The notes beneath the pieces are model-generated. The model had not been told where the DNA came from. It saw only the letters and a list, made by a program, of their open reading frames with translations, and made no database searches. From an uncultured bacterium (GTDB taxonomy: Bacteria; Patescibacteriota; Patescibacteriia; Patescibacteriales; SZUA-104): 54,874 nt of DNA. This document shows, in pieces, positions 1 to 54,874 of the stretch (within the stretch, counting starts at the first letter, position 1; every line of letters starts with the position of its first letter). The stretch covers positions 1 through 54,874 of the forward strand of contig CAJVWV010000001.1 of NCBI GenBank assembly GCA_913009695.1. Reading direction: 5' to 3'. The position numbers were made by a program, and so were the translations under genes.

Positions 1-948
1 AACTATTTGCCTTTTTGCAATATCCTGACTTGGATTGTGAGCAAAATCAGTGATACTAAGTAACCTTAAATTTAAATAAGGCATACTTAATTCACATTTA
101 CGTACAATTTCTTTTATTCTTACTCGAACATCTTCATCGCTTAAATCAAGGTTAAAATTGGCCCAAGGTTTCTTTTTCCAATTTTTCCCTCCGACTTGAT
201 CCAAGGCGACGTCCTCTATCTCAGTGTTATCACAAACAATCCAGATATGACGTACCCCAAGAATGTAATGCCACTTTATCCATTCTTCTAAATGGTCTAA
301 CTCCATTCTGGGCAAAATCATTGTAGCAAGAGCTAAAGTGTCTCGCTTCATTCTCACGTTATAAATCTCTGGCTTATCAGGAGGACGTTTCTGATCCGGA
401 AAATCTCTGTTTGGTATCGCTTTTCCTAAAAAGGGACACAGCTTTCCCCATCCGTCTCCACCAACAATATCCATTTCTAAAAATTGATTTGGCATCGTTG
501 AAAAAAAATCTCTAACTGATTGATTATGAGACAAAAAAGCATTAAGAAGGTTATCATCACCCTCCTGACCCGTAATCCATCCATCCAAAATCAATGATCC
601 ATATAGCTGAGCTGAATAATTTGTAACATCTCTTGAACGCATTTTAATCATGTGTCGTCTCATCGATTTCAACCAAGAACGCTCATCTCTGGTTGTAAGT
701 ATGAATTTTGCGTTTGGAAATCTCTTAGTGTACTCCTTGTAGTGTAGAAGTGGTAAAATCATGTCTATAACAGCGTCACTTAATTCAAGCAACCTACTCA
801 CCTTAGCTCCAGTTAATACTTCCGCTGCCGTTGCTTCGTCAGGAGCCCAATGGAAACAGCTACATCCAAGAATTTCCAATGCTTCAGTGAGAGATTTTGT
901 TGCAGTACGACCAATTCCAATACCAAATATCTTGTCTTGTCTTTTCAT
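1..948 (-). CDS. Partial CDS (3' end beyond window): sulfotransferase-like N-terminal domain fused to a glycosyltransferase-like domain
   Basis: Absent from the ORF track because it is open to position 1. Own translation from ATG 948: MKRQDKIFGIGIGRTATKSLTEALEILGC...GWGKLCPFLGKAIP (PAPS-loop-like GxGRTxT and a C-terminal motif typical of Sulfotransfer_4 proteins). It continues without a stop into ...LDHLEEWIKWHYILGVRHIWIVCDNTE... (GT92/GT2_4-like). AAGGAG at 955-960 (minus), 6 nt upstream of the ATG. Confidence 0.55.
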   Translation of the reverse strand, partial: MKRQDKIFGIGIGRTATKSLTEALEILGCSCFHWAPDEATAAEVLTGAKVSRLLELSDAVIDMILPLLHYKEYTKRFPNAKFILTTRDERSWLKSMRRHMIKMRSRDVTNYSAQLYGSLILDGWITGQEGDDNLLNAFLSHNQSVRDFFSTMPNQFLEMDIVGGDGWGKLCPFLGKAIPNRDFPDQKRPPDKPEIYNVRMKRDTLALATMILPRMELDHLEEWIKWHYILGVRHIWIVCDNTEIEDVALDQVGGKNWKKKPWANFNLDLSDEDVRVRIKEIVRKCELSMPYLNLRLLSITDFAHNPSQDIAKRQIV

Positions 949-1086
949 TAATTACTCCTTTCGATTTAAGATTAATAAATACATCTTGTTGTAACGAACA
1001 TATTAAAATTATTTAACAGTAAATAATAATATATATATTGATTTTTGTCAACTAACGAAAAAATTCAGACATCTATTCTAGATACC

Positions 1087-1118
1087 AAAAAACACCCATG
1101 AATGAACTGGGCGTTTTT
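1087..1118 (-). terminator. Hairpin flanked by A- and T-runs, ~120 nt downstream of tRNA-Asn (bidirectional-looking intrinsic terminator)
   Basis: aaaaaACACCCAtgaatgaacTGGGCGTttttt: 7-bp stem with one mismatch, 9-nt loop, U-run available on both strands. Confidence 0.45.
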
Positions 1119-1238
1119 CTCAGCTCCATGTCGGTATAGAACCCACATTAAGCAATGCTTTAAGGCTTTTTACCATTTACCACTTTTTGACGCATGTCGG
1201 TCAGTGCGTTTTATAAGGAGTTTTGAAGCATTCCGATT

Positions 1239-1313
1239 TGGCTCCCGGGGTCGGATTCGAACCGACGACCAATTGGTTAACAGCCAACTGCGCTACCGCT
1301 GCGCTACCCGGGA
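1239..1313 (-). tRNA. tRNA-Asn (anticodon GTT), CCA encoded
   Basis: Minus-strand read TCCCGGGTAGCGCAGCGGTAGCGCAGTTGGCTGTTAACCAATTGGTCGTCGGTTCGAATCCGACCCCGGGAGCCA. It has a 7-bp acceptor stem, GCGC D-stem, CT-GTT-AA anticodon loop and GTCGG/CCGAC T-stem with a TTCGAAT loop. Confidence 0.9.
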
Positions 1314-1317
1314 AGGT

Positions 1318-1380
1318 AAATTAATTTTCAATTTTCAATTTTTAAACAATTTTTAATTACTAATTTTTAATTTTTTATTT
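1318..1380. repeat. AT-rich heptamer-periodic repeat (ATTTTCA)n-AAACAATT..., intergenic copy
   Basis: aattttcaattttcaatttttaaacaatttttaattactaatttttaatttttt; about 40 nt are closely similar to the reverse complement of 22427-22492, which lies inside pilD. Confidence 0.7.
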
Positions 1381-1391
1381 ATTTTATAAAC

Positions 1392-1410
1392 AAAAAATGC
1401 CTTAAAGGCA
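1392..1410 (-). terminator. Intrinsic terminator after rpoD
   Basis: On the minus strand GTGCCTTTAAGGCAT is followed by TTTTTTG; it lies ~75 nt downstream of the rpoD stop. Confidence 0.55.
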
Positions 1411-1485
1411 CAAAAATATATTAAATCAAAAACAACAAAATGTCAACCTCTTTGTTATGTGTTACGTGTTTCATGTTACATGGGC

Positions 1486-2802
1486 TTAATAATCACGCAA
1501 TTTATTAATTCCTTTATATTTTTTGATTCGCTCTAATGCTTTTGCTTCAATCTGCCTAATACGTTCACGGGTTACGTCAAACTCTCTGCCTACTTCTTCT
1601 AAAGTATGGGCTATACCGTTATTTAAACCAAACCGCATTTCCAATATTTTCTGCTCTCTTGGTGATAATTGCCCTACAACTTCCTGCACATAATCCTTTA
1701 ATAATTCTAAAGCCGCTACCCTATCAGGCGTTACACTCTTAACATCCTCAATAAAATCTTCAAGCGTTGAATCTTCTTCATCTTCTCCAACTGAAGTTTC
1801 TAATGATATTGTGTCTTGGGAAATTTTAATAACATGCCCGACCTTATCAATATCAAGCCCCATTTCCGCGGCAATCTCTTCGGGCATAGGTTCGCGGCCA
1901 AGGTCTTGGATTAAAAGCCTTTGAACCTGCTGGAACTTGTTTATCGTTTCTACCATGTGCACCGGAATACGAATCGTACGCGATTGGTCGGCTAGGGCGC
2001 GAGTAATAGCCTGCCTAATCCACCAAGTCGCGTATGTTGAAAATTTATAACCCTTTCTATATTCAAATTTTTCTACCGCCCTGAACAAACCGATATTCCC
2101 TTCCTGAATTAAATCCAAAAGGCTCATGCCCTTAGCGCCTGAAAATTTCTTTGCTACTGAAACAACAAGGCGCAAATTCGCTTCAATAAGCTGCCGCTCC
2201 GCTTCTTTATCGCCTTTTTCTTTTCTTTTAGCTAACTCAACTTCTTCTTCTCTTTTTAAAAGAGGCACCTTTCCAATTTCTTTTAAATACATCTGAATTG
2301 AATCAGAGCTTAAATCAGGTATTTCAGTTTTCTTTTTCTCTTTTACTTTTGCTTTTGAAGAGGGCTTGCCATCTTTTTCCTCATCCAGAATCGGAACGCT
2401 TAAAAATTCTCCGGTATCTTCAATAATCCGTATTCCATTTTGTTGTAAATCCTCAAGCAATAATTCATAGTCAAAAGTATATTCTTCAATTTCAGGGAAA
2501 ACATGTAGCAACTCCGTTTCGGTAACAAAAGTACGCTGCTTGCCTTTAGAAAGCAAAATTTCAATTTGTTCTCTGGTCGGTTTAACTATTTCTCGTTTTT
2601 CAACTACTTTTTTTAGACGGACAAATTTCTTTTTAAACTTTTTTTTCACAGGCGCTTTCTTGTCCGATTTCCTTACTGCTTTTTTAAGATTTTTTTTCAC
2701 AGGCGCTTTCTCGGATTTTTTTGCAACAAAAAACTTGGTTGTTTTCTTTACAACTTTCTTTACGGCTTTTCTTTTTTTAATAGTAATTTTTTTCTTAACC
2801 AT
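1486..2802 (-). CDS. rpoD: RNA polymerase primary-type sigma-70 factor with Lys-rich N-terminal extension
   Basis: 438-aa ORF with sigma-70 regions 1.2-4.2 ([16 protein letters not shown]; region 4.2 [23 protein letters not shown]). The start abuts the dnaG stop (2802/2803), the classical dnaG-rpoD arrangement. Confidence 0.95.
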
Positions 2803-4740
2803 TTAATTAGTGATTTCTTGTATTTCGTCAGTTAATGCTTTAAATTTTTCCATTAACCCTTTTATGCCTTCCTCGTCCCCGGCTTCCTCGGCCTGTGCGA
2901 TTAATCTATTAACTTCTTTTCTTTTATTTACTAAATAATTTTTTTTTAATTCAATAATTATTTTGATAATCTCGTTTTTGGCTCCTTCAATTCCAAGTTC
3001 AAAAAAATCCTTATCACCTAAAAGAACCAGCTTTTCCAACAACTTAAGCTGGTCTCCTGTGTCTTCCTTGTCTTCAAACTGGCCTTCGCCATGATCTCCA
3101 TTAATATTTTGCAATTCCTCTAACCACGGTCTAAACCCCTCATAGCTTACTTGCGGGGGTCTTGTTTGTTCTCCTCTATCTTGAGTCCAATTATCAATAA
3201 GGTTATTATAATAAATTACAAGATTTTTGTAAAGGCTTTTGTTGCCGTCACCAATAACTTGATCTGGATGAATATGATTTATGGCGTATTCAATTAAATC
3301 AGGGAACTTCATTAATAAAGAGACAAACAATTCCGACAACATATCTTCTCTGGAACTTTTAATTTGTCTTACCTCCTTTTTTTCGTTAGAAACATTTTCA
3401 TATTTTCTTGTTTTTGGAGCTTTTTGTAATTTTTGCAAAGTTTCACGCAAGACGTCCTCTCTGACATCAATAGTTTGGCTTAGTTTTTTTAACCAAAAAT
3501 CCTGTTCAATTTTATTGCCTAATCTAAAAAGTATCGGCAATAGTTCTCTGACCGCTTTTCTCTTGTTTTCAACCTGATCTAAATCTAAATTAAAAAAAAT
3601 TTTATCAAAATAATATTCCATGATTGGCTTTGCGTCTTTCACGGCCTCTTCCCACCCTTCTTTATTGTTTTTAATGCATTCGTCAGGATCTTTTCCTTCA
3701 GGGATTAAAACTATTTTTGTATTCATCTCAGCGGACATTGCCTCTTTAATCCCTCTTTCAGCTGCTATCTCTCCTGCTTTATCCATATCAAAAGCCAAAA
3801 AAATATTACTAGAATAACGTTTTAATAAATCTACTTGTTTTTTTTGTAATTCTGCTTGTGTCTTATCCCTGTCCCCTTCACTCGTAAGAGCAGTGCCCGA
3901 TGAAGCTACTACATTTTTATATCCATTTTGGTGAGCAGTGATAACATCCATTTGTCCCTCAACTATAATCATTGAATCTTTCTTTTTAATCTCTCTCTTA
4001 GCTTTATCTAGTCCGAATATAATGCCGCTTTTATCGTAAATTATTGTCTGCGGACTATTAATATATTTTCCCATTTTTTCGTTTTCTTCGTTTTCAGGAG
4101 AAACACGCGCTGAAAAAGCAACCGTATTTCCGTTCACGTCTCCAATTGGAAACATAATACGTCCCCTAAACCGATTATAAAATCTTCCAGCTCCCTCTTT
4201 TTTAACGGACATACCGGCTGAAAATATTTCATTTTCTTTATATCCTTTTTTAATTAATAAATTTATTAAATCGTCCCACGAATCAGGGCTATATCCAATC
4301 TGCCATTCATCAATCGTCTCTTCGGTTAATCCCCTTTCGGCTAAATACTTGCGCGCCGATTCGGCCTTTTGACTTTCCAGTAAAATTTTATGGTAATAAT
4401 TTTTAGAAAATTCCACGACATCAAGAAACCGATTTCTTTGCGAAGTTAATCGCGGATCCTGCCTTTTTAAAGTTACGCCGGCCTTAGGCGCTAAGTTTCG
4501 CAACGCGTCAATAAATCCAATTCCGTCCATCTCCATGACAAAAGAAAAAATATCTCCACCCTTTGAACATCCGAAACAATGCCAAATTTGTTTTTCCGGA
4601 CTAACAACAAACGATGGTGACTTTTCACGATGGAACGGGCAAAGCGCGCGAAAATTCACCCCAGCCGGCTTAAGCGGGATGTATTCACGGATTACATCAA
4701 CAATATCCAATTTAGATTTTATTTCATCAGACTGTGTCAT
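2803..4740 (-). CDS. dnaG: DNA primase
   Basis: 645 aa; CHC2 zinc finger CPFHREKSPSFVVSPEKQIWHCFGC and TOPRIM motifs (IIVEGQMDV, FDMDKAG). Confidence 0.95.
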   Translation of the reverse strand: MTQSDEIKSKLDIVDVIREYIPLKPAGVNFRALCPFHREKSPSFVVSPEKQIWHCFGCSKGGDIFSFVMEMDGIGFIDALRNLAPKAGVTLKRQDPRLTSQRNRFLDVVEFSKNYYHKILLESQKAESARKYLAERGLTEETIDEWQIGYSPDSWDDLINLLIKKGYKENEIFSAGMSVKKEGAGRFYNRFRGRIMFPIGDVNGNTVAFSARVSPENEENEKMGKYINSPQTIIYDKSGIIFGLDKAKREIKKKDSMIIVEGQMDVITAHQNGYKNVVASSGTALTSEGDRDKTQAELQKKQVDLLKRYSSNIFLAFDMDKAGEIAAERGIKEAMSAEMNTKIVLIPEGKDPDECIKNNKEGWEEAVKDAKPIMEYYFDKIFFNLDLDQVENKRKAVRELLPILFRLGNKIEQDFWLKKLSQTIDVREDVLRETLQKLQKAPKTRKYENVSNEKKEVRQIKSSREDMLSELFVSLLMKFPDLIEYAINHIHPDQVIGDGNKSLYKNLVIYYNNLIDNWTQDRGEQTRPPQVSYEGFRPWLEELQNINGDHGEGQFEDKEDTGDQLKLLEKLVLLGDKDFFELGIEGAKNEIIKIIIELKKNYLVNKRKEVNRLIAQAEEAGDEEGIKGLMEKFKALTDEIQEITN

Positions 4741-4756
4741 AAATTTAAATTAAAAA

Positions 4757-4853
4757 TGCCAAAACTCAAATGACAAATAAAATTCAAATTTCAAATGCTT
4801 AAATTTTAACATTAAGTCATTTGGATTTGATTTGATATTTGGATTTTGTCATT
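4757..4853. repeat. AT-rich imperfect palindrome between dnaG and the next gene
   Basis: Left arm aaatgacaaataaaattcaaatttcaaatg and right arm catttggatttgatttgatatttggattttgtcattt are imperfect reverse complements built of ~7-nt units. Confidence 0.5.
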
Positions 4854-5314
4854 TAAAAATTAAATAGCTTTTTCCACCAACTTTTCTTTTTTAAAAGTTT
4901 CGCGTTTTTATCATATTTTCTGTTCCCGTCAATACTATTTATAATATCACCCTTTTCTTCCTCTCCTTGATAAGGAGAGGACTGAAGTGGGGTTGATAGT
5001 CCTTTTAATCTTTCTATCTCATTTTCGACCACTTCTCCTCCATGCTCAGCGTTATGCATGCGCGTACCCTGATAACTCGGCTGTTTCTGGTCTAAATGAA
5101 GATCAAACACGATTTTATCACCTTGCTCCATGACATACATATGAAGTTTTGGAAAAATACCCTGTCCTAAGCGCCTTGAAAAACTTTCCTTTCCGCTTCT
5201 GCGATCACGAAAATAACCATATCCAGCTCTTCTCAAGAACTGCTCTGGCGCCATATTTAATTGATTTATATTTAATATTAGCTTCATAGCCAGGTTAGCG
5301 GACTGTTTGTCCAC
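4853..5314 (-). CDS. Hypothetical protein (no family recognised); true start probably ATG 5287
   Basis: 153-aa ORF. The first 9 codons overlap a complex palindromic structure, and the internal Met10 (MKLILNINQL...) is the more likely start. It contains a diverged palindromic mini-element at 4957-4996. Confidence 0.55.
   Translation of the reverse strand: MDKQSANLAMKLILNINQLNMAPEQFLRRAGYGYFRDRRSGKESFSRRLGQGIFPKLHMYVMEQGDKIVFDLHLDQKQPSYQGTRMHNAEHGGEVVENEIERLKGLSTPLQSSPYQGEEEKGDIINSIDGNRKYDKNAKLLKKKSWWKKLFNF
4957..4996 (+). repeat. Diverged copy of the palindrome + G-tail mini-element (family 1) inside a CDS
   Basis: CCTCTCCTT-gat-AAGGAGAGG followed by actgaagtGGGGTTGA; compare 14995-15030, 17515-17550, 45526-45561. 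Confidence 0.6.
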
Positions 5315-5406
5315 ACAAATTTCAAAGAAATTTGTAGGTGGACGGACAGTTTGCGGTTTTATTTGTAAACTGTCCGTTCGCTCCGCTCACAAACAGTCCA
5401 CAAATG
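5298..5406. other. Nested inverted repeats that could fold as a three-way junction (DNA cruciform or structured RNA)
   Basis: Outer pair GGACTGTTTGT (5300-5310) / ACAAACAGTCC (5389-5399). Inner hairpins are CCACACAAATTTC-aaa-GAAATTTGTAGGTGG and GGACGGACAGTTT...AAACTGTCCGTTC. Confidence 0.45.
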
Positions 5407-5587
5407 CGTTATTTTATTGGCTTGAATTCATGTTTATATCATAATCTAATTTTATGTTTCAGTCAAAATATTACAACTTACTGTTACAATTGCAGCAATT
5501 TATGCTAAAATAGGATTAGACGCGCCACTACGAATTGTGCACATGCGAATTATAATAAATTTGGTTAAACCCTGAATCTTATTTCCT

Positions 5588-6340
5588 ATGAACACAATCT
5601 ACTTTTACACAATTCTAAGTACAGTCATAATTTCCCTATTGTCTTTTGTGGGCGCCTTAGTTTTATCTTTAGACAAAGAAAAGCTGAAAAAAATTACTGC
5701 ATTTCTGGTTGGCTTATCGGCTGGCGCTTTGCTCGGCGAAAGTTTTTTACATCTAATGCCGGAAGCGATTGAGAATAATGGCGCTAATACTTTTATTTGG
5801 CTTTGGCTGCTTGGCGGGATTATAATATTTTTTATTTTAGAGAAAATAATTTTATGGCATCATTGCCATACGCCTGATTGCGAAGCACATAAGCACCCAT
5901 TAGGGAAAATGAACCTATTCGGCGACGGACTTCATAATTTTATAGACGGGCTTATTATTGCCGGCGCGTTTCTAGTTAGCGTACCGCTAGGTATCGCGAC
6001 CACTATTGCAATCATTGCCCATGAAATACCGCAAGAAATGAGCGACTTCGGCATCCTTATTTATTCCGGCTACTCAAGAGCAAAAGCGCTTCTTTTAAAT
6101 TTCCTTTCGGCCGCCGTTTCAATTATCGGCGCTGTTGTCGGACTTTTACTTGGCGCTCAAATGGAAAGTTTTATCACCTACATAATCCCCTTTACGGCAG
6201 GCGGATTTATTTATATAGCGACCGCTGATATTATCCCTGAACTGCACAAAGAAACGAACATCTCAAAATCCCTAAAACAGCTATTAAGCATCTTACTCGG
6301 AATCGGAATAATGTGGGGGTTAAAGGTGTTTTTTGAATAA
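5588..6340 (+). CDS. ZIP-family divalent metal (zinc) transporter
   Basis: 250 aa, multi-TM, HEIPQEMSDFGIL motif, His/Cys-rich loop HHCHTPDCEAHKH. Confidence 0.85.
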   Translation: MNTIYFYTILSTVIISLLSFVGALVLSLDKEKLKKITAFLVGLSAGALLGESFLHLMPEAIENNGANTFIWLWLLGGIIIFFILEKIILWHHCHTPDCEAHKHPLGKMNLFGDGLHNFIDGLIIAGAFLVSVPLGIATTIAIIAHEIPQEMSDFGILIYSGYSRAKALLLNFLSAAVSIIGAVVGLLLGAQMESFITYIIPFTAGGFIYIATADIIPELHKETNISKSLKQLLSILLGIGIMWGLKVFFE

Positions 6341-6345
6341 CAAAA

Positions 6346-6404
6346 AGAGATCCAATCTCCAAATTTGCGAATGCAAATTTGGAGATTGGATCTCTTGCGG
6401 TTTT
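6346..6404 (+). terminator. Strong intrinsic terminator after the ZIP gene
   Basis: Perfect 23-bp stem AGAGATCCAATCTCCAAATTTGC / GCAAATTTGGAGATTGGATCTCT with a 4-nt loop, followed by tgcggTTTT. Confidence 0.8.
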
Positions 6405-6494
6405 ATATCGCTTCACCGTTCAAAGCGAGCAATGTTTGACAAGTGATAAATAGTTGTGTACACTTAAGAAACACATTAATATTAATAAAAATAT

Positions 6495-6743
6495 ATGACC
6501 ACCAAGCTTATAGGCGTTAGAGAATTTCGCCAAAATATGGCAGATCTGTATAAAAAAGCAAGAAAAAATAATTGGCAATTTGTAGTTTTAAATCGTAACC
6601 AACCTATTTTTAAAGTTGAAACTCTTAGTAAAAAGGATGCTGTAATTGAAAAACTCGCCATGGACATTAAGGAGGCCAGAGAAGACGTAAAAAAAGGCAG
6701 AGTTTATGATTTTGAAAAAATTTGCAATGAACTGGGTTTATGA
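6495..6743 (+). CDS. Type II antitoxin (Phd/YefM-like)
   Basis: 82 aa; overlaps the downstream toxin by 4 nt (ATGA); N-terminus LIGVREFRQNMADLYKKA is typical of Phd/YefM-type antitoxins. Confidence 0.7.
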   Translation: MTTKLIGVREFRQNMADLYKKARKNNWQFVVLNRNQPIFKVETLSKKDAVIEKLAMDIKEAREDVKKGRVYDFEKICNELGL

Positions 6744-7009
6744 AATATAAATTGCAATTAACTAAAAAAGCAAAAAATGATTTCCGAGCATTAGAAAGAG
6801 ATACTCAAAAAAAAATTGCTAAAAAATTAAAGTTTTATATTTCAAATAATAGTCCTCTAAAGCACGCTAAAAAGTTAAAAGACAATAGATTCGGGATGTA
6901 TAGATTTAGAATCGGAGATTACCGAGCTATTTTTGATATTGACAATCAGGGTAATATAACTATCCTTATTATTCTACGGATCAAACACAGAAGAAACGTT
7001 TATTTGTAA
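6740..7009 (+). CDS. RelE/ParE-family type II toxin
   Basis: 89 aa; ...NRFGMYRFRIGDYRAIFDIDNQGNITILIILRIKHRRNVY is the canonical RelE/StbE-like C-terminal signature. Confidence 0.85.
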   Translation: MKYKLQLTKKAKNDFRALERDTQKKIAKKLKFYISNNSPLKHAKKLKDNRFGMYRFRIGDYRAIFDIDNQGNITILIILRIKHRRNVYL

Positions 7010-7050
7010 TTTTTTTATTTTATACGGCTTGCCGCTCAAAGTTTTAAAAA

Positions 7051-7123
7051 TGCGGAAGGGAGAGGATTTACCCCTACGCTTCGCTTCGGGGCATAAACTT
7101 CTCATCCTCTCAATTATTTGCGG
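7051..7123 (+). repeat. 68-bp repeat unit carrying the 3' end of tRNA-Ser (distal copy, plus the first 5 nt of a second unit)
   Basis: tgcggaagggagaggatttacccctacgcttcgcttcggggcataaacttctcatcctctcaattatt is identical to the two tandem units at 13051-13186. gcggaagggagaggatt equals the complement of the tRNA-Ser 3' end (13188-13204). Confidence 0.9.
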
Positions 7124-7443
7124 TGCCTTTTGGACGAAATTAGAACTTATTTTGAAGAAAATCCGTCTGCGGATTTTTAAACCGCTAAATATTCGCCTCC
7201 TCCGCCAGCGGGCGGATAAGGCGTAATTATTATTTTAAGGGCAATTTTCAAAAAGGGGGCGGGCAAAAAGGAAACATCAATCTAAAAAAGAAACTCAAAA
7301 TTAAAAAAGTTTTTTACTTAAATTACGCTCCGCTCACCGCCGAAGGCAAAAAAAGGAAGGCTTTTCAAGCCTAAAGAAAATCGGTCAAAAAGGAAGGGGG
7401 GTCAGGGAGAGGAAATTTTTGTCCGATTTTTTTTAGGCTCATA

Positions 7444-7507
7444 CCCCGCTACGCGGGGCTTATTTGGGGCAATATTATTTTTCGTCCCAATAGTATTGGG
7501 ATGCCGT
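7444..7507 (+). repeat. Left copy of an inverted repeat pair (42 nt identical plus a homologous hairpin)
   Basis: ccccgctacgcggggcttatttggggcaatattatttttcgt matches the reverse complement of 12975-13016 exactly. The following hairpin tcccaatagtattggga corresponds to atcccgaagcttcgggat in the other copy. Confidence 0.85.
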
Positions 7508-7572
7508 CTAAAAATTTATATGATGACGGACTGGTTTTAATTTTTTTATATAATAGGTCGGTCTTTTAAGCT

Positions 7573-9450
7573 TTATTTAGATTGTGTAAAACGAAAAAGC
7601 CTTAAACTATTTAAAATTACCAAAATGGCTATGCCTGAATCCGCGCCAATAGCGTATTCAAGATGAGCAAAACCCAAGAGGGCAAAAATAAGAAATATGG
7701 ATTTTACCCCGAGAGAAGCGATAATATTTTGCTTGATTGTTCTTAGGGTTTGTTTGCCGAGATTTACCGCATAAGGAATATTTGAAAGATTGCTGTTCAT
7801 TAACGCTACGTCCGCTGTTTCAATCGCAACGTCAGACCCGCCCACGCCCATGGCGATTCCTACGGTCGCGGTTGCCAAAGAAGGCGCGTCATTCACTCCA
7901 TCTCCAACCATGGCCGTGAAACCAAATTTATTTTTTAATTCTTCAACTCTCTCTACTTTCTCGTCCGGCAAAAGCGAAGCATAAATTTCTTTAATATTAA
8001 GCTTTTTAGCGACAAAATTCGCGGTATGCTTATTATCTCCGGTTACCATAACCGAATGAACACCAATTTTATCAAGACTTTGGATTGTTAATCCGGCGCT
8101 ATCCCGTATCTTATCGGCAATTGCCAATGCTCCCATAATTTTATTGCCGCAACTGACAAGAACCACTGTCTTGCCCTCTTTTTCAAATTTTTCAATTTTA
8201 TCAGAAACTTCTTTTACGGAAACATTATTTGCCCGCATAAGCTTTAGATTACCGATGCAGTGCCGGGAATCATCGCAGACCACGCAGTCAGCCCTGCCGC
8301 CCTTGCCGGCGATATTTTCATATTTTTCCATTAAGTGCGGCGTAATTCCTTTTTTTTCGGCGAATTCTAAAATGCTTTTTGAAAGCGGGTGGGAGGAAAA
8401 CTTTTCAATGCCGGCGGCGTCAGCTAAAATTTCTTCTTCGGAATATCCGTTAAAAGCGATAATATCCGAAATATACGGCTCGCCGAAAGTTAATGTTCTT
8501 GTTTTGTCAAAGGCGATAGCTTTTATTTTTCCTAGCATTTCCAAGTGCTTACCCCCTTTTATAAGCAATCCGCGCTTGGACGCTCCGCCGATTGCCGAAG
8601 CGATAGAAACAGGAGTGGAAATAACTAACGCGCAAGGGCAGGCAATCACCAAAAGCACCAACGCCCGATAAAGCCAATCGCCGAACACGCCGCCGAAAAA
8701 CAATACCGGAATTACGGTAATAGCGGCGGCAACGGCCACAACTCCCGGAGTATAGTATTTCGCGAAACGATCAATAAAATCCTGCGAAGGCGCGCGCGAT
8801 CTTTGCGCTTTTTCAACCAAATCTACAATTTTCGCGAAAGTAGAATCCTTGCTCTCCTTTATAACTTCAATTTCCAGATACCCCTGGCTGTTTAACGTGC
8901 CGGCAAAAACATTGTCGCCTTCGCGCTTATCCCTGGGAATCGGCTCGCCGGTGATAGTCGCTTCGTCAACCGATGAAACCCCCTTTACCACAATTCCATC
9001 AAGAGGAATCATGTCTCCGGGACGGACGGCTACGATATCCTTAACTTTTATTTTCTCAATGGACATTTTTTTTCCGTTCCTAAGAGTCGCTGTTTGCGGA
9101 GATTTTTTAACAAGCTCTTCCAATGCCCGTTTTGACCGTTCAATCCCGAATTTTTCAAAAGCCTCGGCAAGTGAAAAGAAAAACACCACTGTCGCCGCCT
9201 CTGCCAGCTGGCTAATATAGATAGCTCCGATGGCCGCGATGATTACTAAAAAATCTATATTTAAAAACTTCTGTTTTATAATCCCGCGAACAGCCGCGGT
9301 AAAAACAAAATAACCGCCAGAAATTATGGAAACAGCGTAAAGCGGAAAAATAATAAACTCAAATAAATTCAGCCAGCCGAAAACAAGGGCAAAAAGAAGG
9401 CTTATTCCCGATATAACTGTTAAAATTTTCTTTAAATCAAAATTTAACAT
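7573..9450 (-). CDS. P1B-type heavy-metal translocating ATPase (Zn/Cd/Co-like CPC type), no N-terminal metal-binding domain
   Basis: 625 aa; motifs TGEP, CPC (ACPCALVIS), SSHPLS, GDGVNDAP. The phosphorylation motif reads DKTRT rather than DKTGT. The ORF begins directly with TM helices. Confidence 0.9.
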   Translation of the reverse strand: MLNFDLKKILTVISGISLLFALVFGWLNLFEFIIFPLYAVSIISGGYFVFTAAVRGIIKQKFLNIDFLVIIAAIGAIYISQLAEAATVVFFFSLAEAFEKFGIERSKRALEELVKKSPQTATLRNGKKMSIEKIKVKDIVAVRPGDMIPLDGIVVKGVSSVDEATITGEPIPRDKREGDNVFAGTLNSQGYLEIEVIKESKDSTFAKIVDLVEKAQRSRAPSQDFIDRFAKYYTPGVVAVAAAITVIPVLFFGGVFGDWLYRALVLLVIACPCALVISTPVSIASAIGGASKRGLLIKGGKHLEMLGKIKAIAFDKTRTLTFGEPYISDIIAFNGYSEEEILADAAGIEKFSSHPLSKSILEFAEKKGITPHLMEKYENIAGKGGRADCVVCDDSRHCIGNLKLMRANNVSVKEVSDKIEKFEKEGKTVVLVSCGNKIMGALAIADKIRDSAGLTIQSLDKIGVHSVMVTGDNKHTANFVAKKLNIKEIYASLLPDEKVERVEELKNKFGFTAMVGDGVNDAPSLATATVGIAMGVGGSDVAIETADVALMNSNLSNIPYAVNLGKQTLRTIKQNIIASLGVKSIFLIFALLGFAHLEYAIGADSGIAILVILNSLRLFRFTQSK

Positions 9451-9461
9451 TATATATTCTA

Positions 9462-9944
9462 TTATTTATCGCAAGTTTCACAATCATCGCATTTACCGGT
9501 CTTGCATGTGTCTTTTCCCAATCCTTTATCCTTACAGATTATTTTATCCTCCCCACATTCGCATAAATCATCTTGTTGAGGTACAAATATACAACTTTGC
9601 GGTTCTTCAGGATTGCAATTTTTGTACTTAATTAAATTATACACGCTTTTACCGCTAAAGAACAGAGAAACAAAAAATAAAATAACTAAAAACCAGGATA
9701 TTGGCTCCCAAAAACGGTTAATTCCCCTAGCCAATTTCGGCGACCTATTAAGCAGCTGGCCGATAACCTTGCCTTTAATTTTTTTATCAAACCCCGTGTT
9801 GCAGGGGCGCAAAGTAACTCGCCTAAAAACACAATCAAGAGCTTCTTTTGCCAATTGACGGTGAGTGGCGCTAAATATTCCCAAGACTGAAAATATTATT
9901 AAAGCGATTAAACAAAACATAAAATTCCATGAGACTGTCGCCAA
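9462..9944 (-). CDS. Cys-rich small membrane protein (unknown family), probably co-transcribed with the ATPase
   Basis: 160-aa ORF with two hydrophobic segments and 9 Cys in the last 51 aa (CNPEEPQSC...CECGEDKIIC...CKTGKCDDCETCDK). An 11-nt gap separates it from the ATPase start. The start is uncertain (TTG 9944 or ATG 9920). Confidence 0.55.
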   Translation of the reverse strand: MATVSWNFMFCLIALIIFSVLGIFSATHRQLAKEALDCVFRRVTLRPCNTGFDKKIKGKVIGQLLNRSPKLARGINRFWEPISWFLVILFFVSLFFSGKSVYNLIKYKNCNPEEPQSCIFVPQQDDLCECGEDKIICKDKGLGKDTCKTGKCDDCETCDK

Positions 9945-10034
9945 ACCTCGTTGTGGGTGAAATTTTTTGGATTTTCAAACATAAATTGACAAAAATACTA
10001 AAATTTCAGACGTGGCGAAATTTGGCGATAGCCC

Positions 10035-11246
10035 CTACATGATATTAATTATTTTTCTTAAGTTATCAACAAAAATACGCGCTTCATCCTCTGTATTGTA
10101 AAAATACAGAGAAGCGCGTACCGCATTTTTAATTGCATGGCTGGCAAACCACGAATGCACGCAAAACTGCCCCGAGCGAACCATTATATTAGCACTTGAA
10201 TCAAGCATTAAAGCTATTTGATGTGAATCTTTTCCCTCTAAATAAAATGAAATAATACCACCCCTTAAAGCCGGATCAGACGAACCAATAATCTTCAGAT
10301 CAGGAATGTTCATTAATTCTTCCGTAATTATGCGATTTAGTATTGTTTCTTGGTTAGCTATATTTTTTAATCCTATTTTCTTAATATAATTTATAGCCGC
10401 ACCTAAGCCGATAATTCCGGCGTAATCCTGCAACCCGGCTTCAAATTTTTCCGGCGGGGGTAGTAATTTATGTCCTTCATACGTTGAGTATTCAACTGTT
10501 TCACCACCCACCATAAACGGCTCAAGATCTTCTAAAAGATTGTATTTACCGTATAATACTCCGATGCCGGATGGCCCGAGCATTTTATGCCCGGAAAAAG
10601 CTAAAAAATCCACATCCAATTCAGCTACATTAATTTCTTGATGCGGCGCCGCTTGAGCCGCATCCAACAACACCTTGGCCCCATGGCTATGCGCAATTTG
10701 AATTATTTCTTTAACCGGCGCGCTTACTCCGTCTAAATTGGAAGTGTATACCATCGCTACTAGCTTTACATGCTTAGTCATCATTTTTTCAAATCTTTCC
10801 ATATCAAAAGTATTATCTTTTTTTGAATATGCTATTGAAAGGAATATCCCTTTGTTTTTTGCCGCAATTTGCCAAGGGACAAGGTTGGAGTTATGTTCTT
10901 TGTCGGTAATTAAAACCACGTCCCCCGCATCCAATTTTAATGAATTGGCGATCAGATTTATGCTTTCGGTGGTGTTGCGGGTAAAAATGATTTCTTCTTT
11001 TCTTTTGGCGTTAATGAACCTAGCCACCGTCTTCCTCGCTTCCTCGCATTTTTTAGTTACCATATCTCCCAGTGTATGCATACTGCGCCCGGCGCAAGCT
11101 GAATATCTTTCATAATAGTGGTTTACAGCATTGATTACGGGCTGAGGACGCAAAGCCTGGCAGGCGTTATCAAAGTATATAATCGGCTTATCCCCAACCT
11201 TAATTTGCAGCAAGGGAAAATCTTGCCTAATTTTTTCTATATCCAT
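10035..11246 (-). CDS. sufS: Cysteine desulfurase, SufS/NifS-like class V aminotransferase
   Basis: 403 aa; PLP-lysine motif SGHKMLGPSGIGVLYG; C-terminal catalytic Cys loop RSGQFCVHSW. Confidence 0.8.
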   Translation of the reverse strand: MDIEKIRQDFPLLQIKVGDKPIIYFDNACQALRPQPVINAVNHYYERYSACAGRSMHTLGDMVTKKCEEARKTVARFINAKRKEEIIFTRNTTESINLIANSLKLDAGDVVLITDKEHNSNLVPWQIAAKNKGIFLSIAYSKKDNTFDMERFEKMMTKHVKLVAMVYTSNLDGVSAPVKEIIQIAHSHGAKVLLDAAQAAPHQEINVAELDVDFLAFSGHKMLGPSGIGVLYGKYNLLEDLEPFMVGGETVEYSTYEGHKLLPPPEKFEAGLQDYAGIIGLGAAINYIKKIGLKNIANQETILNRIITEELMNIPDLKIIGSSDPALRGGIISFYLEGKDSHQIALMLDSSANIMVRSGQFCVHSWFASHAIKNAVRASLYFYNTEDEARIFVDNLRKIINIM

Positions 11247-11285
11247 ATTTTAATTTTAATAATTTATTTTAATGCGACGCAAGAA

Positions 11286-11327
11286 CGCAATCTCAGTTTA
11301 GGCGTACTAGCGTAAACTGAGATTGCG
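11286..11327 (-). terminator. Long hairpin between the thioredoxin-fold gene and sufS (terminator or attenuator)
   Basis: GCAATCTCAGTTTA...TAAACTGAGATTGC, 14-bp arms. No clean U-run on the minus strand, so its function is uncertain. Confidence 0.35.
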
Positions 11328-11358
11328 AATTTTATATCCCGTGCTAGAAATCAACAAT

Positions 11359-12339
11359 TTAACTGCCGCATCCCCCAGCATTAGAACCGCTGCCGCTAAA
11401 TCCAAATCCCGGCGCTGGCGGAGTGGAAGATAATTTTTTATCGCATTCAGGCGGCGGATTATTAAAGCTTGAACAAATTGTCTTCAACAGACTGCTTGAG
11501 TCACGACCAGATTGAATCTTCGCGCCATTAACCACTAAAGTAGGTGAACCTTTTACGCCATATTTCTGGCCGTCAACTTTATCAACATTAAATTGCGGAT
11601 ACCGGCCACCTGACCAAGTCCCTTTATCAGCGAATAATTCACTAACCTTAAATTCCTTATCAGTAGACGAAATACAGGACTGCAATTGGGATTGATTAAC
11701 TTTTGTTTTAGCCAGGCAAGCGTTGGACTTAGTTTCATCCTCAAGAAAACACTCTAAATAATCATGCAATTTTTCAGGCTCATTTTTTTGAACGCAATAT
11801 TGGATTAACTGTTCGTCAAGCTCTTTCTTCCCATGCATTGCGTAGTCAACAAACTTTAATTTAAAATTAACCTTATCGCCAAGAACGTCTAACACTGGCA
11901 AAATCCCTTTTTCCATCTGCGTGCCATAAGGGCAATAGCTCATAATAAACAGTTCTACTTCCGGCTTATCATTTTTTATCGTCGCCGCGTTTGCCGGCTG
12001 GCTTGTTTGCTTGGCGGAGTTATCGGAATTATCGCTTGCATCGGCTTCAGTCAAATTCATAGCTTGCGGAAATAATTTTTTACCGTCCTTTGTCACAAAA
12101 GAATCTGTTTCCTGACCGTCAGGCAAAACAATAACAATCTTGTACAGCCCGCCCTCTTCCACGGCCTCTTTTACGGTGGCCTCTTTTCCTGCCTGCATTA
12201 AATTATTATTTATAAATTCAATTGCCTTAGTCTTCGCCTCCTCTAGAGAGATATTGTCTGTTTTATTGCCTTGGTTTACGGCGCTACAACCGGCAACCGT
12301 AAATACTAACAGCAGGCTTAATATTAATGTTTTAAACAT
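11359..12339 (-). CDS. Thioredoxin-fold lipoprotein
   Basis: 326 aa; lipobox LLVFTVAGCSA; redox-type motif SYCPYGT; Gly/Ser-rich C-terminus. Confidence 0.7.
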   Translation of the reverse strand: MFKTLILSLLLVFTVAGCSAVNQGNKTDNISLEEAKTKAIEFINNNLMQAGKEATVKEAVEEGGLYKIVIVLPDGQETDSFVTKDGKKLFPQAMNLTEADASDNSDNSAKQTSQPANAATIKNDKPEVELFIMSYCPYGTQMEKGILPVLDVLGDKVNFKLKFVDYAMHGKKELDEQLIQYCVQKNEPEKLHDYLECFLEDETKSNACLAKTKVNQSQLQSCISSTDKEFKVSELFADKGTWSGGRYPQFNVDKVDGQKYGVKGSPTLVVNGAKIQSGRDSSSLLKTICSSFNNPPPECDKKLSSTPPAPGFGFSGSGSNAGGCGS

Positions 12340-12545
12340 ATAATTTTACTCAATTTTATTCGTTATATTCTTAAAAATTTTCCAAAATATTATTTGGATA
12401 AAATTAACAACCAATAACATTGAATTTTTTATTTATTAATTTATTATTTTGTTTATAGTCATAATTTTATCTTTTTATCACAAACAAAAAAAGTGGTAGG
12501 TGACTAACATTATTAAATATAACATCTAATAATACTGCTCTCTCA

Positions 12546-12713
12546 CTATATATGGGAATTTATATCTTCGCTAAAACAAAATGACTTATTACATTCATTA
12601 ATGGAAGTAAAAACACAGCCATCAGGTAGGCAAAAATCCCAAGACGAAGGCAGGGCCACGGCGTAAGCGAATGAAATAAATATTAAAATTGATAAAATTA
12701 TTCTTAATTTCAT
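12546..12713 (-). CDS. Possible small secreted Cys-rich peptide (55 aa, below the ORF-track cutoff)
   Basis: Own translation: MKLRIILSILIFISFAYAVALPSSWDFCLPDGCVFTSINECNKSFCFSEDINSHI*. It has a signal-peptide-like N-terminus and 4 Cys; the SD is weak (AAGAAG). Confidence 0.3.
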   Translation of the reverse strand: MKLRIILSILIFISFAYAVALPSSWDFCLPDGCVFTSINECNKSFCFSEDINSHI

Positions 12714-12944
12714 ATCTTCTTTATATTTATAGTCCTATTCTAACATACAATAAATAATAAGTGTAGCTGAATCTTGCCTCACGCAGAATGAGCCCGAAAT
12801 GGATATAAATTTAGCATTTCTGCCAATTAAAACTAAAATTTATATTCTAAATGTAATATGATAGATCAGAATATATAATACACACAATAAATAAGGGAGT
12901 TCATTTGTCTCGCGCGCGAATGGGCGGGAGGGTCAAGCGCGAGT

Positions 12945-12978
12945 AAAAAAACGGCGTATCCCGAAGCTTCGGGATACG
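12945..12978 (-). terminator. Intrinsic terminator downstream of tRNA-Ser and its repeat array
   Basis: Minus strand: CGTATCCCGAAGCTTCGGGATACG (perfect 10-12 bp stem) followed by ccgTTTTTTT. Confidence 0.7.
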
Positions 12979-13016
12979 AAAAATAATATTGCCCCAAATA
13001 AGCCCCGCGTAGCGGG
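12954..13016 (-). repeat. Right copy of the inverted repeat pair (see 7444-7507)
   Basis: The reverse complement reads ttgCCCCGCTACGCGGGGCTTATTTGGGGCAATATTATTTTTCGTatcccgaagcttcgggatacgccgt. Confidence 0.85.
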
Positions 13017-13050
13017 GCAATAATCTTTAAAAAATCTAAAATTGTAAAAA

Positions 13051-13186
13051 TGCGGAAGGGAGAGGATTTACCCCTACGCTTCGCTTCGGGGCATAAACTT
13101 CTCATCCTCTCAATTATTTGCGGAAGGGAGAGGATTTACCCCTACGCTTCGCTTCGGGGCATAAACTTCTCATCCTCTCAATTATT
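13051..13186 (+). repeat. Two perfect tandem 68-bp units abutting the 3' end of tRNA-Ser
   Basis: Units 13051-13118 and 13119-13186 are identical. Each ends (minus-strand sense) with the last 17 nt of tRNA-Ser and contains the internal hairpin GAGAGGAT...ATCCTCTC. Confidence 0.9.
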
Positions 13187-13188
13187 TG

Positions 13189-13275
13189 CGGAAGGGAGAG
13201 GATTCGAACCTCCGAGACCTTTTACAGCCTACCGCCTTTCCAAGGCGGCGCACTCGACCACTATGCGACCCTTCC
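13189..13275 (-). tRNA. tRNA-Ser (anticodon GGA), long variable arm, CCA not encoded
   Basis: Minus read GGAAGGGTCGCATAGTGGTCGAGTGCGCCGCCTTGGAAAGGCGGTAGGCTGTAAAAGGTCTCGGAGGTTCGAATCCTCTCCCTTCCG. It has a CCGCC/GGCGG anticodon stem with a TT-GGA-AA loop and type II tRNA architecture. Confidence 0.9.
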
Positions 13276-13370
13276 AAATATTTTTCAAAAGCCCACTCAC
13301 ATTAAGCAGGCTCTTTATAAATAATGTTACATGTTTCTTGCCTGCCCCGCTGTGCGGTGCGCGGCTGAGG

Positions 13371-14141
13371 TTACCTATTATCTGAATTCAACTGTTTTTC
13401 TATTATATTTCTCAGCCCCTCTCTCTCGTAGCCCTGGCTATCTACGAAATCATCTAACGGATAGGCGCCAGGAAATATTTGTCCGTTTATAAAAATATTA
13501 GGGGTTCCGGTAACTTGAACGTTTCTACCTTCCAGCATCTGGGCTTCAACCTTGCTTTTATATTTTTCCGTATCCAAGCATTGATTAAATTGAACTAAAT
13601 CCAGCCCGATTTCTTCAGCATCTTTTTTAAATTCAAGAACATTCATTTTCCTTGTCATGTTATCTTCAAAAATCTTATCATGCATTTCCCAAAACTTTCC
13701 CTGCTCAGCCGCGCATTCGGACGCGATAGCCGCGTCCATAGCGTTGTAATGGCTTCTTGTTATTGGAAAATGACGGAATGCGATTACTACATTTTCACCG
13801 AATTCTTCTCTTACCTTTTTTACTGTTTGGGAAAACTGCGCGCAGAACGGACATTCAAAATCACTATAAACTATAAATTGGACCGGAGCGCCTAACGAGC
13901 CTAAGATATGGTCGTTTTCATTAATTACTTTAACCCTTTGCATACCTTGACCAATTGCACTATCTATCACATCTTTATTGGCTTCTAAAATCTCCTGACC
14001 ATGAGTATCAACATTTAATTCTATGTTTTCTTCATTAATTTCATTACTTAATAAAAATGCCAATACAGTTAAAAAACCGGCAACTATAATAAATATTACT
14101 CCGATTAAAAATCTGTTTAAATTTTTATTGTTTGTAAACAT
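13371..14141 (-). CDS. Membrane-anchored DsbA-family thiol:disulfide oxidoreductase
   Basis: 256 aa; N-terminal TM segment; FSDFECPFCAQF CxxC active site. Confidence 0.8.
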   Translation of the reverse strand: MFTNNKNLNRFLIGVIFIIVAGFLTVLAFLLSNEINEENIELNVDTHGQEILEANKDVIDSAIGQGMQRVKVINENDHILGSLGAPVQFIVYSDFECPFCAQFSQTVKKVREEFGENVVIAFRHFPITRSHYNAMDAAIASECAAEQGKFWEMHDKIFEDNMTRKMNVLEFKKDAEEIGLDLVQFNQCLDTEKYKSKVEAQMLEGRNVQVTGTPNIFINGQIFPGAYPLDDFVDSQGYEREGLRNIIEKQLNSDNR

Positions 14142-14293
14142 ACAATTAATAAATTACAAGCACCAAATATCAAATTCAAAATAAATTATAATATTCAAAA
14201 TCATAAATTCAAAACAGTTTTGAATTTTGAAAATTAATATTTTGGATTTATTTAGGATTTGAAATTTTAAATTTGTAATTTATAAAATATTAT

Positions 14294-15799
14294 TTATAAT
14301 ACTGGCTTTTTCTTGTGCCACTCCGTTGCCTTCTCATAATTATGTCCGACTCTAAAGAGCATCTCTTCATCAAATCTCTTTCCAATTAACTGCATACCAA
14401 CCGGCAAGCCGTCATCAAATCCGCAAGGCACTGAAATAGCAGGAAGACCCGCAAGTGAAGCTCCTGTAACAAAAATATCTTCTAAATACATCTTTAATGG
14501 GTCATCAGACTGTTCTCCGATTTTAAATGCCGTATGCGGAGAAGACGGAGTTAGAAGACAATCTACTTTCTCTAACGCTTCATCCATTTCTTCTTTTATT
14601 TTGGTTCTTACTTTTTGCGCTTGCAGATAATAGGCGTCATAATATCCGGCGCTTAAGGCGTATGTTCCCAGCATTATTCTTCTTTTAACTTCCGATCCAA
14701 ACCCCTTGCCCCTACTCTTTGTATAAACTTCCATTAAATTTTTTGAATCTTTTTCTGAAAAACCATACCTTATTCCGTCATGTCTTGCTAAATTAGAACT
14801 AACTTCCGACGGAGTAATAATATAATAAACCGGGATGCCGTATTTTGTATGAGGTAAGCTGACATCAATAAACTCAGCTCCTAATTCTTTAAATTTTTCA
14901 ATCGCCTTGTTTATTGCCTCGGTAACACCCTTTGTAATTCCACTAATAAAATATTCTTTGGGTAAACCAATCTTTAAACCATTCAACTTTTGCTCCCTCT
15001 CCTTGCTAAGGAGAGGGTTGGGGTGAGGTTTGACGGCTGGGGCATCAACTGTTGTTGAATCATTTTTATCAACTCCTTCCATGATCCGTAAAACAATTTC
15101 CGTGTCTTCTATTGTTTTGGTTACAGAACCGGGAACATCAGTTGAGGATGTCATCGCTATAAGACCAAAACGAGATGCCCTTCCATAAGTCGGCTTAAGC
15201 CCTACTACTCCGCAAAAGCTGGCAGGTTGTCTTATGGAGCCTCCTGTATCCGTCCCAAGCGCAAATATACACATATCCGCCGCTACTGCCGCCGCTGAAC
15301 CGCCGGATGAACCGCCCGGCACCATTGTTAAATCCCATGGATTATGAGTCGTTCCATAAGCGCTATTTTCCGTAGAAGCTCCGTGCGCGAATTCATCCAT
15401 ATTAGTTTTTCCCAAAAGAACCGCGCCCGCGTTCTTTAATTTTTTAACAACCGCAGCGTCAAAAGGCGCGATATAACCTTCCAGTATCTTAGAAGCCGCG
15501 TTCGTTTCAATACCCTTAGTCATTATATTCATCTTGCATAAATACGGAATTCCTAATAAAGACGATTCAGGTTCTGAGGGCCTTTTAGAGGCTCTCAGAA
15601 CCTTGCGAGCCTTGCGCCGTTCATCAGCCTCTTTAGCTTCTTTTAAAGCTTCTTTTCCGCACACCTTTAAACAAGCCTTAATTTTTTTATCAACTTCTTT
15701 AATACGCGCTAAACACGCCTTAGTTAATTCAACTGAGGTTATCTCGCCCTTTTCTAGCTTTTCACTAGCCTCTCTTATTGTAAGCTCATTCAATCCCAT
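14294..15799 (-). CDS. gatA: Glu/Asp-tRNA amidotransferase subunit A
   Basis: 501 aa; amidase signature GGSSGGSAAAVAA...GTDTGGSIRQPA. It contains two palindromic insert-like segments (14995-15030 and 15570-15602). Confidence 0.95.
   Translation of the reverse strand: MGLNELTIREASEKLEKGEITSVELTKACLARIKEVDKKIKACLKVCGKEALKEAKEADERRKARKVLRASKRPSEPESSLLGIPYLCKMNIMTKGIETNAASKILEGYIAPFDAAVVKKLKNAGAVLLGKTNMDEFAHGASTENSAYGTTHNPWDLTMVPGGSSGGSAAAVAADMCIFALGTDTGGSIRQPASFCGVVGLKPTYGRASRFGLIAMTSSTDVPGSVTKTIEDTEIVLRIMEGVDKNDSTTVDAPAVKPHPNPLLSKEREQKLNGLKIGLPKEYFISGITKGVTEAINKAIEKFKELGAEFIDVSLPHTKYGIPVYYIITPSEVSSNLARHDGIRYGFSEKDSKNLMEVYTKSRGKGFGSEVKRRIMLGTYALSAGYYDAYYLQAQKVRTKIKEEMDEALEKVDCLLTPSSPHTAFKIGEQSDDPLKMYLEDIFVTGASLAGLPAISVPCGFDDGLPVGMQLIGKRFDEEMLFRVGHNYEKATEWHKKKPVL
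14995..15030 (+). repeat. Family 1 palindrome + G-tail mini-element, in frame in gatA
   Basis: CCCTCTCCTT-gct-AAGGAGAGGG-t-TGGGGTGAGGTT; encodes PHPNPLLSKERE on the minus strand. Confidence 0.85.
15570..15602. repeat. 33-nt GC-rich palindrome in frame in gatA
   Basis: GGTTCTGAGGGCC-ttttaga-GGCTCTCAGAACC (12 of 13 arm positions pair), followed by the direct repeat ccttgcgag/ccttgcgcc. It encodes ...KVLRASKRPSEPE... Confidence 0.6.
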
Positions 15800-15817
15800 A
15801 GTTTATAAAGTTTTAAC

Positions 15818-16114
15818 TTAATTTAATACTCTTTTTACCTTAATCTGTCCATCCTCCAGTTCCGGCGCTTGCCTTAAGGAGTCTTCTCTTTCTATTTTGT
15901 CCCAATCTTCAATTACATCCTCGCGTAAAATATCTTCCAATCCCGTAACCTGCGCGGTTGGCTCAACTCCATCCACGTTCACTTCCCGCAGTTGTTCAAC
16001 GTAACTTAAAACGTCCGACAGTTGGCTGCCGTATTTTATAATTTCCGCATCAGTTAATTCCAATCTGGCAAGTTTTGCTATATGTTTTATATCCTGTTTA
16101 GACAACATAAACAA
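15818..16114 (-). CDS. gatC: Glu/Asp-tRNA amidotransferase subunit C
   Basis: 98 aa; IKHIAKLARLELTDAEI... typical GatC; 18 nt upstream of gatA. Confidence 0.9.
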   Translation of the reverse strand: MFMLSKQDIKHIAKLARLELTDAEIIKYGSQLSDVLSYVEQLREVNVDGVEPTAQVTGLEDILREDVIEDWDKIEREDSLRQAPELEDGQIKVKRVLN

Positions 16115-16209
16115 TTTTTAAATTTTTAATTTTGTAATTTTTAATATTAAAATATTTAGATATTAAAAATTATTTAAAAATTAAAAATTGGAAATTAAAA
16201 ATTTTAAAG
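16115..16209. repeat. Intercistronic AT-rich heptamer-periodic inverted repeat (ligA/gatC spacer)
   Basis: The arms are built of AAAAATT-type 7-mers. 16167-16203 matches 43138-43174 at 36 of 37 positions. Confidence 0.75.
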
Positions 16210-18806
<2,597 letters not shown>

Positions 18807-18814
<8 letters not shown>

Positions 18815-19451
18815 AGTGTCTTGCTGAAATAGTTGTTTGTATTTTTAATTCATTTTTATTTATATTTTTGCCGGTTGCCTCAATATCTAAAACCATTGTA
18901 ACCCTTGGCTGCTTATTACCGCTAATATCCTCAATAATATCAAATTTTAATCCTGTAACATTTGCTCTTAAGGGAGTAATAAAGTCTTCGTCAAACACGG
19001 TAGGAGACCCGGCTGTATAACGCTTAACTTTTAGGCGTGTTACTTCGTTATTGTTATCTAAAAAATATTTAACGCATTTATTATTAGAATTTAACAAATA
19101 CAAAGTATTGTTAGCCGCGTCAGTATAATATACTTTATTAATAAGGGTGGCCTCGCAATCGTTATTATCGGCCTCTTTGGCCATTCTTATTTCTTTTGAC
19201 ATCACCTCTAATGTATAACGAATACTTTCTTGCATGTTTTGCGCCGCGACCACATTTCTCTGTCCCTTGATTGACATATCAAATATTTGCATAACCGAAA
19301 GAATCGCTATTGAAAATATTGAAATTGCCACTGTTAATTCCAACAATGTTGTCCCCTTGTTATTTTTTCTAAAATTTTTAAACATAATCCAAATAATTAA
19401 TTGCTTTGTGTTAAGTGTTAAATGTCGCTTGTTATGTGAGGCTACCGCCAA
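18807..19451 (-). CDS. Prepilin-type minor pilin (PilW-like position); probable true start ATG 19385
   Basis: NNKGTTLLELTVAISIFSIAIL is an N-terminal cleavage/methylation motif. The ORF-track start lies in a gtgttaa-type repeat spacer. Confidence 0.65.
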
Positions 19452-19951
19452 TCGTATAAAATAACACTAGTAACATAATTGCGTGTTTGTCCTCTTTCTT
19501 GCCATTGAACCATACTTTCAACCTCTATATGGTCATCATAATCAATAACTGTTATAAGGCGGGAAAAAGCTGTTTGACTGCCGCTAGAATGGTTATAAAA
19601 ACCATTTACGTCTATTTTTAATCCTGCATCTACATGATCTATGGTGTCGGGAGAGGGGTATATGTTATCTTTGTCTATGGCATATGCCGGGCTTTGAAGT
19701 ATATTATTACTAACACTATCCCCTGTCCAAATTATTCCATTGATCCAATTTTCATCTCGTATATTTTTTACCAGCTCTATGCCTTCTTGCGCCAGATGAG
19801 ACGCGATAAGCTCGTATCTATTTAAACTTGACACCTGAATATTCTGCGTAACTAAAGACATAATTCCCATTAAGCCAATATTAATAACTACAAAAACAAC
19901 CATTATTTCTACAATGGAAAATCCTGATTGATTGTGGGTTTTTTTAAACAT
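19442..19951 (-). CDS. Prepilin-type minor pilin (PilV-like)
   Basis: 169 aa; QSGFSIVEIMVVFVVINIGLMGI N-terminal methylation motif. Confidence 0.7.
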   Translation of the reverse strand: MFKKTHNQSGFSIVEIMVVFVVINIGLMGIMSLVTQNIQVSSLNRYELIASHLAQEGIELVKNIRDENWINGIIWTGDSVSNNILQSPAYAIDKDNIYPSPDTIDHVDAGLKIDVNGFYNHSSGSQTAFSRLITVIDYDDHIEVESMVQWQERGQTRNYVTSVILYDWR

Positions 19952-19967
19952 AAAACTCTTTTTGAAG

Positions 19968-20579
19968 TTAATCTATTATTTCAACTAAGCCAAAAAAATT
20001 AATTTCAAGTTTTTTTTCATCGCCTGTTCTGTTATCAAGCAATATTATTCTCATCTTTGTATAATCGCTATTATCGGTTATATAAACTTCCGGGTCAGGA
20101 GAGATAAAAACAACTTGTTTATTGGCGCCTGTATAAGTCCCCCAGCTGGAATCAAAAACTTTAATGGAATCTATGTCTAAACCTTCCAACATATTAACAA
20201 CTTTAAAATCTTCGTTTCCATCAGCGTCTCTAAGCCCATCACCATCGTCATCCGCGAATATTACGTATCTATCTGGATCGGTGGAAATATCAAAATATAG
20301 CCCCCACCCATACGGAAAAACGCTATTATGCTCTTTATAGCCCAAACTAAAATTCTGCGCTAACCTTATATCGCTTACCATCGTTTGCGCGGTTGTGCTA
20401 AGCTGCCTCTTGCTGTTTGTGGAATGATAATCAACCAAAAATAAACCAACCATTATCGTTATAATAGCAATACTCACTGTTAATTCAATTAAAGTAAATC
20501 CGCCCTGCTTGCCGGCCGCATTAATATTTGGCGCGAAGACAAGCTTTAATCGATTTTTTATTACATTTAAAACACGCAT
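19968..20579 (-). CDS. Prepilin-type minor pilin (FimT/GspH-like)
   Basis: 203 aa; GGFTLIELTVSIAIITIMVG. The leader is 27 aa if ATG 20579 is used, which is long for a type IVa prepilin. Confidence 0.7.
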   Translation of the reverse strand: MRVLNVIKNRLKLVFAPNINAAGKQGGFTLIELTVSIAIITIMVGLFLVDYHSTNSKRQLSTTAQTMVSDIRLAQNFSLGYKEHNSVFPYGWGLYFDISTDPDRYVIFADDDGDGLRDADGNEDFKVVNMLEGLDIDSIKVFDSSWGTYTGANKQVVFISPDPEVYITDNSDYTKMRIILLDNRTGDEKKLEINFFGLVEIID

Positions 20580-20654
20580 GCGCTTTATTTTAAATCAGCG
20601 TGGGGCTTAAATCCACGCTAATAATCCTGAGTAAATTTGTATATATTATTATGC

Positions 20655-21908
20655 TTATTTTTCCATCCATGTCGGCAAAGTCGGGCAAGGAGTTAAAGTA
20701 ACATCATTTGAATCCAGTGAATCGGACACTGCCCTTATTCTATAAGTGTAAGTTAAATCCGACTCTACGTCAGTATCAGGATATTTAGAAGAAACATCAT
20801 CATCATACAAATTCATACCTGAACCGTCATCTCTATATAAATCATAAGTGGACGATCCGCTATATGTCCATGTTAATGTAATTAATTCGCAATCACCGCT
20901 AGCGCTTAAGACTGGAGGACAATAATTCGTGCTGGCTTGCGCGCCACCGGAAATCGGCTCCCAATCTGAATTACCATAACTATTTTTAGCTCTAACCTGA
21001 TAGTATATGGTGGACTTTTCGCTTTGCGAAATTGTCCGCTGTTCAATGTTGGGATCTAAATCTGGATTATGTGTAGTCCATCCGGAAGATCCGTCAAGGC
21101 TCCATTGGGTTTCAAAATTGTCTTCATTATCCGAATTATCAACCCAATTCATTCTTACTGAGTTACAATCAATTAAATTCATTGTTAAATTGCTTGGCGC
21201 GGCCGGAACGCCAACGGCTCCGCTTCCGCTGAAATTAACTTTATAATCAACTGTCGCGCAAGAACTATCGTTTGAACAATTAAAACTAACCCAGCCGATT
21301 CCCACGTCAGGAGTGTCACTGCCGTTCCACGCCCAGCCGATAAATTCATTTAAACTTATTTTTACCCCGTCGCCGCTCCATGACACTACGCTATCATCAC
21401 TTAATTTAAGCCACCCATCAACGCCGAGAGACAATATCTTAGCCCAACCATAAACTCCGCCATCGCCTGAATTATAACAAGCAGTACAATTATCACTAGC
21501 ATCATCACAGGACAATGAATCAATGCAATTAGCGCTAAAATCAAAATTAGGCGGATCATTCTCCACAAAACTTATCCAGCCGATATTTTCGCTCCAAGCG
21601 TATCCTGAAAAATTACCTGTGGTCTGGTCAATTGTTACTCCATAATTTTCTACCGCCCCAGAGGCTGGACAACCGACAGGAGTACCGTCATAGAATCCAT
21701 CTTCATCAGTGTCACAATCAAAAGAATTAAAACTAATCCAGCCAATATTTTCACTCCATGCAAAACCAGATACATTGTCGCCGGTTCCGGCGCGAACAAT
21801 TTTATAATTATCTTTTGTAAAAAAAACTATACTAACACTAATTAGCATAGAAACAACTAAAAATAAAAAAATAATACTCAAAGTTTTTAATTTAAAAAAT
21901 TCCTTCAT
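20655..21908 (-). CDS. Secreted/anchored repeat protein with FN3-like C-terminal modules (candidate pilus-associated adhesin)
   Basis: 417 aa; N-terminal TM/signal; three Trp-rich repeats (GFAWSENIGWISFN, GYAWSENIGWISF, GWAWNG...IGWVSFN); C-terminal beta-rich modules with an FN3-like pattern. It lies between pilD and the minor pilins. Confidence 0.55.
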   Translation of the reverse strand: MKEFFKLKTLSIIFLFLVVSMLISVSIVFFTKDNYKIVRAGTGDNVSGFAWSENIGWISFNSFDCDTDEDGFYDGTPVGCPASGAVENYGVTIDQTTGNFSGYAWSENIGWISFVENDPPNFDFSANCIDSLSCDDASDNCTACYNSGDGGVYGWAKILSLGVDGWLKLSDDSVVSWSGDGVKISLNEFIGWAWNGSDTPDVGIGWVSFNCSNDSSCATVDYKVNFSGSGAVGVPAAPSNLTMNLIDCNSVRMNWVDNSDNEDNFETQWSLDGSSGWTTHNPDLDPNIEQRTISQSEKSTIYYQVRAKNSYGNSDWEPISGGAQASTNYCPPVLSASGDCELITLTWTYSGSSTYDLYRDDGSGMNLYDDDVSSKYPDTDVESDLTYTYRIRAVSDSLDSNDVTLTPCPTLPTWMEK

Positions 21909-21945
21909 ATAAATTTTCCCTCTTCTTCCGCGTAATTGATAATTG

Positions 21946-22782
21946 TTAATTGATAATTGTTAATTGATTTAAGTACCAATTCAAAATTTCACCTCCCCAA
22001 AACATAGTTATTATAGTAGCTAGGGACAAAAATACGCCTAAAGGAATCTGTGAGCTCCATTTCTTTTTACCTGCCACAATCAAACCAACACCTACGACTG
22101 AGCCCATAATATAAGCTAAAAATATGGCTAATAAAATATTAGGCCAACCCAAAGCAACTCCCATCAATAACCCTAGCCTAATATCTCCTCCGCCTATCCA
22201 TTTTCCGCGCGAAACTACAAACTGAAACAAGAAGAAGCTACTTCCTATTATACCAGAAATTAACAAGTTTTGCCAAGAAAATCCTAAAAATAAATTAGCG
22301 ATAAAAATAATAGCTGAAGCCGGCAAGGTCACAATATCCAATATTAAATACCATCGTAAATCAATAACAAAAATAACAATCATCACAGAAATAATAAACC
22401 AATTGCGTAGCAATGTGACATAATCGTTAATTGAAAATTGAAAATTATTAATTGTTTGAAAATTGAAAATTGAAAATTGAAAATTATAAAAAAAGGCCAA
22501 CAAAAATAACACGCCCGTCACTAGCTCTACAACCGGATATTGTATAGATATTGACTTCTTACAATGCCGGCATTTCCCGCCAAGAAGCGCAAAGCTTAAA
22601 ACCGGTATATTATCGTACCAAGAAATCATTTTTTTGCATTTCGGACAAAATGATCTATTGCTCCCCCCTTTACTAAAGGGGGTTAGGGGGATTCCTTTAT
22701 AAAGACGCCAAATAAGGCAGTTTAAAAAACTGCCAATTATTAAGCCGAAGATGAAGATGAAGATGTAAATAATGTATATCAT
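21946..22782 (-). CDS. pilD: Prepilin peptidase / N-methyltransferase (A24 family)
   Basis: 278 aa; CPKC...CRHC zinc motif, multi-TM, IGGGDIRLG aspartate motif. It contains two repeat-derived segments, and its last codons lie in a TAATTGA/TAATTGT heptamer array (21933-21967). Confidence 0.9.
   Translation of the reverse strand: MIYIIYIFIFIFGLIIGSFLNCLIWRLYKGIPLTPFSKGGSNRSFCPKCKKMISWYDNIPVLSFALLGGKCRHCKKSISIQYPVVELVTGVLFLLAFFYNFQFSIFNFQTINNFQFSINDYVTLLRNWFIISVMIVIFVIDLRWYLILDIVTLPASAIIFIANLFLGFSWQNLLISGIIGSSFFLFQFVVSRGKWIGGGDIRLGLLMGVALGWPNILLAIFLAYIMGSVVGVGLIVAGKKKWSSQIPLGVFLSLATIITMFWGGEILNWYLNQLTIIN
22427..22492. repeat. (GAAAATT)n heptamer array in frame in pilD
   Basis: gttaattgaaaattgaaaattattaattgtttgaaaattgaaaattgaaaattgaaaatt is translated as YNFQFSIFNFQTINNFQFSIN. 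Its reverse complement resembles the intergenic 1318-1380. Confidence 0.85.
22664..22693 (+). repeat. Family 2 mini-element (CCCCCTTT-N3-AAAGGGGG + GGGGGATT tail) in frame in pilD
   Basis: CCCCCTTT-act-AAAGGGGG-tta-GGGGGATT; encodes GIPLTPFSKGG just before the first CxxC. Confidence 0.8.
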
Positions 22783-22853
22783 TATATTATTTGTAAATTC
22801 GTAATAAATTCGCCTGCCACGCCATGCGGTACACGGCCGGGATAATTTGCAGA

Positions 22854-23627
22854 CTACAATTTCTGCTCAATATATTCTCTAAAGCTTAAAATTCTTTCCT
22901 GATCGTCTGAATTAATTAAAAAGGGAATAACATCCTTAGACAACTTATTCATTCTCAGTCCTGTTATTTTTTTAAACAATTTATCTTTAAGCTCTTTTTT
23001 TTCGATTTTAAACTCTTTTTTTAAAAAATCATAATCAGGAGCAGTTAATCCAAGTAAATATGAAACATCATAAAAATCACGCCCCTTCTCTCTTTTTCTT
23101 TCCAGTATTGTTACTAATTTTTGGGATAAAATAACAGAAGGCGCGTTAACTATAATTTTTCTATATATATCAAATCTATCCAATACCTTTATTTCCGGCT
23201 TAAATAGTTTCCGCTTATGGACAGTATCAATACGGACTAAAATCTTTTCATCTTTATGAGCCACTAAATTATTTTCAAACAACAATCTTGGAAATCTAAA
23301 ATAACAATGATAAGCGCCCTTTTCAATAAAACGAAATTCTATTTCAAAGCCCTTGTTTTGCATATCCTTTGCCGCGTTATTTAATAATAATTTAAATTTC
23401 TCAAATGAAAGACCGAAATTATCAAAATCCAAATCCTCAGAAAAACGAGAACTGTTGTATACAATTCTAATCGCAGTTCCACCCATAAAGCTTAAATGCT
23501 CGCTTCCCTCCATTTTAAAAATTGAATCTAAAAGCTCATGCTGAATATATTCAACTAAAACCGCCTTAGGATTGCGGCGAAAAACTTCTTCTGAATATTT
23601 TTGTTTAATTTGATTTAATGTCAACAT
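22854..23627 (-). CDS. abiEii: AbiEii/AbiGii-family nucleotidyltransferase toxin (type IV TA / abortive infection)
   Basis: 257 aa; LSFMGGTAIRIVYNSSRFSEDLDFD matches the DUF1814/AbiEii signature (GGTAL...RFSEDLDF). Confidence 0.8.
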   Translation of the reverse strand: MLTLNQIKQKYSEEVFRRNPKAVLVEYIQHELLDSIFKMEGSEHLSFMGGTAIRIVYNSSRFSEDLDFDNFGLSFEKFKLLLNNAAKDMQNKGFEIEFRFIEKGAYHCYFRFPRLLFENNLVAHKDEKILVRIDTVHKRKLFKPEIKVLDRFDIYRKIIVNAPSVILSQKLVTILERKREKGRDFYDVSYLLGLTAPDYDFLKKEFKIEKKELKDKLFKKITGLRMNKLSKDVIPFLINSDDQERILSFREYIEQKL

Positions 23628-24216
23628 AAAGTAATTTAAAAATTTTCATCATTTTTTTGCTATTAGCCGCTAAAAAATATTTCTTTAGCTTTTTTCTATC
23701 TAAATCTTTTAACGCGAACTCGTTTAAACGCAGTTCACTAATATCATCTTTGTTGTTAATTTGCGAAGAGTTTAAGTAGGCATAGTCAAACAGCGCTTTT
23801 TCCGGCTCAGCCATTAAATATACCTGCCCGTCTTTATGTATTTTATTGTAGCCAAAAAACAATTCTTTTTTTACGCTCCTAAAGCTAAAGGCTCCAAATT
23901 TATTTTTAAATGATCTCGTGGTCTTTGTTGTTACTGATGTGCAGTTATACACCATTTCGGGAATCAATCCGTATTTAGATAAAGCCCACTCCAAACTTAC
24001 ATAGCTCGGCTGATACAAATTAAAAGCTATGTATTCGCTCATCAAGGATGCCGCGGCGCTTGAATGCGCGTAAACGCCGTTTTTTAATTTAATTATATAT
24101 CCTTTTTCCGACCATTCGGACAGCTGGTAATGATAAATCTTTAATCCTGCCAGCCTTAAATCCTGCAAAGAAAAAATCGGTTCTCTGATGTTTTTGATCA
24201 AATCAATATATTTCAT
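23605..24216 (-). CDS. abiEi: AbiEi-family antitoxin / transcriptional regulator
   Basis: 203 aa; N-terminal wHTH-like FSLQDLRLAGLKIYHYQLSEWSEKGYIIKLKNGVYA; overlaps abiEii by 23 nt. Confidence 0.7.
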   Translation of the reverse strand: MKYIDLIKNIREPIFSLQDLRLAGLKIYHYQLSEWSEKGYIIKLKNGVYAHSSAAASLMSEYIAFNLYQPSYVSLEWALSKYGLIPEMVYNCTSVTTKTTRSFKNKFGAFSFRSVKKELFFGYNKIHKDGQVYLMAEPEKALFDYAYLNSSQINNKDDISELRLNEFALKDLDRKKLKKYFLAANSKKMMKIFKLLYVDIKSN

Positions 24217-24321
24217 TTTTTTATTATTTTTAATAATATTCTGAAATAATTATAACATACTTAAAAATAATGTCAAGCCTCATTCCGTTTCTTTTTTTGG
24301 TTATTTTTAACTAAATTCATT

Positions 24322-24870
24322 TTATTTTTTAGCAATTATGAATAAGTTGTTAAGATAAATTAATAACGGTTCTGGATCAGGAATGTGCTCAACAACATCC
24401 CACAAAGTAATAATATCAAAATACTTTTCCTGAAAATCAGAATCCTCAACCTTTCCCTGCTTAATATTTTTAATCCCCAATTTATTTTCAGCAAAATCAA
24501 CAGCCGAACCAGAAATTTCATAACCGTAAACCTCCCATTCAGGATAATTTTTAATTTTTTTTACAAAATAACCCAACCCGCACCCAACGTCCAATAGTTT
24601 TCCATTTTTATTTTTAATAAATCTATTACAAAAATCATTATACATTTTTCCATGCGCTTCTTTCCACCAACAATGATCATCATCCTTAACTTTCTCCCCA
24701 TAATATCCGCCATAATCCTGCTCAGCTTCATACGACGAAAAAACATGCCCGCAGTTTTTACATTTTAAAATATTTATGCCAAACTCTTTAAAAATTGCTT
24801 TATTTTTTGAATTTTCACAAATAATACATTTCATAATATTAACTCTACAATTTAATTGGTTTATAAACAC
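24322..24870 (-). CDS. Class I SAM-dependent methyltransferase, apparently C-terminally truncated; likely start ATG 24834
   Basis: N-terminal Zn-ribbon-like CIICEN...CKNCGH and SAM motif LLDVGCGLGYF. It ends shortly after VVEHIPDPEPLL, so the C-terminal half of the fold is missing. Confidence 0.6.
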   Translation of the reverse strand: MFINQLNCRVNIMKCIICENSKNKAIFKEFGINILKCKNCGHVFSSYEAEQDYGGYYGEKVKDDDHCWWKEAHGKMYNDFCNRFIKNKNGKLLDVGCGLGYFVKKIKNYPEWEVYGYEISGSAVDFAENKLGIKNIKQGKVEDSDFQEKYFDIITLWDVVEHIPDPEPLLIYLNNLFIIAKK

Positions 24871-25778
24871 TAAACATTACTTATCTTTTTTGCTTTTACG
24901 GTTATAATGCTGGATGTGCGCAATAAAGATAAAATTATATTAATTGGCTTAAATATTCGCCAAACTATAGGATTCACTCTTAAATCCTTTTTGCCAATAA
25001 TATAATAAATACTTCTGATAATTGTCTCTGGCTTAATATCATATTGAATATTAATAATTTTAAATCCTGTATTATTTAATAAATTATAAATAGTTTTCTT
25101 CGTGAAAAAATATAAATGCCTCGGTATTTCAAGGCCAAACCAGTAACTTTTAAATAATTTAAATTCTAAACTATCAAAGTTTGGCGTTGTAATAACAATA
25201 TCACCATTCATCTTTGTAGATCTATTTATTTTTATCAAAGTTTCTTTGGGGTTATTCAAATGTTCAATAACATGGCTCATATTTACTATATTAAAAAAAT
25301 CTCTCGGCAAATTTAAATTTAAAATATCTCCACAAAATACTTTAAACCCTTTTTCTTTGACTTCTTTACAAATAAGCTCATTATTATCCGACCCAAAAAT
25401 ATTCCAATTTGGATGCAACGTTTTTACCTTTTCAAGATTAGACACGCTTCCGCATCCAAAATCTAAATAATTTTCAATTGAATGATCAATTTTTAATTTA
25501 TTTTTATTTTGTTTTTTAAAAATATTTTTTATTTTTCTTAAATGTCTTGAAATATAACCATATTTAACATCACTGCCCCCTCGATATGGGCCATAGCAAT
25601 CTGGGTAATATTTTTTTAACTCCACTTGATTGGGCTGAGGATTTAAATATACTAAACCGCAATCCGAGCACTTCACAATATTAAATAAAGTATCAGTAAC
25701 TTTGTGCAGCCTATCCTTGCCTTTAAACAACAACTGATATTTTTCTGAATTACAATTAATACATTTTATATGATTCAT
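24870..25778 (-). CDS. Class I SAM-dependent methyltransferase
   Basis: 302 aa; CINCNS...CSDCG Zn ribbon, YLDFGCGSV SAM motif, SHVIEHLNNP. Confidence 0.75.
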   Translation of the reverse strand: MNHIKCINCNSEKYQLLFKGKDRLHKVTDTLFNIVKCSDCGLVYLNPQPNQVELKKYYPDCYGPYRGGSDVKYGYISRHLRKIKNIFKKQNKNKLKIDHSIENYLDFGCGSVSNLEKVKTLHPNWNIFGSDNNELICKEVKEKGFKVFCGDILNLNLPRDFFNIVNMSHVIEHLNNPKETLIKINRSTKMNGDIVITTPNFDSLEFKLFKSYWFGLEIPRHLYFFTKKTIYNLLNNTGFKIINIQYDIKPETIIRSIYYIIGKKDLRVNPIVWRIFKPINIILSLLRTSSIITVKAKKISNV

Positions 25779-26830
25779 ATCTTCTTAATTATATTTATAT
25801 AAATATCTATTACTGCTTCATAAGAATATTTTTTTTTAATAGTTTCTCGCGCTTTATTGCCTATCTTGCTTCTTAAATCATGATCTTGCGCCAACTTTTT
25901 TATCTTACTGTCCCATTCTTCAAAACTACCTGCTAAAAACCCATTCTCTCCGTCACTAATCAGATAATTGTTTTCTCCAATAGGGCTCACAATTGTTGAT
26001 ACTCCGCATGCCATACACTCTACTGCCTTAAAAGCGCATTTGTTTTGATTCCATTGTGTATCCATTAACGGCATTAAGCCTATATCAAATTTTTGAATAA
26101 CTCTCGGCACCTCCTCCGAATCCCTCCAATTAAGTTCATCAATAAATTCAACATTTAGCTCTTTTACTTTATTAAAAAGAGAATAAACCTTTGTTTCTCT
26201 TTGGCTCCCCACTAAAATAAATTTAAAATTAATATTATCTTTTATCAATTTTTCAAAAACCGGTATTAACAATTCTAAATTCTCGCAATGATCAATGCCT
26301 TTACCAATCCAACCAATATTTAAAATGTTATTATCAGCTCTTTTAAGCACACTATATCGGTCATATAAACCGAAAGGAATGCAAGTAGGAACATAGTAGA
26401 CATTATTATTATATCTTTTAGCCCACTTTACCAAAGAATAACTTCCCGCAATAACAGCATCAGCCATTTTCATTAATATTTTAACCCTTAAATAAGAAGA
26501 ATAGGAATATAAATAAACAGCATCATCAATATCAAAAATTATTTTTCGTTTAAAAATTAATATGTAAATAACAAATAAAACAAAAAAGTATTTATTAATC
26601 GTTCTTTGAAGAAATATCACATCTTTTTTATTTATACTTTTAAATATCTTTATGTACAACCAAGACAGTTTAATTTTTTTAATCCAAGAAGCTTTTGTTA
26701 GGGCGCTTACTGGTGGCTCATGAATAATCGTATTTATATTATTTCTTTTTAACTCATCAGCAACCAAATAAGCTCTTTGCCTAGAGCTTGCGTTATTATT
26801 GTCCCCTATAACAAAAAAGTGAATTTTCAT
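25775..26830 (-). CDS. Glycosyltransferase (GT-B fold, GT1/GT4-like)
   Basis: 351 aa; the C-terminal half has E-x7-E-like context (KAVECMACGVSTIVSPIGENNYLI); 4-nt overlap with the downstream methyltransferase. Confidence 0.65.
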   Translation of the reverse strand: MKIHFFVIGDNNNASSRQRAYLVADELKRNNINTIIHEPPVSALTKASWIKKIKLSWLYIKIFKSINKKDVIFLQRTINKYFFVLFVIYILIFKRKIIFDIDDAVYLYSYSSYLRVKILMKMADAVIAGSYSLVKWAKRYNNNVYYVPTCIPFGLYDRYSVLKRADNNILNIGWIGKGIDHCENLELLIPVFEKLIKDNINFKFILVGSQRETKVYSLFNKVKELNVEFIDELNWRDSEEVPRVIQKFDIGLMPLMDTQWNQNKCAFKAVECMACGVSTIVSPIGENNYLISDGENGFLAGSFEEWDSKIKKLAQDHDLRSKIGNKARETIKKKYSYEAVIDIYINIIKKI

Positions 26831-26842
26831 TTTTTTACAATC

Positions 26843-27994
26843 TTATATTTTTAAATAAATATCTTCTATTTTTTTCGTTGTATAGTTAGAAGTATGATAT
26901 TTTATAACACGATTATAAGCATTTTTAACCACTTCTTTCTTTAATTCATCGTTATTAATTAATTTGGTAATGGCATTACTTAAATCGTCGGCATTGTCTG
27001 GCCGGACAAATAAACCTGTTTTTATATTAAAAATAATTTCCGGAGTTCCGCCAATATTTGTCCCAATAACCGGCACTTTAGCCATCATTGCGTCTACAAC
27101 TGTTGAGGAGAATGGCTCTGGCTCTATTGAAGTTAAGGCTAAAATATTTAATGATTTCATAATTATAGCCAAATCTTTTTTGTATCCCGTAAAAATTATA
27201 TACTTTTCTAATTTTAAATTCTTTACTACCCTCCTTAACTCTTCCTCATTATTTTGTTCCTGCCCTTCTCCGGCTCCAACAATAACACATTTTATATTTT
27301 TAATACCTTCTTTTTTTAATGAATTAATTGCTCTAATTAAAACTTGGGGCCCCTTCCACTCCACTAATCGCCCAACATATCCAATAATTACAGTATCGTT
27401 ATCAGCACCCCACACTTTTCTTTGTTTTAAAATCTCCTCCTCTTTAACTTCCTCTGCTTTTTTATAAAAATCTCTGCCTATATAAACAATAATTTTTTTT
27501 TCTTTATTCTTTAAATAGTTTTCGTAATATAAAGCAGTCGCCTTAGAGTTAAAAATTATTTTTTCAGGAAAATAGGAAAATAATTTAAAAAAGAATAAAG
27601 GAAATGTAAAATCTCTAATAAACCAAATTATTTTTTTTCTTGACATCCATGCTGTTAACGAGCCGATTATGGACGCTCTAACCGTATTACTTATAATTAA
27701 ATCAACATTCTCAGACTTTATTATTTTTTTAACATCTATTACACTCCTCAAAAAACGAAAAATTACTAAAGGATTTATTATTTTTAATTTTTCAAAAGTA
27801 GTAAATAAATAATTAATGCTGGCATTCTCGTATTTTTCAGTTAAGCCAATTTCTTTTGCCTTTTTATCACATACCAATAAGACCTCAAATTTTTCTTTAT
27901 CTATCGCCTCAATATGCTGGATTAACGAAAGCTGTGCTCCGCCTACGAAAGGAGTATGATCTAAAAATAATAATTTTTTTTTAGACAAATTCAT
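26843..27994 (-). CDS. Glycosyltransferase family 4
   Basis: 383 aa; EPFSSTVVDAMMAKVPVIGTNIGGTPEII is a typical GT4 C-terminal motif. Confidence 0.85.
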   Translation of the reverse strand: MNLSKKKLLFLDHTPFVGGAQLSLIQHIEAIDKEKFEVLLVCDKKAKEIGLTEKYENASINYLFTTFEKLKIINPLVIFRFLRSVIDVKKIIKSENVDLIISNTVRASIIGSLTAWMSRKKIIWFIRDFTFPLFFFKLFSYFPEKIIFNSKATALYYENYLKNKEKKIIVYIGRDFYKKAEEVKEEEILKQRKVWGADNDTVIIGYVGRLVEWKGPQVLIRAINSLKKEGIKNIKCVIVGAGEGQEQNNEEELRRVVKNLKLEKYIIFTGYKKDLAIIMKSLNILALTSIEPEPFSSTVVDAMMAKVPVIGTNIGGTPEIIFNIKTGLFVRPDNADDLSNAITKLINNDELKKEVVKNAYNRVIKYHTSNYTTKKIEDIYLKI

Positions 27995-27997
27995 AAA

Positions 27998-28741
27998 TTA
28001 CTTTTTGATTAGATATCGCGTGCTTCTTGTTTTATTATTAATAATCCATATCCTGTTTACATTTTTAGAAAAAATATCTTTTACCTCATTTGAGCTCATA
28101 TAATTCATATACATAAACGGCTTTAATCTTAAATTTAAATAACAAAATTTTTTTGAAATTCCAAATTTGTATACCAATATATAGTATAAAAATCCTCTTA
28201 ATTTTAACAATTTTTCTTTAAAAAATAAATAATTAGGAATGCTTGGTAGTTGAAAAAATAAAACGCCTCCGGGTTTTAAAACTCTAAAAAATTCTTTTAA
28301 ATAATTTTTGATTTGATTTTTATCTGGAATATGTTGCAAAGTAATTACGGAATAAATAAAATTAAATTTATTATCATCAAAAATTTTTAAATCATCAGCC
28401 GTATTTTGAATAAAAGTTATTTTTTCATTTTTATTATACTCTTTAGCCTTAAAAATCATTTTTTCCGAAACATCAACTCCATAAACATTTTCAAAATGCC
28501 GCGCCAAGGCTTGCGTCACTCTACCAATCCCGCATCCAAAATCAAGAGCCATGTCAAAATTAATTTTATTATTCGAACTTTTTATTATATCCATTACATA
28601 TTTAACTTCCTTTTTTCCGGTTTTAAAAAACTCCTCTTCGTCCCATTTATTATATTTTTTATCTGGTGCGGACAAAATGGCCCACTTAGAATCAAGTTCC
28701 GCAAACTCTTCCCAATCATTATAATAATCCTGTTTTTTCAT
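27998..28741 (-). CDS. Class I SAM-dependent methyltransferase
   Basis: 247 aa; ALDFGCGIGRVTQAL SAM-binding motif, LKPGGVLFFQ. Confidence 0.8.
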   Translation of the reverse strand: MKKQDYYNDWEEFAELDSKWAILSAPDKKYNKWDEEEFFKTGKKEVKYVMDIIKSSNNKINFDMALDFGCGIGRVTQALARHFENVYGVDVSEKMIFKAKEYNKNEKITFIQNTADDLKIFDDNKFNFIYSVITLQHIPDKNQIKNYLKEFFRVLKPGGVLFFQLPSIPNYLFFKEKLLKLRGFLYYILVYKFGISKKFCYLNLRLKPFMYMNYMSSNEVKDIFSKNVNRIWIINNKTRSTRYLIKK

Positions 28742-28753
28742 AAATGAAATTTA

Positions 28754-31048
28754 TTATTCCGCCATGGCTTTATTAGCTTTTTCAGCGTACTCTAGCGCCT
28801 TGTCTATATCTCCCCGCTCTTTATATAAGGCGGATATATTAGTTAACCAAGTATAATTATTACTATCAAGCATATAGCCTCTCCTATTGTACAAAATTGC
28901 TTTATCAATATTACCTAATTTATAGTATACATCAGCTATTCTTTTATATACAGCGAAATTATGGGGGGCAATCTCTAATATCTTTTCATAATAATTTAAC
29001 GAATTTTTCCATTCATTTTTATAAAAATACGCTTCTCCTATATTATAATAAAAAATAACATATTCTTTTTCTAAACTTTTTTTATGTTCAATTAATTCCG
29101 GTCCTAAACGCTCATCGTCTAAGTAGGCCATAACACTTAAGCCTTCTTTCAGTATACTTATAGATTCATCATAATTTCCCTGCCACAACTTCATTCTTCC
29201 CCAATCTTTATACACGTAAGTAAAATAAGGATTTACTATAAGGAGTTTTTTGTATTCCTTATCAGCTAACTCGTAATAGGCCGTATCTAAATAATGACCA
29301 AACAAAGTATGAGCATGAGCTATGTTTATGTTTAATTTGTAAAATCTTTCCTTGTCGCCTATTAAATCTATCACATTCTCAATATTATTTTTAATTTCTC
29401 GGTTTATTTCCGTGCTATTATCGTTCGCCAAACAATTTAAATTATTATAAATATATCTATCTTGATAAAAAGTACTACTAGGATGCCATTTAATATTTTT
29501 ATTTAAATTGTCTATTACTCCCTGGCAATTTTTTTCTTTTTTCGCAATATCGGTCTTCATCAAATAGTAGTCAGCAATAATCGGTTTTATATTATACATA
29601 AATATTGAAATGCCCACTGTTGAAGCGATGCTTATAGAAATTAATATCATGGATATTTTAGTTAAATGAATATTAATATTTTTTCGTTTATCTTCTGAAG
29701 TTAAAAATAATAATAAAACTAAAAATAAATATAAATATACATAATTTGTTACCACAGAAAAACTAAATAAATTATTAATAAAATAGCCCCCCAGCATTAT
29801 CAATAAGCTAACTATTAACCAAAAATTTTTATCTCTTTTTTCTCTATTCTTAATAGATCTTATAGACAACAAAATAATATAAGAATAAAATATAGAGATA
29901 GCGGCTAATCCAAATAATCCTTTTGTAAAAATAATATCAAATATAACATTATGCGACCTATCTGGATATGAGTTAACTCCATATACGCTCCATTCACGAT
30001 TATAATATTTAACATAGACATCGCTTATGTTTTCCTGCCCATATCCAAATAACAATCTTTTAGTGTCCATCTGTTTTATTTCTTCTACTGCGGCACTCCA
30101 ATAGAGAAGTCTTAATTTAACTGATCCTGTTTGAAAATTAGTAATATTTTTTAATCTATAAATTAAAAAACTATCTTGCTTTTCTTTTAAATCAACAAAG
30201 CTAGCAGAAAAAACTGAAAATATTAGTAATAATAAAAATACTGGCAAATAAAATTTATAAATTAACTTTTTAGTAAATATTTTTTTTCTATAAAGTAGCA
30301 TCATAACCACAAAAAAAATAAAAATCTCAAATAAAAATCCTAACCAGGCTGATCTGCTGTATGTCAAAAGTAAACACATTAATTGTGAAACCACTAAAAT
30401 TATCAATAAAAATTTAGTCAAAAATTTTTTCGCTATATAGAATATACTAAAAATACTAACTGGGATTATCATTATTAAATAATGGCCGAAAAAATTGGGC
30501 TGGCCAAGGCTCGCGTAAATCCTTCCATTTACCGGGCCAAACGCGGTTTTTTGCCATTCTGTAAATCCTAGACCTAGGTATTGCGCTAACCCATAAAAAC
30601 AAACAATTGATGAAGACAATAAAATAGCCAGTATTATTCTTTTTATTTGTTTCCAATCTTTTAAATTAAAAAATAGCAATAAAAAAAATAAAATATAATG
30701 AAAAATTATATATGCACCTTCTTGCCTTATATATTCTCCGAATAAACTTCTTAAGGGGTGAATTGAAAAAAATAAGCTTATCAAGTTGCTTATTATAAAA
30801 AAACCAACTAAAATTAATAATTTATTGTTTTTAAAATTATATTTTATTTTGTCTCCCAAAAATACTTTTAAAATATAAATAACAAACATTAACTCAACTA
30901 AAATTGAAAAAATAACCGCTTTAGGAAGTTGAATTAAATTATAGGTTATCGGCCAAAATGAAAATATAATCGGCACTATAAAAATAATTAAAAGCCAGCC
31001 AGCTTCCATCAGGTTATCGCAAATTTTTACTATTTTAGACTTATCCAT
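28754..31048 (-). CDS. O-antigen-ligase-like (Wzy_C) polytopic membrane protein fused to C-terminal TPR repeats
   Basis: 764 aa; ~12 TM segments; TYSRSAWLGFLFE motif typical of Wzy_C/O-antigen ligase domains. The C-terminal ~250 aa are TPR-like (YYNIGEAYFYKNEW..., ADVYYKLGNIDKA...). It lies immediately downstream of pilA. Confidence 0.75.
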   Translation of the reverse strand: MDKSKIVKICDNLMEAGWLLIIFIVPIIFSFWPITYNLIQLPKAVIFSILVELMFVIYILKVFLGDKIKYNFKNNKLLILVGFFIISNLISLFFSIHPLRSLFGEYIRQEGAYIIFHYILFFLLLFFNLKDWKQIKRIILAILLSSSIVCFYGLAQYLGLGFTEWQKTAFGPVNGRIYASLGQPNFFGHYLIMIIPVSIFSIFYIAKKFLTKFLLIILVVSQLMCLLLTYSRSAWLGFLFEIFIFFVVMMLLYRKKIFTKKLIYKFYLPVFLLLLIFSVFSASFVDLKEKQDSFLIYRLKNITNFQTGSVKLRLLYWSAAVEEIKQMDTKRLLFGYGQENISDVYVKYYNREWSVYGVNSYPDRSHNVIFDIIFTKGLFGLAAISIFYSYIILLSIRSIKNREKRDKNFWLIVSLLIMLGGYFINNLFSFSVVTNYVYLYLFLVLLLFLTSEDKRKNINIHLTKISMILISISIASTVGISIFMYNIKPIIADYYLMKTDIAKKEKNCQGVIDNLNKNIKWHPSSTFYQDRYIYNNLNCLANDNSTEINREIKNNIENVIDLIGDKERFYKLNINIAHAHTLFGHYLDTAYYELADKEYKKLLIVNPYFTYVYKDWGRMKLWQGNYDESISILKEGLSVMAYLDDERLGPELIEHKKSLEKEYVIFYYNIGEAYFYKNEWKNSLNYYEKILEIAPHNFAVYKRIADVYYKLGNIDKAILYNRRGYMLDSNNYTWLTNISALYKERGDIDKALEYAEKANKAMAE

Positions 31049-31069
31049 ATATATAATTATAGCATTTTA

Positions 31070-31112
31070 TCAAAAATAAATCCGCCCCGCAAAATGCGGG
31101 GCGGATTTATTT
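31070..31112 (-). terminator. Strong intrinsic terminator just after pilA (bidirectional-looking)
   Basis: AAATCCGCCCCGC-aaaat-GCGGGGCGGATTT: perfect 13-bp stem with T-runs on both strands, 20 nt past the pilA stop. Confidence 0.8.
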
Positions 31113-31130
31113 TAAACAATAAAATTTAAA

Positions 31131-31628
31131 TTATTGCTTCGTACAACCTGAAATACCGGCTGAACATGCTGTATTCCATTGAGCTCCATCCACTCCACCA
31201 ACATCTCCTGCAACATAATATTCAATACTATATTCACCATTAGTTGAAAGGACCTGAGTTTCTGAATTATAAAGATAAGCGCCACCACTATCAGTAGGTG
31301 TAGGATTTTCAGGAACCTGTGCCATATATATAGTACCGCCACCACTTGAACAATCTGCTGATGCATCAAAGCCAGTAACAGAATCAAGACACTCATATCC
31401 GGTTTCTCCTAAATTCACACCATCTTGAGTAGGATATCCGTTTTGATCATTATAGAATAATTCTAACGCAGTTTGAACCTGCTTAACATCAGAAATACGC
31501 TTAGCGTCTCTTGCTTTCTGTCTGGCGTTATTTAAAGACACTACGGCTAATGTTGATAATAGGCCGATAATCGCGATAACGACCAATAATTCAATTAAAG
31601 TAAAACCTTTTTTATTTATTTTTTGCAT
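31131..31628 (-). CDS. pilA: Type IV major pilin
   Basis: 165 aa; KKGFTLIELLVVIAIIGLLSTLAVVSL class III signal; C-terminal Cys pairs; GGAGG SD. Confidence 0.9.
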   Translation of the reverse strand: MQKINKKGFTLIELLVVIAIIGLLSTLAVVSLNNARQKARDAKRISDVKQVQTALELFYNDQNGYPTQDGVNLGETGYECLDSVTGFDASADCSSGGGTIYMAQVPENPTPTDSGGAYLYNSETQVLSTNGEYSIEYYVAGDVGGVDGAQWNTACSAGISGCTKQ

Positions 31629-31893
31629 ATTTCACCTCCCCTCGCATTACCCGTAAGTCTCGAACTTAATCCTAGGAATTAAACCAAACACCCCGAGCAA
31701 GATTAATAATTAATAAAAAGTGAATAAAATATTTATCCACAGTTATATCGACTTAACTACATTATACCATAAATTTAACGAATTATAAATAAAAATTCAC
31801 TAAATATTCGTTAAATTCGTTTAAATTTACACTACTTAAACAGAAATCATACACAATTTAGCTGACTAATTGTTAATTTACTCTTTTATAATT

Positions 31894-31986
31894 CCCCCCT
31901 TTAGCAAGGGGGGGGTTGGGGGGATTTAGCGGAGGTGGCATATTACCACGGTTTTAAATCCCCCTAGCCCCCTTTAATAAAGGGGG
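31894..31986. repeat. Two family 2 mini-elements in inverted orientation in the pilC-pilA spacer
   Basis: 31894-31926 is CCCCCCTTtagcAAGGGGGGggttGGGGGGATT and 31957-31986 is AATCCCCCtagCCCCCTTTaataAAAGGGGG. They flank tagcggaggtggcatattaccacggtttt. Confidence 0.85.
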
Positions 31987-32031
31987 AACTCTCTAACTTA
32001 AATAACATACTACCTGTGCCGACTAAAATCT

Positions 32032-33240
32032 CTAAATAGTGCTTGCCAAGTTATACATAGGCAGAATAACGGCTGAAACCATTATGCCAACCGCTATGCC
32101 CATAATTACCATAATAACAGGCTCCATCAAAGTCATTAGGTTGGTGATAATATTGGAAATTTCACGGCTATAAAATTCAGAGATACGCTCCAAAACTACA
32201 TCAAGCTTACCTGTTTTTTCACCAATGCTCATCATTTGTGAAACCATTTGCGGGATTTCACTGCTTTCAACGAAAACACTGGAAATGGAATTGCCGTCTT
32301 CAACTTCTTTAATCGTTTCATCTATTAATTTACTGTAAATTTTATTATTTACGATTTCAGAGGTAATTTTAAGGCCTTCTGTAATAGTTACGCCTCCAAC
32401 AATTAAAGTATTTAACGAACGGGTAAAACGCACTATATAAATTCGCTGGAACAACTTGCCAAAAATAGGGATGCGCAGCTTGAAGGTATCTAAAAAAATA
32501 CGGCCCTTGGGCGTTTGTTTAAAAACAAAAATCGCCGCAACCAATCCAATAACAACTAACAGCAGCAGCCACCAAAAATTAACTAAAAAACCTGAAACGG
32601 CTAATAAGATTTTTGTAGTAATAGGAAGTTCAGCGCCGGATTCCGTCATTATACTAGTTAGTTTTGGCACTACAAATATCATCATAACGACTCCAACCAC
32701 GATTAAACCAGTTATTACAAAAGCTGGGTATATCATCGCGCCTTTTATTTTACCCATCATATCATAATCTTTTTCCATTTCTTCTGCTAAATAATTTAAT
32801 GATTCATCCAGCCTCCCCGAAGTTTCTCCGGCCTTTATAACACTAACGTAAAAATTTGAAAATACTTCCGGCCTTTTTGCTAAAGCATCAGAAAGCTTTG
32901 ATCCTCCGTCAACTTCATAAGCGATTTCCGAAATTATCATTTTTAATCTAATATTATCGGTTTGCTCAATTAAAATTTTTAAAGCCTGCACAACCGTAAC
33001 ATTGGCGGAAATCATTACTGAAAATTGCCGCGACATAATTACAACATCTTTTCTTTTAACTTTATTTAAAATCGCTAAATATTTAGAAGCAAAATTAGTT
33101 TCTGATTCCTTTTTTAAAGAAATAATTGTAAGGCCTCGTTCGTGTAATGCTTCGGCGGCTAAATCATCAGACGCCGCCTCTACTAAGCCGTTTGAGGTTT
33201 CTTTATTTTTATTTATTGCTTTATATTTAAAAATAGCCAT
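32032..33240 (-). CDS. pilC: Type IV pilus platform protein (GspF/PilC family)
   Basis: 402 aa; duplicated T2SF domain architecture with 3 TM segments. Confidence 0.9.
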   Translation of the reverse strand: MAIFKYKAINKNKETSNGLVEAASDDLAAEALHERGLTIISLKKESETNFASKYLAILNKVKRKDVVIMSRQFSVMISANVTVVQALKILIEQTDNIRLKMIISEIAYEVDGGSKLSDALAKRPEVFSNFYVSVIKAGETSGRLDESLNYLAEEMEKDYDMMGKIKGAMIYPAFVITGLIVVGVVMMIFVVPKLTSIMTESGAELPITTKILLAVSGFLVNFWWLLLLVVIGLVAAIFVFKQTPKGRIFLDTFKLRIPIFGKLFQRIYIVRFTRSLNTLIVGGVTITEGLKITSEIVNNKIYSKLIDETIKEVEDGNSISSVFVESSEIPQMVSQMMSIGEKTGKLDVVLERISEFYSREISNIITNLMTLMEPVIMVIMGIAVGIMVSAVILPMYNLASTI

Positions 33241-33297
33241 AAATTAAAGGTTGAAAATTAATTCCGAATGCTTAGAACTAATTACAAGTTATAAATT

Positions 33298-34428
33298 TTA
33301 ATTATCTAATTTTAAACTTTCAACATCTTCTTGTTTTATTTCTCCCGACCGGATAAGCTCGTCAATCGCTTTTTCCATACTAATCATGCCCTCTTTTCTG
33401 GATGTTTGAATTATGCTTTCAAGTTGATAAATTTTTCCTTCTCTAATTAAAGATTTTACGGCTCCGGTTGCTAAAACTATTTCAACGGCCATAACTATCC
33501 CACCACCTATCTTCGGTACTAATTTCTGAACAATTACGCCCAACAAAACATCCGCTAAGCTAAAACGAGCCGCTTCTGTTGATTTTTTTATTTCAATGGA
33601 ATCTAATACTTTATCTATCGCCCTAATTGAACTATCGGCGTTAACTTCCATAAACACTAAAGAATTCCCGGCAGCCAAATCCAAAACAAGCGGAACGGCT
33701 TCATTGAATTCTTTTTTTATCTTCCCAATATAGACAACATCCGCGTCTTCATTTAAACAATGCTTGAGTCCCTGAACCACGGATTTTACGTCCTTGCCGA
33801 CTTGCCTCTGCGATATTAAACTTTTTTTGCTAACGAATAAATATTCTATCGGATCTTCAATTGTAATTATATTTTTTTTATAATTTTTATTAATTTCTTC
33901 AATAACAGCAGCGACCGTAGTTGTTTTTCCGGAAGCATAAGATCCGGCTATAATAAAAAATCCGGAATTTAATTTAATTATATCATTTAAAATTTTAGGT
34001 AATTTTAAATCAGAAAAACTTTTAAAAGTATTCGGGATATAATTAAAAGTTATAGAAGGCAAACTTTTCTGATAATATATATTGATCTTAAATCGGAAAC
34101 CGCTCGCGAGTTCTTTAATTAAAATTATTTCTTTTTCTTCTTTTAATTTTTTCTTTTCAGTTTCATTGGCAATTGAATCTATAATTTTTTCTACAATATC
34201 AACGGTAGTTATATTTTCTTCTTTAATCTCCACAAGCCGATCATCAACTCGCATCACAGGCAAGCTCCCGACAGTCAAATGCACGCTGGAAGCGTTCTTT
34301 TTGGCCGCTTGAGTTAATATTCTGTTTAAAAAAATTGATGGCACTTCCATATTTTTGTAATTTGTAACTAGAAATTTGTAATTTGGTAAATTTTTCTGCA
34401 ATACTAACAATAATTTCCAAATTACCAA
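33298..34428 (-). CDS. pilT: PilT-like hexameric ATPase with degenerate catalytic motifs; likely start ATG 34350
   Basis: Collinear with PilT (ASSVHLTVGSLPVMRVDD, RFKINIYYQ, IEDPIEY, GGGIVMAVEIVLATGAVKSLIREGK). However Walker A is GSYASGKTT, Walker B reads DADVVYIGKIKK, and the His box reads AAGNSLVFMEVNA. Confidence 0.8.
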   Translation of the reverse strand: MVIWKLLLVLQKNLPNYKFLVTNYKNMEVPSIFLNRILTQAAKKNASSVHLTVGSLPVMRVDDRLVEIKEENITTVDIVEKIIDSIANETEKKKLKEEKEIILIKELASGFRFKINIYYQKSLPSITFNYIPNTFKSFSDLKLPKILNDIIKLNSGFFIIAGSYASGKTTTVAAVIEEINKNYKKNIITIEDPIEYLFVSKKSLISQRQVGKDVKSVVQGLKHCLNEDADVVYIGKIKKEFNEAVPLVLDLAAGNSLVFMEVNADSSIRAIDKVLDSIEIKKSTEAARFSLADVLLGVIVQKLVPKIGGGIVMAVEIVLATGAVKSLIREGKIYQLESIIQTSRKEGMISMEKAIDELIRSGEIKQEDVESLKLDN

Positions 34429-34442
34429 TTACGAATTTCTAA

Positions 34443-34823
34443 TTACGAACCTAATACTTTTTTAACTTTTTCAACGACTTCAGCTGGCGTAAAATGAGCT
34501 TTTATTAAATAATCGTTCGCGCCCATGCTCATGCCCCTTTCAATGTCGTTCTTCTGGCTTAAGTTAGTTAATAAAATTACCGGTATCTTTTTTAATTTTT
34601 CATCAAACTTTAACTTTTGCAGAACTTCAAAACCGTCAACTTTTGGTAATATTATGTCCAACAAAATTATATCCAACGGCTTGCTTTCGGCTAATTTTAA
34701 ACCTTTTTCGCCATCACCCGCGGCATACACCTCAAAATTTTCTAATTCAAATTTCGCGGTATACATACTTAATAAAAAAGAATCATCTTCAATTAATAAA
34801 ATTTTTATTTTATTGTCCGGCAT
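34443..34823 (-). CDS. Stand-alone response-regulator receiver domain (CheY/PilH-like)
   Basis: 126 aa; KILLIEDD...DIILLDIILPKVDGFEVL...LTNLSQ...KAHF. Confidence 0.85.
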   Translation of the reverse strand: MPDNKIKILLIEDDSFLLSMYTAKFELENFEVYAAGDGEKGLKLAESKPLDIILLDIILPKVDGFEVLQKLKFDEKLKKIPVILLTNLSQKNDIERGMSMGANDYLIKAHFTPAEVVEKVKKVLGS

Positions 34824-34892
34824 AAATTTTTTATACTTTATTAAATTAATTTATTTGAGACTTATCTTTAAATATTCTTTCAACAACAGTGC

Positions 34893-36638
34893 CTATTCAG
34901 GCAAAACTCTTATAATTTCTTCCATTGACGTAAGTCCCATTAAAACTTTAATTAAACTATCTTGTCTTATAGTTAAAAATTTTTGACTTTTTAACACATC
35001 TTCATTTTTTAAATTTTTTTTACCGCTCATTATAATTTCTTTTATCTCATCATTAATGTCAATTACTTCCGCGATAACCATTCTACTGCTATATCCCGAA
35101 TTACCGCAACGGGAACAACCGCTCCCATGATAAAAATTAAGCTTATTAATGTCAAAATCTGGCAATGCTTTCTTTATTATCTCTTGAGGAATCTTGCTAA
35201 TTTCTTCTCTTACGCTTGATAAAATATCTGGCGGCAGCTTGTCTTTGGTTTTACAATGAGAGCAAATCCTTCTTACCAGTCTTTGGGCCGCAATAGTATT
35301 TAGGGTTGACCCAAGTAAAAATGGCTCAATGCCCATGTCAATAAGCCTTGGAATCGCGCCAACAGCATCATTAGTGTGAAGCGTTGATAAAACGAAATGG
35401 CCGGTTAAACCGGCGTGAACCGCTAATTCAGCCGTTTCATTGTCTCTAATTTCTCCTACCATTACAACATCAGGGTCCTGACGCAACATAGAGCGCAAAC
35501 CGTTAGCAAACGTATATCCTATTTCCGGCCTAACTTGGGATTGATTAACGCCCTTAATATAATATTCAATCGGATCTTCAAGGGTAGAAATATTTATACC
35601 ATCTTTATTAATTTTATTTAATATTGTAAAAATTGTGGTTGATTTTCCGGAACCAGTCGGACCGGTAACCAAAAACATGCCATCTGACTTCTTAATATTT
35701 TTTCTTATTATTTCAAGGCTAAAACCAACAAATCCAAGCTGCTCTAATTTGAGCGCTTCCTGCGTTATATCAAGTATTCTCATAACTACCTTCTCCTCTC
35801 CCAATAGGGGCAGCACGGAAACACGTAAATCAATTTCCCTATCATCAAGATTAATTTTAATTCTTCCATCTTGCGGAAGCCGAGTTTCATCAAGCTTTAA
35901 ATTAGCTAATACTTTAATACGACCCACGATCGCGTCATGTATGTCTTTCGGTAAAATTAAAGACGTTCCCAGTATACCGTCTATGCGATAACGCACTCGA
36001 GTTTCATTTGGCAAAGGCTCAATATGGATATCACTAGCCCTACCGTCAACCGCGTGGCGTATAATAACTGAAACAATTTTAGCAACAGGCGCTGTCTTCG
36101 TCACATCCTCAAGCCCCTCCCCTTTTTTCTTTTTTATCTTCTCAAATTCCTCCGCTTCCTCCTCGGCTTTTGTCCTTAAGGCTGTTGAAACTTCTTTTCT
36201 TAACGTTTTGTATTGCTTAAACGCGATATTAAAACTTAAATCTGAAATAATATAATATTCTACTTGAAATTTTTCTTCTTTAGCTAAAAAATCAACTGCT
36301 TCAATAGCTTTAAAATTATCCGGATTAACAATTCCTACTTTAATTTTATTATCTAATCGTTCAAAACAAATTATTTTATAATTTTCCGCGACCTCAATGG
36401 GAATTATACTTAAGGCCTTATCGGTCATTTTTTTGCTTGCTAGATTTTCGTAACTCATACTATAGACCCTAGCCTTTATCTTCGCCAAATCCTCGTAATC
36501 AACTATTTTTTTTTCAAGCAATATTTCTTCTATTGATTTTTCTGAAGAAACCGCGGTTTTCTTTATTTCCTCAAGCACTAAAGAACTAATTAATTTATCC
36601 TGTAATAACAAATTTAATATATTATCTTGTTTGCTCAT
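34893..36638 (-). CDS. pilB: Type IV pilus assembly ATPase
   Basis: 581 aa; intact Walker A GPTGSGKST, DPDVVMVGEIRD, His box TGHFVLSTLHT, tetracysteine CSHC...CSRC. Confidence 0.95.
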   Translation of the reverse strand: MSKQDNILNLLLQDKLISSLVLEEIKKTAVSSEKSIEEILLEKKIVDYEDLAKIKARVYSMSYENLASKKMTDKALSIIPIEVAENYKIICFERLDNKIKVGIVNPDNFKAIEAVDFLAKEEKFQVEYYIISDLSFNIAFKQYKTLRKEVSTALRTKAEEEAEEFEKIKKKKGEGLEDVTKTAPVAKIVSVIIRHAVDGRASDIHIEPLPNETRVRYRIDGILGTSLILPKDIHDAIVGRIKVLANLKLDETRLPQDGRIKINLDDREIDLRVSVLPLLGEEKVVMRILDITQEALKLEQLGFVGFSLEIIRKNIKKSDGMFLVTGPTGSGKSTTIFTILNKINKDGINISTLEDPIEYYIKGVNQSQVRPEIGYTFANGLRSMLRQDPDVVMVGEIRDNETAELAVHAGLTGHFVLSTLHTNDAVGAIPRLIDMGIEPFLLGSTLNTIAAQRLVRRICSHCKTKDKLPPDILSSVREEISKIPQEIIKKALPDFDINKLNFYHGSGCSRCGNSGYSSRMVIAEVIDINDEIKEIIMSGKKNLKNEDVLKSQKFLTIRQDSLIKVLMGLTSMEEIIRVLPE

Positions 36639-36671
36639 ATATTATAATATGTAATAACATTATTTCTTTAT

Positions 36672-37010
36672 TTATTGTTTCGCCTCAAATGGATTTTGTT
36701 TGCCAATAGAAATTTCAGATGTTTTTAACGGTGTATTATCCTTAAGTTTGCTATACTTTGGATCATTAAAAATATTAATATCAAGCATGTTTTTTCCATA
36801 ACCATTAACGTCAACTTCTTGCCCGCCATCGCCGACTATGCCCAATTCACCGTATTCTTTCTCAAATAAATCTCTTGACTCCTTAAATTTATTGCCGACC
36901 GTTAATTTATAATTTTTGTATAGAAAAAAAATAGATCCGCCAAACATAACAAGCATTATAATAAAATACATTATCATTTTTTTTGCATTAATTTTTTTTG
37001 ACTTTAACAT
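36672..37010 (-). CDS. Small single-pass membrane protein in the pilMNO-pilB block (PilP position; function unassigned)
   Basis: 112 aa; one TM segment; C-terminal ...IGKQNPFEAKQ. Assignment is by position only. Confidence 0.4.
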   Translation of the reverse strand: MLKSKKINAKKMIMYFIIMLVMFGGSIFFLYKNYKLTVGNKFKESRDLFEKEYGELGIVGDGGQEVDVNGYGKNMLDINIFNDPKYSKLKDNTPLKTSEISIGKQNPFEAKQ

Positions 37011-37036
37011 AACAAAGAATTCTATTTATATTTTTA

Positions 37037-37636
37037 TTATTTTTCACTGCTATTTAAATAATAAGTAGTTATATCAAGCGAAGTTGTATTTCCCGTTGGA
37101 TCAAAGGACAAATTATTAATATCCATCAGTCGTAAATTATTTTCAATTGCTTTGAGCAAATTCTTAAAACCGACATAATCCGTGCCGACTACGTTAATAT
37201 TAATTTTTATTTTTTTTATTTCCTGGGATATGCCTTTGTCTGTTGGCGCGCCCCCCATATTCTCAACCTGTATTGAAGTTAAAAGCAATCCATTTTTTAA
37301 TATTATTCCCTCTATCTCAGGAAGCAGGCTCTCAATGTCCTTTTTGTCCGGAAGCATAATATTAACTTTATTTATGTCAGAAACATTAATTTTTAAATAT
37401 TCAGCCTGTAATTTTTTTAATTGGTTATAATATTTTTGGCGATTTAAATACTCTAAATTTTCTTTTCTTCCCCCCGCCTCAATATCAAAAGATATTTGTT
37501 TATATTTAGGCAAGACAATAAATAAGTATCCAGCGAATAAAAATAAAGAAACAATCAAAACCAAAATTATTTTGAAATAAAAGTTAAAAAAGATGTTTAT
37601 TTGATTTTTTATTTGCTTAATTTTATCTTTCTCCAT
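37037..37636 (-). CDS. pilO: PilO-like pilus alignment protein
   Basis: 199 aa; TM segment, coiled coil and a C-terminal alpha/beta domain; lies downstream of the PilN-like gene. Confidence 0.55.
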   Translation of the reverse strand: MEKDKIKQIKNQINIFFNFYFKIILVLIVSLFLFAGYLFIVLPKYKQISFDIEAGGRKENLEYLNRQKYYNQLKKLQAEYLKINVSDINKVNIMLPDKKDIESLLPEIEGIILKNGLLLTSIQVENMGGAPTDKGISQEIKKIKININVVGTDYVGFKNLLKAIENNLRLMDINNLSFDPTGNTTSLDITTYYLNSSEK

Positions 37637-37660
37637 AAAACAAATTTTTATAATTAGCCT

Positions 37661-38875
37661 TTACTTAATAAAAATATTTTTATCAACCGTTAATTTTAAT
37701 TGAAAATCAATTCTATTTGAACCGTCTTCAGGGGAAACACTATTTATTGTTCCGCCGCCCACAAGAGCCTCAACGACATAATCGTTTGAACGCAATGTAT
37801 TGACTTGATCTAAAATTACTTTAAAATCTTTTGTTTTGCCTGCCAATGAATATTCCCCGTTAGTATCGCCGGAAAAAGAAAGAAAATAAACGTCCGATAA
37901 AATATTGTTCTCTAAGAACCTAAAAAAATTAGTCCAATAAATATGTTTATTAAGAGTATCACCGGCTAATTTTATTTTTTTCCACACAACAACATTTTTT
38001 TTCACATCCTCCTCAAGAATCTTTATCTGCTTATTCAGGCCGTTAATCTTGCTTGAATAAATATTTTCTTGTCCTTTTTTTTGTAACTCCCATAACACCA
38101 GGCCGCCGTAAGCCCCGCCTATAATAAAACTGGATACAACAACATAAATCATCATAATTCTAAAACCTTTTTTCCAGTCAAAAAAAGATGATATTTCACC
38201 TCTGGCCAGATTTGTTTCAAGCGTCTTTGGATTTTGCCATATTTTTTGCTCTGTTATGCCGTCAAATTTACTCTTTTTTTCCTTGCTAACATTGATACTA
38301 ATTTTCTGACTGCTATGTTTAGAACTTCTTTCTGGAAAAATTGGTTCTTTTTTTATCACATTTTCTTTATTAGTTTTTTTATTATTAGCGGTGGATTTAA
38401 AGCTTGTCAATAAATCATTAGACCGGTTTTTCTTCTGAAATATTTTTTTAAACCATTGGCTCAAGTCTTTCTTTTTCTTTTGTTTTTTTATATCGGTAAC
38501 TTGCGCTTGCGCTTCTTTTTTTTGGTCCTTTGATTTAAACAAAATCTTTTTCTCTTCATCCTTAATTAAACTCATTACTTCATGCCTGGAGCTTTTTAAC
38601 CGATCCTTATCTATATCAAGAATATCTTTTTGACTTTTTACTATTTTTTCTTTAGAAGCGGTCTTTTTAATATCATCATTGGGCGCTCTCTTAACTTTTT
38701 TAAAAAAAGAAAACAAGCCCAAAAATTTACCTTTTCTCGGCTTATCTTTTGAAGTTAAGGAAGATGTAAATTTTTCTTTCTTCGGACTTGACCATTCTAT
38801 CTTTTGTTTTTTTTCATCTTTTTTCTTAACCTCTGAATGATCTTCGTTGTTTGATAAAAAATTAATATCAGACAT
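37661..38875 (-). CDS. pilN: PilN-like protein with ~220-aa Lys-rich N-terminal extension
   Basis: 404 aa. The C-terminal third has a TM segment (IMMIYVVVSSFIIGGAYGGLVLW), a coiled coil and a PilN-like domain. The N-terminus is low-complexity K/S/E-rich. Confidence 0.55.
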   Translation of the reverse strand: MSDINFLSNNEDHSEVKKKDEKKQKIEWSSPKKEKFTSSLTSKDKPRKGKFLGLFSFFKKVKRAPNDDIKKTASKEKIVKSQKDILDIDKDRLKSSRHEVMSLIKDEEKKILFKSKDQKKEAQAQVTDIKKQKKKKDLSQWFKKIFQKKNRSNDLLTSFKSTANNKKTNKENVIKKEPIFPERSSKHSSQKISINVSKEKKSKFDGITEQKIWQNPKTLETNLARGEISSFFDWKKGFRIMMIYVVVSSFIIGGAYGGLVLWELQKKGQENIYSSKINGLNKQIKILEEDVKKNVVVWKKIKLAGDTLNKHIYWTNFFRFLENNILSDVYFLSFSGDTNGEYSLAGKTKDFKVILDQVNTLRSNDYVVEALVGGGTINSVSPEDGSNRIDFQLKLTVDKNIFIK

Positions 38876-38942
38876 ATAAATTTAGAATTAAGAATGTAGA
38901 ATTTAGAATATAATTTTTCACTCTTAATTCTAAGCTCTTAAT

Positions 38943-39983
38943 TTACACGATATCCCTCATGGCCAGGCCAACAGCAACGGACATCCTCGGCCCGATTTCA
39001 TCCAACGTTAATTTTAATTCAGTCGGGTAAGAAATCCTTGACCATGGATTGCCTATTATGACCTGTTTATCTATTATTTTTGATAAATAATTTGTAAAAT
39101 CAACAAGAAGCGCCGAGCCGCCGGAAAAAATAACTTTATCAATTTGTTTATCACTTTTGCCCTGAAACATATTTAAAGAATGTTTTATTTCATTAACAAT
39201 CGGCTGAATAGTATCAGCTATTGTTTTCGGTATGATGCTTGTTTCAGATTCAAAAGAACCAACGCCTAAATCATATTTAAATTGCTCCGCTCTTTCTATG
39301 CCAATATTTAAATTACCGCTTATTGCTTTTGTAATAGTTAAGCCGCCAACATCAACACTTCGTGAAAGCACGGGTATGCCATTTTCCACTATCGCGATAT
39401 CGGTTGTGTTAGCTCCAATCTCCACAAGAACTACCGTAGACTTATCGTTTCCCAGTAAAACTCTTATAAGGGAAAAAGTCTCTGTTTCCAGACTTAATAA
39501 ATTTATTTGAGCCTTTTTAAAAATTTCAATATACTTTTTTATTAATACGCGGGGCGCCCCTGTTAGAAAAACCTTTATATCGCCTTTTTTCGCGTTATCA
39601 TCTTTTATGATTTTCCAATCCAAAATCATCTCGTCTAAAGGAAGTGGGATGACCTTTTTGGCCTCCCAATGAACCGCGGATTTCATATCTTTCTGGGCAA
39701 CGTTTGATAAATTAAGAATTGAAGAAAAAACAGAAAAAGTCGGCAAAGACGCGATAGCGCTTCTGCTTACCATTCCCGAGTCTTTCCAAATTTTATTAAT
39801 AATACCTGCCATATAATCGGGGTCATTGTTTTTATTCTCAATTTTTCCAATATTTTTGTTTTCACTAAATCCATAGCTAAATAATTTGGCCTTTCCGCCC
39901 TCTTTTTTTAATTCAACCATTTTAACCCCAAAAGTACCAATATCAATACCTAAATAGCCCCTGTTTGAAGAAAATAAACCCAT
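38943..39983 (-). CDS. pilM: Type IV pilus assembly protein PilM (actin-like ATPase)
   Basis: 346 aa; GIDIGTFGVKMVEL...VEIGANTTDIAIV...FSGGSALL. Confidence 0.9.
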   Translation of the reverse strand: MGLFSSNRGYLGIDIGTFGVKMVELKKEGGKAKLFSYGFSENKNIGKIENKNNDPDYMAGIINKIWKDSGMVSRSAIASLPTFSVFSSILNLSNVAQKDMKSAVHWEAKKVIPLPLDEMILDWKIIKDDNAKKGDIKVFLTGAPRVLIKKYIEIFKKAQINLLSLETETFSLIRVLLGNDKSTVVLVEIGANTTDIAIVENGIPVLSRSVDVGGLTITKAISGNLNIGIERAEQFKYDLGVGSFESETSIIPKTIADTIQPIVNEIKHSLNMFQGKSDKQIDKVIFSGGSALLVDFTNYLSKIIDKQVIIGNPWSRISYPTELKLTLDEIGPRMSVAVGLAMRDIV

Positions 39984-40214
39984 ATTAATTTAGTTGATTA
40001 GGGGTTAGTTAATTGGTTGATTAGGGATTTAAATACAAAAAAATTTAATTTTTTAATAATTTAAAACTAATCACTATTTAACTAAGCAACTAATCACCGG
40101 CCTGTTTGTTTAAACGCTTAAAATGTTATATAATAAAAACTAGAAACTATTTCTCAAAATACTTGTGCACAATATATATTATTATAACATATTATTAACT
40201 AGAAAACAAAATAA

Positions 40215-41453
40215 ATGGGATTCTTTACAAAATACAAAAAAATACTATTCTTGATAGTATTTATATTAATAGTTATCGCGCTTGGATACTTAATTTACTT
40301 TTTGTTTTTTAAACCTGTTCCCTCTGAACCGCCTGTCGCGAAACCGCCTGTTACTGCTACGCCGAGGGGGCTGCCTGTTGCCGAGGTTGGACCTGGCCAG
40401 ATTATTACGCCTACCGAAGAGGCTGGATTTCCGATAGACGGCGCGCCGACCGAACTTGCGCCCAGCAAAGTCGCCAGCGGAGGATTAACGCAAACCAAAA
40501 CTCTTAACAATATACCCAGTCTTGGCGCGACTATAAGTTCTAATGGCTCTGATTTGCAATACTACAATATTGCAGATGGAAAATTTTACCGCATAGATAA
40601 AAACGGAAACTTGTCCGCTTTATCGGACGAAATATTTCATTCCGTAGAAAACGTTACATGGTCCCCCAATAAAAACAAGGCTATTTTAGAATACCCTGAC
40701 GGGGCTAATACTGTATACGATTTTTCAACCGACAAACAAGTTACTCTGCCAAGCCATTGGAAAGATTTTGATTTTTCGCCAAGCGGAGACCAAATAGTTA
40801 TGAAAAGTATGGGGCTTGATCCTAACAACCGCTGGCTGGCTATTGTAAATGACGACGGAACAAAATCACGCGCTATTGAATCTTTGGGTGAAAAAGACGC
40901 GACCGTCTATCCTTCATGGTCCCCAAACAACCAGACAATCGCTATGTATACCGAAGGAGTAAGCTTTGACCGGCAAGAAGTATTCTTTGTCGGTTTAAAT
41001 AATGAAAATTTCAAATCTACAATTATTGAAGGTAGAGGCTTTCAGCCAAAATGGCAGCCATCAGGCGAAAAGCTTCTTTACAGCGTCTACTCTTCTGATA
41101 CGGATTTAAAACCCAATCTGTGGATTGTTAACGCGAATGGAGAAAACATTGGCTCAGGCAGAAAAAATTTAAATATAGAAACATGGGCGGATAAATGCGC
41201 TTTCGCGGATAACACAAGCCTATATTGTGCTGTTCCAAAAAATTTAGAACAGGGCGCCGGTCTTTTCCCTGAACTGGCTCAAAATACAACCGACAATCTT
41301 TATAAAATAGATACACGCACCGGAGTAAAAAAATTAGTAGCTGTCCCTGACGGAAATTACAATATGTCAAACATAATTATCTCCGATAACGGCTATAACC
41401 TTTATTTTACCGACGAATCTTCAGGCAGACTGTATACGATTAAGTTGAAGTAG
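40215..41453 (+). CDS. Membrane-anchored TolB-like PD40 beta-propeller protein
   Basis: 412 aa; N-terminal TM segment, Pro-rich linker, repeated WSPN/FSPSG/WQPSG PD40 motifs. Confidence 0.7.
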   Translation: MGFFTKYKKILFLIVFILIVIALGYLIYFLFFKPVPSEPPVAKPPVTATPRGLPVAEVGPGQIITPTEEAGFPIDGAPTELAPSKVASGGLTQTKTLNNIPSLGATISSNGSDLQYYNIADGKFYRIDKNGNLSALSDEIFHSVENVTWSPNKNKAILEYPDGANTVYDFSTDKQVTLPSHWKDFDFSPSGDQIVMKSMGLDPNNRWLAIVNDDGTKSRAIESLGEKDATVYPSWSPNNQTIAMYTEGVSFDRQEVFFVGLNNENFKSTIIEGRGFQPKWQPSGEKLLYSVYSSDTDLKPNLWIVNANGENIGSGRKNLNIETWADKCAFADNTSLYCAVPKNLEQGAGLFPELAQNTTDNLYKIDTRTGVKKLVAVPDGNYNMSNIIISDNGYNLYFTDESSGRLYTIKLK

Positions 41454-41512
41454 GATTTCGTATAACATGCAAAATAACGTTATTAATAGGAAAACATTTC
41501 ATATAATAACCA

Positions 41513-41566
41513 GTTATGTGAAATTGCCAGAAATTTCTTTATTATTTTTTAAATTTTTTTGGCAAT
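41513..41566 (+). repeat. Left inverted repeat of a single-gene cassette
   Basis: gttatgtga...cagaaatttcttt...attatt...tttttttggcaat; blocks of 9, 13 and 12+ nt match the reverse complement of 42014-42066. Confidence 0.65.
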
Positions 41567-41629
41567 TTATTTTTAGGTCGTGCATAACTTGTGATATAAT
41601 TTAGTTATTAATAATTAATCAATAAAATT

Positions 41630-42013
41630 ATGAGTAAATTTAAAGAAACATCAGTTCCACTACAAGAAAAATCCCCATACCAAGGGCTTAAGAAAAATAT
41701 AGTAAGTAATGGTAAGTTATTGACAGGTGAAAGGGGGGATGGCATGTATGAAGTCTACTGGGACAACAATATTATTGCTACTGTTGATAAAGACGAGGCA
41801 AGAGATTTAAGAAATTTATTAGAAGGTCACAAAATCGATCCAACAGGAAAATCTTTAGATGAGCTTCGAGAAATGGTTAAGGTCAAAGAAGAACATGAGA
41901 ATTCCCCAGAATTTAAAGCTGAAAAAGTAGCCAAGCAAGTCAAAAAGTCTATTACTGATGAAGAATGGGAGTTGTTAGTTCAGCACATTAAGAACGAATC
42001 TAAAGAAAAATAA
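41630..42013 (+). CDS. Hypothetical cytoplasmic protein (charged, no family recognised)
   Basis: 127-aa ORF; its stop codon directly abuts the right inverted repeat. Confidence 0.5.
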   Translation: MSKFKETSVPLQEKSPYQGLKKNIVSNGKLLTGERGDGMYEVYWDNNIIATVDKDEARDLRNLLEGHKIDPTGKSLDELREMVKVKEEHENSPEFKAEKVAKQVKKSITDEEWELLVQHIKNESKEK

Positions 42014-42066
42014 ATTGCCAAAAAAATAATAATAAGGAAAAGAAATTTCTGTCTACATCACATAAC
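42014..42066 (-). repeat. Right inverted repeat of the single-gene cassette
   Basis: The reverse complement reads gttatgtgatgtagacagaaatttcttttccttattattatttttttggcaat. Confidence 0.65.
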
Positions 42067-42326
42067 ACGGCAGGCTGTCGAAAAACCCCAATTTTTGCCG
42101 TTTTTTAAAATTTTTTTAGCTAATTTTAGCATACCAAATTTTTCAAAATGGAGTTATTAGACGGTCTGACGGGATAAGCGGTTCAGGGCTAATACGATTA
42201 TATATTTACATTAATGAATTGTATTAGCCCTTCACCCAAATTTTTATTTTCTCTTTCTTTAAAATAATGAGGAAAGAAAATAAAAACTTCGCTTGATCCC
42301 GAAACGTTAAATGAAATAATAAAATA

Positions 42327-43067
42327 ATGTTTAAATATTTTAAAAATAAAAAATTCTCTACTCCCCTTTTCGTAACTTTATCGCTGGCAGCTTTAATTTT
42401 ATTGCCGGTGTTTTTTATTATTTTTAAATCCATTTTAGGAATTGAAAATGAAAAAAGAGCGCAAGTTAATTATTCTGTTCAAAACGACGGCTATGATATA
42501 TCCGACCCTTTTATAACTAAAGTTCCGCAATTAAAAGATTTACTGGATGGACCTATTATTGACGGAAATGATCCGAGCTTAGGAAACGAAAATGCGGCTA
42601 TTACAATTGTTGAATTTTCTGATTATGAATGCGCTTTTTGCGAGAACCAGGAAAAAGTTATAAAAGAAGTTAAAGAAGAATACGGAGATAAAATTAGATT
42701 AATCTGGAAAGACTATCCAATAAATAATGAATTGACGCCCTCGTACCAAGCCGCAATTGCCGGAAGATGCGCGGCTGAACAGGATGAGTTTTGGGCATAC
42801 CACGATATTCTTTTTGAAGAAAGCCATAATTTAAATGCGACTACCTTTTCTGAAATTGCCCAAGAACTTAATTTAGATTTAAGTATATTTAAAAAATGTC
42901 TAAAAGATGTTAATATAAAAAAGTTAGTTGATAATAACATTAAAGAAGCCAACGCTTTAGATATTAACGGAATACCGTTTATTTATGTTAATAAACAGGA
43001 AGTTATGGGAGAAATTAGCCTAGATGAACTAAGGAGGATTATTGATATTGAATTGGTGAAGCATTAA
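42327..43067 (+). CDS. Membrane-anchored DsbA-family thiol:disulfide oxidoreductase
   Basis: 246 aa; TM anchor; FSDYECAFCENQ CxxC; paralogous in layout to 13371..14141. Confidence 0.8.
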   Translation: MFKYFKNKKFSTPLFVTLSLAALILLPVFFIIFKSILGIENEKRAQVNYSVQNDGYDISDPFITKVPQLKDLLDGPIIDGNDPSLGNENAAITIVEFSDYECAFCENQEKVIKEVKEEYGDKIRLIWKDYPINNELTPSYQAAIAGRCAAEQDEFWAYHDILFEESHNLNATTFSEIAQELNLDLSIFKKCLKDVNIKKLVDNNIKEANALDINGIPFIYVNKQEVMGEISLDELRRIIDIELVKH

Positions 43068-43180
43068 TTGAAATTTTATAATTTTTAATTTTTAAATAAA
43101 TCTTAATTTTTAATTTTTTTAAACATTAAAGCATTAGAAATTATTTAAAAATTAAAAATTAGAAATTAAAAATTCTTTTT
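43068..43180. repeat. Intergenic AT-rich heptamer-periodic inverted repeat (dsbA/radA spacer)
   Basis: It shares a 37-nt block (43138-43174) with 16167-16203, with one mismatch. Confidence 0.75.
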
Positions 43181-44521
43181 ATGAATATAAAAAGCCTTTA
43201 CGTTTGCTCTAATTGCGACGCCCAATCATCTAAATGGAATGGGCGTTGTTTAGAATGTGGCGCGTGGGGGACTTTGCAGATGCAGACTATTGAACCAAAA
43301 AAAGCCGGAAAAGAAAAGCTTTCCGTGTCTCCTGCTCCTATTGTTAACCTTAATAATCTAGATGAAAAAAATGAGAACCGAATTAAAACTAATATTAGCG
43401 AAGTAGATAGAGTTTTAGGCGACGGTGTTATGCCCGGTTCTTTAATACTTCTTTCCGGCGAACCGGGAATCGGTAAATCTACGATTGTCGCGCAAATTGC
43501 GGATGCTATTGGTAAAAATAATGCGCCAGTTATATACGCTAGCGGAGAAGAATCAGCCGGACAAATAAAATCCCGTTTCAACAGGTTAAAATGCGATAGT
43601 AATAATATCCAATTTATTTCCGAAACCAATGTTGAAAAAATTATGGCAACCGCCGAAGAAATAAAACCCTCTCTTCTCGTAATTGATTCTATTCAGACGG
43701 TTTACACGCATTCGGTTGATTCCGAGGCGGGCAGTTTAAGTCAAATTAGAGCCAGCGCGGTTAATTTTTTAGAAATGGCGAAGCAAAAAAATATAGCTGT
43801 AATTTTAGTCGGGCATGTTACTAAAGACGGAATAATCGCCGGCCCCAAATCGCTAGAACATATTGTTGATACTGTAATTTATTTAGAAACTGAAAGTAGA
43901 CAGGAATTCCGAATTCTTCGCGCTACAAAAAATAGATTCGGCTCTATTAATGAATTGGGCATCTTTGAAATGACCGGAGAGGGTTTTAAAGAAATAAAAA
44001 ATCCAGGCGCGATATTTTTAGAAACCGCTCAAGACAAAATTTCCGGGTCGGTTATTAGTTGCATCATTGAAGGCACAAGGCCGTTCTTAGTTGAAATTCA
44101 GGCATTAGTTACGAAAACAGTCTTCGGCTATCCGCAAAGAAAAGCGTCAGGTTTTGATTTAAATAGATTGCAGGTTTTAATCGCGGTCCTAACTAAACGC
44201 GCTAAAGTTAATTTAACTAATCAGGATGTTATCTTAAACGTTGTCGGCGGATTAAAAATTAACGACCCCGGACTTGATTTAGCGATTTGTTTAGCCATTA
44301 CATATTCTCTTCTTAATCAAACCGTTGACAGAAAAACAATCGCTTTAGGCGAAGTCGGTTTAGGCGGAGAAATTCGCAATATTTCAAAACTGGAACAAAG
44401 ATTAAAAGAAGCGGAAAAACTTGGATTTACTAAAGCGATAGTGCCTGATACAAACATTAAAGCCAAAAATATAAAATTAACTAAAATAAAAAATATAAAC
44501 GATATTGTTAAAAAAATATAA
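43181..44521 (+). CDS. radA: DNA repair protein RadA/Sms
   Basis: 446 aa; Zn ribbon CSNCDAQSSKWNGRCLECGAW, Walker A GEPGIGKST, KNRFG motif, Lon-like C-terminal domain. Confidence 0.95.
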   Translation: MNIKSLYVCSNCDAQSSKWNGRCLECGAWGTLQMQTIEPKKAGKEKLSVSPAPIVNLNNLDEKNENRIKTNISEVDRVLGDGVMPGSLILLSGEPGIGKSTIVAQIADAIGKNNAPVIYASGEESAGQIKSRFNRLKCDSNNIQFISETNVEKIMATAEEIKPSLLVIDSIQTVYTHSVDSEAGSLSQIRASAVNFLEMAKQKNIAVILVGHVTKDGIIAGPKSLEHIVDTVIYLETESRQEFRILRATKNRFGSINELGIFEMTGEGFKEIKNPGAIFLETAQDKISGSVISCIIEGTRPFLVEIQALVTKTVFGYPQRKASGFDLNRLQVLIAVLTKRAKVNLTNQDVILNVVGGLKINDPGLDLAICLAITYSLLNQTVDRKTIALGEVGLGGEIRNISKLEQRLKEAEKLGFTKAIVPDTNIKAKNIKLTKIKNINDIVKKI

Positions 44522-44560
44522 TATCTAATTCAACCAATAAACAAATATTTTGTGTTTTAT

Positions 44561-44586
44561 CCGCCCAGCCATTCATGGCTGGGCGG
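44561..44586. terminator. GC-rich hairpin between the convergent radA and recG genes
   Basis: CCGCCCAGCC-attcat-GGCTGGGCGG has a perfect 10-bp stem. No clear U-run on either strand. Confidence 0.4.
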
Positions 44587-44665
44587 CGACGAAGCATAAA
44601 ATTTGGCTATATAAAATTTATTACTTATTAAATTTTTAGATGCTAAGGCTCGGTAAAAGCTATAT

Positions 44666-46897
44666 TTACTCCAAATGCACTTTTTTCTCCCACTCCCCTA
44701 ACTTCTCTTTCAACTCTAAATAATTACTCAAATTCTCATCTTTCTTAATTAACTTTTCAGCTTCGCTTTTAGCTAACTTCATTAATTCATAATCAAAAAG
44801 CGAGGCCATTTTTAATTCAGGAAAACCTTTCTGCATTGTACCGTAAACTTCACCGGGCCCCCTAAATTTTAAATCCATTTTAGCGAGCGCAAAACCGTCA
44901 TTATTATCAACCAGAGCCTGCAAGCGCTTTAAGGTCTTTGGTGAATCGCTTTCCGTAAACAAAAAACAATATGATTGATGATCGCTTCTTCCTACTCGAC
45001 CTCTAAATTGATGAAGCTGCGCCAACCCAAACCTGTCCGCGCCTTCTATCATCATTATTGCCGCGTTAGGCACGTCCACACCTACTTCCACGACCGACGT
45101 AGAAACTAAAATCTTTATTTTATTATCTAAAAAATCCCGCATTACTTGCTCTTTGCTGGTGGCTTTTCCGCCAGAGGCGGACCAGCCTCTGGCTGGCATA
45201 CGGCCATGAAGCATACCAATATTTAAATCTTTAAAAACCTTTTTATCTAATTTTTCAAATTCTTCTTTTACTGATTTAACACCTAATTTGTCGGACATAT
45301 CTATTAAAGGACAAATTACAAAAACCTGCCTTCCCTCTTTAATCTTTTCCCTAATAAAATCATAAACCTTTTTCCGTTTTATTTCGGGAACGACCTTAGT
45401 TAAAATCTTTTTCCTTCCAATCGGCATCTCATCAATAACCGAAATATCTAAATCGCCGTATAAAGCTAAAGCAAGCGAACGAGGAATAGGCGTAGCGGTC
45501 ATAGACAGTAAATGCGGCATTTTCTCCCTCTCCTTACTAAGGAGAGGGTCGGGGTGAGGTCCCGACTTCTCTATTATCATCTTTCTCTGCTCAACACCAA
45601 ACCTATGCTGTTCGTCTATGATTACCAACGACAGGTTTTTAAATTCTATCGTCTCCTGAATTAAAGCATGCGTTCCAATAATAACGTCAACTTCGCCACC
45701 CTTTATCGCTTTTGTCATCTTCTTTTTAGATAATCCATTGCTCTTTGTTCCATGTTCCTTGTTCCATGTTCCTTGTCTCGTGCTTCTCGTCATCAGCCCC
45801 ACCTTAATATCAAAATCAGCAAAAAAATTAATAACGCTATCATAATGCTGCTTAGCCAATATCTCCGTCGGAACCATTAAAACCGCTTGTTTTTTATTTA
45901 AAACCGTATTTAAAATCGCCATAAGAGCCACAACAGTTTTTCCGCTTCCAACGTCCCCTTCTAAAAGACGCGACATAGGATGCGGGCTTTCTATATCCTG
46001 CAAAATCTCCCAAGCCGCTTTACGCTGAGCGTCAGTCAATTTAAACGGCAAGCTATCAACAAATTTCTTAGTTTCTTTTTTTAAAAATTTAATCTTCTCC
46101 GCGACGCATTGCAATGTGTCTCTACGAATCAATTGCGACTGCGCCTGAATTAAAAAAAGCTCGTTAAACGCTAAACGCCTGCGAGCATTATCAATATCTT
46201 GCTTGTTTTTAGGAAAATGAATTTTACTTATGGCATCGCCTAAATTTAATAGCTTTAAATTCTTCTCTATTTCGTTCGGCAACCAGTCTTTCACCTCTTT
46301 AGCTAAGCCTACGACCTGCTTAATCAAAAACCGAACCTGCTTCTGCGTAATATTGGCGGTTAGATGATAATTAGGAACAAACCCCTGCGTATGCACAGCA
46401 AATCCCCCTCCGCCCCCTTTAATAAAGGGGGGATTTTTAATATTTCCCCTCTTTATTAAAGGGGGGCTGGGGGGATTTAAATGGGTTTGGGGGATTTTCT
46501 CATAAATAGGCGATTTCATAATAAAACTTCCATAATCGTCTTCAACCTTCCCGGCCAAAGAAACCTTATCACCCACCCGCAGATTCTTAGCAATAAACGG
46601 CTGATTAAACCAAATAACCTTAATACTTTCCGTATCGTCCGAAACAAGCGCCTCTACTATACTCATGCGTTTTCTGTGACTTCTTTTGCTCTGGATTAAT
46701 TCAATCTGTCCGACAACATTAGCCGACTCACCCGCCTTTAAATTATCAATCGGGGTAATCTTAGAAAAATCGTCATACCGAAACGGAAAATAATAAAGCA
46801 GGTCTTCCACCGTTTCAACACCCAATTTTTTAAGGCGTTTCGCGGTTTGAACCCCGACTCTGTTTATTTTAGTTATGTCTGTATTTAGTTCTAGCAT
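44666..46897 (-). CDS. recG: ATP-dependent DNA helicase RecG
   Basis: 743 aa; GDVGSGKT, DEQHRFGV, TATPIPRS, HGRM, QLHQFRGRVGRS. It carries at least four repeat-derived in-frame segments. Confidence 0.95.
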   Translation of the reverse strand: MLELNTDITKINRVGVQTAKRLKKLGVETVEDLLYYFPFRYDDFSKITPIDNLKAGESANVVGQIELIQSKRSHRKRMSIVEALVSDDTESIKVIWFNQPFIAKNLRVGDKVSLAGKVEDDYGSFIMKSPIYEKIPQTHLNPPSPPLIKRGNIKNPPFIKGGGGGFAVHTQGFVPNYHLTANITQKQVRFLIKQVVGLAKEVKDWLPNEIEKNLKLLNLGDAISKIHFPKNKQDIDNARRRLAFNELFLIQAQSQLIRRDTLQCVAEKIKFLKKETKKFVDSLPFKLTDAQRKAAWEILQDIESPHPMSRLLEGDVGSGKTVVALMAILNTVLNKKQAVLMVPTEILAKQHYDSVINFFADFDIKVGLMTRSTRQGTWNKEHGTKSNGLSKKKMTKAIKGGEVDVIIGTHALIQETIEFKNLSLVIIDEQHRFGVEQRKMIIEKSGPHPDPLLSKEREKMPHLLSMTATPIPRSLALALYGDLDISVIDEMPIGRKKILTKVVPEIKRKKVYDFIREKIKEGRQVFVICPLIDMSDKLGVKSVKEEFEKLDKKVFKDLNIGMLHGRMPARGWSASGGKATSKEQVMRDFLDNKIKILVSTSVVEVGVDVPNAAIMMIEGADRFGLAQLHQFRGRVGRSDHQSYCFLFTESDSPKTLKRLQALVDNNDGFALAKMDLKFRGPGEVYGTMQKGFPELKMASLFDYELMKLAKSEAEKLIKKDENLSNYLELKEKLGEWEKKVHLE
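45168..45196. repeat. GC-rich twin-hairpin segment in frame in recG
   Basis: CCGCCagaGGCGG-a-CCAGCCtctGGCTGG. The arms GCCAGAGGC/GCCTCTGGC are also mutually complementary. It encodes PARGWSASGG between HGRM and SKEQVM. Confidence 0.65.
45526..45561 (+). repeat. Family 1 mini-element in frame in recG
   Basis: CCCTCTCCTT-act-AAGGAGAGGG-t-CGGGGTGAGGTC; encodes PHPDPLLSKERE between DEQHRFGV and TATPIPR. Confidence 0.85.
45747..45774. repeat. (GTTCCAT GTTCCTT)x2 heptamer tandem repeat in frame in recG
   Basis: gttccatgttccttgttccatgttcctt; encodes part of RQGTWNKEHGTKS. Confidence 0.8.
46401..46497. repeat. Inverted pair of family 2 mini-elements plus an extra GGGGGATT tail, in frame in recG
   Basis: 46401-46432 is AATCCCCCtccgCCCCCTTTaataAAGGGGGG, 46446-46477 is CCCCTCTTTattaAAGGGGGGctGGGGGGATT, and 46489-46496 is GGGGGATT. 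Together they encode NPPSPPLIKRGNIKNPPFIKGGGGGFA. Confidence 0.85.
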
Positions 46898-46971
46898 GGT
46901 TATATTTTAACATATTTAAACAAAAAAATAACCTGAGATTTGACAGACTATAAAAAACTAAAAAAAAGCAG

Positions 46972-47023
46972 TTGACAAAGTACTTGCCAACTGATAACAT
47001 ATCAATATAATTAGATATGTTAT
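46972..47023 (+). promoter_or_regulatory. Candidate sigma-70 promoter with overlapping inverted-repeat operator upstream of arsR
   Basis: TTGACA (46972-46977), 17-nt spacer, TAACAT (46995-47000). The inverted repeat ATAACATATC (46995-47004) / GATATGTTAT (47014-47023) ends 1 nt before the ATG. Confidence 0.45.
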
Positions 47024-47024
47024 T

Positions 47025-47327
47025 ATGAAAAGAAAAAATAGTACACATTCTTTAGAGTTACTAAAAATATTAAGCAATAGCACGAGATTTAATATTGTTT
47101 TACTTCTCGCTTCGGGCGAAAAATGTGTTTGCGAAATATATAAAAATTTGAATTTGCCTCAAAATCTCGCTTCTCATCATTTGGGGATTTTACGCCAAAA
47201 CAAATTAATAATAGATCGGAAAGACGGCAAATGGATTCATTATTCTCTAAATAGAAAAAATATTAGAATAGTAAATAATTTATTAGAACAAATTATTTCA
47301 ACAAAAGAAAAAAGGTCGAAATGTTAA
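47025..47327 (+). CDS. arsR: ArsR/SmtB-family metalloregulator
   Basis: 100 aa; wHTH with a CVC site (GEKCVCEIYKNL) and HHLGILRQ recognition helix. Confidence 0.8.
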   Translation: MKRKNSTHSLELLKILSNSTRFNIVLLLASGEKCVCEIYKNLNLPQNLASHHLGILRQNKLIIDRKDGKWIHYSLNRKNIRIVNNLLEQIISTKEKRSKC

Positions 47328-47354
47328 CATTTTATAATTAACTTAAAAAACATT

Positions 47355-47642
47355 ATGAATACATACAACTACAAATGCTTGGACTGTAAAAATATTTTTG
47401 ACATTCAAGCCACAATTCAAGAAAAAGAGGAAGACAAAAGTGATAAATTTGTTTGTCAAAAATGCCAATCAAAAAATATTAAACAGCAATTTTCTCCCGC
47501 TAATTTCGTCAGAAATATTTTTAGAAGCGGAAATGAATCAGGTGGGTGCTGTTCGAGCGGAGATGTCTGCGACATTGATTGCAAGCCCGACAACGAAGAA
47601 GACAATGATAGCAATACTAAAAATAGCGGCTGTTGCGGATAA
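47355..47642 (+). CDS. FmdB-type zinc-ribbon protein with Cys-rich acidic tail
   Basis: 95 aa; YKCLDCKN...CQKCQSKN ribbon; tail GGCCSSGDVCDIDC...SGCCG. Confidence 0.65.
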   Translation: MNTYNYKCLDCKNIFDIQATIQEKEEDKSDKFVCQKCQSKNIKQQFSPANFVRNIFRSGNESGGCCSSGDVCDIDCKPDNEEDNDSNTKNSGCCG

Positions 47643-47674
47643 AAAATATCGCGCCTAACCTAAAATAAAAAAAT

Positions 47675-48634
47675 ATGATTCAACAATTTGCCGGCTGGCT
47701 TGCGTATTCAATTTTCAATCTTGATCCTGCTTCAAAAATAGGCGGAAGTGTTAATTTTTTTATTTATGACACTATTAAAATATATTTTTTAATCTTGATA
47801 GTTGTCGGGGCAATCGCCTTTATTCGCACTTTTTTGCCGCCGGATAAAATCAAAAAGATATTCCTCAAGCAAAAATTTGGAGCAGGCAATTTAGCAGCTT
47901 CGTCTTTGGGAGCGGTTACGCCTTTTTGCTCTTGCTCATCTATCCCTATTTTTATCGGATTTTTAGAAGCGGAAATGCCTTTAGGAATCGCTTTTTCCTT
48001 TATTATTACTTCGCCGTTAGTCAATGAAGTGGTCTTTGTTTTAATGGGTGGGATGTTTGGTTGGAAAATAGCTTTTCTTTATGCTTTGTCTGGTATTATT
48101 CTTGGGGTAACGGCAGGGCTGATAATAGGAAAAATGAAGCTTGGTAAAGAAATTATTTTAAAATTAGGAAGAAACAGTAAAGGCGAAAAGTTGCAACTTA
48201 ACTATCTTCCTAAAAGTTTTGAAGGAAAAATTCAATTTTCATTGCAAGAAAGTTTTTCAATTTTTAAAAAACTTTGGTGGATTATTGCCATTGGGGTTGG
48301 CATTGGGGCTATAATTCATGGTTATATTTCCCAAGAATTTTTTGAACAATACCTCGGCGTAAATTCAATATTGGCCGTTCCAATCGCGGCTTTGATCGGT
48401 ATCCCAATATATGCCGGCTGCTCCACTGTTGTTCCAATCGCTTTTGCCTTAACGACAAAAGGTATTCCATTGGGAACGGCTCTCGCTTTTATGATGTCAA
48501 TAGCCGGGTTGTCATTGCCCGAAGCGATTATGTTAAAGAAAGTTATTTCAATGAAATTATTGGCTATATTTTTTGGCACCGTAGCGGCAGGAATTATTTT
48601 AATCGGGTATTTATTTAATTTTATCCCATTATAA
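47675..48634 (+). CDS. ArsP/UPF0718-type permease
   Basis: 319 aa; ~8 TM segments; vicinal-Cys motif VTPFCSCSSIPIF characteristic of this permease family. Confidence 0.75.
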   Translation: MIQQFAGWLAYSIFNLDPASKIGGSVNFFIYDTIKIYFLILIVVGAIAFIRTFLPPDKIKKIFLKQKFGAGNLAASSLGAVTPFCSCSSIPIFIGFLEAEMPLGIAFSFIITSPLVNEVVFVLMGGMFGWKIAFLYALSGIILGVTAGLIIGKMKLGKEIILKLGRNSKGEKLQLNYLPKSFEGKIQFSLQESFSIFKKLWWIIAIGVGIGAIIHGYISQEFFEQYLGVNSILAVPIAALIGIPIYAGCSTVVPIAFALTTKGIPLGTALAFMMSIAGLSLPEAIMLKKVISMKLLAIFFGTVAAGIILIGYLFNFIPL

Positions 48635-48671
48635 ATAAATTAGAATAATCCAATAATTTGATATGATATAA

Positions 48672-49103
48672 TTACAATTTATTAAAATTATGAATATAGC
48701 ATGCTATTATATAATAAATTAACAAAGCGTAAATAAAATAGCTTGCCTGAAACCAATAAGACATAGATATATCTAATGGAGTAATTTTGTATAAAAAGAC
48801 GTAAAAAGCTTTTGTTAGAACATTAAAAGAAAAAAGCAACATAACAACTTTCAAAATATTATAATACTGTCCTGCAAAAGAAAATTTCTTGCTGGCAAAT
48901 GATATTACGAAAAACGAAAACAAAAAATATCTTAAAGCGCCGATAATGAGAAAAAATAATCTATATGCCGCACAGCCAGAACAATAATAGTTTTCAATCG
49001 CAAAACGGCTAATTAATATAACTATAGACGACAACACCAACGAAACCGGAATCATAAATAAAAATATTTTTATTTTATTTTTTGATGGTTTTAAAAAAAT
49101 CAT
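48672..49103 (-). CDS. Hypothetical polytopic membrane protein
   Basis: 143-aa ORF with 4 hydrophobic segments; no motif recognised. Confidence 0.45.
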   Translation of the reverse strand: MIFLKPSKNKIKIFLFMIPVSLVLSSIVILISRFAIENYYCSGCAAYRLFFLIIGALRYFLFSFFVISFASKKFSFAGQYYNILKVVMLLFSFNVLTKAFYVFLYKITPLDISMSYWFQASYFIYALLIYYIIACYIHNFNKL

Positions 49104-49246
49104 ACTTTTTATTTAACTAATTAGCGCTGGAAAAGCAGTCTAAAAGACTGAAAAAACAATTAAATAACGAGCATTTTATTATAATTTGTTTAAGCTCTAT
49201 TAGAAAAAATATAAGTATGAGCTTAGGGAATCATCTTGTTATCACT

Positions 49247-50806
49247 TTAATTATCCACTCTTCTGTAGCCGGTATCCGTCCAACAGCCGCCTCTGCCAAT
49301 AGAACTTAATACACTGGCGGGAATTTTTTCTTCATCCATTAAGTCGCAAGACGGATCCTCCTGCCCAATAAATAAAACTCTATAATTATTTATTTCTTTT
49401 TTTAATACCGCGGTTGATCCGGCCCTTCGCCCATGCATGCTGACTTGATAAAACGGGTAATCCTGAGTGAAGATTGTCGCAATTGTCTCTTTGTTTTTTA
49501 ATTTAAGCGCTTCCAAAAACGGTCTTTGCTCCGCTTGACTCCCGGCCAAATCATTGCCGCATGTTACCTTAACAGTACGACACATGAACGCATCCTCACC
49601 GCATCCATACGAACTATAATCAGGATTTACTTTAATCACGCATAAATCTTTTCCTTTTTCATAGGCCTGCACATAATCATAGAATCTTCTATCATTTTCA
49701 TCAAGCGATGAATTTTGTTCGTTTAAAGTAAATCCTCTTTCAATTAATACCTGTTTAGCAATTTTCAATAAATCACGGGAAAAATTATTTTTCATAAAAT
49801 CCTCTTCTGCTCCATTGTCTCTGGACGCAATGACAGATTCTATCCCGGGAACAAGTATACTATATCCATCTTCATCATTCCACCATAGGGATGAGTTATC
49901 CAAGCGAACATCCGCGTTCTTTACAGCTGATTTAAATTTTATTTCCAATTCCTCGCTTATAGATAGTGGAGCGGCTATACTGTTTATGATCTGTTCAAAT
50001 TCCTCTGTAAACGGCGTGTCTTTAAAATAAGAAATTTTAAAATCTTCATCGAAATATTTAATTTTATTAAAAATTTTAGAGATTTCCATATTGTCCCCCT
50101 GCTCACTTGGTAAATCTGCGCAAATCGGCTGGCATTTTTTGTCTTCACATTTAACGCCAAGGCAGGATACGCAACTATAAACGCAGGTTGAACGAAATGA
50201 ATTTATCAAACTGCTAACCTTGTTTACCTCATTTCTGTTCACATACGCGTAGCAACCAAACGGACATTGCCCGCCTCTCACGGCATTTTCACAATCAGAA
50301 TCAGCTTCACAATAGTTGGCTTGTTTAATTTCTTGTTTGATGTATAATTCTTTTATTTTTTGGGATGCGATTAAGGCGGTTGATAGCGCTGCAATTATTA
50401 ATAATAAAACAACTGCAGTTTTCTTTTCTGATTTTATAAATAATTTAATCAAGAAGTAAAAAAACAGTACCGCCGATAAATAAAAAATATAATTAGAAAT
50501 AGGATAAATAAATAAACTGCCTGAAATAAAATTCCATTCCAAGATTAAAGCGCCGTCAACCACATCCTTAATATTATGAGTTAGATAAAAGCGCGGCCAG
50601 CCGTGAGAGGTGGACATAATTGTGCCGCCAACTTTTTTAACCACAACCAACAAGGATAATAAAGTTAAAACTAAAGCTCCCAAAGCCATAATCAACTTAT
50701 TTATTCTCTTAATTACAACCTTCTTCTTTTTATGTAAAAAAAGAAATTGGAAAAAAGATAGAATCAGCAACGCGCTTGAAATCTCTAAAATATTTATTAC
50801 GCTCAT
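49247..50806 (-). CDS. Hypothetical membrane-anchored protein with Cys-rich module
   Basis: 519 aa; ~4 N-terminal TM segments, then CEADSDCENAVRGGQCPFGCYAYV...CVYSCVSCLGVKCEDKKCQPIC and a large soluble domain. Confidence 0.55.
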   Translation of the reverse strand: MSVINILEISSALLILSFFQFLFLHKKKKVVIKRINKLIMALGALVLTLLSLLVVVKKVGGTIMSTSHGWPRFYLTHNIKDVVDGALILEWNFISGSLFIYPISNYIFYLSAVLFFYFLIKLFIKSEKKTAVVLLLIIAALSTALIASQKIKELYIKQEIKQANYCEADSDCENAVRGGQCPFGCYAYVNRNEVNKVSSLINSFRSTCVYSCVSCLGVKCEDKKCQPICADLPSEQGDNMEISKIFNKIKYFDEDFKISYFKDTPFTEEFEQIINSIAAPLSISEELEIKFKSAVKNADVRLDNSSLWWNDEDGYSILVPGIESVIASRDNGAEEDFMKNNFSRDLLKIAKQVLIERGFTLNEQNSSLDENDRRFYDYVQAYEKGKDLCVIKVNPDYSSYGCGEDAFMCRTVKVTCGNDLAGSQAEQRPFLEALKLKNKETIATIFTQDYPFYQVSMHGRRAGSTAVLKKEINNYRVLFIGQEDPSCDLMDEEKIPASVLSSIGRGGCWTDTGYRRVDN

Positions 50807-50864
50807 AGCTCTAATTTTTTATATATTTTCTGCCTGACCTTAGTCAGCTTTTTAAAATATTAAT

Positions 50865-52358
50865 TTAGTCATGGAAAACACTAAAAGAAATTGATTCAAC
50901 CATTTTTCTATTCTCCTCCATATTTTTGATAAAATTCGTATAAGTATTTTCTAAATAATAATTCAATATTTCATGTTCGGATTCTTGGGCTAATTTTTTA
51001 ATCTCCCTATAAATAATGTAATTGTTGCCGATATTTAATTCAAAAGGAGCGATGGCGGGCAAGGCGCTAATGGATAATATAAATCTTTCTAAATCTTCGG
51101 CATTATCAGTAATATATCCACTCAAATGAGAATTATAATTTACAACCAATCTTTCGTCAAAATCACCGCCAATATTATGTTTTTGGGCGGCAAAATGTTT
51201 AAAAAATATAGCGGTATTTTTAGAGGAGCCCAGTATCTCGTCATTCATATGAAAGACAGCGGCTTGCAGCAGCCTGTTTCCGTTTTTCATATTATCCATC
51301 TCTTTTTTCTTGCTTGTTATTATCTCAATTTTATAATTATCATTTTCGTAAATTTGAAACAAACCGTCTAAACCGGCTTGCGCTATTGATGCGCCAACCA
51401 ATCTGGTAATAATGCTATCGTTCTTAGCGTTCAACATCTGGTTCCCGACAAGCGCTAAATTATTTAATATATCAACCGCCTCGCCCTCAAGGCCTTCCGT
51501 TTTTTTTCGCTCTGCCAACTTAACCGCCCCTCGGGAAAATGTCCTTAAATTATTAAGCGGAGCGAGCACTCTAATCCCTGTTTTTCTTATTTCCTTTGAT
51601 AAATATTCTTCGGAAAAACTCAAATATTTATTACCGGCCATACTTGATAATAATTCCAACTCAATTTCAGTTGGTAAAATATATCGCAATTTTTCACCTT
51701 CATCTTGAAGTTGTTCATCAGACGCTGTCAGCTTGATTAATTCAGTTATTTCTTTAGCGGAATTTTTATCTTTTAAATCCCTTTTTCCAACAATCTCTTC
51801 TAAATCCAGATTATGAAAATAAGTAAAATCAGTTTTTACTTCGGTTTCATTATACACTTTTTTGTAATTACTCTGCGGTAAAAATAAAACCGCGAAATAT
51901 CCAACTATTAAAATAACAACGAAAACAATAGCGGTTTTACGCAGTTTGCCGAAAAATGAAATATAATAAAGCAATCTTAAAAAATAATAATAAACATATA
52001 ACAGCAAGAGGCAGCCGCCAAACAAAAAAATGCCAACAGACAATCCTTTAAATACTATTAAAAAAATAAATATCAATAAAATTAAAATAAAAATATTAAA
52101 TACATAGAAAAATAATACTAGACGATGCCTGCCTTCAAATAATTCACTATTTTTATTTCTAACAATTTTTACGGCAAAAACAAAAGAAACTATTAGGGCA
52201 ATAATATTAAAAATTGCCGAGATCAATAAAACATCAAATAATTTTTCCGCGTTCAAAATTAAATTAACCAACAAACGGTAAGCGCCGATTAAAACGCTCA
52301 AAAATAAAACATGAAAAGAAAATAATTTCAAAGAAGCTAAATATATTTTTTTGTTCAT
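50865..52358 (-). CDS. Hypothetical polytopic membrane protein with a soluble C-terminal domain
   Basis: 497 aa; ~6 TM segments in the first 160 aa; no family recognised. Confidence 0.55.
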   Translation of the reverse strand: MNKKIYLASLKLFSFHVLFLSVLIGAYRLLVNLILNAEKLFDVLLISAIFNIIALIVSFVFAVKIVRNKNSELFEGRHRLVLFFYVFNIFILILLIFIFLIVFKGLSVGIFLFGGCLLLLYVYYYFLRLLYYISFFGKLRKTAIVFVVILIVGYFAVLFLPQSNYKKVYNETEVKTDFTYFHNLDLEEIVGKRDLKDKNSAKEITELIKLTASDEQLQDEGEKLRYILPTEIELELLSSMAGNKYLSFSEEYLSKEIRKTGIRVLAPLNNLRTFSRGAVKLAERKKTEGLEGEAVDILNNLALVGNQMLNAKNDSIITRLVGASIAQAGLDGLFQIYENDNYKIEIITSKKKEMDNMKNGNRLLQAAVFHMNDEILGSSKNTAIFFKHFAAQKHNIGGDFDERLVVNYNSHLSGYITDNAEDLERFILSISALPAIAPFELNIGNNYIIYREIKKLAQESEHEILNYYLENTYTNFIKNMEENRKMVESISFSVFHD

Positions 52359-52365
52359 ATAAATT

Positions 52366-52533
52366 TTATAAAATTCTCCTGATTAATAATAGAGGCCAAA
52401 ATAGAATAACGGTTACTTTGGATAAAATTATTTCAATGTAAGTTAAATCTTTTGCCTCACTGCCAACAGAATAAACTATTAATCCAATTGCCAAATAAAT
52501 TGTAAATCCAATAATAATCTTAAATTTTTTCAT
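52366..52533 (-). CDS. Possible small membrane protein (55 aa, below the ORF-track cutoff)
   Basis: Own translation: MKKFKIIIGFTIYLAIGLIVYSVGSEAKDLTYIEIILSKVTVILFWPLLLIRRIL*. It fills the gap between two same-strand genes. Confidence 0.35.
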   Translation of the reverse strand: MKKFKIIIGFTIYLAIGLIVYSVGSEAKDLTYIEIILSKVTVILFWPLLLIRRIL

Positions 52534-53007
52534 CTATTTTATTTTTTTAAACAATAATCCGCTCCCCCTAATCACAAGCCCTATTAGCCCCCCGAACACG
52601 CATAAGACCACCAAGGGCAAAGCAAACATACTAATATCAATGATATCCAATTTTTCCAAAAGTGGCTTATTATTATATTCTAAAAATTTAAAATGATTAA
52701 TAATTAACAAAACGATAGCATAAATAAAGCTCGTTAAAGTTGATCCTATTAATAATTTTGGCGCGTAATCATAACTTCTTTCTTCGTTTTGAACCAGTAC
52801 CATTAAAATGCCGGCTGTTAGGGGTATTAGCAATATCTGAGGGCCCCACATAGATTTAAACCCATACGGATAAATTGCAAACACTATTCCAATAATTACG
52901 GCAATAACAGATATTAAATAAATTTTTTTCATAATTAAATCATAATTTTTAGAATTAAGTATTTCGCGCGAAACTATTTTTTGCTTCATCAAGCATTCCC
53001 ATATCAT
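52534..53007 (-). CDS. Hypothetical membrane protein; likely start ATG 52932
   Basis: 157-aa ORF. The first 25 codons overlap the upstream gene, and Met26 (MKKIYLISV...) starts after that gene's stop. It has 4 TM segments. Confidence 0.5.
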   Translation of the reverse strand: MIWECLMKQKIVSREILNSKNYDLIMKKIYLISVIAVIIGIVFAIYPYGFKSMWGPQILLIPLTAGILMVLVQNEERSYDYAPKLLIGSTLTSFIYAIVLLIINHFKFLEYNNKPLLEKLDIIDISMFALPLVVLCVFGGLIGLVIRGSGLLFKKIK

Positions 53008-54025
53008 CGCTCATTTTAATTTCAATTCCAAAAATATCGGCTACCGGCCGCATAATCGCCGCAAGCTCATACTTTCTAATAAGCAAACCTCTCGGCAGAA
53101 TGCCGGACTTTTTAATCGCGTCTATGAATAATCTTCTAAAGACGCGAACTTCATCATCTTCAAAATTTACAAGACTGGCGTTCAAAACCATTCCCGATAT
53201 ATGGTCAACCATAAAGAACATATAGGGATAATACGGACGCGCATATTTTTCATTATCATCCCTGATTGGCTTTGGCGTACGGAAATAATCCAGCTCCCAT
53301 TCAATCCTGTGATCCATCTCCGCTTCTTTTTTGATATTACGCGCCAATATTTCGTCAACTTCATTCAATACCGGCATTTTATCCCTTTTAATATATTTTT
53401 CAGGAGCCAAATATTCATAATGCCAAAATATTTTTCCTTTTTTTTCTTTCGGCGTTTTTACGAAAATTTTTTCAGGAATATGGGCGATAAACTCATCTTT
53501 ATTTTTTTTAAAATCCAAAACGGCTCCAAGCGCCTGCTCCACCACCGTTATTAAAAATCCGGCATCTTGTCCGGATATAAACCACGGATGATAACCGGGG
53601 GTATAATCTTTAAATGTAGGCCAAAAATTTCTATTATCAAACCTCGCTCCCACGCTCTTGATTATCTCCATTTCTTCTTTTGTTACATAATCTCTCTTGC
53701 CAAAAGCCATCATCAAGCATTTCTGCGTATGCATTTGTTCATTAATGCCATCAGGGATATTGCCTCGCGACAGCGAATCAAGCGATTTAAACCCCTCTGC
53801 TCCGGGGTAAACACCTAATCCGTAAAATTCTCCGTTGTTACCCATAACGGAACAATACGCCGTTTCCTTTGTCCGCGGATCCATAATTCCAAAAATATCA
53901 ATATCACACATCCAATTCCATGGAGCTAACTTTTCAAATTTAACAGCTAACTCGTATAATTTTTTCCACTCTTTAAGTGTTGGTTGATTGTTATTTTTTA
54001 TCATATAATTTGCCTCGCCCCGCAA
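52955..54025 (-). CDS. Hypothetical cytoplasmic protein (first gene of the unknown-function operon); likely start ATG 54004
   Basis: 356 aa; LKEWKKLYELAVKFEKLAPWNWMCDIDIFGIMDP...YCSVMGNNGEFYGLGVYPGAEG. This resembles widespread DUF-type proteins, but I cannot name the family with confidence. Confidence 0.55.
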   Translation of the reverse strand: MRGEANYMIKNNNQPTLKEWKKLYELAVKFEKLAPWNWMCDIDIFGIMDPRTKETAYCSVMGNNGEFYGLGVYPGAEGFKSLDSLSRGNIPDGINEQMHTQKCLMMAFGKRDYVTKEEMEIIKSVGARFDNRNFWPTFKDYTPGYHPWFISGQDAGFLITVVEQALGAVLDFKKNKDEFIAHIPEKIFVKTPKEKKGKIFWHYEYLAPEKYIKRDKMPVLNEVDEILARNIKKEAEMDHRIEWELDYFRTPKPIRDDNEKYARPYYPYMFFMVDHISGMVLNASLVNFEDDEVRVFRRLFIDAIKKSGILPRGLLIRKYELAAIMRPVADIFGIEIKMSDDMGMLDEAKNSFARNT

Positions 54026-54056
54026 AAGGGCTATATTTTTGATGTTTAGGTTTCCA

Positions 54057-54719
54057 TTAATTATTTACTGCTAAATTTAAGTTTTTTGATATGCTTTTCA
54101 AAATCAGAATTAATTTCTTGAGTTTTGTTAAACTCATCATATTCATCAAAAACTTTTCGCTCTGCTTGTTGGTAAGAACTTTTTCCTTTTCCATCCAAAA
54201 TCTCATATTTATTAAATTGCAGAAATTCTTGAAATAATCTTTGCCAAAATATCTTCCATTTTTCATTCTCTCATCATCCATCGCAAAGCCCTTAATAATA
54301 TATTCTTTTAATACTTTACTTGCCCAAATACGAAACTGGGTTGCTTGCATCGAATTTACCCGATATCCAACGGACAAAATTGCGTCTAAATTGTAAAATT
54401 TTGTTTTTACATTTTGAGTTTTCCCTTTTATTGCCCCGTGTTGAGTGGGTATTTCCAAAATGGAAACAACCACTTTTTCATCCAACTCGCCATTTTCAAA
54501 AATATTTTGCAGATGCTTTGAGACTGCTGGAATTCCAACCCCAAAAAGTTCCGCCATTCTTTTTTGAGTAAGCCAAATATCCTCATTATGCAAAAACGCT
54601 TCTACTTTTACCTCGCCGTTTGGCGCTGTATAAAGTAAAAATTCCGTTAACTCGTACCCCAGGGCACCTTCTCTGGCTTCGCCATTCACCTTGTCTTTTG
54701 TTGTAATCTCTTTTTTCAT
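54057..54719 (-). pseudogene. RhuM-family protein gene with an apparent 1-nt frameshift near 54232-54234
   Basis: The N-terminal ~170 aa carry the RhuM-like signature YNLDAILSVGYRVNSMQATQFRIWASKVLKEYIIKGFAMDDERMK. After GKDYF the ORF-track frame turns into low-complexity sequence. The neighbouring frame reads QEFLQFNKYEILDGKGKSSYQQAERKVFDEYDEFNKTQEINSDFEKHIKKLKFSSK* and ends at 54061. Confidence 0.65.
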
Positions 54720-54744
54720 AGTTGTTTATCTAATTTAACGCGTG

Positions 54745-54828
54745 AGATCGGAAGAGCACACGTCTGAACTCCAGTCACACTGATATATCTCGTATGCCGT
54801 CTTCTGCTTGAAAAAAAAAAAAAAAAAA
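54745..54828. other. Illumina TruSeq adapter read-through plus poly-A (non-biological sequence)
   Basis: AGATCGGAAGAGCACACGTCTGAACTCCAGTCAC-ACTGATAT-ATCTCGTATGCCGTCTTCTGCTTG (54745-54810) followed by A18. Confidence 0.95.
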
Positions 54829-54874
54829 TAAATGATAATAACATCATAAAAACTAAAATACATGACGAGAAATA

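Follow-up and report, generated by a model that had tools for sequence, protein, structure and literature searches.

The question raised by this locus is how an operon encoding a heavy-metal ATPase and a cysteine desulfurase came to lie between copies of the 3' end of a tRNA gene in a tiny-genome bacterium (assembly of 939 kb). A first-pass annotation of the window (the whole stretch of 54,874 nucleotides analysed here) had described tRNA-Ser(GGA) followed by two perfect tandem 68-bp units, each with the last 17 nt of the tRNA, as well as a third identical unit about 6 kb away, and had interpreted the region as a decayed or non-autonomous island. All of these repeats are present in the sequence. 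The tRNA-Ser(GGA) gene (13188/9-13275, minus strand; ARAGORN, 55 bits with the Rfam tRNA model) encodes no CCA, and its final 17 nt (tRNA positions 58-74) are AATCCTCTCCCTTCCGC. Unit 1, the tRNA-proximal one (13120-13187, minus strand; 85 bits with a covariance model), consists of a 51-nt E part, composed of AAATAATT, GAGAGGAT and the conserved core GAGAAGTTTATGCCCCGAAGCGAAGCGTAGGGGTA, and then the 17-nt copy of the tRNA 3' end. Unit 2 (13052-13119, minus strand) is identical and in perfect tandem with it, and the distal unit 3 (7052-7119, minus strand) is 100% identical to both; in the tRNA sense, every unit ends with the same 17 nt. The extent of the direct repeats had been understated: they are 86 nt long (7038-7123 versus 13038-13123; 98% identity, 79 nt exact) and are spaced by exactly 6000 bp from start to start. 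Further copies of either the 68-bp unit or the inverted repeat discussed below were not found elsewhere in the 939-kb assembly.

Based on the junction sequences, a cargo element of 5932 bp (7120-13051, minus strand) is located between units 2 and 3, directly after the tRNA-end copy of unit 2 (...CCGC/A, the slash marking the junction), and its real ends are ATTTTTACAATTT... and ...GTCCAAAAGGCACCGC. The tRNA-proximal end, or P' half-site (ATTTTTACAATTTTAG in the tRNA sense; 13036-13051, minus strand), forms with the preceding CCGC the 17-mer CCGCATTTTTACAATTT, which has three exact copies in 0.94 Mb: one in the window (13039-13055) and two on contig C6, at C6:3946-3962, where the end of tRNA-Ser(CGA) meets the arm, and at C6:2144-2160. 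The distal end, or P-end (GTTCTAATTTCGTCCAAAAGGCACCGC in the tRNA sense; 7120-7146, minus strand), is a degenerate tRNA-3'-end-like sequence. This 27-mer recurs in the genome (25/27) only at C6:2121-2147, joined directly to ATTTTTACAATTT and the 17-mer, and an exact 23-nt motif of it (2 positions free) was also detected in Moranbacteria and other Patescibacteria MAGs. Each end of the cargo corresponds to one half of a ~45-bp junction found intact on C6, and these halves show little dyad symmetry. The 68-bp units had been regarded as attL/attR scars; copies of the tRNA end do flank the cargo, but the units are complete members of a family and not a plain att core.

The inverted pair reported inside the direct repeats is real, with 61-nt arms of 89% complementarity (7425-7485 and 12976-13036), 42 identical nt and an adjoining second hairpin that differs by compensatory changes. 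Its right arm (12950-13036, minus strand) lies inside the P' arm and has two hairpins. Hairpin 2 (GTATCCCGAAGCTTCGGGATAC, then GCCG and T7) is shaped like an intrinsic terminator that would serve transcripts from the tRNA and the units. Fragments related to this arm are present at C5:3072-3105 and C11:30818-30859. We considered and rejected the inverted repeats as transposon termini, as the right arm is part of the P' arm carrying the putative tRNA terminator and the left arm (7425-7507, plus strand) is a partial inverted copy of it. A 63-nt solo terminal repeat (..ATGAGCCCGAAATGG..; 12778-12840, plus strand) is an insertion-sequence remnant; the matching rve/DDE insertion sequence is intact in a relative (G002:C150), with no transposase here. 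The statement that the module contains no integrase or transposase was borne out, since no recombinase or transposase gene was found inside it. The region is less AT-rich than its surroundings, as had been noted (GC 39.1% versus 34.8% genome-wide, 96th percentile of equal-sized windows), but the suggested k-mer comparison gave a tetranucleotide distance at only the 80th percentile, and the composition is mildly atypical.

The cargo encodes four proteins, all on the minus strand. The P1B heavy-metal ATPase (7573-9450; Zn/Cd/Pb-like with a CPC motif, according to domain and family models) has DKTRT where the invariant DKTGT is expected. Its orthologues in two genomes of the same family, G001 and G002, are 71-72% identical, and that of G002 reads DKTGT. 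A Cys-rich membrane protein of 160 aa (9462-9944; called as 152 aa in other assemblies) had no family match; on C8, a paralogue of it with 74% identity across 112 aa immediately precedes the resident P1B ATPase. The SufS-type cysteine desulfurase (10035-11246; Pfam Aminotran_5 7e-120, TIGR01979 2e-137) has a 70% identical orthologue in G002:C39. The last protein, a lipoprotein with weak thioredoxin-fold matches (11359-12339), is an extra copy: its paralogue on contig C4 of the same genome (G000) is 54% identical, its best matches (56-59%) belong to other families of the order, and no homologue was found in G001 and G002. The gene content is as the first-pass annotation gave it; the possible small Cys-rich peptide listed there, a 55-aa ORF, has no gene call in three other assemblies. 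Functions already resident in the genome are duplicated by the cargo. Since ATPase and SufS are 70-72% identical to those of the sister genus, similar to the housekeeping neighbour GatA (74-76%), the cargo core is family-native and relocated rather than foreign.

A genome-wide search for integrases revealed no tyrosine integrase but a candidate that might act in trans, a large serine recombinase (LSR) gene on C6 (2412 to about 3800). It is the only intact LSR gene of the genome, the other recombinases being two Xer-like tyrosine recombinases and a truncated LSR beside tRNA-Trp on C5. The protein contains Resolvase, Recombinase and Zn_ribbon_recom domains, matches XisF/CcrB family models as well as the structures of the A118 and SPbeta serine integrases (4KIS and 9DXH chains, sequence match), and scores below the cut-offs of the CcrB, CcrC and CcrA family models. 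The gene occupies an insertion directly behind tRNA-Ser(CGA) that has the same ATTTTTACAATTT arm, and it converges on the 3' end of this tRNA, with 157-nt inverted arms (97%) on both sides. The junction between tRNA, arm and LSR 3' end was confirmed in an assembly of a second sample. The locus has several oddities: the LSR lies between inverted arms, no stop codon closes its ORF ahead of the tRNA, and the assembly does not include the far end. Apart from the first 16 nt and a terminator stem that is similar in both, the P' arm of the cargo could not be aligned with the C6 arm.

An empty tRNA-Ser site was found in both related genomes. G001 has the order ZIP, DedA-like gene, tRNA-Ser, DsbA and GatA with neither module nor unit, and G002 has a single unit at the site and lacks the module. 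The same genes at the same place without repeats, an arrangement that had been thought to speak against an island, were not seen in the relatives. Both relatives have the ATPase gene beside ComF on different contigs, in G002 with SufS next in line; in the genome under study ComF has other neighbours. The integrated layout was reproduced in independent assemblies. L132, a SPAdes contig from another sample (ERZ1742237), reads LigA, GatA, DsbA, tRNA, unit, cargo, unit 3 and a different flank, with a single proximal unit and unit 2 absent. L136, a k127 contig from sample ERZ909563, is collinear over ZIP, unit 3, the cargo and unit 2 and extends 58 nt into unit 1, its second proximal unit; unit 3 is also present in L135. 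Besides the number of proximal units (1 versus 2), the assemblies differ in what follows unit 3 (a Bro-N gene versus ParE/Phd/ZIP), which makes this boundary a variable insertion point. In the window, the flank after unit 3 (ATTTTTAAAACTTT in the tRNA sense; 7038-7051, minus strand) agrees with the start of the cargo P' end at 12 of 14 positions, and the strain variant L132 has a terminator and the Bro-N gene in its place. The RelE/antitoxin pair noticed outside the left repeat was recovered as a Phd-like antitoxin and a ParE/RelE-type toxin (6495-7009, plus strand, antisense to the tRNA). It stands where G001 has the DedA-like gene, and is possibly the remnant of an older element.

Using the covariance model, we identified a family of units, each consisting of a conserved hairpin core and an exact 17-nt copy of the neighbouring tRNA 3' end, in 34 of 301 genomes sampled from the order (this genome included), representing 22 of 96 genera. 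They are located behind at least eight tRNA types, and no Rfam match was obtained for them. The earlier concern that the unit could be a common dispersed repeat with no link to this module is justified in one half, as the family is indeed widespread. The three copies of this genome, however, are all found here and carry the tRNA's own end. Longer versions have a terminator between tRNA and core, and tandem arrays of five or more units are present in G089. Distal copies have decayed in G223, G002 and L132. Outside the genome under study, distal copies retain the native CCA as well as the native terminator that follows. No LSR domain match was obtained for 12 of the 34 unit-bearing genomes, which implies that the units are independent of a resident LSR. 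On the other hand, LSR-bearing elements of 12-14 kb span the distance from a tRNA 3' end to a family unit in three other genomes: tRNA-Ser(TGA), unit, LSR, a 12 kb cargo (GIY-YIG, DndB-like, Rep O), unit and a second LSR in G085:C7; tRNA-Gln, a frameshifted LSR, 12 kb and two units in G093:C8, where the unit copy is identical to the tRNA-Gln end; and tRNA-Asn, LSR, 13 kb and a unit in G152:C3. A cargo between units was also observed in G223:C2 (a 2.3-kb single-gene cargo with a degenerate tRNA-Gln end) and G035:C14.

With a probability of roughly 0.6, we consider 7120-13051 to be a non-autonomous island mobilised in trans by a serine recombinase. The original island proposal holds in its core, a non-autonomous, island-like insertion at the tRNA-Ser 3' end, and needs correction in the nature of the repeats, the role of the inverted repeats and the recombinase. 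The operon of ATPase, Cys-rich membrane protein, SufS and lipoprotein would be the cargo of a site-specific integrative element that sits in an array of tRNA-Ser(GGA) 3'-end copies and entered at ...TTCCGC/A between units 2 and 3. Its ends, ATTTTTACAATTT... and ...GTTCTAATTTCGTCCAAAAGGCACCGC, would represent the halves of an attP-like junction of ~45 bp that is intact beside the C6 LSR. It is most likely that this LSR or a close relative catalyses integration, and possibly excision, in trans. Strand exchange would occur at or near CCGC/A, just past the discriminator base, and any copy of the tRNA 3' end would then be usable as a target.

Several observations were counted against mobilisation in trans, including the lack of a recombinase within the element, the poorly alignable P' and C6 arms, the odd C6 locus, the mild composition signal, the little dyad symmetry in the att halves, the 12 of 34 genomes without LSR and the family-native cargo core. 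It could be that no dedicated recombinase was involved. Homologous recombination or unequal crossing-over among 68-86-bp units that were already there could have moved or captured the operon, one route being the integration of a circle derived from unit-unit recombination, and the likeness to C6 would be shared repeat debris. The 79 nt of perfect identity on both sides of the cargo, the unit number varying among assemblies, the arrays in G089 and the many unit-bearing genomes without LSR agree with this scenario. It appears unlikely, as it leaves unexplained that the outermost 16 and 27 nt recur contiguously beside an LSR, and after another tRNA-Ser, and that unrelated cargos elsewhere end in a degenerate tRNA end followed by a unit. 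In T-loop-class tyrosine integrases, the duplicated block runs from the T-loop to the tRNA 3' end, and the block duplicated here also runs from tRNA position 58 to the 3' end. A classical tyrosine-integrase element in the T-loop/3' end of tRNA-Ser, which brought in a new 3' end and whose integrase was lost afterwards, would account for this block, for a cargo bounded by direct repeats (the 68/86-bp repeats being attL/attR), and for the native CCA and terminator of distal copies elsewhere. However, the only tyrosine recombinases of this genome are the two Xer-like proteins, all autonomous counterparts examined carry a large serine recombinase, the repeats are complete family units and not a core, and the conserved P-end before unit 3, joined to a P' arm on C6, is unpredicted by such a model, which we regard as very unlikely.

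Another interpretation is that the units are primarily functional RNAs, namely tRNA-linked structured transcripts mimicking the T-arm and acceptor 3' strand with a role in processing, as decoys or in regulation, and that the architecture reflects selection for RNA instead of mobility, with the module merely lying between copies. Covariation supports the P1 and P2 hairpins in the tRNA sense: 93% of cells are paired, compensatory changes occur in 9 of 14 pairs, and the observed score was reached by 0 of 500 shuffles. At one P2 position G-U is the most frequent pair, one that is tolerated on this strand only. The fold z-score is -2.9, and in the window the units lie between tRNA and terminator. 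The patchy spread of the family, including presence and absence among close relatives, the decay of distal copies, the terminator between tRNA and core in longer versions and the absence of an Rfam match make it a distinctly improbable explanation of the architecture, although an RNA function is compatible with mobilisation in trans. Finally, the 6.0-kb segment might be a free circle (5932 + 68 = 6000 bp), or belong elsewhere, and have been threaded in by the assembler via the shared 79-nt repeat. In favour are the period of exactly 6000 bp, a repeat that falls just marginally short of typical final k-mers, and Illumina adapter sequence at the contig end, which indicates that the assembly is not clean. 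Such an artefact is extremely improbable considering that both junctions are bridged by the contigs L136 and L132.

Mobilisation in trans by a serine recombinase has counterparts in known systems. In the SCC cassettes of staphylococci (SCCmec, ccr-less pseudo-SCC), the large serine recombinases CcrA/B/C direct insertion at the 3' end of one conserved gene, the target is regenerated so that tandem or composite arrays arise, and recombinase-less cassettes are mobilised in trans. The elements described here are similar in having LSR-linked cargo at a gene 3' end with a regenerated target, with the C6 LSR scoring sub-cut-off on Ccr models and trans mobilisation being the presumed mode. However, their targets are not rlmH but the 3' ends of tRNA genes, which in the order represent at least eight isoacceptor types, they are accompanied by a conserved structured unit of 50-100 nt with an exact tRNA-end copy, and the host has a Patescibacteria-type tiny genome. 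Tyrosine-integrase tRNA islands (the Williams 2002 classes, Islander-type) and Prochlorococcus tycheposons share with the present elements the tRNA 3'-end site, flanking direct repeats that include the end of the tRNA beginning at the T-loop, tandem arrays, degraded integrase-less members and accessory cargo. Here, however, the recombinase is of the large serine type, each repeat is an entire structured unit that includes a conserved core, and the distal end mimics a tRNA end in degenerate form. Serine-integrase prophages (A118, SPbeta SprA, Bxb1, phiC31) have one fixed attB, usually within a protein gene, and create no copy of the target. They share the domain architecture and an attP-sized junction (~45 bp) beside the recombinase gene, but copies of the target tRNA end lie within or next to the present elements, some of which have a size of 6 kb and no phage genes. 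The resemblance to integron gene cassettes (attC hairpins), which includes arrays of short modules, recombination-site-like ends that regenerate the junction and a covarying hairpin stem, is one of form only, as no IntI, attI or GTTRRRY core is present here and most units lack an ORF.

For the order as a whole, the unit family apparently represents widespread, structured insertions at tRNA gene ends that have been undescribed so far. The 68-bp units would be a family separate from the island mobilised in trans but linked to it, which may regenerate the target for such elements and which, in other genomes, marks the far boundary of the 12-14 kb LSR elements.

All the repeats that the first-pass annotation had described around tRNA-Ser(GGA) are present in the sequence. 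Directly 3' of this tRNA (13188/9-13275, minus strand) lie two perfect 68-nt units in tandem (13120-13187 and 13052-13119), and an identical third unit, starting with AAATAATTGAG in the tRNA sense, is found at 7052-7119; all three have the orientation of the tRNA. Each unit consists of a 51-nt part, designated E (AAATAATT-GAGAGGAT-GAGAAGTTTATG-CCCC-GAAGCGAAGCGTA-GGGG-TA), followed by AATCCTCTCCCTTCCGC, which is identical to tRNA positions 58-74. At the distal copy the direct repeat amounts to 86 nt, 79 of them exact, at a spacing of exactly 6000 bp. Read in the tRNA sense, the locus is ordered tRNA, unit, unit, ATTTTTACAATTTTAG...cargo...GTTCTAATTTCGTCCAAAAGGCACCGC, unit, ATTTTTAAAACTTT...ParE; thus, the 5932-bp cargo (7120-13051) sits exactly at a unit/unit boundary, directly after a tRNA-end copy. 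The distal terminus of the cargo (P-end) is a degenerate tRNA-end-like sequence, and a circle-type junction with the tRNA-proximal end (P') would read GTCCAAAAGGCACCGC/ATTTTTACAATTTTAG. The inverted pair reported inside the repeats is also real (7425-7485 and 12976-13036, 61 nt, 89% complementary), comprising 42 identical nucleotides and an adjacent hairpin with compensatory differences. Neither the 68-bp unit nor the inverted repeat has further copies in the rest of the assembly (939 kb in 43 contigs, ~80% complete), of which the window is one entire contig. The suggestion that the module is less AT-rich than its surroundings holds for GC content (39.1% vs 34.8% for the genome, 96th percentile), whereas its tetranucleotide usage is unremarkable (80th percentile).

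Several smaller features were also observed in the window. The sequence TCCTCTCCCT at 7398-7416 adjoins the left arm of the inverted repeat and, read in the tRNA sense, shares 10 nt with the tRNA-Ser(GGA) 3' end; it may be a further decayed tRNA-end copy within the 305-nt non-coding tail of the cargo. A GC-rich hairpin (CTCGCGC...GCGCGAG, loop TTGACCCTCCCGCCCATTC) occupies 12900-12950 and is adjoined by a terminator hairpin at 12952-12985. Both recur on contig C5 of the same genome (C5:3000-3105), 1.3 kb from a truncated recombinase gene. The Illumina TruSeq adapter AGATCGGAAGAGCACACGTCTGAACTCCAGTCAC, with index ACTGATAT and ATCTCGTATGCCGTCTTCTGCTTG, plus poly-A, was found at 54741-54820, so that the window ends in ~130 bases of contaminated sequence.

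No integrase had been noticed in the module, and our searches agree: there is no tyrosine integrase ORF in 7052-13187 and no large serine recombinase (LSR) in 7120-13051. Tyrosine recombinases are represented in the genome only by two Xer-like proteins (PF00589 matches) on contigs C20 and C35. A protein search revealed an LSR on contig C6, 30% identical over 469 aa to LSRs of another genome of the order (G085), together with an LSR fragment beside tRNA-Trp on C5, from which the catalytic domain is missing. In the C6 protein, encoded from position 2412 to about 3800, the Resolvase, Recombinase and Zn_ribbon_recom domains are all present; it matches XisF/CcrB models as well as the A118 and SPbeta integrase structures; exact-protein look-up returned no other records of it.

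The C6 LSR gene converges on the 3' end of tRNA-Ser(CGA), and ATTTTTACAATTTCAG, directly 3' of that tRNA, matches the first 16 nt of the cargo at 15 positions. The 17-mer CCGCATTTTTACAATTT is present in exactly three copies in the genome, one in the window and two on C6. The 27-nt distal cargo end has a single further match in the genome (25/27), at C6:2121-2147, and there the 17-mer is joined to it without a gap (junction C6:2121-2160). By our own estimate, ~1e-4 extra exact copies of the 17-mer would be expected by chance in the genome, and far fewer of the 27-mer. Thus, the two cargo ends are the two halves of one contiguous ~45-bp junction. This junction lies 260 bp upstream of the LSR start codon and, judged from sequence, agrees in size and position with what would be predicted for the attP of a serine integrase. 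Comparison of the candidate attP, attB, attL and attR junction types showed that CCGCA is common to all of them.

The C6 locus itself (C6:2113-3964) has an unusual organization, in that the LSR gene is placed between inverted copies of a 157-nt arm (97% identical), one abutting tRNA-Ser(CGA) and the other the P-end motif. The LSR ORF reaches the tRNA, which is on the opposite strand, without a stop codon and reads through it, and an assembly from a second sample confirms the junction leading from the tRNA through the arm to the LSR 3' end. The locus may be an invertible or rearranged cassette. No LSR is present at tRNA-Ser(CGA) of the same-family relative G002. Elsewhere in the genome, on contig C11 (30717-30892), we observed a ~145-bp mini-element in which a P'-like arm and a P-arm lie between two direct P-end-like copies (TTGGCGGTACNTTTTGGTTGAAATTCTAAC), a second type of gene-less derivative within the same family of elements.

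An empty tRNA-Ser site was looked for in the closest relatives, and the module is absent from the orthologous site of both. In G001 (contig C6) the order is ZIP, DedA-like, tRNA-Ser and DsbA, and in G002 (contig C23) it is DedA-like, one unit and tRNA-Ser. The flank in the window is not identical to that of the relatives, since a toxin-antitoxin pair takes the place of the DedA-like gene. Exact-protein look-ups also led to further assemblies with the locus, which is contained in ENA assemblies ERZ909563, ERZ909565, ERZ1742236 and ERZ1742237. One k127 contig from ERZ909563 (L136) is collinear with window positions 5819-13177, bridging both junctions and entering the second proximal unit. A SPAdes contig from another sample (L132; ENA ERZ1742237 NODE_1045) carries LigA, GatC, GatA, DsbA, the tRNA, one unit, the cargo and unit 3. 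Therefore, the integrated layout is no artefact of one assembly. Directly after unit 3, the SPAdes contig has a bidirectional terminator and a Bro-N gene (L132:17024-17841) in place of ParE/Phd/ZIP, a flank that is absent from the genome analyzed here, and its last tRNA-end copy reads ...TTCTGC. Strains differ both in how many units they have and in what follows the last copy, as would be expected if insertion at this point is ongoing or recent. A recent sweep of the cargo was considered (2 mismatches in 6.1 kb relative to L132, against 29 in 11 kb of flank) and was dropped because the flank differences are clustered and 2.4 kb beside the tRNA are also free of mismatches. A chimeric-looking contig (L137), in which position 7130 is joined to the window end, proved to be an adapter-flanked, read-sized contig, and exact-protein look-up of ZIP gave no other records.

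Gene calls agree with the gene content proposed for the module: a Zn/Cd/Pb-type P1B ATPase with a CPC motif (7573-9450), a Cys-rich membrane partner, a SufS and an exported thiol-redox-like lipoprotein. Together they look like an accessory metal/thiol homeostasis set duplicating resident genes. For two of the four proteins the cargo copy is an additional one, since the genome also encodes the lipoprotein on contig C4 and the Cys-rich membrane protein on C8. No match to the lipoprotein was obtained in G001 or G002. In all assemblies the ATPase contains DKTRT in place of the invariant DKTGT, which the G002 orthologue keeps. This is no read error, because the ATPase region has no mismatch to the independent SPAdes contig; the pump, as far as its sequence can tell, may therefore be impaired. 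ATPase orthologues (71-72% identity) were found only in G001 and G002, where the gene is convergent with ComF; SufS (70%) was found in G002, next to it. The neighbours of ComF in the window genome are a 281-aa gene, a GIY-YIG gene and tRNA-Ser(TGA). GatA, GatC and TopA show the same level of identity, so that the core formed by ATPase and SufS is a family-native one that was relocated. The contig of G002 carrying ATPase and SufS could not be placed beside tRNA-Ser(TGA), since the contigs end before meeting.

Two side observations concern these genes. A resident cluster at C8:19055-24001 contains a DsbA-like protein, a Cys-rich membrane protein (74% identical over 112 aa to the cargo copy) and a P1B ATPase (36%), so that the last two appear to be a conserved gene pair. 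In addition, the promoter region of the cargo operon contains, at 12778-12840, 63 nt that represent one isolated end of an rve/DDE insertion sequence (terminal repeat ..ATGAGCCCGAAATGG..); the intact element, with a 414-aa transposase, is present in G002 (contig C150).

A search of 40 relatives detected unit-like DNA in several other families of the order, behind tRNA genes. Downstream of those tRNAs the architecture is the same everywhere: a spacer, often with a terminator hairpin, then a core GAGAAGTTTATGCCCCGNAGCG..GCGNAGGGGTA and an exact copy of the last 17 nt of the same tRNA. The same hallmark is found in the window, where the core GAGAAGTTTATGCCCC...GGGGTA precedes an exact copy of nucleotides 58-74 of the tRNA next to it. 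The tRNAs concerned are Ser (four anticodons), Gln, Leu, Lys, Asn, Val, Ala, Thr and Tyr. With a covariance model built on ten sequences and one genome per species, units were identified in 34 of 301 sampled genomes of the order, the window genome included, and in 22 of 96 genera, with 1-10 copies per genome; the window units score 85 bits. Among the 52 listed units, 33 share 15 nt or more with the closest tRNA upstream on the same strand; nine have no such tRNA within the extracted locus, and six more are >370 nt from the nearest one. The patchy spread fits a mobile or insertion-derived element rather than a housekeeping RNA.

The two helices of the unit are 93% paired across 47 distinct sequences, and 9 of 14 pairs show compensatory changes, the pairing figures being somewhat inflated as the alignment was fitted to the covariance model. 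None of 500 shuffles reached the observed covariation score, and slid controls fell to 28-51% paired. The helix P1, formed by the 5' arm of the unit and the T-stem part of the copy, has both-side changes in four of six pairs (88% of cells paired), and this outer arm changes in step with the T-stem of the respective tRNA. At one position of the inner helix G-U is the most frequent pair, so that the structure is consistent with the strand in the tRNA sense. A conserved, covarying hairpin suggests an independent function of the unit, either as a DNA or as an RNA structure. The polarity of insertion is visible in the closest relatives: in G001, tRNA-Ser(GGA) ends in ...CCGCCA and is followed by its terminator without any unit, and in G002 a 64-nt E-plus-copy block is found between the tRNA and the homologous terminator. 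In several genomes the encoded CCA is kept in the distal copy and absent from the tRNA-proximal one. In one genome (G152:C3, L126:1630-1700), the tRNA-Asn copy of the distal unit is split by a 20-nt GC-rich palindrome, CTGCCTTGCCGGCAGGCAGG.

We found no published name for this family of E-plus-tRNA-end mini-insertions and no credible Rfam match to unit, inverted repeat or P-arm. A match to sX4 (39 bits, cut-off 70) covers the tRNA plus the first unit and is apparently due to the tRNA, and one to RT-2 is at chance level (16 bits, E 1.9). A self-cleaving ribozyme was also considered; no hammerhead core was matched by eye, and no Rfam ribozyme family appeared at E up to 5. Scans of IMG/VR viral contigs gave no match to the unit core, and known viral contigs therefore provide no evidence that units are attP sites of phages. 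Neither the unit nor the P-end/P' junction was detected when JGI metagenome contigs were scanned for the exact patterns.

Units were found to bracket unrelated cargo, or to accompany LSR genes, at other loci of the order. In G223 (contig C2), tRNA-Gln and a unit are followed by a ~2.2-kb segment with a single gene, ending in ...CCCATCCTCTCAGC, and a unit whose copy differs at two positions. G085 (C7) has two units 13.2 kb apart, each followed by an LSR gene on the opposite strand (Resolvase, Recombinase and Zn_ribbon_recom), and the 12-kb interval encodes GIY-YIG, DndB-like, trypsin-like and phage Rep O proteins. In G093 (C8), an LSR gene, now frameshifted, lies 150 nt downstream of tRNA-Gln, and is followed by 12 kb of genes and two units whose copy is the tRNA-Gln end. 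The order in G152 (C3) is tRNA-Asn, LSR, 13 kb and a unit, and in G215 (C2) the LSR gene runs directly into a unit. G035 (C14) has a 134-nt repeat at 2958-bp spacing; near its unit-bracketed 3-kb segment we observed an ORF with the FLTLTF motif typical of rolling-circle initiators (L057:3-452). No LSR domain match was obtained in 12 of the 34 unit-bearing genomes, and units therefore persist without a resident enzyme.

A separate observation concerns the P-end motif, a 23-nt version of which (2 positions free) matches exactly in three contigs of Moranbacteria-type and Saccharibacteria MAGs (L128, L130 and L131). About 120 conserved nucleotides without an Rfam match precede it in L128 and L131, and L130 begins at the contig end. 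The motif lies beside ordinary metabolic genes in L128 and L130, and is followed by the P'-like AATTTTTCAAAATT in the former and by a unit core in the latter.

How, then, should the locus be classified? An island made by a tyrosine integrase would account for the tRNA 3' end, the direct repeats containing it and the absence from relatives, all of which we observed; however, 7052-13187 contains no gene for such an enzyme. A composite or terminal-inverted-repeat transposon would make use of the inverted pair, which lies within the element, 15 nt from its right end and 305 nt from its left, with no duplication around it and no transposase. An integron cassette array would resemble the arrangement of units, and one Xer-like protein does score on the XerA/integron-integrase model, but it is encoded on another contig, and the units have no RYYYAAC/GTTRRRY cores. 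The locus belongs to none of these three classes. As an LSR element it lacks a recombinase gene of its own; the enzyme is found in trans on C6, as well as in the counterparts in G085, G093 and G152, and the cargo ends are halves of an attP-sized site beside a recombinase gene. Functionally, the closest analogue is SCC, in which serine recombinases put cassettes at the 3' end of a conserved gene, and which also forms tandem arrays and has recombinase-less cassettes. In position and repeats, the locus is similar to tRNA islands and tycheposons. Serine-recombinase elements at tRNA ends in Patescibacteria are not described in the full-text literature searched.

Given the anatomy, the shared half-sites, the intact LSR in trans, the unit-bounded LSR counterparts and the empty sites in relatives, we propose the following mechanism. 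An LSR of the C6 type would recognise the tRNA-Ser 3' end or a copy of it, with strand exchange at or near CCGC/A, and any unit would then offer a fresh target. The cargo element, without its own enzyme, would have moved or been assembled via those sites. The terminator in its P' arm (12950-12978) would replace the native terminator of the tRNA, displaced by the insertion. As for the origin of units, the distal side of a full element would consist of a degenerate tRNA end, E and a tRNA-end copy, so that excision via the inner degenerate site would leave one E-plus-copy unit; the same excision would yield exactly the P-end/P' junction found on C6. This scheme fits the data. It is conceivable, though we consider it improbable at roughly one chance in five, that the E-plus-copy unit is a new structure-specific recombination module, in which an element-encoded 5' arm tailored to the copied T-stem allows one recombinase family (LSR or other enzyme) to land at essentially any tRNA 3' end, the site being rebuilt with each insertion and cassette-like arrays taking up recombinase-less cargo.

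Large serine recombinases are sought after for genome engineering. The locus provides a testable substrate pair (the P-end/P' junction and the tRNA-Ser ends) and a candidate enzyme, and an LSR family targeting many tRNA ends with a covarying hairpin would, if true, be of both practical and evolutionary interest. In annotation, many sequences that look like att scars or pseudo-tRNA fragments in these genomes are explained by units of 50-100 nt. The genomes of Patescibacteria (CPR) are minimal, and gene exchange among these bacteria is little understood. Tiny insertions at tRNA ends are now linked to a recombinase family, and the locus represents a concrete route of gene exchange, in which tRNA 3' ends, multiplied by small structured insertions, may serve as docking points for serine-recombinase elements and for recombinase-less cargo modules with the same ends.

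Follow-up and report, generated by a model that had tools for sequence, protein, structure and literature searches.

What kind of sequence is repeated almost letter for letter inside gatA, ligA and recG of an uncultured member of the Patescibacteriota, and how does it come to lie in frame in such genes? The preliminary description of the window, that is, of the whole stretch of 54,874 nucleotides that was analysed, reported near-identical strings of about 36 nt at 14995, 17515 and 45526 and a diverged copy at 4957, each with a palindrome and a G-rich tail, and knew of no earlier account of them. A search of the window with the pattern CCCTCTCCTT-NNN-AAGGAGAGGG recovered these same copies, the first three with 0 mismatches and the fourth (matched from 4959) with 2, all of them on the plus strand, against an expectation of 0 matches from 100 shuffles. 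All four are located within minus-strand ORFs, as had been stated. Their shared orientation is a local effect, because nearly all genes of the window are on the minus strand; across Patescibacteria loci, the element occurs in either orientation and in each of the six frames.

Architecture of the repeat and its relation to BoxC

A motif scan of the window found nine class II motifs, compared with 0 in 20 shuffles. Four of these are the copies noted earlier (family 1), while the other five belong to a sister family with the same architecture (family 2, CCCCCTTT-NNN-AAAGGGGG-NNN-GGGGGATT) and start at 22664, 31894, 31957 (minus strand), 46401 (minus strand) and 46446. Seven of the nine copies are within ORFs. 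The claim that the repeat occurs only inside coding sequences, and never between them, therefore holds for family 1 alone, since family 2 also forms an intergenic inverted pair. The elements and their host genes are:

4957..4994, plus strand: degenerate family-1 copy in a 153-aa ORF (4853-5314), third frame, peptide TPLQSSPYQGEEE
14294..15799, minus strand: host gene gatA, 501 aa (NCBIfam equivalog TIGR00132, 597 bits)
14993..15030, plus strand: family-1 motif in gatA, 10-nt stem, no mismatch in hairpin or triads
16210..18315, minus strand: host gene ligA, 701 aa (NCBIfam equivalog NF005932, 819 bits)
17513..17550, plus strand: family-1 motif in ligA, in a different frame from the gatA copy
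22664..22693, plus strand: family-2 motif CCCCCTTT-ACT-AAAGGGGG-TTA-GGGGGATT in the prepilin peptidase gene (21946-22782)
31894..31986, 31894-31925 plus and 31957-31986 minus: family-2 inverted pair, intergenic, in the gap between the pilin gene and pilC
44666..46897, minus strand: host gene recG, 743 aa (NCBIfam equivalog; insert-free relatives about 684-700 aa)
45524..45561, plus strand: family-1 motif in recG, peptide GPHPDPLLSKERE, between helicase motifs II (DEQH) and III (SMTAT)
46401..46477, 46401-46431 minus and 46446-46477 plus: family-2 inverted pair within recG

From its 5' end, the unit runs through a tag of 2 nt (CT in the gatA copy), a pyrimidine arm (CCCTCTCCTT), a loop of 3 nt (GCT), a purine arm (AAGGAGAGGG), a linker of 3 nt (TTG) and a third strand (GGGTGAGGTT) that mirrors the purine arm. 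The palindrome of 10+10 nt with a 3-nt loop was correctly recognised: the gatA copy has a stem of 10 without mismatch, and the hairpin at 4957-4994 (TCCTCTCCTT/AAGGAGAGGA) is also perfect, with a third strand that has decayed to CTGAAGTGGGGTT. The tail is G-rich, as reported, but it is more than that, being a mirror repeat of the purine arm in which G faces G, and A or T faces A. This is how a class II purine-motif intrastrand triplex is laid out. A flank profile corrects the length of the conserved unit from about 36 to about 37-38 nt, from C at -2 through T at +35, and the unit as read from the window sequence is CTCCCTCTCCTTGCTAAGGAGAGGGTTGGGGTGAGGTT. The same profile showed neither a duplicated flank (target-site duplication) nor conservation past -2 and +35/+36, and by this measure the element is not a MITE with terminal inverted repeats matching an IS and a target-site duplication. 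The Shine-Dalgarno-like AAGGAG described on both strands is truly present in the sequence, but nothing points to it as a selected feature. ViennaRNA predicts the hairpin only (-10.4 kcal/mol, z = -3.7), triplexes lying outside its energy model. Rfam covariance models at the gathering score matched only two tRNAs in the whole window, hence the element is not a known RNA.

This kind of element is already known, because its core (CCCTCTCC / GGAGAGGG / GGGGTGAGG) is that of E. coli BoxC, which is the same as the PIT elements (Hoyne & Maher 2000/2002) and the TMECO intrastrand triplex motif (Holder 2015, PMC4666352). The 36-nt string in gatA is thus a copy of a known bacterial repeat of the BoxC class, contrary to the earlier belief that it was undescribed. 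The layout of that class (first loop of 3-6 nt, second loop of about 3 nt, stem of at least 8 nt) is found at 14995-15030, with a stem of 10, loops of 3 and 3, and 0 mismatches. The published TMECO consensus, CCCTCNCCC-N3-6-GGGNGAGGG-N3-GGGNGAGGG, is not matched by the window element, which has instead CCCTCTCCT / AGGAGAGGG / GGGTGAGGT. The two are one coordinated triad apart: the stem ends in C:G.G in E. coli and in T:A.T here, and the strict TMECO regular expression therefore fails. The window element is a sequence variant and not the E. coli consensus itself, of which CCCTCTCCCTGTGGGAGAGGGCCGGGGTGAGGGC is a tabulated TMECO example (Holder 2015, PMC4666352). Both share the C-rich arm, loop, purine arm, 3-nt linker and G-rich third segment, core words, inverted pairs (E. 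coli BoxC has five pairs in this arrangement; Holder 2015, PMC4666352) and covariation between the -2 base and the last linker base. They differ in setting, since E. coli copies are "always intergenic" (Holder 2015, PMC4666352), whereas the majority of copies in this window, and in Patescibacteria generally, lie in frame within genes and are, as read from the sequence, translated. They differ also in density, which is far higher in the window (9 per 55 kb) than in E. coli K-12 (23 per 4.6 Mb).

In-frame copies in host proteins

Comparison with orthologues and structures bears out the expectation that the inserts are lineage-specific, in-frame loop insertions, missing from solved homologues and from close relatives. 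In alignments, solved structures have a 6-aa gap at the element in GatA, where the protein model places it in a coil with a pLDDT below 50 at residues 259-264; LigA differs from E. coli LigA (2owo) by a 7-aa gap, and the RecG element at 45524..45561 corresponds to a 13-aa gap in 1gm5. The net gain relative to orthologues (+6 aa in GatA, +7 aa in LigA, +9 to +13 aa in RecG) is not the uniform 12 or so codons that had been suggested. The peptides given for GatA (PHPNPLLSKERE) and RecG (PHPDPLLSKERE) are right; in gatA the C-rich strand is the mRNA sense, and the peptide reads K-PHPNPLLSKERE. LigA and the 153-aa ORF, for which no family match was found, read the family-1 element in the other two frames. 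Removal of the 37 nt before translation is unlikely, because the reading frame runs on without a break only when the element is kept. As for family 2, the 22664 copy encodes GIPLTPFSKGG, adjoining the zinc-binding CxxC region of the prepilin peptidase (Pfam A24_N_bact and Peptidase_A24), and the inverted pair in recG encodes NPPSPPLIKRGNIKNPPFIKGGGGGF at residues ~121-170, which cannot be aligned with T. maritima RecG. Two of the encoded peptides, PHPxPLLxKER and TSPQPSPYKGEG, recur across many proteins.

Related genomes hold filled, empty and swapped versions of these sites. The recG site is empty in one relative (P0122/L123) and carries a decayed orthologous copy in another (P0142/L124). Compared with the nearest empty-site relative (72% identical), the window has a net +27 nt, which a 37-nt insertion together with a 10-nt loss would explain. 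Among GatA orthologues, families 1 and 2 occupy an identical junction and are interleaved on a rough neighbour-joining tree. The same protein loops hold different families in different relatives, and nested inserts occur.

In-frame insertion of small repeats has a precedent in the Rickettsia palindromic elements, which are reportedly selfish palindromic repeats lying in frame in essential genes of a host-dependent bacterium with a reduced genome, and translated as surface loops. Those elements are about 100-150 bp long and restricted to one genus, and each is a plain, long palindrome that lacks a mirrored third strand. The likeness drawn in the preliminary description is upheld as regards in-frame insertion into protein-coding genes and a translated loop; the unit here is 37-38 nt and its hosts are Patescibacteria, and the two were compared by description, not by sequence.

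Distribution and covariation across bacteria

Further copies, whose existence the preliminary description had made a test of its proposal, are provided within the window by family 2 and elsewhere by an exact 34-mer pattern that matched at least 120 stretches, from Patescibacteria, Cyanobacteria, Melainabacteria, Ignavibacteria, Nitrospirae, Chloroflexi, Gammaproteobacteria and others; family abundances in these related loci are biased, because they were retrieved with the family-1 pattern. Taking a stop-free span of at least 150 codons as coding (an assignment that Pfam backed for 19 of 20 tested hosts), 57 of 82 elements in Patescibacteria loci are in long ORFs (random expectation 81%), as against 7 of 81 in cyanobacteria (random expectation 73%) and none in E. 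coli. The Patescibacteria hosts are core genes, among them those for aminoacyl-tRNA synthetases, UvrA/C, LigA, PNPase and IF-2. There is an approximately 2:1 excess of C-rich sense, with palindrome double counts removed by hand, which may partly reflect stop-codon constraints. The context is new: in-frame, translated copies within essential genes of a tiny-genome bacterium and its relatives were previously undescribed. In Nostoc loci, family-1 copies are nested within a larger conserved repeat. The small dispersed repeats of Nostoc, which reportedly are hairpin-forming units of <40 nt nested within each other and within MITE-like units, and are said to be confined to heterocystous cyanobacteria, are similar in small size, hairpin and nesting when compared by description, not by sequence.

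The third strand covaries with the hairpin. In 86% of 240 unique homopurine-arm hairpins the 3' segment is at least 90% triad-compatible, and over 50 distinct arms, 77% of an arm's own tails reach this level compared with 4.6% of swapped tails, so that the antiparallel triads G.G:C, A.A:T and T.A:T hold across 50 arm types. Of the 246 third-strand bases that face an arm A, 124 are T, 97 A, 13 C and 12 G, so that A or T stands at 221. A triplex of the pyrimidine motif, whether formed by the C-rich strand or by RNA, needs A facing arm A on the G strand; it fits 97/246 of these positions and was rejected. Beyond the published definition of the motif, the -2 base can pair with the final base of the linker in 38/43 arm types and in 13/13 copies of E. 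coli K-12 (TTA with T; CCG, CTG or TCG with C), and the pair occurs as C-G, T-G, C-A and T-A among GatA orthologues. Within these orthologues, only 1/10 synonymous-capable codons inside the element varies, versus 236/308 outside (p = 2.5e-5); the frozen sites could also stem from recent independent insertions or gene conversion instead of selection. Three-way covariation over some 50 arm types, the extra pair in E. coli and the frozen sites constitute independent evidence of selection on the three-part fold.

Origin and maintenance of the repeat

We consider it probable that the repeat is a selfish, structure-constrained and non-autonomous element of the BoxC/PIT/TMECO class, which is active in the single-stranded state and finds tolerance in protein loops. 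When single-stranded, its G-rich strand would fold as a hairpin whose purine arm additionally binds the third segment through G.G:C, A.A:T and T.A:T triads, giving a class II purine-motif intrastrand triplex. Propagation or maintenance would depend on recognition of this fold, by a putative trans-acting factor, while the DNA is single-stranded during replication, repair or a single-strand transposition-like step. In Patescibacteria, copies landing in frame in surface loops would persist, translated as Pro/Gly-rich inserts of 10-13 aa. Against this reading, a Pfam scan found no transposase or HUH gene among the ORFs of the window (55 kb of genome). Holder (2015, PMC4666352) found the motif to be unconnected with mobile elements, and observed the triplex on isolated single strands only; neither duplex DNA nor DMS footprinting in vivo showed it. 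A bolder version appears conceivable but doubtful to us. In it, these repeats would be the smallest of mobile or self-maintaining DNA elements, a class found throughout bacteria, and a conserved factor, either cellular or specific to the element, would read hairpin, third strand and clamp pair together in single-stranded DNA; in Patescibacteria, they would have become one of the main sources from which essential proteins still gain loop insertions, and would stay under DNA-level purifying selection within genes.

Selection on the three-part fold might alternatively be exerted for the benefit of the cell. If the host profited from the fold, or from a protein binding to it, selection would maintain the fold even within genes, which is consistent with the DNA-level conservation across GatA orthologues 73-85% identical, the compensatory changes in the -2/linker pair, and an identical core sequence in very distant phyla. 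Its role would lie, for example, in fork pausing, as a recombination or repair hotspot, in nucleoid organisation or as a DNA-uptake mark, each of these an unlikely proposal in our judgement; the last accords with the type IV pilus genes in these genomes, and the motif has been tied to local genome variability (Holder 2015, PMC4666352). However, copy number falls from 29 to 1 between close E. coli strains, which makes the copies dispensable, element positions are not conserved between clades, and some copies have decayed (4957-4994 in the window, L124, P0002). Earlier tests also showed no promoter, terminator, replication or conjugation effect, and a cellular signal has no reason to occupy protein loops, all of which leads us to consider a host function unlikely.

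The remaining alternatives question the mover, the fold or the molecule under selection. Movement by a hairpin-recognising Y1 HUH transposase, as for REP/RAYT-type or IS200/IS605-derived repeats, would account for the hairpin and the short, conserved tag at its 5' end, for inverted pairs, and for the re-use of one exact junction by different families, as in site-specific single-strand insertion and precise excision. REP/BIME units with RAYT transposases (Di Nocera 2013, PMC3733652) are likewise GC-rich hairpins of 20-40 nt, often in inverted pairs and with strain-variable copy number, but are extragenic, species-specific and without a third strand. The present core is common to several phyla, its unit contains neither GTAG nor CGTC, the 55-kb window has no RAYT or other Y1 transposase by Pfam, and phages seem poor carriers, with the exact pattern in only 2 of 2.9 million IMG/VR viral contigs; we find this origin improbable. 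Slightly less probable still is that a G-quadruplex/hairpin switch, and not a triplex, is the selected structure, as proposed for BoxC by Kaplan (2016, as cited in PMC8044849). The G-rich strand does contain several G runs (GG, GGG, GGGG, GG), and in vitro a related repeat from archaea changed among hairpin, triplex and G4 forms, but a quadruplex has no need of a position-by-position mirror of the purine arm, yet this mirror holds over 50 arm types, and the G runs are interrupted in several families (AGGGAAGG/GGATGGGT, GAGGAGAAGG/GGATGAGGAG). Least credible is selection on the encoded peptide, in which case a Pro-rich loop module would be the useful part and the DNA repeat would simply follow from it. 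The surface-loop location and the recurrent peptides speak for it; against it stand intergenic copies, mostly intergenic ones in other phyla, and, decisively, the use of six frames in two orientations and, in a genome of ~34% GC, synonymous sites that stay fixed at codons ending in G or C.

Whether BoxC/PIT triplex motifs fold in vivo, or matter there, is a question about 25 years old, and experiments in E. coli have revealed neither a function nor a triplex in vivo. Across Patescibacteria, a repeat regarded as strictly intergenic is seen to remodel loops in aminoacyl-tRNA synthetases, in enzymes of DNA repair and in translation factors, which bears on how genes are called, proteins aligned and structures modelled for these genomes. 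These bacteria also offer a tractable system, in which orthologous filled, empty and swapped sites could reveal how such tiny elements move.

Element copies in the window and their three-part structure

The pattern CCCTCTCCTT-NNN-AAGGAGAGGG has four plus-strand matches in the window, exact at 14995, 17515 and 45526 and with two mismatches at 4959, against 0 expected by chance (100 dinucleotide-preserving shuffles), so the repeated 36-nt strings reported in the preliminary description are real. When these family-1 copies are aligned, their likeness stops abruptly at the element edges, and they are conspicuous because the window is only ~34% GC. A repeat search of the window yielded a sister family of the same layout, family 2 (CCCCCTTT-NNN-AAAGGGGG-NNN-GGGGGATT). 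A triplex finder that required, in order, a pyrimidine arm, a loop, the complementary purine arm, a second loop and a third segment compatible with the triads, with a minimum stem of 7 nt and no more than one mismatch, returned nine distinct elements, compared with none in 20 shuffles.

Elements found by the triplex finder, and ORFs holding family-1 copies
4959, 14995, 17515 and 45526, plus strand: family-1 elements
22664, plus strand: family-2 element within the prepilin peptidase gene
31894 (plus) and 31957 (minus): family-2 inverted pair, pilin-pilC intergenic region
46401 (minus) and 46446 (plus): family-2 inverted pair inside recG
4853-5314, minus strand: 153-aa ORF, no family match, holds a family-1 copy
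14294-15799, minus strand: GatA ORF (NCBIfam equivalog), holds a family-1 copy
16210-18315, minus strand: LigA ORF (NCBIfam equivalog), holds a family-1 copy
44666-46897, minus strand: RecG ORF (NCBIfam equivalog), holds a family-1 copy

The elements had been described as lying only inside coding sequences, which holds for family 1, with all four copies in minus-strand ORFs, and fails for family 2, whose 31894/31957 pair is intergenic. GatA and RecG both read family 1 as PHPxPLLSKERE, LigA as a different 12-residue peptide and the 153-aa ORF as TPLQSSPYQGEEE, so that the C-rich strand is read in all three frames.

The DNA unit has three parts and is constrained by base triads. Read backwards, the purine arm gives the tail in both families, with G opposite G and A or T opposite A, as the antiparallel purine-motif triple helix requires. 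All perfect hairpins with a homopurine arm of at least 8 bp were collected from the window and the fetched related loci, blind to the 3' sequence; the 3' segment was at least 90% triad-compatible in 86% of the 240 unique hairpins, and in 56 of the 70 outside family 1, which have dozens of different arms (arm/tail examples AAAGAGGGG/GGGGAGATT, AGGGAAGG/GGATGGGT and AAGGAAGGAGA/AGAGGAAGGTT). With the register set by G positions only and each arm/tail combination counted once (75 combinations, 50 arms), own tails reached at least 90% compatibility in 77% of cases versus 4.6% for tails swapped between arms, and the third-strand base opposite arm A was T (124), A (97), C (13) or G (12). This A/T degeneracy agrees with a purine motif formed by the G-rich DNA strand; the alternative, a pyrimidine motif formed by the C-rich strand, needs A at every position facing arm A and was rejected on the same counts. 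Because copying errors give rise to direct or inverted repeats and not to mirror repeats, the mirror repeat must be maintained by selection, either on the fold or on whatever reads it.

GC skew is negative almost throughout the window (1-54874) and the minus strand holds nearly all genes; one replichore arm seems to have a strong bias in gene strand, and element orientation, transcription and replication directions are therefore inseparable here. The 3' end of tRNA-Ser(GGA) (GCGGAAGGGAGAGGATT, 13188-13204) recurs exactly at 13120, 13052 and 7052 (0 expected by chance) within 86-nt direct repeats. The ~6-kb stretch between these repeats has a GC of ~0.40 vs 0.34 and carries P-type ATPase, cysteine desulfurase and thioredoxin-like genes; 7052-13204 looks like an island integrated at tRNA-Ser(GGA) with tandem att-like repeats, in which no integrase was seen. 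An AbiEii-type nucleotidyltransferase toxin gene (type IV toxin-antitoxin; 22854-23627) adjoins the prepilin peptidase gene and is followed by a low-GC (0.27-0.30) methyltransferase and glycosyltransferase block at 24-31 kb.

Relation to BoxC and distribution across phyla

The preliminary description knew of no account for this type of genome; the element itself is of a kind already described, the E. coli BoxC repeat, for which PIT elements (Hoyne and Maher) and TMECO are other names (Holder et al. 2015, PMC4666352). The published pattern is CCCTCNCCC-N3-6-GGGNGAGGG-N3-GGGNGAGGG, a class II purine-motif intrastrand triplex with 23 copies in K-12, one of them CCCTCTCCCTGTGGGAGAGGGCCGGGGTGAGGGC. 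The window element and BoxC have CCCTCTCC, GGAGAGGG and GGGGTGAGG in common and differ in one triad, changed in concert from C:G.G to T:A.T, at the end of the stem next to the loop. According to the same paper, a stable triplex forms in vitro from the G-rich strand alone but not from duplex DNA; DMS footprinting in vivo did not indicate a triplex; previous work saw no promoter or terminator activity and no effect on replication or conjugation; no tie to transposons, phages or plasmids was found; and copy number varies between strains, with unusually variable flanking regions (PMC4666352). For the window elements, triplex formation, also in vivo, is a prediction. The E. coli motif is "always located intergenically" (PMC4666352), whereas the elements of the window and of other Patescibacteria lie mostly within long ORFs.

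Profiles show conserved flanks, with C at -2 (92-96%), a pyrimidine at -1 and T at +35 (97-100%), which makes the unit 37-38 nt long. The -2 base complements the final base of the 3-nt linker between purine arm and third segment (C-G 156, T-A 24, A-T 10, T-G 10, others 12), with a Watson-Crick or wobble majority in 38 of 43 arm types and both C-G and T-A within several. As an independent check, 13 BoxC copies from seven E. coli K-12 regions all keep this rule, T at -2 going with linker TTA (6/6) and C with CCG, CTG or TCG (7/7). We found no mention of the pair in the consulted sections of Holder et al. 2015 (PMC4666352), and this covariation, common to these elements and the E. coli copies, is new as far as can be checked.

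The element is spread across phyla: a species-representative genome set contains the exact 34-mer pattern, of which 29 bases are fixed, in at least 120 stretches. Hosts among the matches listed are many classes of Patescibacteria (Moran-, Nomura-, Falkow-, Uhr-, Doudna-, Komeili- and Magasanikbacteria, Gracilibacteria, Saccharibacteria), Cyanobacteria (Nostoc, Rivularia, Scytonema, Nodularia, Brasilonema), Melainabacteria, Armatimonadota, Ignavibacteria, Nitrospirae, Chloroflexi, Zixibacteria, Cytophagia and Gammaproteobacteria, including the isolate Ewingella americana ATCC 33852. Two in 2.9 million viral contigs carry the pattern. One cyanobacterial contig (L034:1796-1952) has four family-1 elements in tandem, all head to tail and repeating every 41 nt (34-mer + TAAAGCT), and in Nostoc loci (L005, L007, L010, L012, L031, L039, L053 and others) a larger conserved repeat, …ATATACCAGATGAGAAACAAGATTCTTGCT-element-TTTTACAAGGCTTTTTACAC…, encloses the family-1 element, which is there nested within a MITE-like unit.

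Translated insertions in protein loops

Related loci were collected with the family-1 pattern. The triplex finder was run on all of them, and an element was called intragenic when a stretch of 150 or more codons without a stop enclosed it.

Elements in long ORFs, with the share of random positions in ORFs
Patescibacteria: 57/82; random 81%
Cyanobacteria: 7/81; random 73%
Melainabacteria: 6/27; random 75%
Other phyla: 8/45; random 86%

All six reading frames are represented among intragenic elements, and Pfam named 19 of 20 host ORFs tested: repair proteins (AddA/UvrD-type helicase-nuclease, UvrA twice, UvrC, LigA), aminoacyl-tRNA synthetases (ValRS, LeuRS, AlaRS, GluRS, one class II), and PNPase (twice), CarB, IF-2, M16 peptidase, FemAB, a radical SAM enzyme, O-antigen ligase and a PKD/LTD surface protein. 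Neither in-frame core-gene residence nor Patescibacteria appear in the searchable literature on such repeats, and an intragenic, translated lifestyle across Patescibacteria is, so far as we could check, new.

Alignment to solved structures places each element in a gap.

Elements against solved structures
GatA: 4wj3, 3h0l; gap 6 aa; variable loop
RecG: 1gm5; gap 13 aa; between motif II (DEQH) and motif III (SAT)
LigA: 2owo; gap 7 aa

Homology resumes in frame on both sides only with the element included, so the aligned sequences imply that these are loop insertions that must be translated. The analogy drawn with Rickettsia elements is apt. In the GatA AlphaFold model (mean pLDDT 76), residues 248-275 are coil, with pLDDT <50 at 259-264. 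Orthologues differ in presence and absence: RecG reads EKSG-NKKT-PHLL in close relatives and EKSG-PHPDPLLSKERE-KM-PHLL in the window, where the 37-nt unit sits between TCG GG and AAA ATG, a net +27 nt over the empty site of a related locus (L123); another (L124) has a decayed copy, with the same loop, at the same place. Directly upstream of the empty-site recG, two neighbouring RVT_1 (reverse transcriptase) ORFs (L123:1-1003) may be a split group II intron or a retron-type RT.

The slot is also re-used. Among the best 120 GatA relatives, all Patescibacteria-type and at most 80% identical to the window protein, the loop holds family-1 peptides (PHPNPLLGKERE), family-2-type peptides (IPLTPFVKGG, TPPAPLVRGE, SPLSLFAKGG), other palindrome-derived strings (VETRRGASLQ) or a plain loop (VDDYEKEIKK). 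In the gatA DNA of five relatives, families 1 and 2 sit at exactly one junction (...AA, then A-element). A rough neighbour-joining tree with the loop masked interleaves both families in one large clade and puts the window GatA in another, which implies at least two entries of family 1 into this loop. Nested insertions break elements in GatA (P0063, P0071, P0017, P0072, P0045) and RecG (P0165). Slot re-use with nesting is again new to the extent that this is checkable.

Other insertions occur in the same proteins. Further recurrent palindrome-derived peptides (VETRQRLVS / VETRRGASLQ, ATRCLARHRVA) occupy the same loops in RecG/GatA relatives P0124, P0128, P0129, P0130, P0138, P0003, P0004 and P0076, so that protein loops of Patescibacteria appear to be colonised by several unrelated mini-palindrome families. 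The window gatA has a different type of GC-rich palindrome in frame (15569-15603; 15-nt arms 93% complementary), encoding RASKRPSEPESS, for which alignment to solved GatA structures leaves a gap of 11-16 aa, and recG has a small one of other type (45161-45193; ARGWSASGGK, a 10-aa gap against 1gm5). In some Patescibacteria, RecG (P0173, P0176, P0183, P0187, P0210, P0212, P0217, P0231, P0232; 826-912 aa) carries a PF13366 (GxxExxY / PDDEXK_3) domain inserted mid-helicase, adding ~130-200 residues.

Constraint on the element and its possible maintenance

The GatA element is conserved at the DNA level. Four family-1-bearing GatA orthologues (73-85% amino acid identity) were compared at columns with an identical amino acid and degenerate codons; synonymous differences occur in 236 of 308 columns outside the element and in 1 of 10 inside it (Fisher p = 2.5e-5). 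Most frozen codons have G or C as their last base, though the genome is AT-rich, and the one site that varies is the linker base paired with -2 (pairs C-G, T-G, C-A and T-A in the four). Such DNA-level conservation within genes is likewise new as far as checkable. The frozen sites rule out a passively decaying relic and mean that the element is either selected at the DNA level, homogenised by conversion, or re-inserted repeatedly at a fixed junction.

Among rival explanations, selection for the peptide meets the difficulty that what is conserved in the GatA element is not the peptide. A REP/RAYT-like system would need to be set against the window, 55 kb of genome, which encodes no transposase. 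A host-beneficial DNA signal and a G-quadruplex switch are the other rivals. In the mechanism that we propose, the G-rich strand would fold while single-stranded, and a putative trans-acting factor would copy, insert or maintain the element by recognising this fold. In-frame copies would build up in Patescibacteria because intergenic space is very short and selection is probably weak, as in Rickettsia, and only stop-free, loop-compatible copies would survive.

Follow-up and report, generated by a model that had tools for sequence, protein, structure and literature searches.

The recG gene of this marine Patescibacteria genome (Falkowbacteria/Parcubacteria-like), from an uncultivated, ultra-small bacterium, is very probably an intact helicase gene with small selfish hairpin elements that inserted into three of its loops (sites 1, 2 and 4) and persisted there, a further repeat (site 3) having arisen by slippage. 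The elements are REP/RPE-like selfish DNA filtered by selection, and recG is a local case of lineage-wide, Rickettsia-like selfish palindromes in housekeeping genes. The window, i.e. the whole 54,874-nt (55-kb) stretch of DNA that was analysed, belongs to an AT-rich genome (34% GC, 88% coding). The four repeat segments that a preliminary description had located in recG are all present, each far above chance expectation, and are listed here with their host.

44666-46897, minus strand: recG (743 aa), the gene that houses the inserts, assigned from the open-reading-frame list, PDB, Pfam and AlphaFold
45163-45196, minus strand: site 1, hairpin element of family GCCnnAGGCnnnTCCGCCTCTGGCGG; codons 45167-45196 (30 nt) encode PARGWSASGG, aa 568-577
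45526-45560, minus strand: site 2, family-1 element encoding PHPDPLLSKEREK between motif II (DEQH) and motif III (TATP)
45745-45776, minus strand: site 3, tandem duplication encoding QGTWNKEHGT in a hypervariable linker
46444-46479, minus strand: site 4 unit A, family-2 element with the C-box first on the sense strand, NPPSPPLIKRG; loose ends at 46444/46479
46400-46434, minus strand: site 4 unit B, second family-2 element, inverted relative to unit A, NPPFIKGGGGGF; loose ends at 46399/46431

The product matches RecG structures in the PDB (1GM5, E=9e-151; E. coli RecG 9WM0, E=4e-112), carries the Pfam domains RecG_wedge, DEAD, Helicase_C and RecG_dom3_C, and possesses the wedge, the two RecA-like domains with motifs I-VI and the C-terminal domain-3 extension of a RecG helicase. 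All columns that are invariant among 106 orthologues are kept, including GSGKT, DEQH and TATPIPR, and the AlphaFold model (mean pLDDT 81) has 1GM5 as its best Foldseek match (TM 0.66). With its inserts recG looks like an intact and functional helicase gene, as had been claimed; its description as an essential-type gene does not hold, because recG, a conserved repair gene, is non-essential in E. coli. Residues with pLDDT below 50 are confined to the four inserts (site 1, 575-578; site 2, 451-453; site 3, 381-386; site 4, 141-165) and one conserved loop (681-691), which bears out the placement in loops, all four segments lying in low-confidence, unstructured stretches. Against the T. maritima and E. 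coli proteins, gaps of 10, 13/9, 13 and about 26 residues open at sites 1, 2, 3 and 4, respectively, in agreement with the proposal that all four are insertions; against close relatives, however, site 3 is no insertion. The insert peptides, 10-27 aa long, include PHPDPLLSKEREK, PARGWSASGG and NPPSPPLIKRGNIK, and from the conservation of frame we infer that they would be translated. An intein (>130 aa) or a self-splicing intron is ruled out by this size and by the lack of an RNA family, since an Rfam scan of the whole window returned two tRNAs only and no known structured RNA at the inserts.

Sites 1, 2 and 4 each belong to one of three dispersed hairpin families, which occur in multiple copies in this genome as well as in the same metagenome and in numerous other genomes. 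Each unit is sharply bounded, about 34-37 nt long, and consists of a hairpin of 8-10 bp rich in GC, then 2 nt, then a G-rich box imitating the 3′ arm. At site 2, the family-1 10-bp hairpin CCCTCTCCTTACTAAGGAGAGGG is followed by 2 nt and a GGGGTGAGG box, with the C-box first on the sense strand and loose ends at 45526/45560; only the core is common to other contigs, and a related recG without the element co-occurs. Four family-1 copies in the window, against 0.01 expected by chance, and a region of 39 aa in the query versus 29-30 aa in the modal orthologue establish site 2 as the in-frame insertion of a dispersed repeat, and site 4 likewise is the inverted family-2 pair, inserted in frame in the wedge, that had been described, as its region holds 51 aa in the query versus 24 aa in the modal orthologue. 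The whole site 4 insert (about 46401-46497, aa 138-164) occupies a loop of the wedge domain, and family 2 occurs at five places in the window, with 15 overlapping matches when both strands are counted (0.14 expected). Its two inverted units fold as one long hairpin (-49.6 kcal/mol, z -5.0), which is the arrangement of a REPIN, and unit A coincides with a 6-fold spike in depth; similar doublets occur at 31894-31987 in the window and at loci L128 and L205.

Site 1 contains a perfect 9-bp stem (GCCAGAGGC/GCCTCTGGC, 45170-45193) that is unique in the window (0 expected), folds as RNA at -25.5 kcal/mol (z -3.7), and is bounded by a read depth spike and loose ends at 45163/45196. Its reading as a repeat-derived in-frame insert lacks a second copy within the window and is supported instead by close orthologues and by family copies in related genomes (L010, L019, L027, L036, L044 and L047), of which the L044 copy lies in frame within an ORF whose N-terminus is RadA-like and the other listed ones are intergenic. 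The family also has 5 matches among 2.9 million viral contigs.

Beyond recG, the same families strike other genes and intergenic sequence of the window at the following places.

4959-4994, minus strand: diverged family-1 copy in the third frame (TPLQSSPYQGEEEKG), in a 153-aa ORF
14995-15030, minus strand: family-1 copy in frame in gatA (KPHPNPLLSKEREQK), a gap versus GatA 4WJ3
17515-17550, minus strand: family-1 copy in frame in ligA, in another frame, a 7-aa gap versus E. coli LigA 2OWO
22663-22697, minus strand: family-2 copy read in frame within pilD, the prepilin peptidase gene (IPLTPFSKGGSN; Pfam Peptidase_A24)
31894-31928 and 31957-31987, unstranded: two inverted family-2 copies, intergenic, from the window search

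The 153-aa ORF has no match in a Pfam scan, and the ligA loop is occupied in about 20 of the best 120 LigA orthologues. In metagenomes, family 1 was found on at least 120 contigs, and 33 of 63 well-flanked copies lie inside long ORFs; of these 33, 31 share one orientation, and three frames are represented. This 31:2 bias exceeds the expectation from open-frame availability (p ~0.001). Its hosts include UvrA, UvrB and UvrC (three genes), HsdR, PNPase, the Val-, Ile- and Cys-tRNA synthetases, QueA, Dus, trigger factor and DHFR. Across the elements as a whole three frames and both orientations are used, and the core of one family is identical between clearly different phyla. The family-1 consensus, CyCCCTCTCCTTnnTAAGGAGAGGGnnGGGGTGAGGT, falls to background information content 1-2 nt past the core. 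Around 98 unique family-1 copies no 3-6-nt target site duplication (TSD) was found, flank matches remaining within the permutation null, no terminal inverted repeats extend beyond the hairpin, and the flank logo gave a C at -2 and a weak T-run with no clear target motif. Neither end of the consensus bears a GTAG/CGTC tag or its complement, which are equally missing from the site-1 and family-2 cores. Family 1 had no match in the 2.9 million viral contigs, therefore a phage vector for this family is unlikely.

The preliminary description regarded recG as a hotspot. The density of strict GC hairpins is 0.198/kb for recG, against 0.074/kb for the other ORFs and 0.80/kb between genes. The 2.7-fold excess of recG over other ORFs (p=7e-5) makes it a hotspot in a relative sense only, and it is not unique, since gatA, ligA, pilD and the 153-aa ORF are also hit. 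When the best 120 orthologues of each search, which are similarly close relatives, were compared, the insertion load of RecG was about 1.4-2.5 times that of LigA. Among the 120 RecG orthologues the wedge loop is filled in 71 (59%), site 2 in 37 (31%) and site 1 in only 4, being missing from the other 116; all three inserts occur together in the query only. The inserts of the wedge loop and of the motif II-III linker are unrelated sequences in different orthologues, and codon-level alignments reveal different element families, frames and nested insertions at identical RecG loops. Judged from these alignments, what is truly hot is two specific RecG loops, lineage-wide.

Based on these findings, we propose that the elements would be copied in trans by an enzyme, the most plausible candidate being a single-strand, hairpin-recognising HUH/Y1 transposase of the RAYT/IS200-IS605 type. 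A Pfam scan of the 47 ORFs of the 55-kb window detected no transposase, integrase, HUH protein or RAYT, so the transposition step is one that we infer. As 88% of the genome is coding, many insertions would strike genes, and selection would spare those that keep the frame, are free of stop codons and lie in surface loops able to tolerate 10-30 disordered residues. In the C-box-first orientation two frames would always be open, and the third with suitable loop bases, all of them giving Pro/Gly-rich peptides. The wedge-domain loop and the motif II-III linker of RecG would be permissive loops of this kind, hence their repeated occupation by unrelated elements across the lineage. Because the orientation bias goes beyond open-frame availability, purely random insertion followed by a frame filter is an incomplete account.

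The strongest alternative, which we nevertheless consider rather improbable, is that the inserts spread mainly by homologous or microhomology-templated patch exchange, through gene conversion or templated repair, and not by transposition. In two close filled/empty pairs the filled allele replaces host sequence of 12-20 nt and does not simply add to it, with 42 nt in place of 12 nt at site 1 and about 53 nt in place of about 20 nt in the wedge loop, a pattern that clean insertion would not predict. The site-1 insert is moreover patchy, with carriers and non-carriers mixed within one 85-93%-identical clade; carriers are not monophyletic in a neighbour-joining tree, which however has a star-like shape (70-77% identity) and lacks bootstrap values; and a linked KE->xS change in the flank recurs in all carriers. 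This patchiness together with the linked change is better explained by allele recombination, or by site-specific events that recurred, than by one random hit. Exchange would nonetheless explain how inserts pass between recG alleles and not how they originated, and the identical 34-nt core is seen, with sharp ends and unrelated flanking sequence, in dozens of genes that have no relationship to one another as well as in intergenic sites, a pattern that allele exchange cannot generate.

Less probable still, and in our judgement unlikely, is that the inserts are functional, either tuning RecG activity, with effects on, for instance, the rate of mutation or recombination, or acting as intragenic nucleic-acid signals for pausing, processing or internal initiation, and are positively selected in repair genes. 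The enrichment of recG over other ORFs, the filling of the same two loops in 59% and 31% of orthologues and the strong family-1 orientation bias could all be taken this way, as could the xS residues linked to the site-1 insert, which are conserved through different Ser codons (AGC and TCT), and REPs in repair genes have been proposed as possible makers of mutator phenotypes (Di Nocera et al., PMC3733652). However, one and the same loop holds unrelated sequences, frames and orientations, 34 of the 120 orthologues have none of the three inserts, decayed copies exist (e.g., P0022), the peptides are predicted to be disordered, and the host genes are broad and functionally unrelated. The signal proposed specifically was internal initiation at site 2, where AAGGAG is indeed followed after 9 nt by the in-frame ATG of M460. 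The motif, however, is the 3′ arm of the perfect 10-bp stem and so would be locked within it, and an ATG at this position also occurs in 7 of 82 insert-free orthologues, therefore the element is not necessarily its creator; a Met before PHLL is commoner in site-2 carriers (11/37 versus 7/82), a statistic uncorrected for phylogeny. Internal initiation was set aside as unsupported; a product beginning at M460 would be without motifs I and II (Walker A and B).

An origin of the repeats in situ, through slippage during replication or through templated mutation of quasi-palindromes, is very unlikely as a general account and holds for site 3 only. There, Tandem Repeats Finder reports a perfect local duplication (period 14, 2.3 copies, 100% match) whose 14-mer has no other copy in the window, and in this linker each relative has a short tandem repeat or AT-rich palindrome of its own. 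The repeat was thus placed correctly by the preliminary description but not its status as an insertion, the linker having 37 residues in the query against a mode of 39 and a range of 24-56 aa in relatives; a local slippage duplication inside a low-complexity linker would account for it. Sites 1, 2 and 4, by contrast, match multi-copy families in the window, the metagenome and other genomes. Finally, an assembly artefact, by which repeats were collapsed or chimerically joined into recG, is extremely improbable and is rejected: multi-copy hairpin cores do give depth spikes and branching contigs, where assemblers err, but contigs assembled separately from three marine-metagenome runs cover each insert without an indel, including run X1 contigs of a strain 1-3% divergent, all inserts keep the frame, and orthologous inserts occur in independent assemblies of other studies.

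Among known systems, the selfish elements in recG most resemble in functional class the Rickettsia palindromic elements (RPEs), being palindromes in frame in unrelated conserved genes and absent from most orthologues. RPEs are selfish palindromes in frame in unrelated Rickettsia housekeeping genes (Ogata et al., 2000; PMC10969869), and the first described, RPE-1, is about 100-150 bp and Rickettsia-specific (PMC10969869). Both systems share a small, AT-rich, gene-dense genome, peptides tolerated by the fold and host genes that stay functional, whereas the present elements are 34-37 nt units of several families, in three frames and both orientations, with one core in different phyla; their size places them outside the RPE family proper (RPE-1 to RPE-10). 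Intragenic REPs of the GTAG/CGTC superfamilies are 20-40-bp palindromes of extragenic type located within ORFs, single or as inverted dimers, that encode 10-30 aa, are frequent in uvrA/B/C, recB, DNA ligase and tRNA synthetase genes and probably lie in flexible linkers (Di Nocera, De Gregorio and Rocco, 2013; PMC3733652). Hairpin, size, location in ORFs and repair genes among the hosts agree with them, but the absence of the tag at either consensus end places the elements outside these REPs, and about half of family 1 is intragenic versus a small minority of REPs; Patescibacteria are not among the lineages covered by that survey (PMC3733652). REPINs are extragenic, lineage-specific and tied to a single-copy RAYT gene (Bertels and Rainey, 2011; PMC3116915). 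In such systems the cognate RAYT, a Y1 HUH transposase, is encoded by the same genome and the repeats usually flank its gene. Site 4 resembles REPINs as an inverted pair with a short spacer, a single long hairpin and no TSD, but it is intragenic and no RAYT was found among the window ORFs scanned with Pfam.

Mobile GC hairpins also populate AT-rich organelle genomes, as in the GC clusters of yeast mitochondrial var1 and the double-hairpin elements of Allomyces. Palindromic elements are further described for Volvox organelles (PMC2670323) and for Nematomorpha, with coding palindromes in the latter (PMC6649704). The likeness lies in spread through an AT-rich compact genome and tolerance in coding sequence, and the difference in organellar location and unrelated sequences.

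It is conceivable, and we put it forward tentatively, that the hairpin plus G-box units form a distinct, unnamed REP-like superfamily, characterised by the lack of tag and TSD, a cross-phylum core (Patescibacteria, bacteria with a type IX secretion (T9SS) sorting signal, and others), persistence in coding sequence, where the favoured orientation would be open in up to three frames, give innocuous Pro/Gly-rich loops and leave about half of all copies translated, and recurrence at a few loops of DNA-repair and translation proteins; a literature search on such elements in CPR/Patescibacteria, or on the core sequences, retrieved nothing relevant. If so, loops such as the RecG wedge loop could be rapidly evolving modules with an effect on repair behaviour. 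Despite their small size and a coding share of about 90%, Patescibacteria genomes host many selfish hairpins inside proteins, and lineage-specific insertions in CPR (Patescibacteria) proteins need a repeat check before being read as functional novelty. The insertions also chart, naturally and with replication, which loops of RecG, LigA, UvrABC and tRNA synthetases are permissive. For assembly and binning, 34-nt cores common to different genomes break contigs, and the same core in different phyla with no known transposase calls for explanation. That the elements concentrate in repair genes recalls an earlier observation on REPs (PMC3733652), now testable on hundreds of independent events.

MITEs, which occasionally form in-frame fusions (PMC10969869), are likewise small, non-autonomous and dispersed, but they are 70-300 bp long with 15-30-bp terminal inverted repeats and a TSD, and family 1 has neither, given the drop of information at the core edge and flank matches within the null. 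Separately, the relative P0011 carries a 66-nt insert that is MITE-like, with a TTTTC-type flanking repeat.

The recG gene of the window and the four segments flagged in it by the preliminary description are located as follows.

44666-46897, minus strand: recG, a 743-aa ORF with RecG identity at PDB and Pfam level
45167-45196, minus strand: site 1, a perfect 9-bp GC-rich stem encoding PARGWSASGG
45526-45560, minus strand: site 2, a family-1 element, namely a 10-bp hairpin and then GGGGTGAGG
45745-45776, minus strand: site 3, a perfect 14-nt tandem duplication
46400-46434 and 46444-46479, minus strand: site 4, two mutually inverted family-2 hairpin units

In the PDB search the protein matched the RecG structures of T. 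maritima (1GM5, E=9e-151) and E. coli (9WM0, E=4e-112), and its best 120 database relatives by BLAST were all RecG of metagenome-assembled genomes (56-72% identity), the source-named ones among them being labelled Falkowbacteria, Parcubacteria or 'Patescibacteria group'. All four segments were borne out as non-random and at their places. The site-1 RNA folds at -25.5 kcal/mol (z -3.7); family 1 has four copies in the window, site 2 included, where 0.01 matches are expected by chance; and family-2 hairpins occupy five places in the window, with 15 overlapping matches on both strands vs 0.14 expected, the two units at site 4 folding jointly as one long hairpin (-49.6 kcal/mol, z -5.0). Mis-assembly, a concern raised at the outset, is ruled out, because separately assembled contigs of run X1, from a strain 1-3% divergent, cross all four sites with zero indels. 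Additionally, read depth spikes 3-6-fold at the element cores, and foreign contigs match only 45163-45196, 45526-45560, 46399-46431 and 46444-46479, which together independently delimit mobile cores of ~34 nt, present in multiple copies across the community.

Relative to T. maritima and E. coli RecG, sites 1-4 fall on gaps of 10, 13/9, 13 and ~26 residues in the PDB alignment. In the alignment of the best 120 RecGs used for the orthologue comparison, the wedge-domain loop hosting site 4 (YEKI...HTQG) has 51 residues in the query vs a modal 24, the linker between motifs II and III hosting site 2 has 39 vs a modal 29-30, and the site-1 position has 25 residues in 116 of the 120. The reading of the segments as repeat-derived insertions thus holds for sites 1, 2 and 4, but not for site 3, where the query linker of 37 residues is below the mode of 39 (range 24-56 among the same 120). 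In DNA alignments of this linker the relatives each have a short tandem repeat of their own, with units of 7-14 nt, or an AT-rich palindrome, and therefore site 3 is a slippage-prone linker, distinct in kind from sites 1, 2 and 4, and not a place where dispersed elements land.

The AlphaFold2 model, computed from an alignment of 106 sequences (mean pLDDT 81, pTM 0.76), has RecG 1GM5 as its best structural match, and pLDDT drops below 50 at residues 141-165, 381-386, 451-453, 575-578 and 681-691, the first four stretches being the four inserts and the last a conserved loop. The inserts are modelled as unstructured, low-confidence stretches within a confident RecG fold, lacking secondary structure and having confident strands and helices on either side, so they are predicted to lie in disordered loops.

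Among the best 120 RecGs, some insert is present in the wedge loop of 71 and in the motif II-III linker of 37, and these two places dominate the RecG insertion landscape. The inserts come from unrelated hairpin families in varied frames and orientations (VETRQRLVST is one example), some being nested and some at least 90 residues long. Inserts in the wedge loop, at site 2 and at site 1 occur together in the query alone among the 120; it ranks 18th by total non-core residues, and its closest relative among them (P0002, 77% identity in the conserved columns) lacks all three inserts. At the site-2 linker (query aa ~445-456), nine relatives (P0053, P0056, P0063, P0067, P0090, P0092, P0097, P0111 and P0112) carry in frame a ~150-aa PD-(D/E)XK-like GxxExxY domain (PF13366) flanked by repeat-like peptides (TNADSSGLTRTN..., SPHQSASV...), and one source labels such a relative 'GxxExxY protein'. 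The recG of P0011 (contig L086) has near motif VI a clean, MITE-like hairpin insertion of 66 nt, flanked by a direct repeat of TTTTC type and missing from 87%-identical relatives, and at site 1 a second hairpin nested in frame in the loop of the site-1 hairpin.

The earlier designation of recG as a hotspot is supported by density, as strict GC-rich hairpins in 1.27 Mb of related loci reach 0.198/kb in recG vs 0.074/kb in other ORFs (intergenic 0.80/kb; Poisson p=7e-5), and recG contains three of the seven strict intragenic hairpins of the window (post hoc p=0.003). However, the same elements lie in frame in other window genes, and recG is only moderately special as an insertion target.

gatA: family-1 element in frame, encoding KPHPNPLLSKEREQK
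ligA: family-1 element as in gatA, in a different frame
153-aa ORF of the window: family-1 element in the third frame
prepilin peptidase gene (pilD): family-2 element in frame, encoding IPLTPFSKGGSN

The gatA and ligA copies sit where alignments to the solved GatA and LigA structures show gaps, and LigA, taken as a control, has recurrent hot loops too, with a mean of 13.6 non-core residues vs 18.5-33.5 in RecG (120 orthologues each). AT-rich short-period repeats (TTCATAA / TTGAAAA type; window 17971-18010, 18764-18803 and 22438-22488), frequent between genes, are found in frame within ligA and the prepilin peptidase gene (FQFSIFNFQTINNFQFSI) as well, and in LigA orthologues at aa 107-111 and 567-568.

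A scan of metagenome contigs with the family-1 core matched at least 120 contigs, and gene context was taken from the 63 copies, among the matches listed, with at least 400 nt on either side. Thirty-three of these lie inside long ORFs, 31 of them with the C-rich box first on the sense strand, and between them the copies are read in all three frames (SPxPSPYxGEG, PHPxPLLxKER, LTPxLSLxRRG). The C-box-first orientation has two frames always open and one conditionally, the opposite orientation one, and the bias among these listed matches exceeds this open-frame expectation (p about 0.001). By Pfam, the hosts include repair and restriction genes (UvrA, UvrB, three UvrC genes, a type I restriction R subunit), RNA and translation genes (PNPase, Val-, Ile- and Cys-tRNA synthetases, PheT), and QueA, Dus, trigger factor, DHFR, KsgA, cysteine desulfurase and Fe-hydrogenase; others are a polyketide-type enzyme and type IX secretion (T9SS) sorting-domain proteins. 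T9SS is not known from CPR bacteria, and therefore the identical family-1 core is probably present outside Patescibacteria too. Among 2.9 million viral contigs family 1 had no match. In metagenome contig L137 (Ga0209575_10000605), neighbouring uvrC and uvrA each carry an in-frame family-1 element (PHPNPLLIKERG and PHPSPLLIKERE).

In the alignment of 98 unique family-1 copies, information content reaches background no more than 1-2 nt outside the core. Apart from the hairpin the copies have no terminal inverted repeats, and neither a GTAG or CGTC tag nor a 3-6-nt target-site duplication is present. The site-1 family, a single copy in the window, is dispersed in relatives, being intergenic in contig L010 and in frame in L044 in an ORF with a RadA-like N-terminus (SAQGGSASGGKS). 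The hairpin units are dispersed, sharply bounded and free of target-site duplications, and they reside in frame in many genes and return to the same loops.

In-frame selfish palindromes are known from Rickettsia palindromic elements (RPEs; reviewed in PMC10969869), and Di Nocera et al. found that intragenic REPs cluster in the genes for UvrABC, RecB, ligase and tRNA synthetases, where they were suggested to occupy flexible linkers (PMC3733652); both represent the same phenomenon as the window elements. The inverted doublet of site 4 has the architecture of REPINs (PMC3116915). However, the window elements lack the tag that defines the GTAG/CGTC REP superfamilies, and the TIR/TSD definition of MITEs does not fit them. 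The window elements are REP/RPE-like selfish hairpins, presumably translated within housekeeping genes. The initial observation stands, and its interpretation was right in part. Full-text literature searches turned up no account of elements like these from CPR/Patescibacteria and none of their core sequences; they are notable for the very high intragenic fraction of their copies, for the reuse of the same loops, replicated across a radiation, and for a core that is apparently cross-phylum.

We propose that the elements could be copied in trans by an enzyme recognising single-strand hairpins, most plausibly one of the HUH/Y1 kind that serves REP/REPIN and IS200/IS605 elements, and that selection would afterwards purge every insertion breaking frame or fold. 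No mobilising gene, and no transposase, was found among the window ORFs by Pfam scan. Simple insertion is a poor fit to two findings, namely that between close alleles (85-93% identical) the insert in the filled one takes the place of 12-20 nt of host sequence and is no pure addition, and that the site-1 insert is patchy among relatives with a linked KE->xS change. Recombination of short patches between alleles may therefore play a part in how inserts spread within recG.

As for the internal start (SD-ATG) attributed to the site-2 element, the AAGGAG-N9-ATG arrangement exists, its AAGGAG being the 3' arm of the perfect 10-bp stem, but the ATG (M460) need not have come with the element, since Met stands at this position in 7 of 82 insert-free orthologues as well. 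Met is somewhat commoner among insert carriers, at 11 of 37 (p=0.005 against the insert-free set, uncorrected for phylogeny), which gives only a hint, and a product from M460 would be without motifs I and II.

The window, detected in three marine-metagenome runs, has 34% GC and a coding fraction of ~88%. The neighbours of recG are radA (plus strand, upstream, convergent), an arsR-type regulator gene and a permease gene, and the remaining genes include rpoD, dnaG, gatCA, ligA, a type IV pilus cluster and glycosyltransferase genes. Between radA and recG, a perfect 11-bp GC-rich hairpin at 44561-44586 (CCGCCCAGCCATTCATGGCTGGGCGG) probably works as a terminator in both directions. The window also encodes a toxin of AbiEii type (type IV toxin-antitoxin) and a RhuM-family protein, at 22854-23627 and 54057-54719. 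Beside the tRNA-Ser(GGA) gene (13188-13275, minus strand), 13038-13191 contains a tandem pair of 68-nt units, in each of which a hairpin element follows a 17-nt duplicate of the tRNA 3' end (GCGGAAGGGAGAGGATT), with a third, 98% identical copy 6 kb off at 7038-7123. The same layout, with the site-1 family right behind a tRNA 3' end that is duplicated, is found upstream of recG in contigs L019, L027 and L047. Immediately upstream of recG in the contig of P0002 (L081, 2408-3821), bAvd and reverse-transcriptase (RVT_1) genes suggest a diversity-generating retroelement, and bAvd/23S_rRNA_IVP genes are also close to recG in L083 and L086. In the contigs of P0010 and P0018 (L084/L085), recG is preceded by an adjacent defence island comprising SMODS, bacHORMA and AAA genes (CBASS-like), restriction-modification genes and GmrSD.
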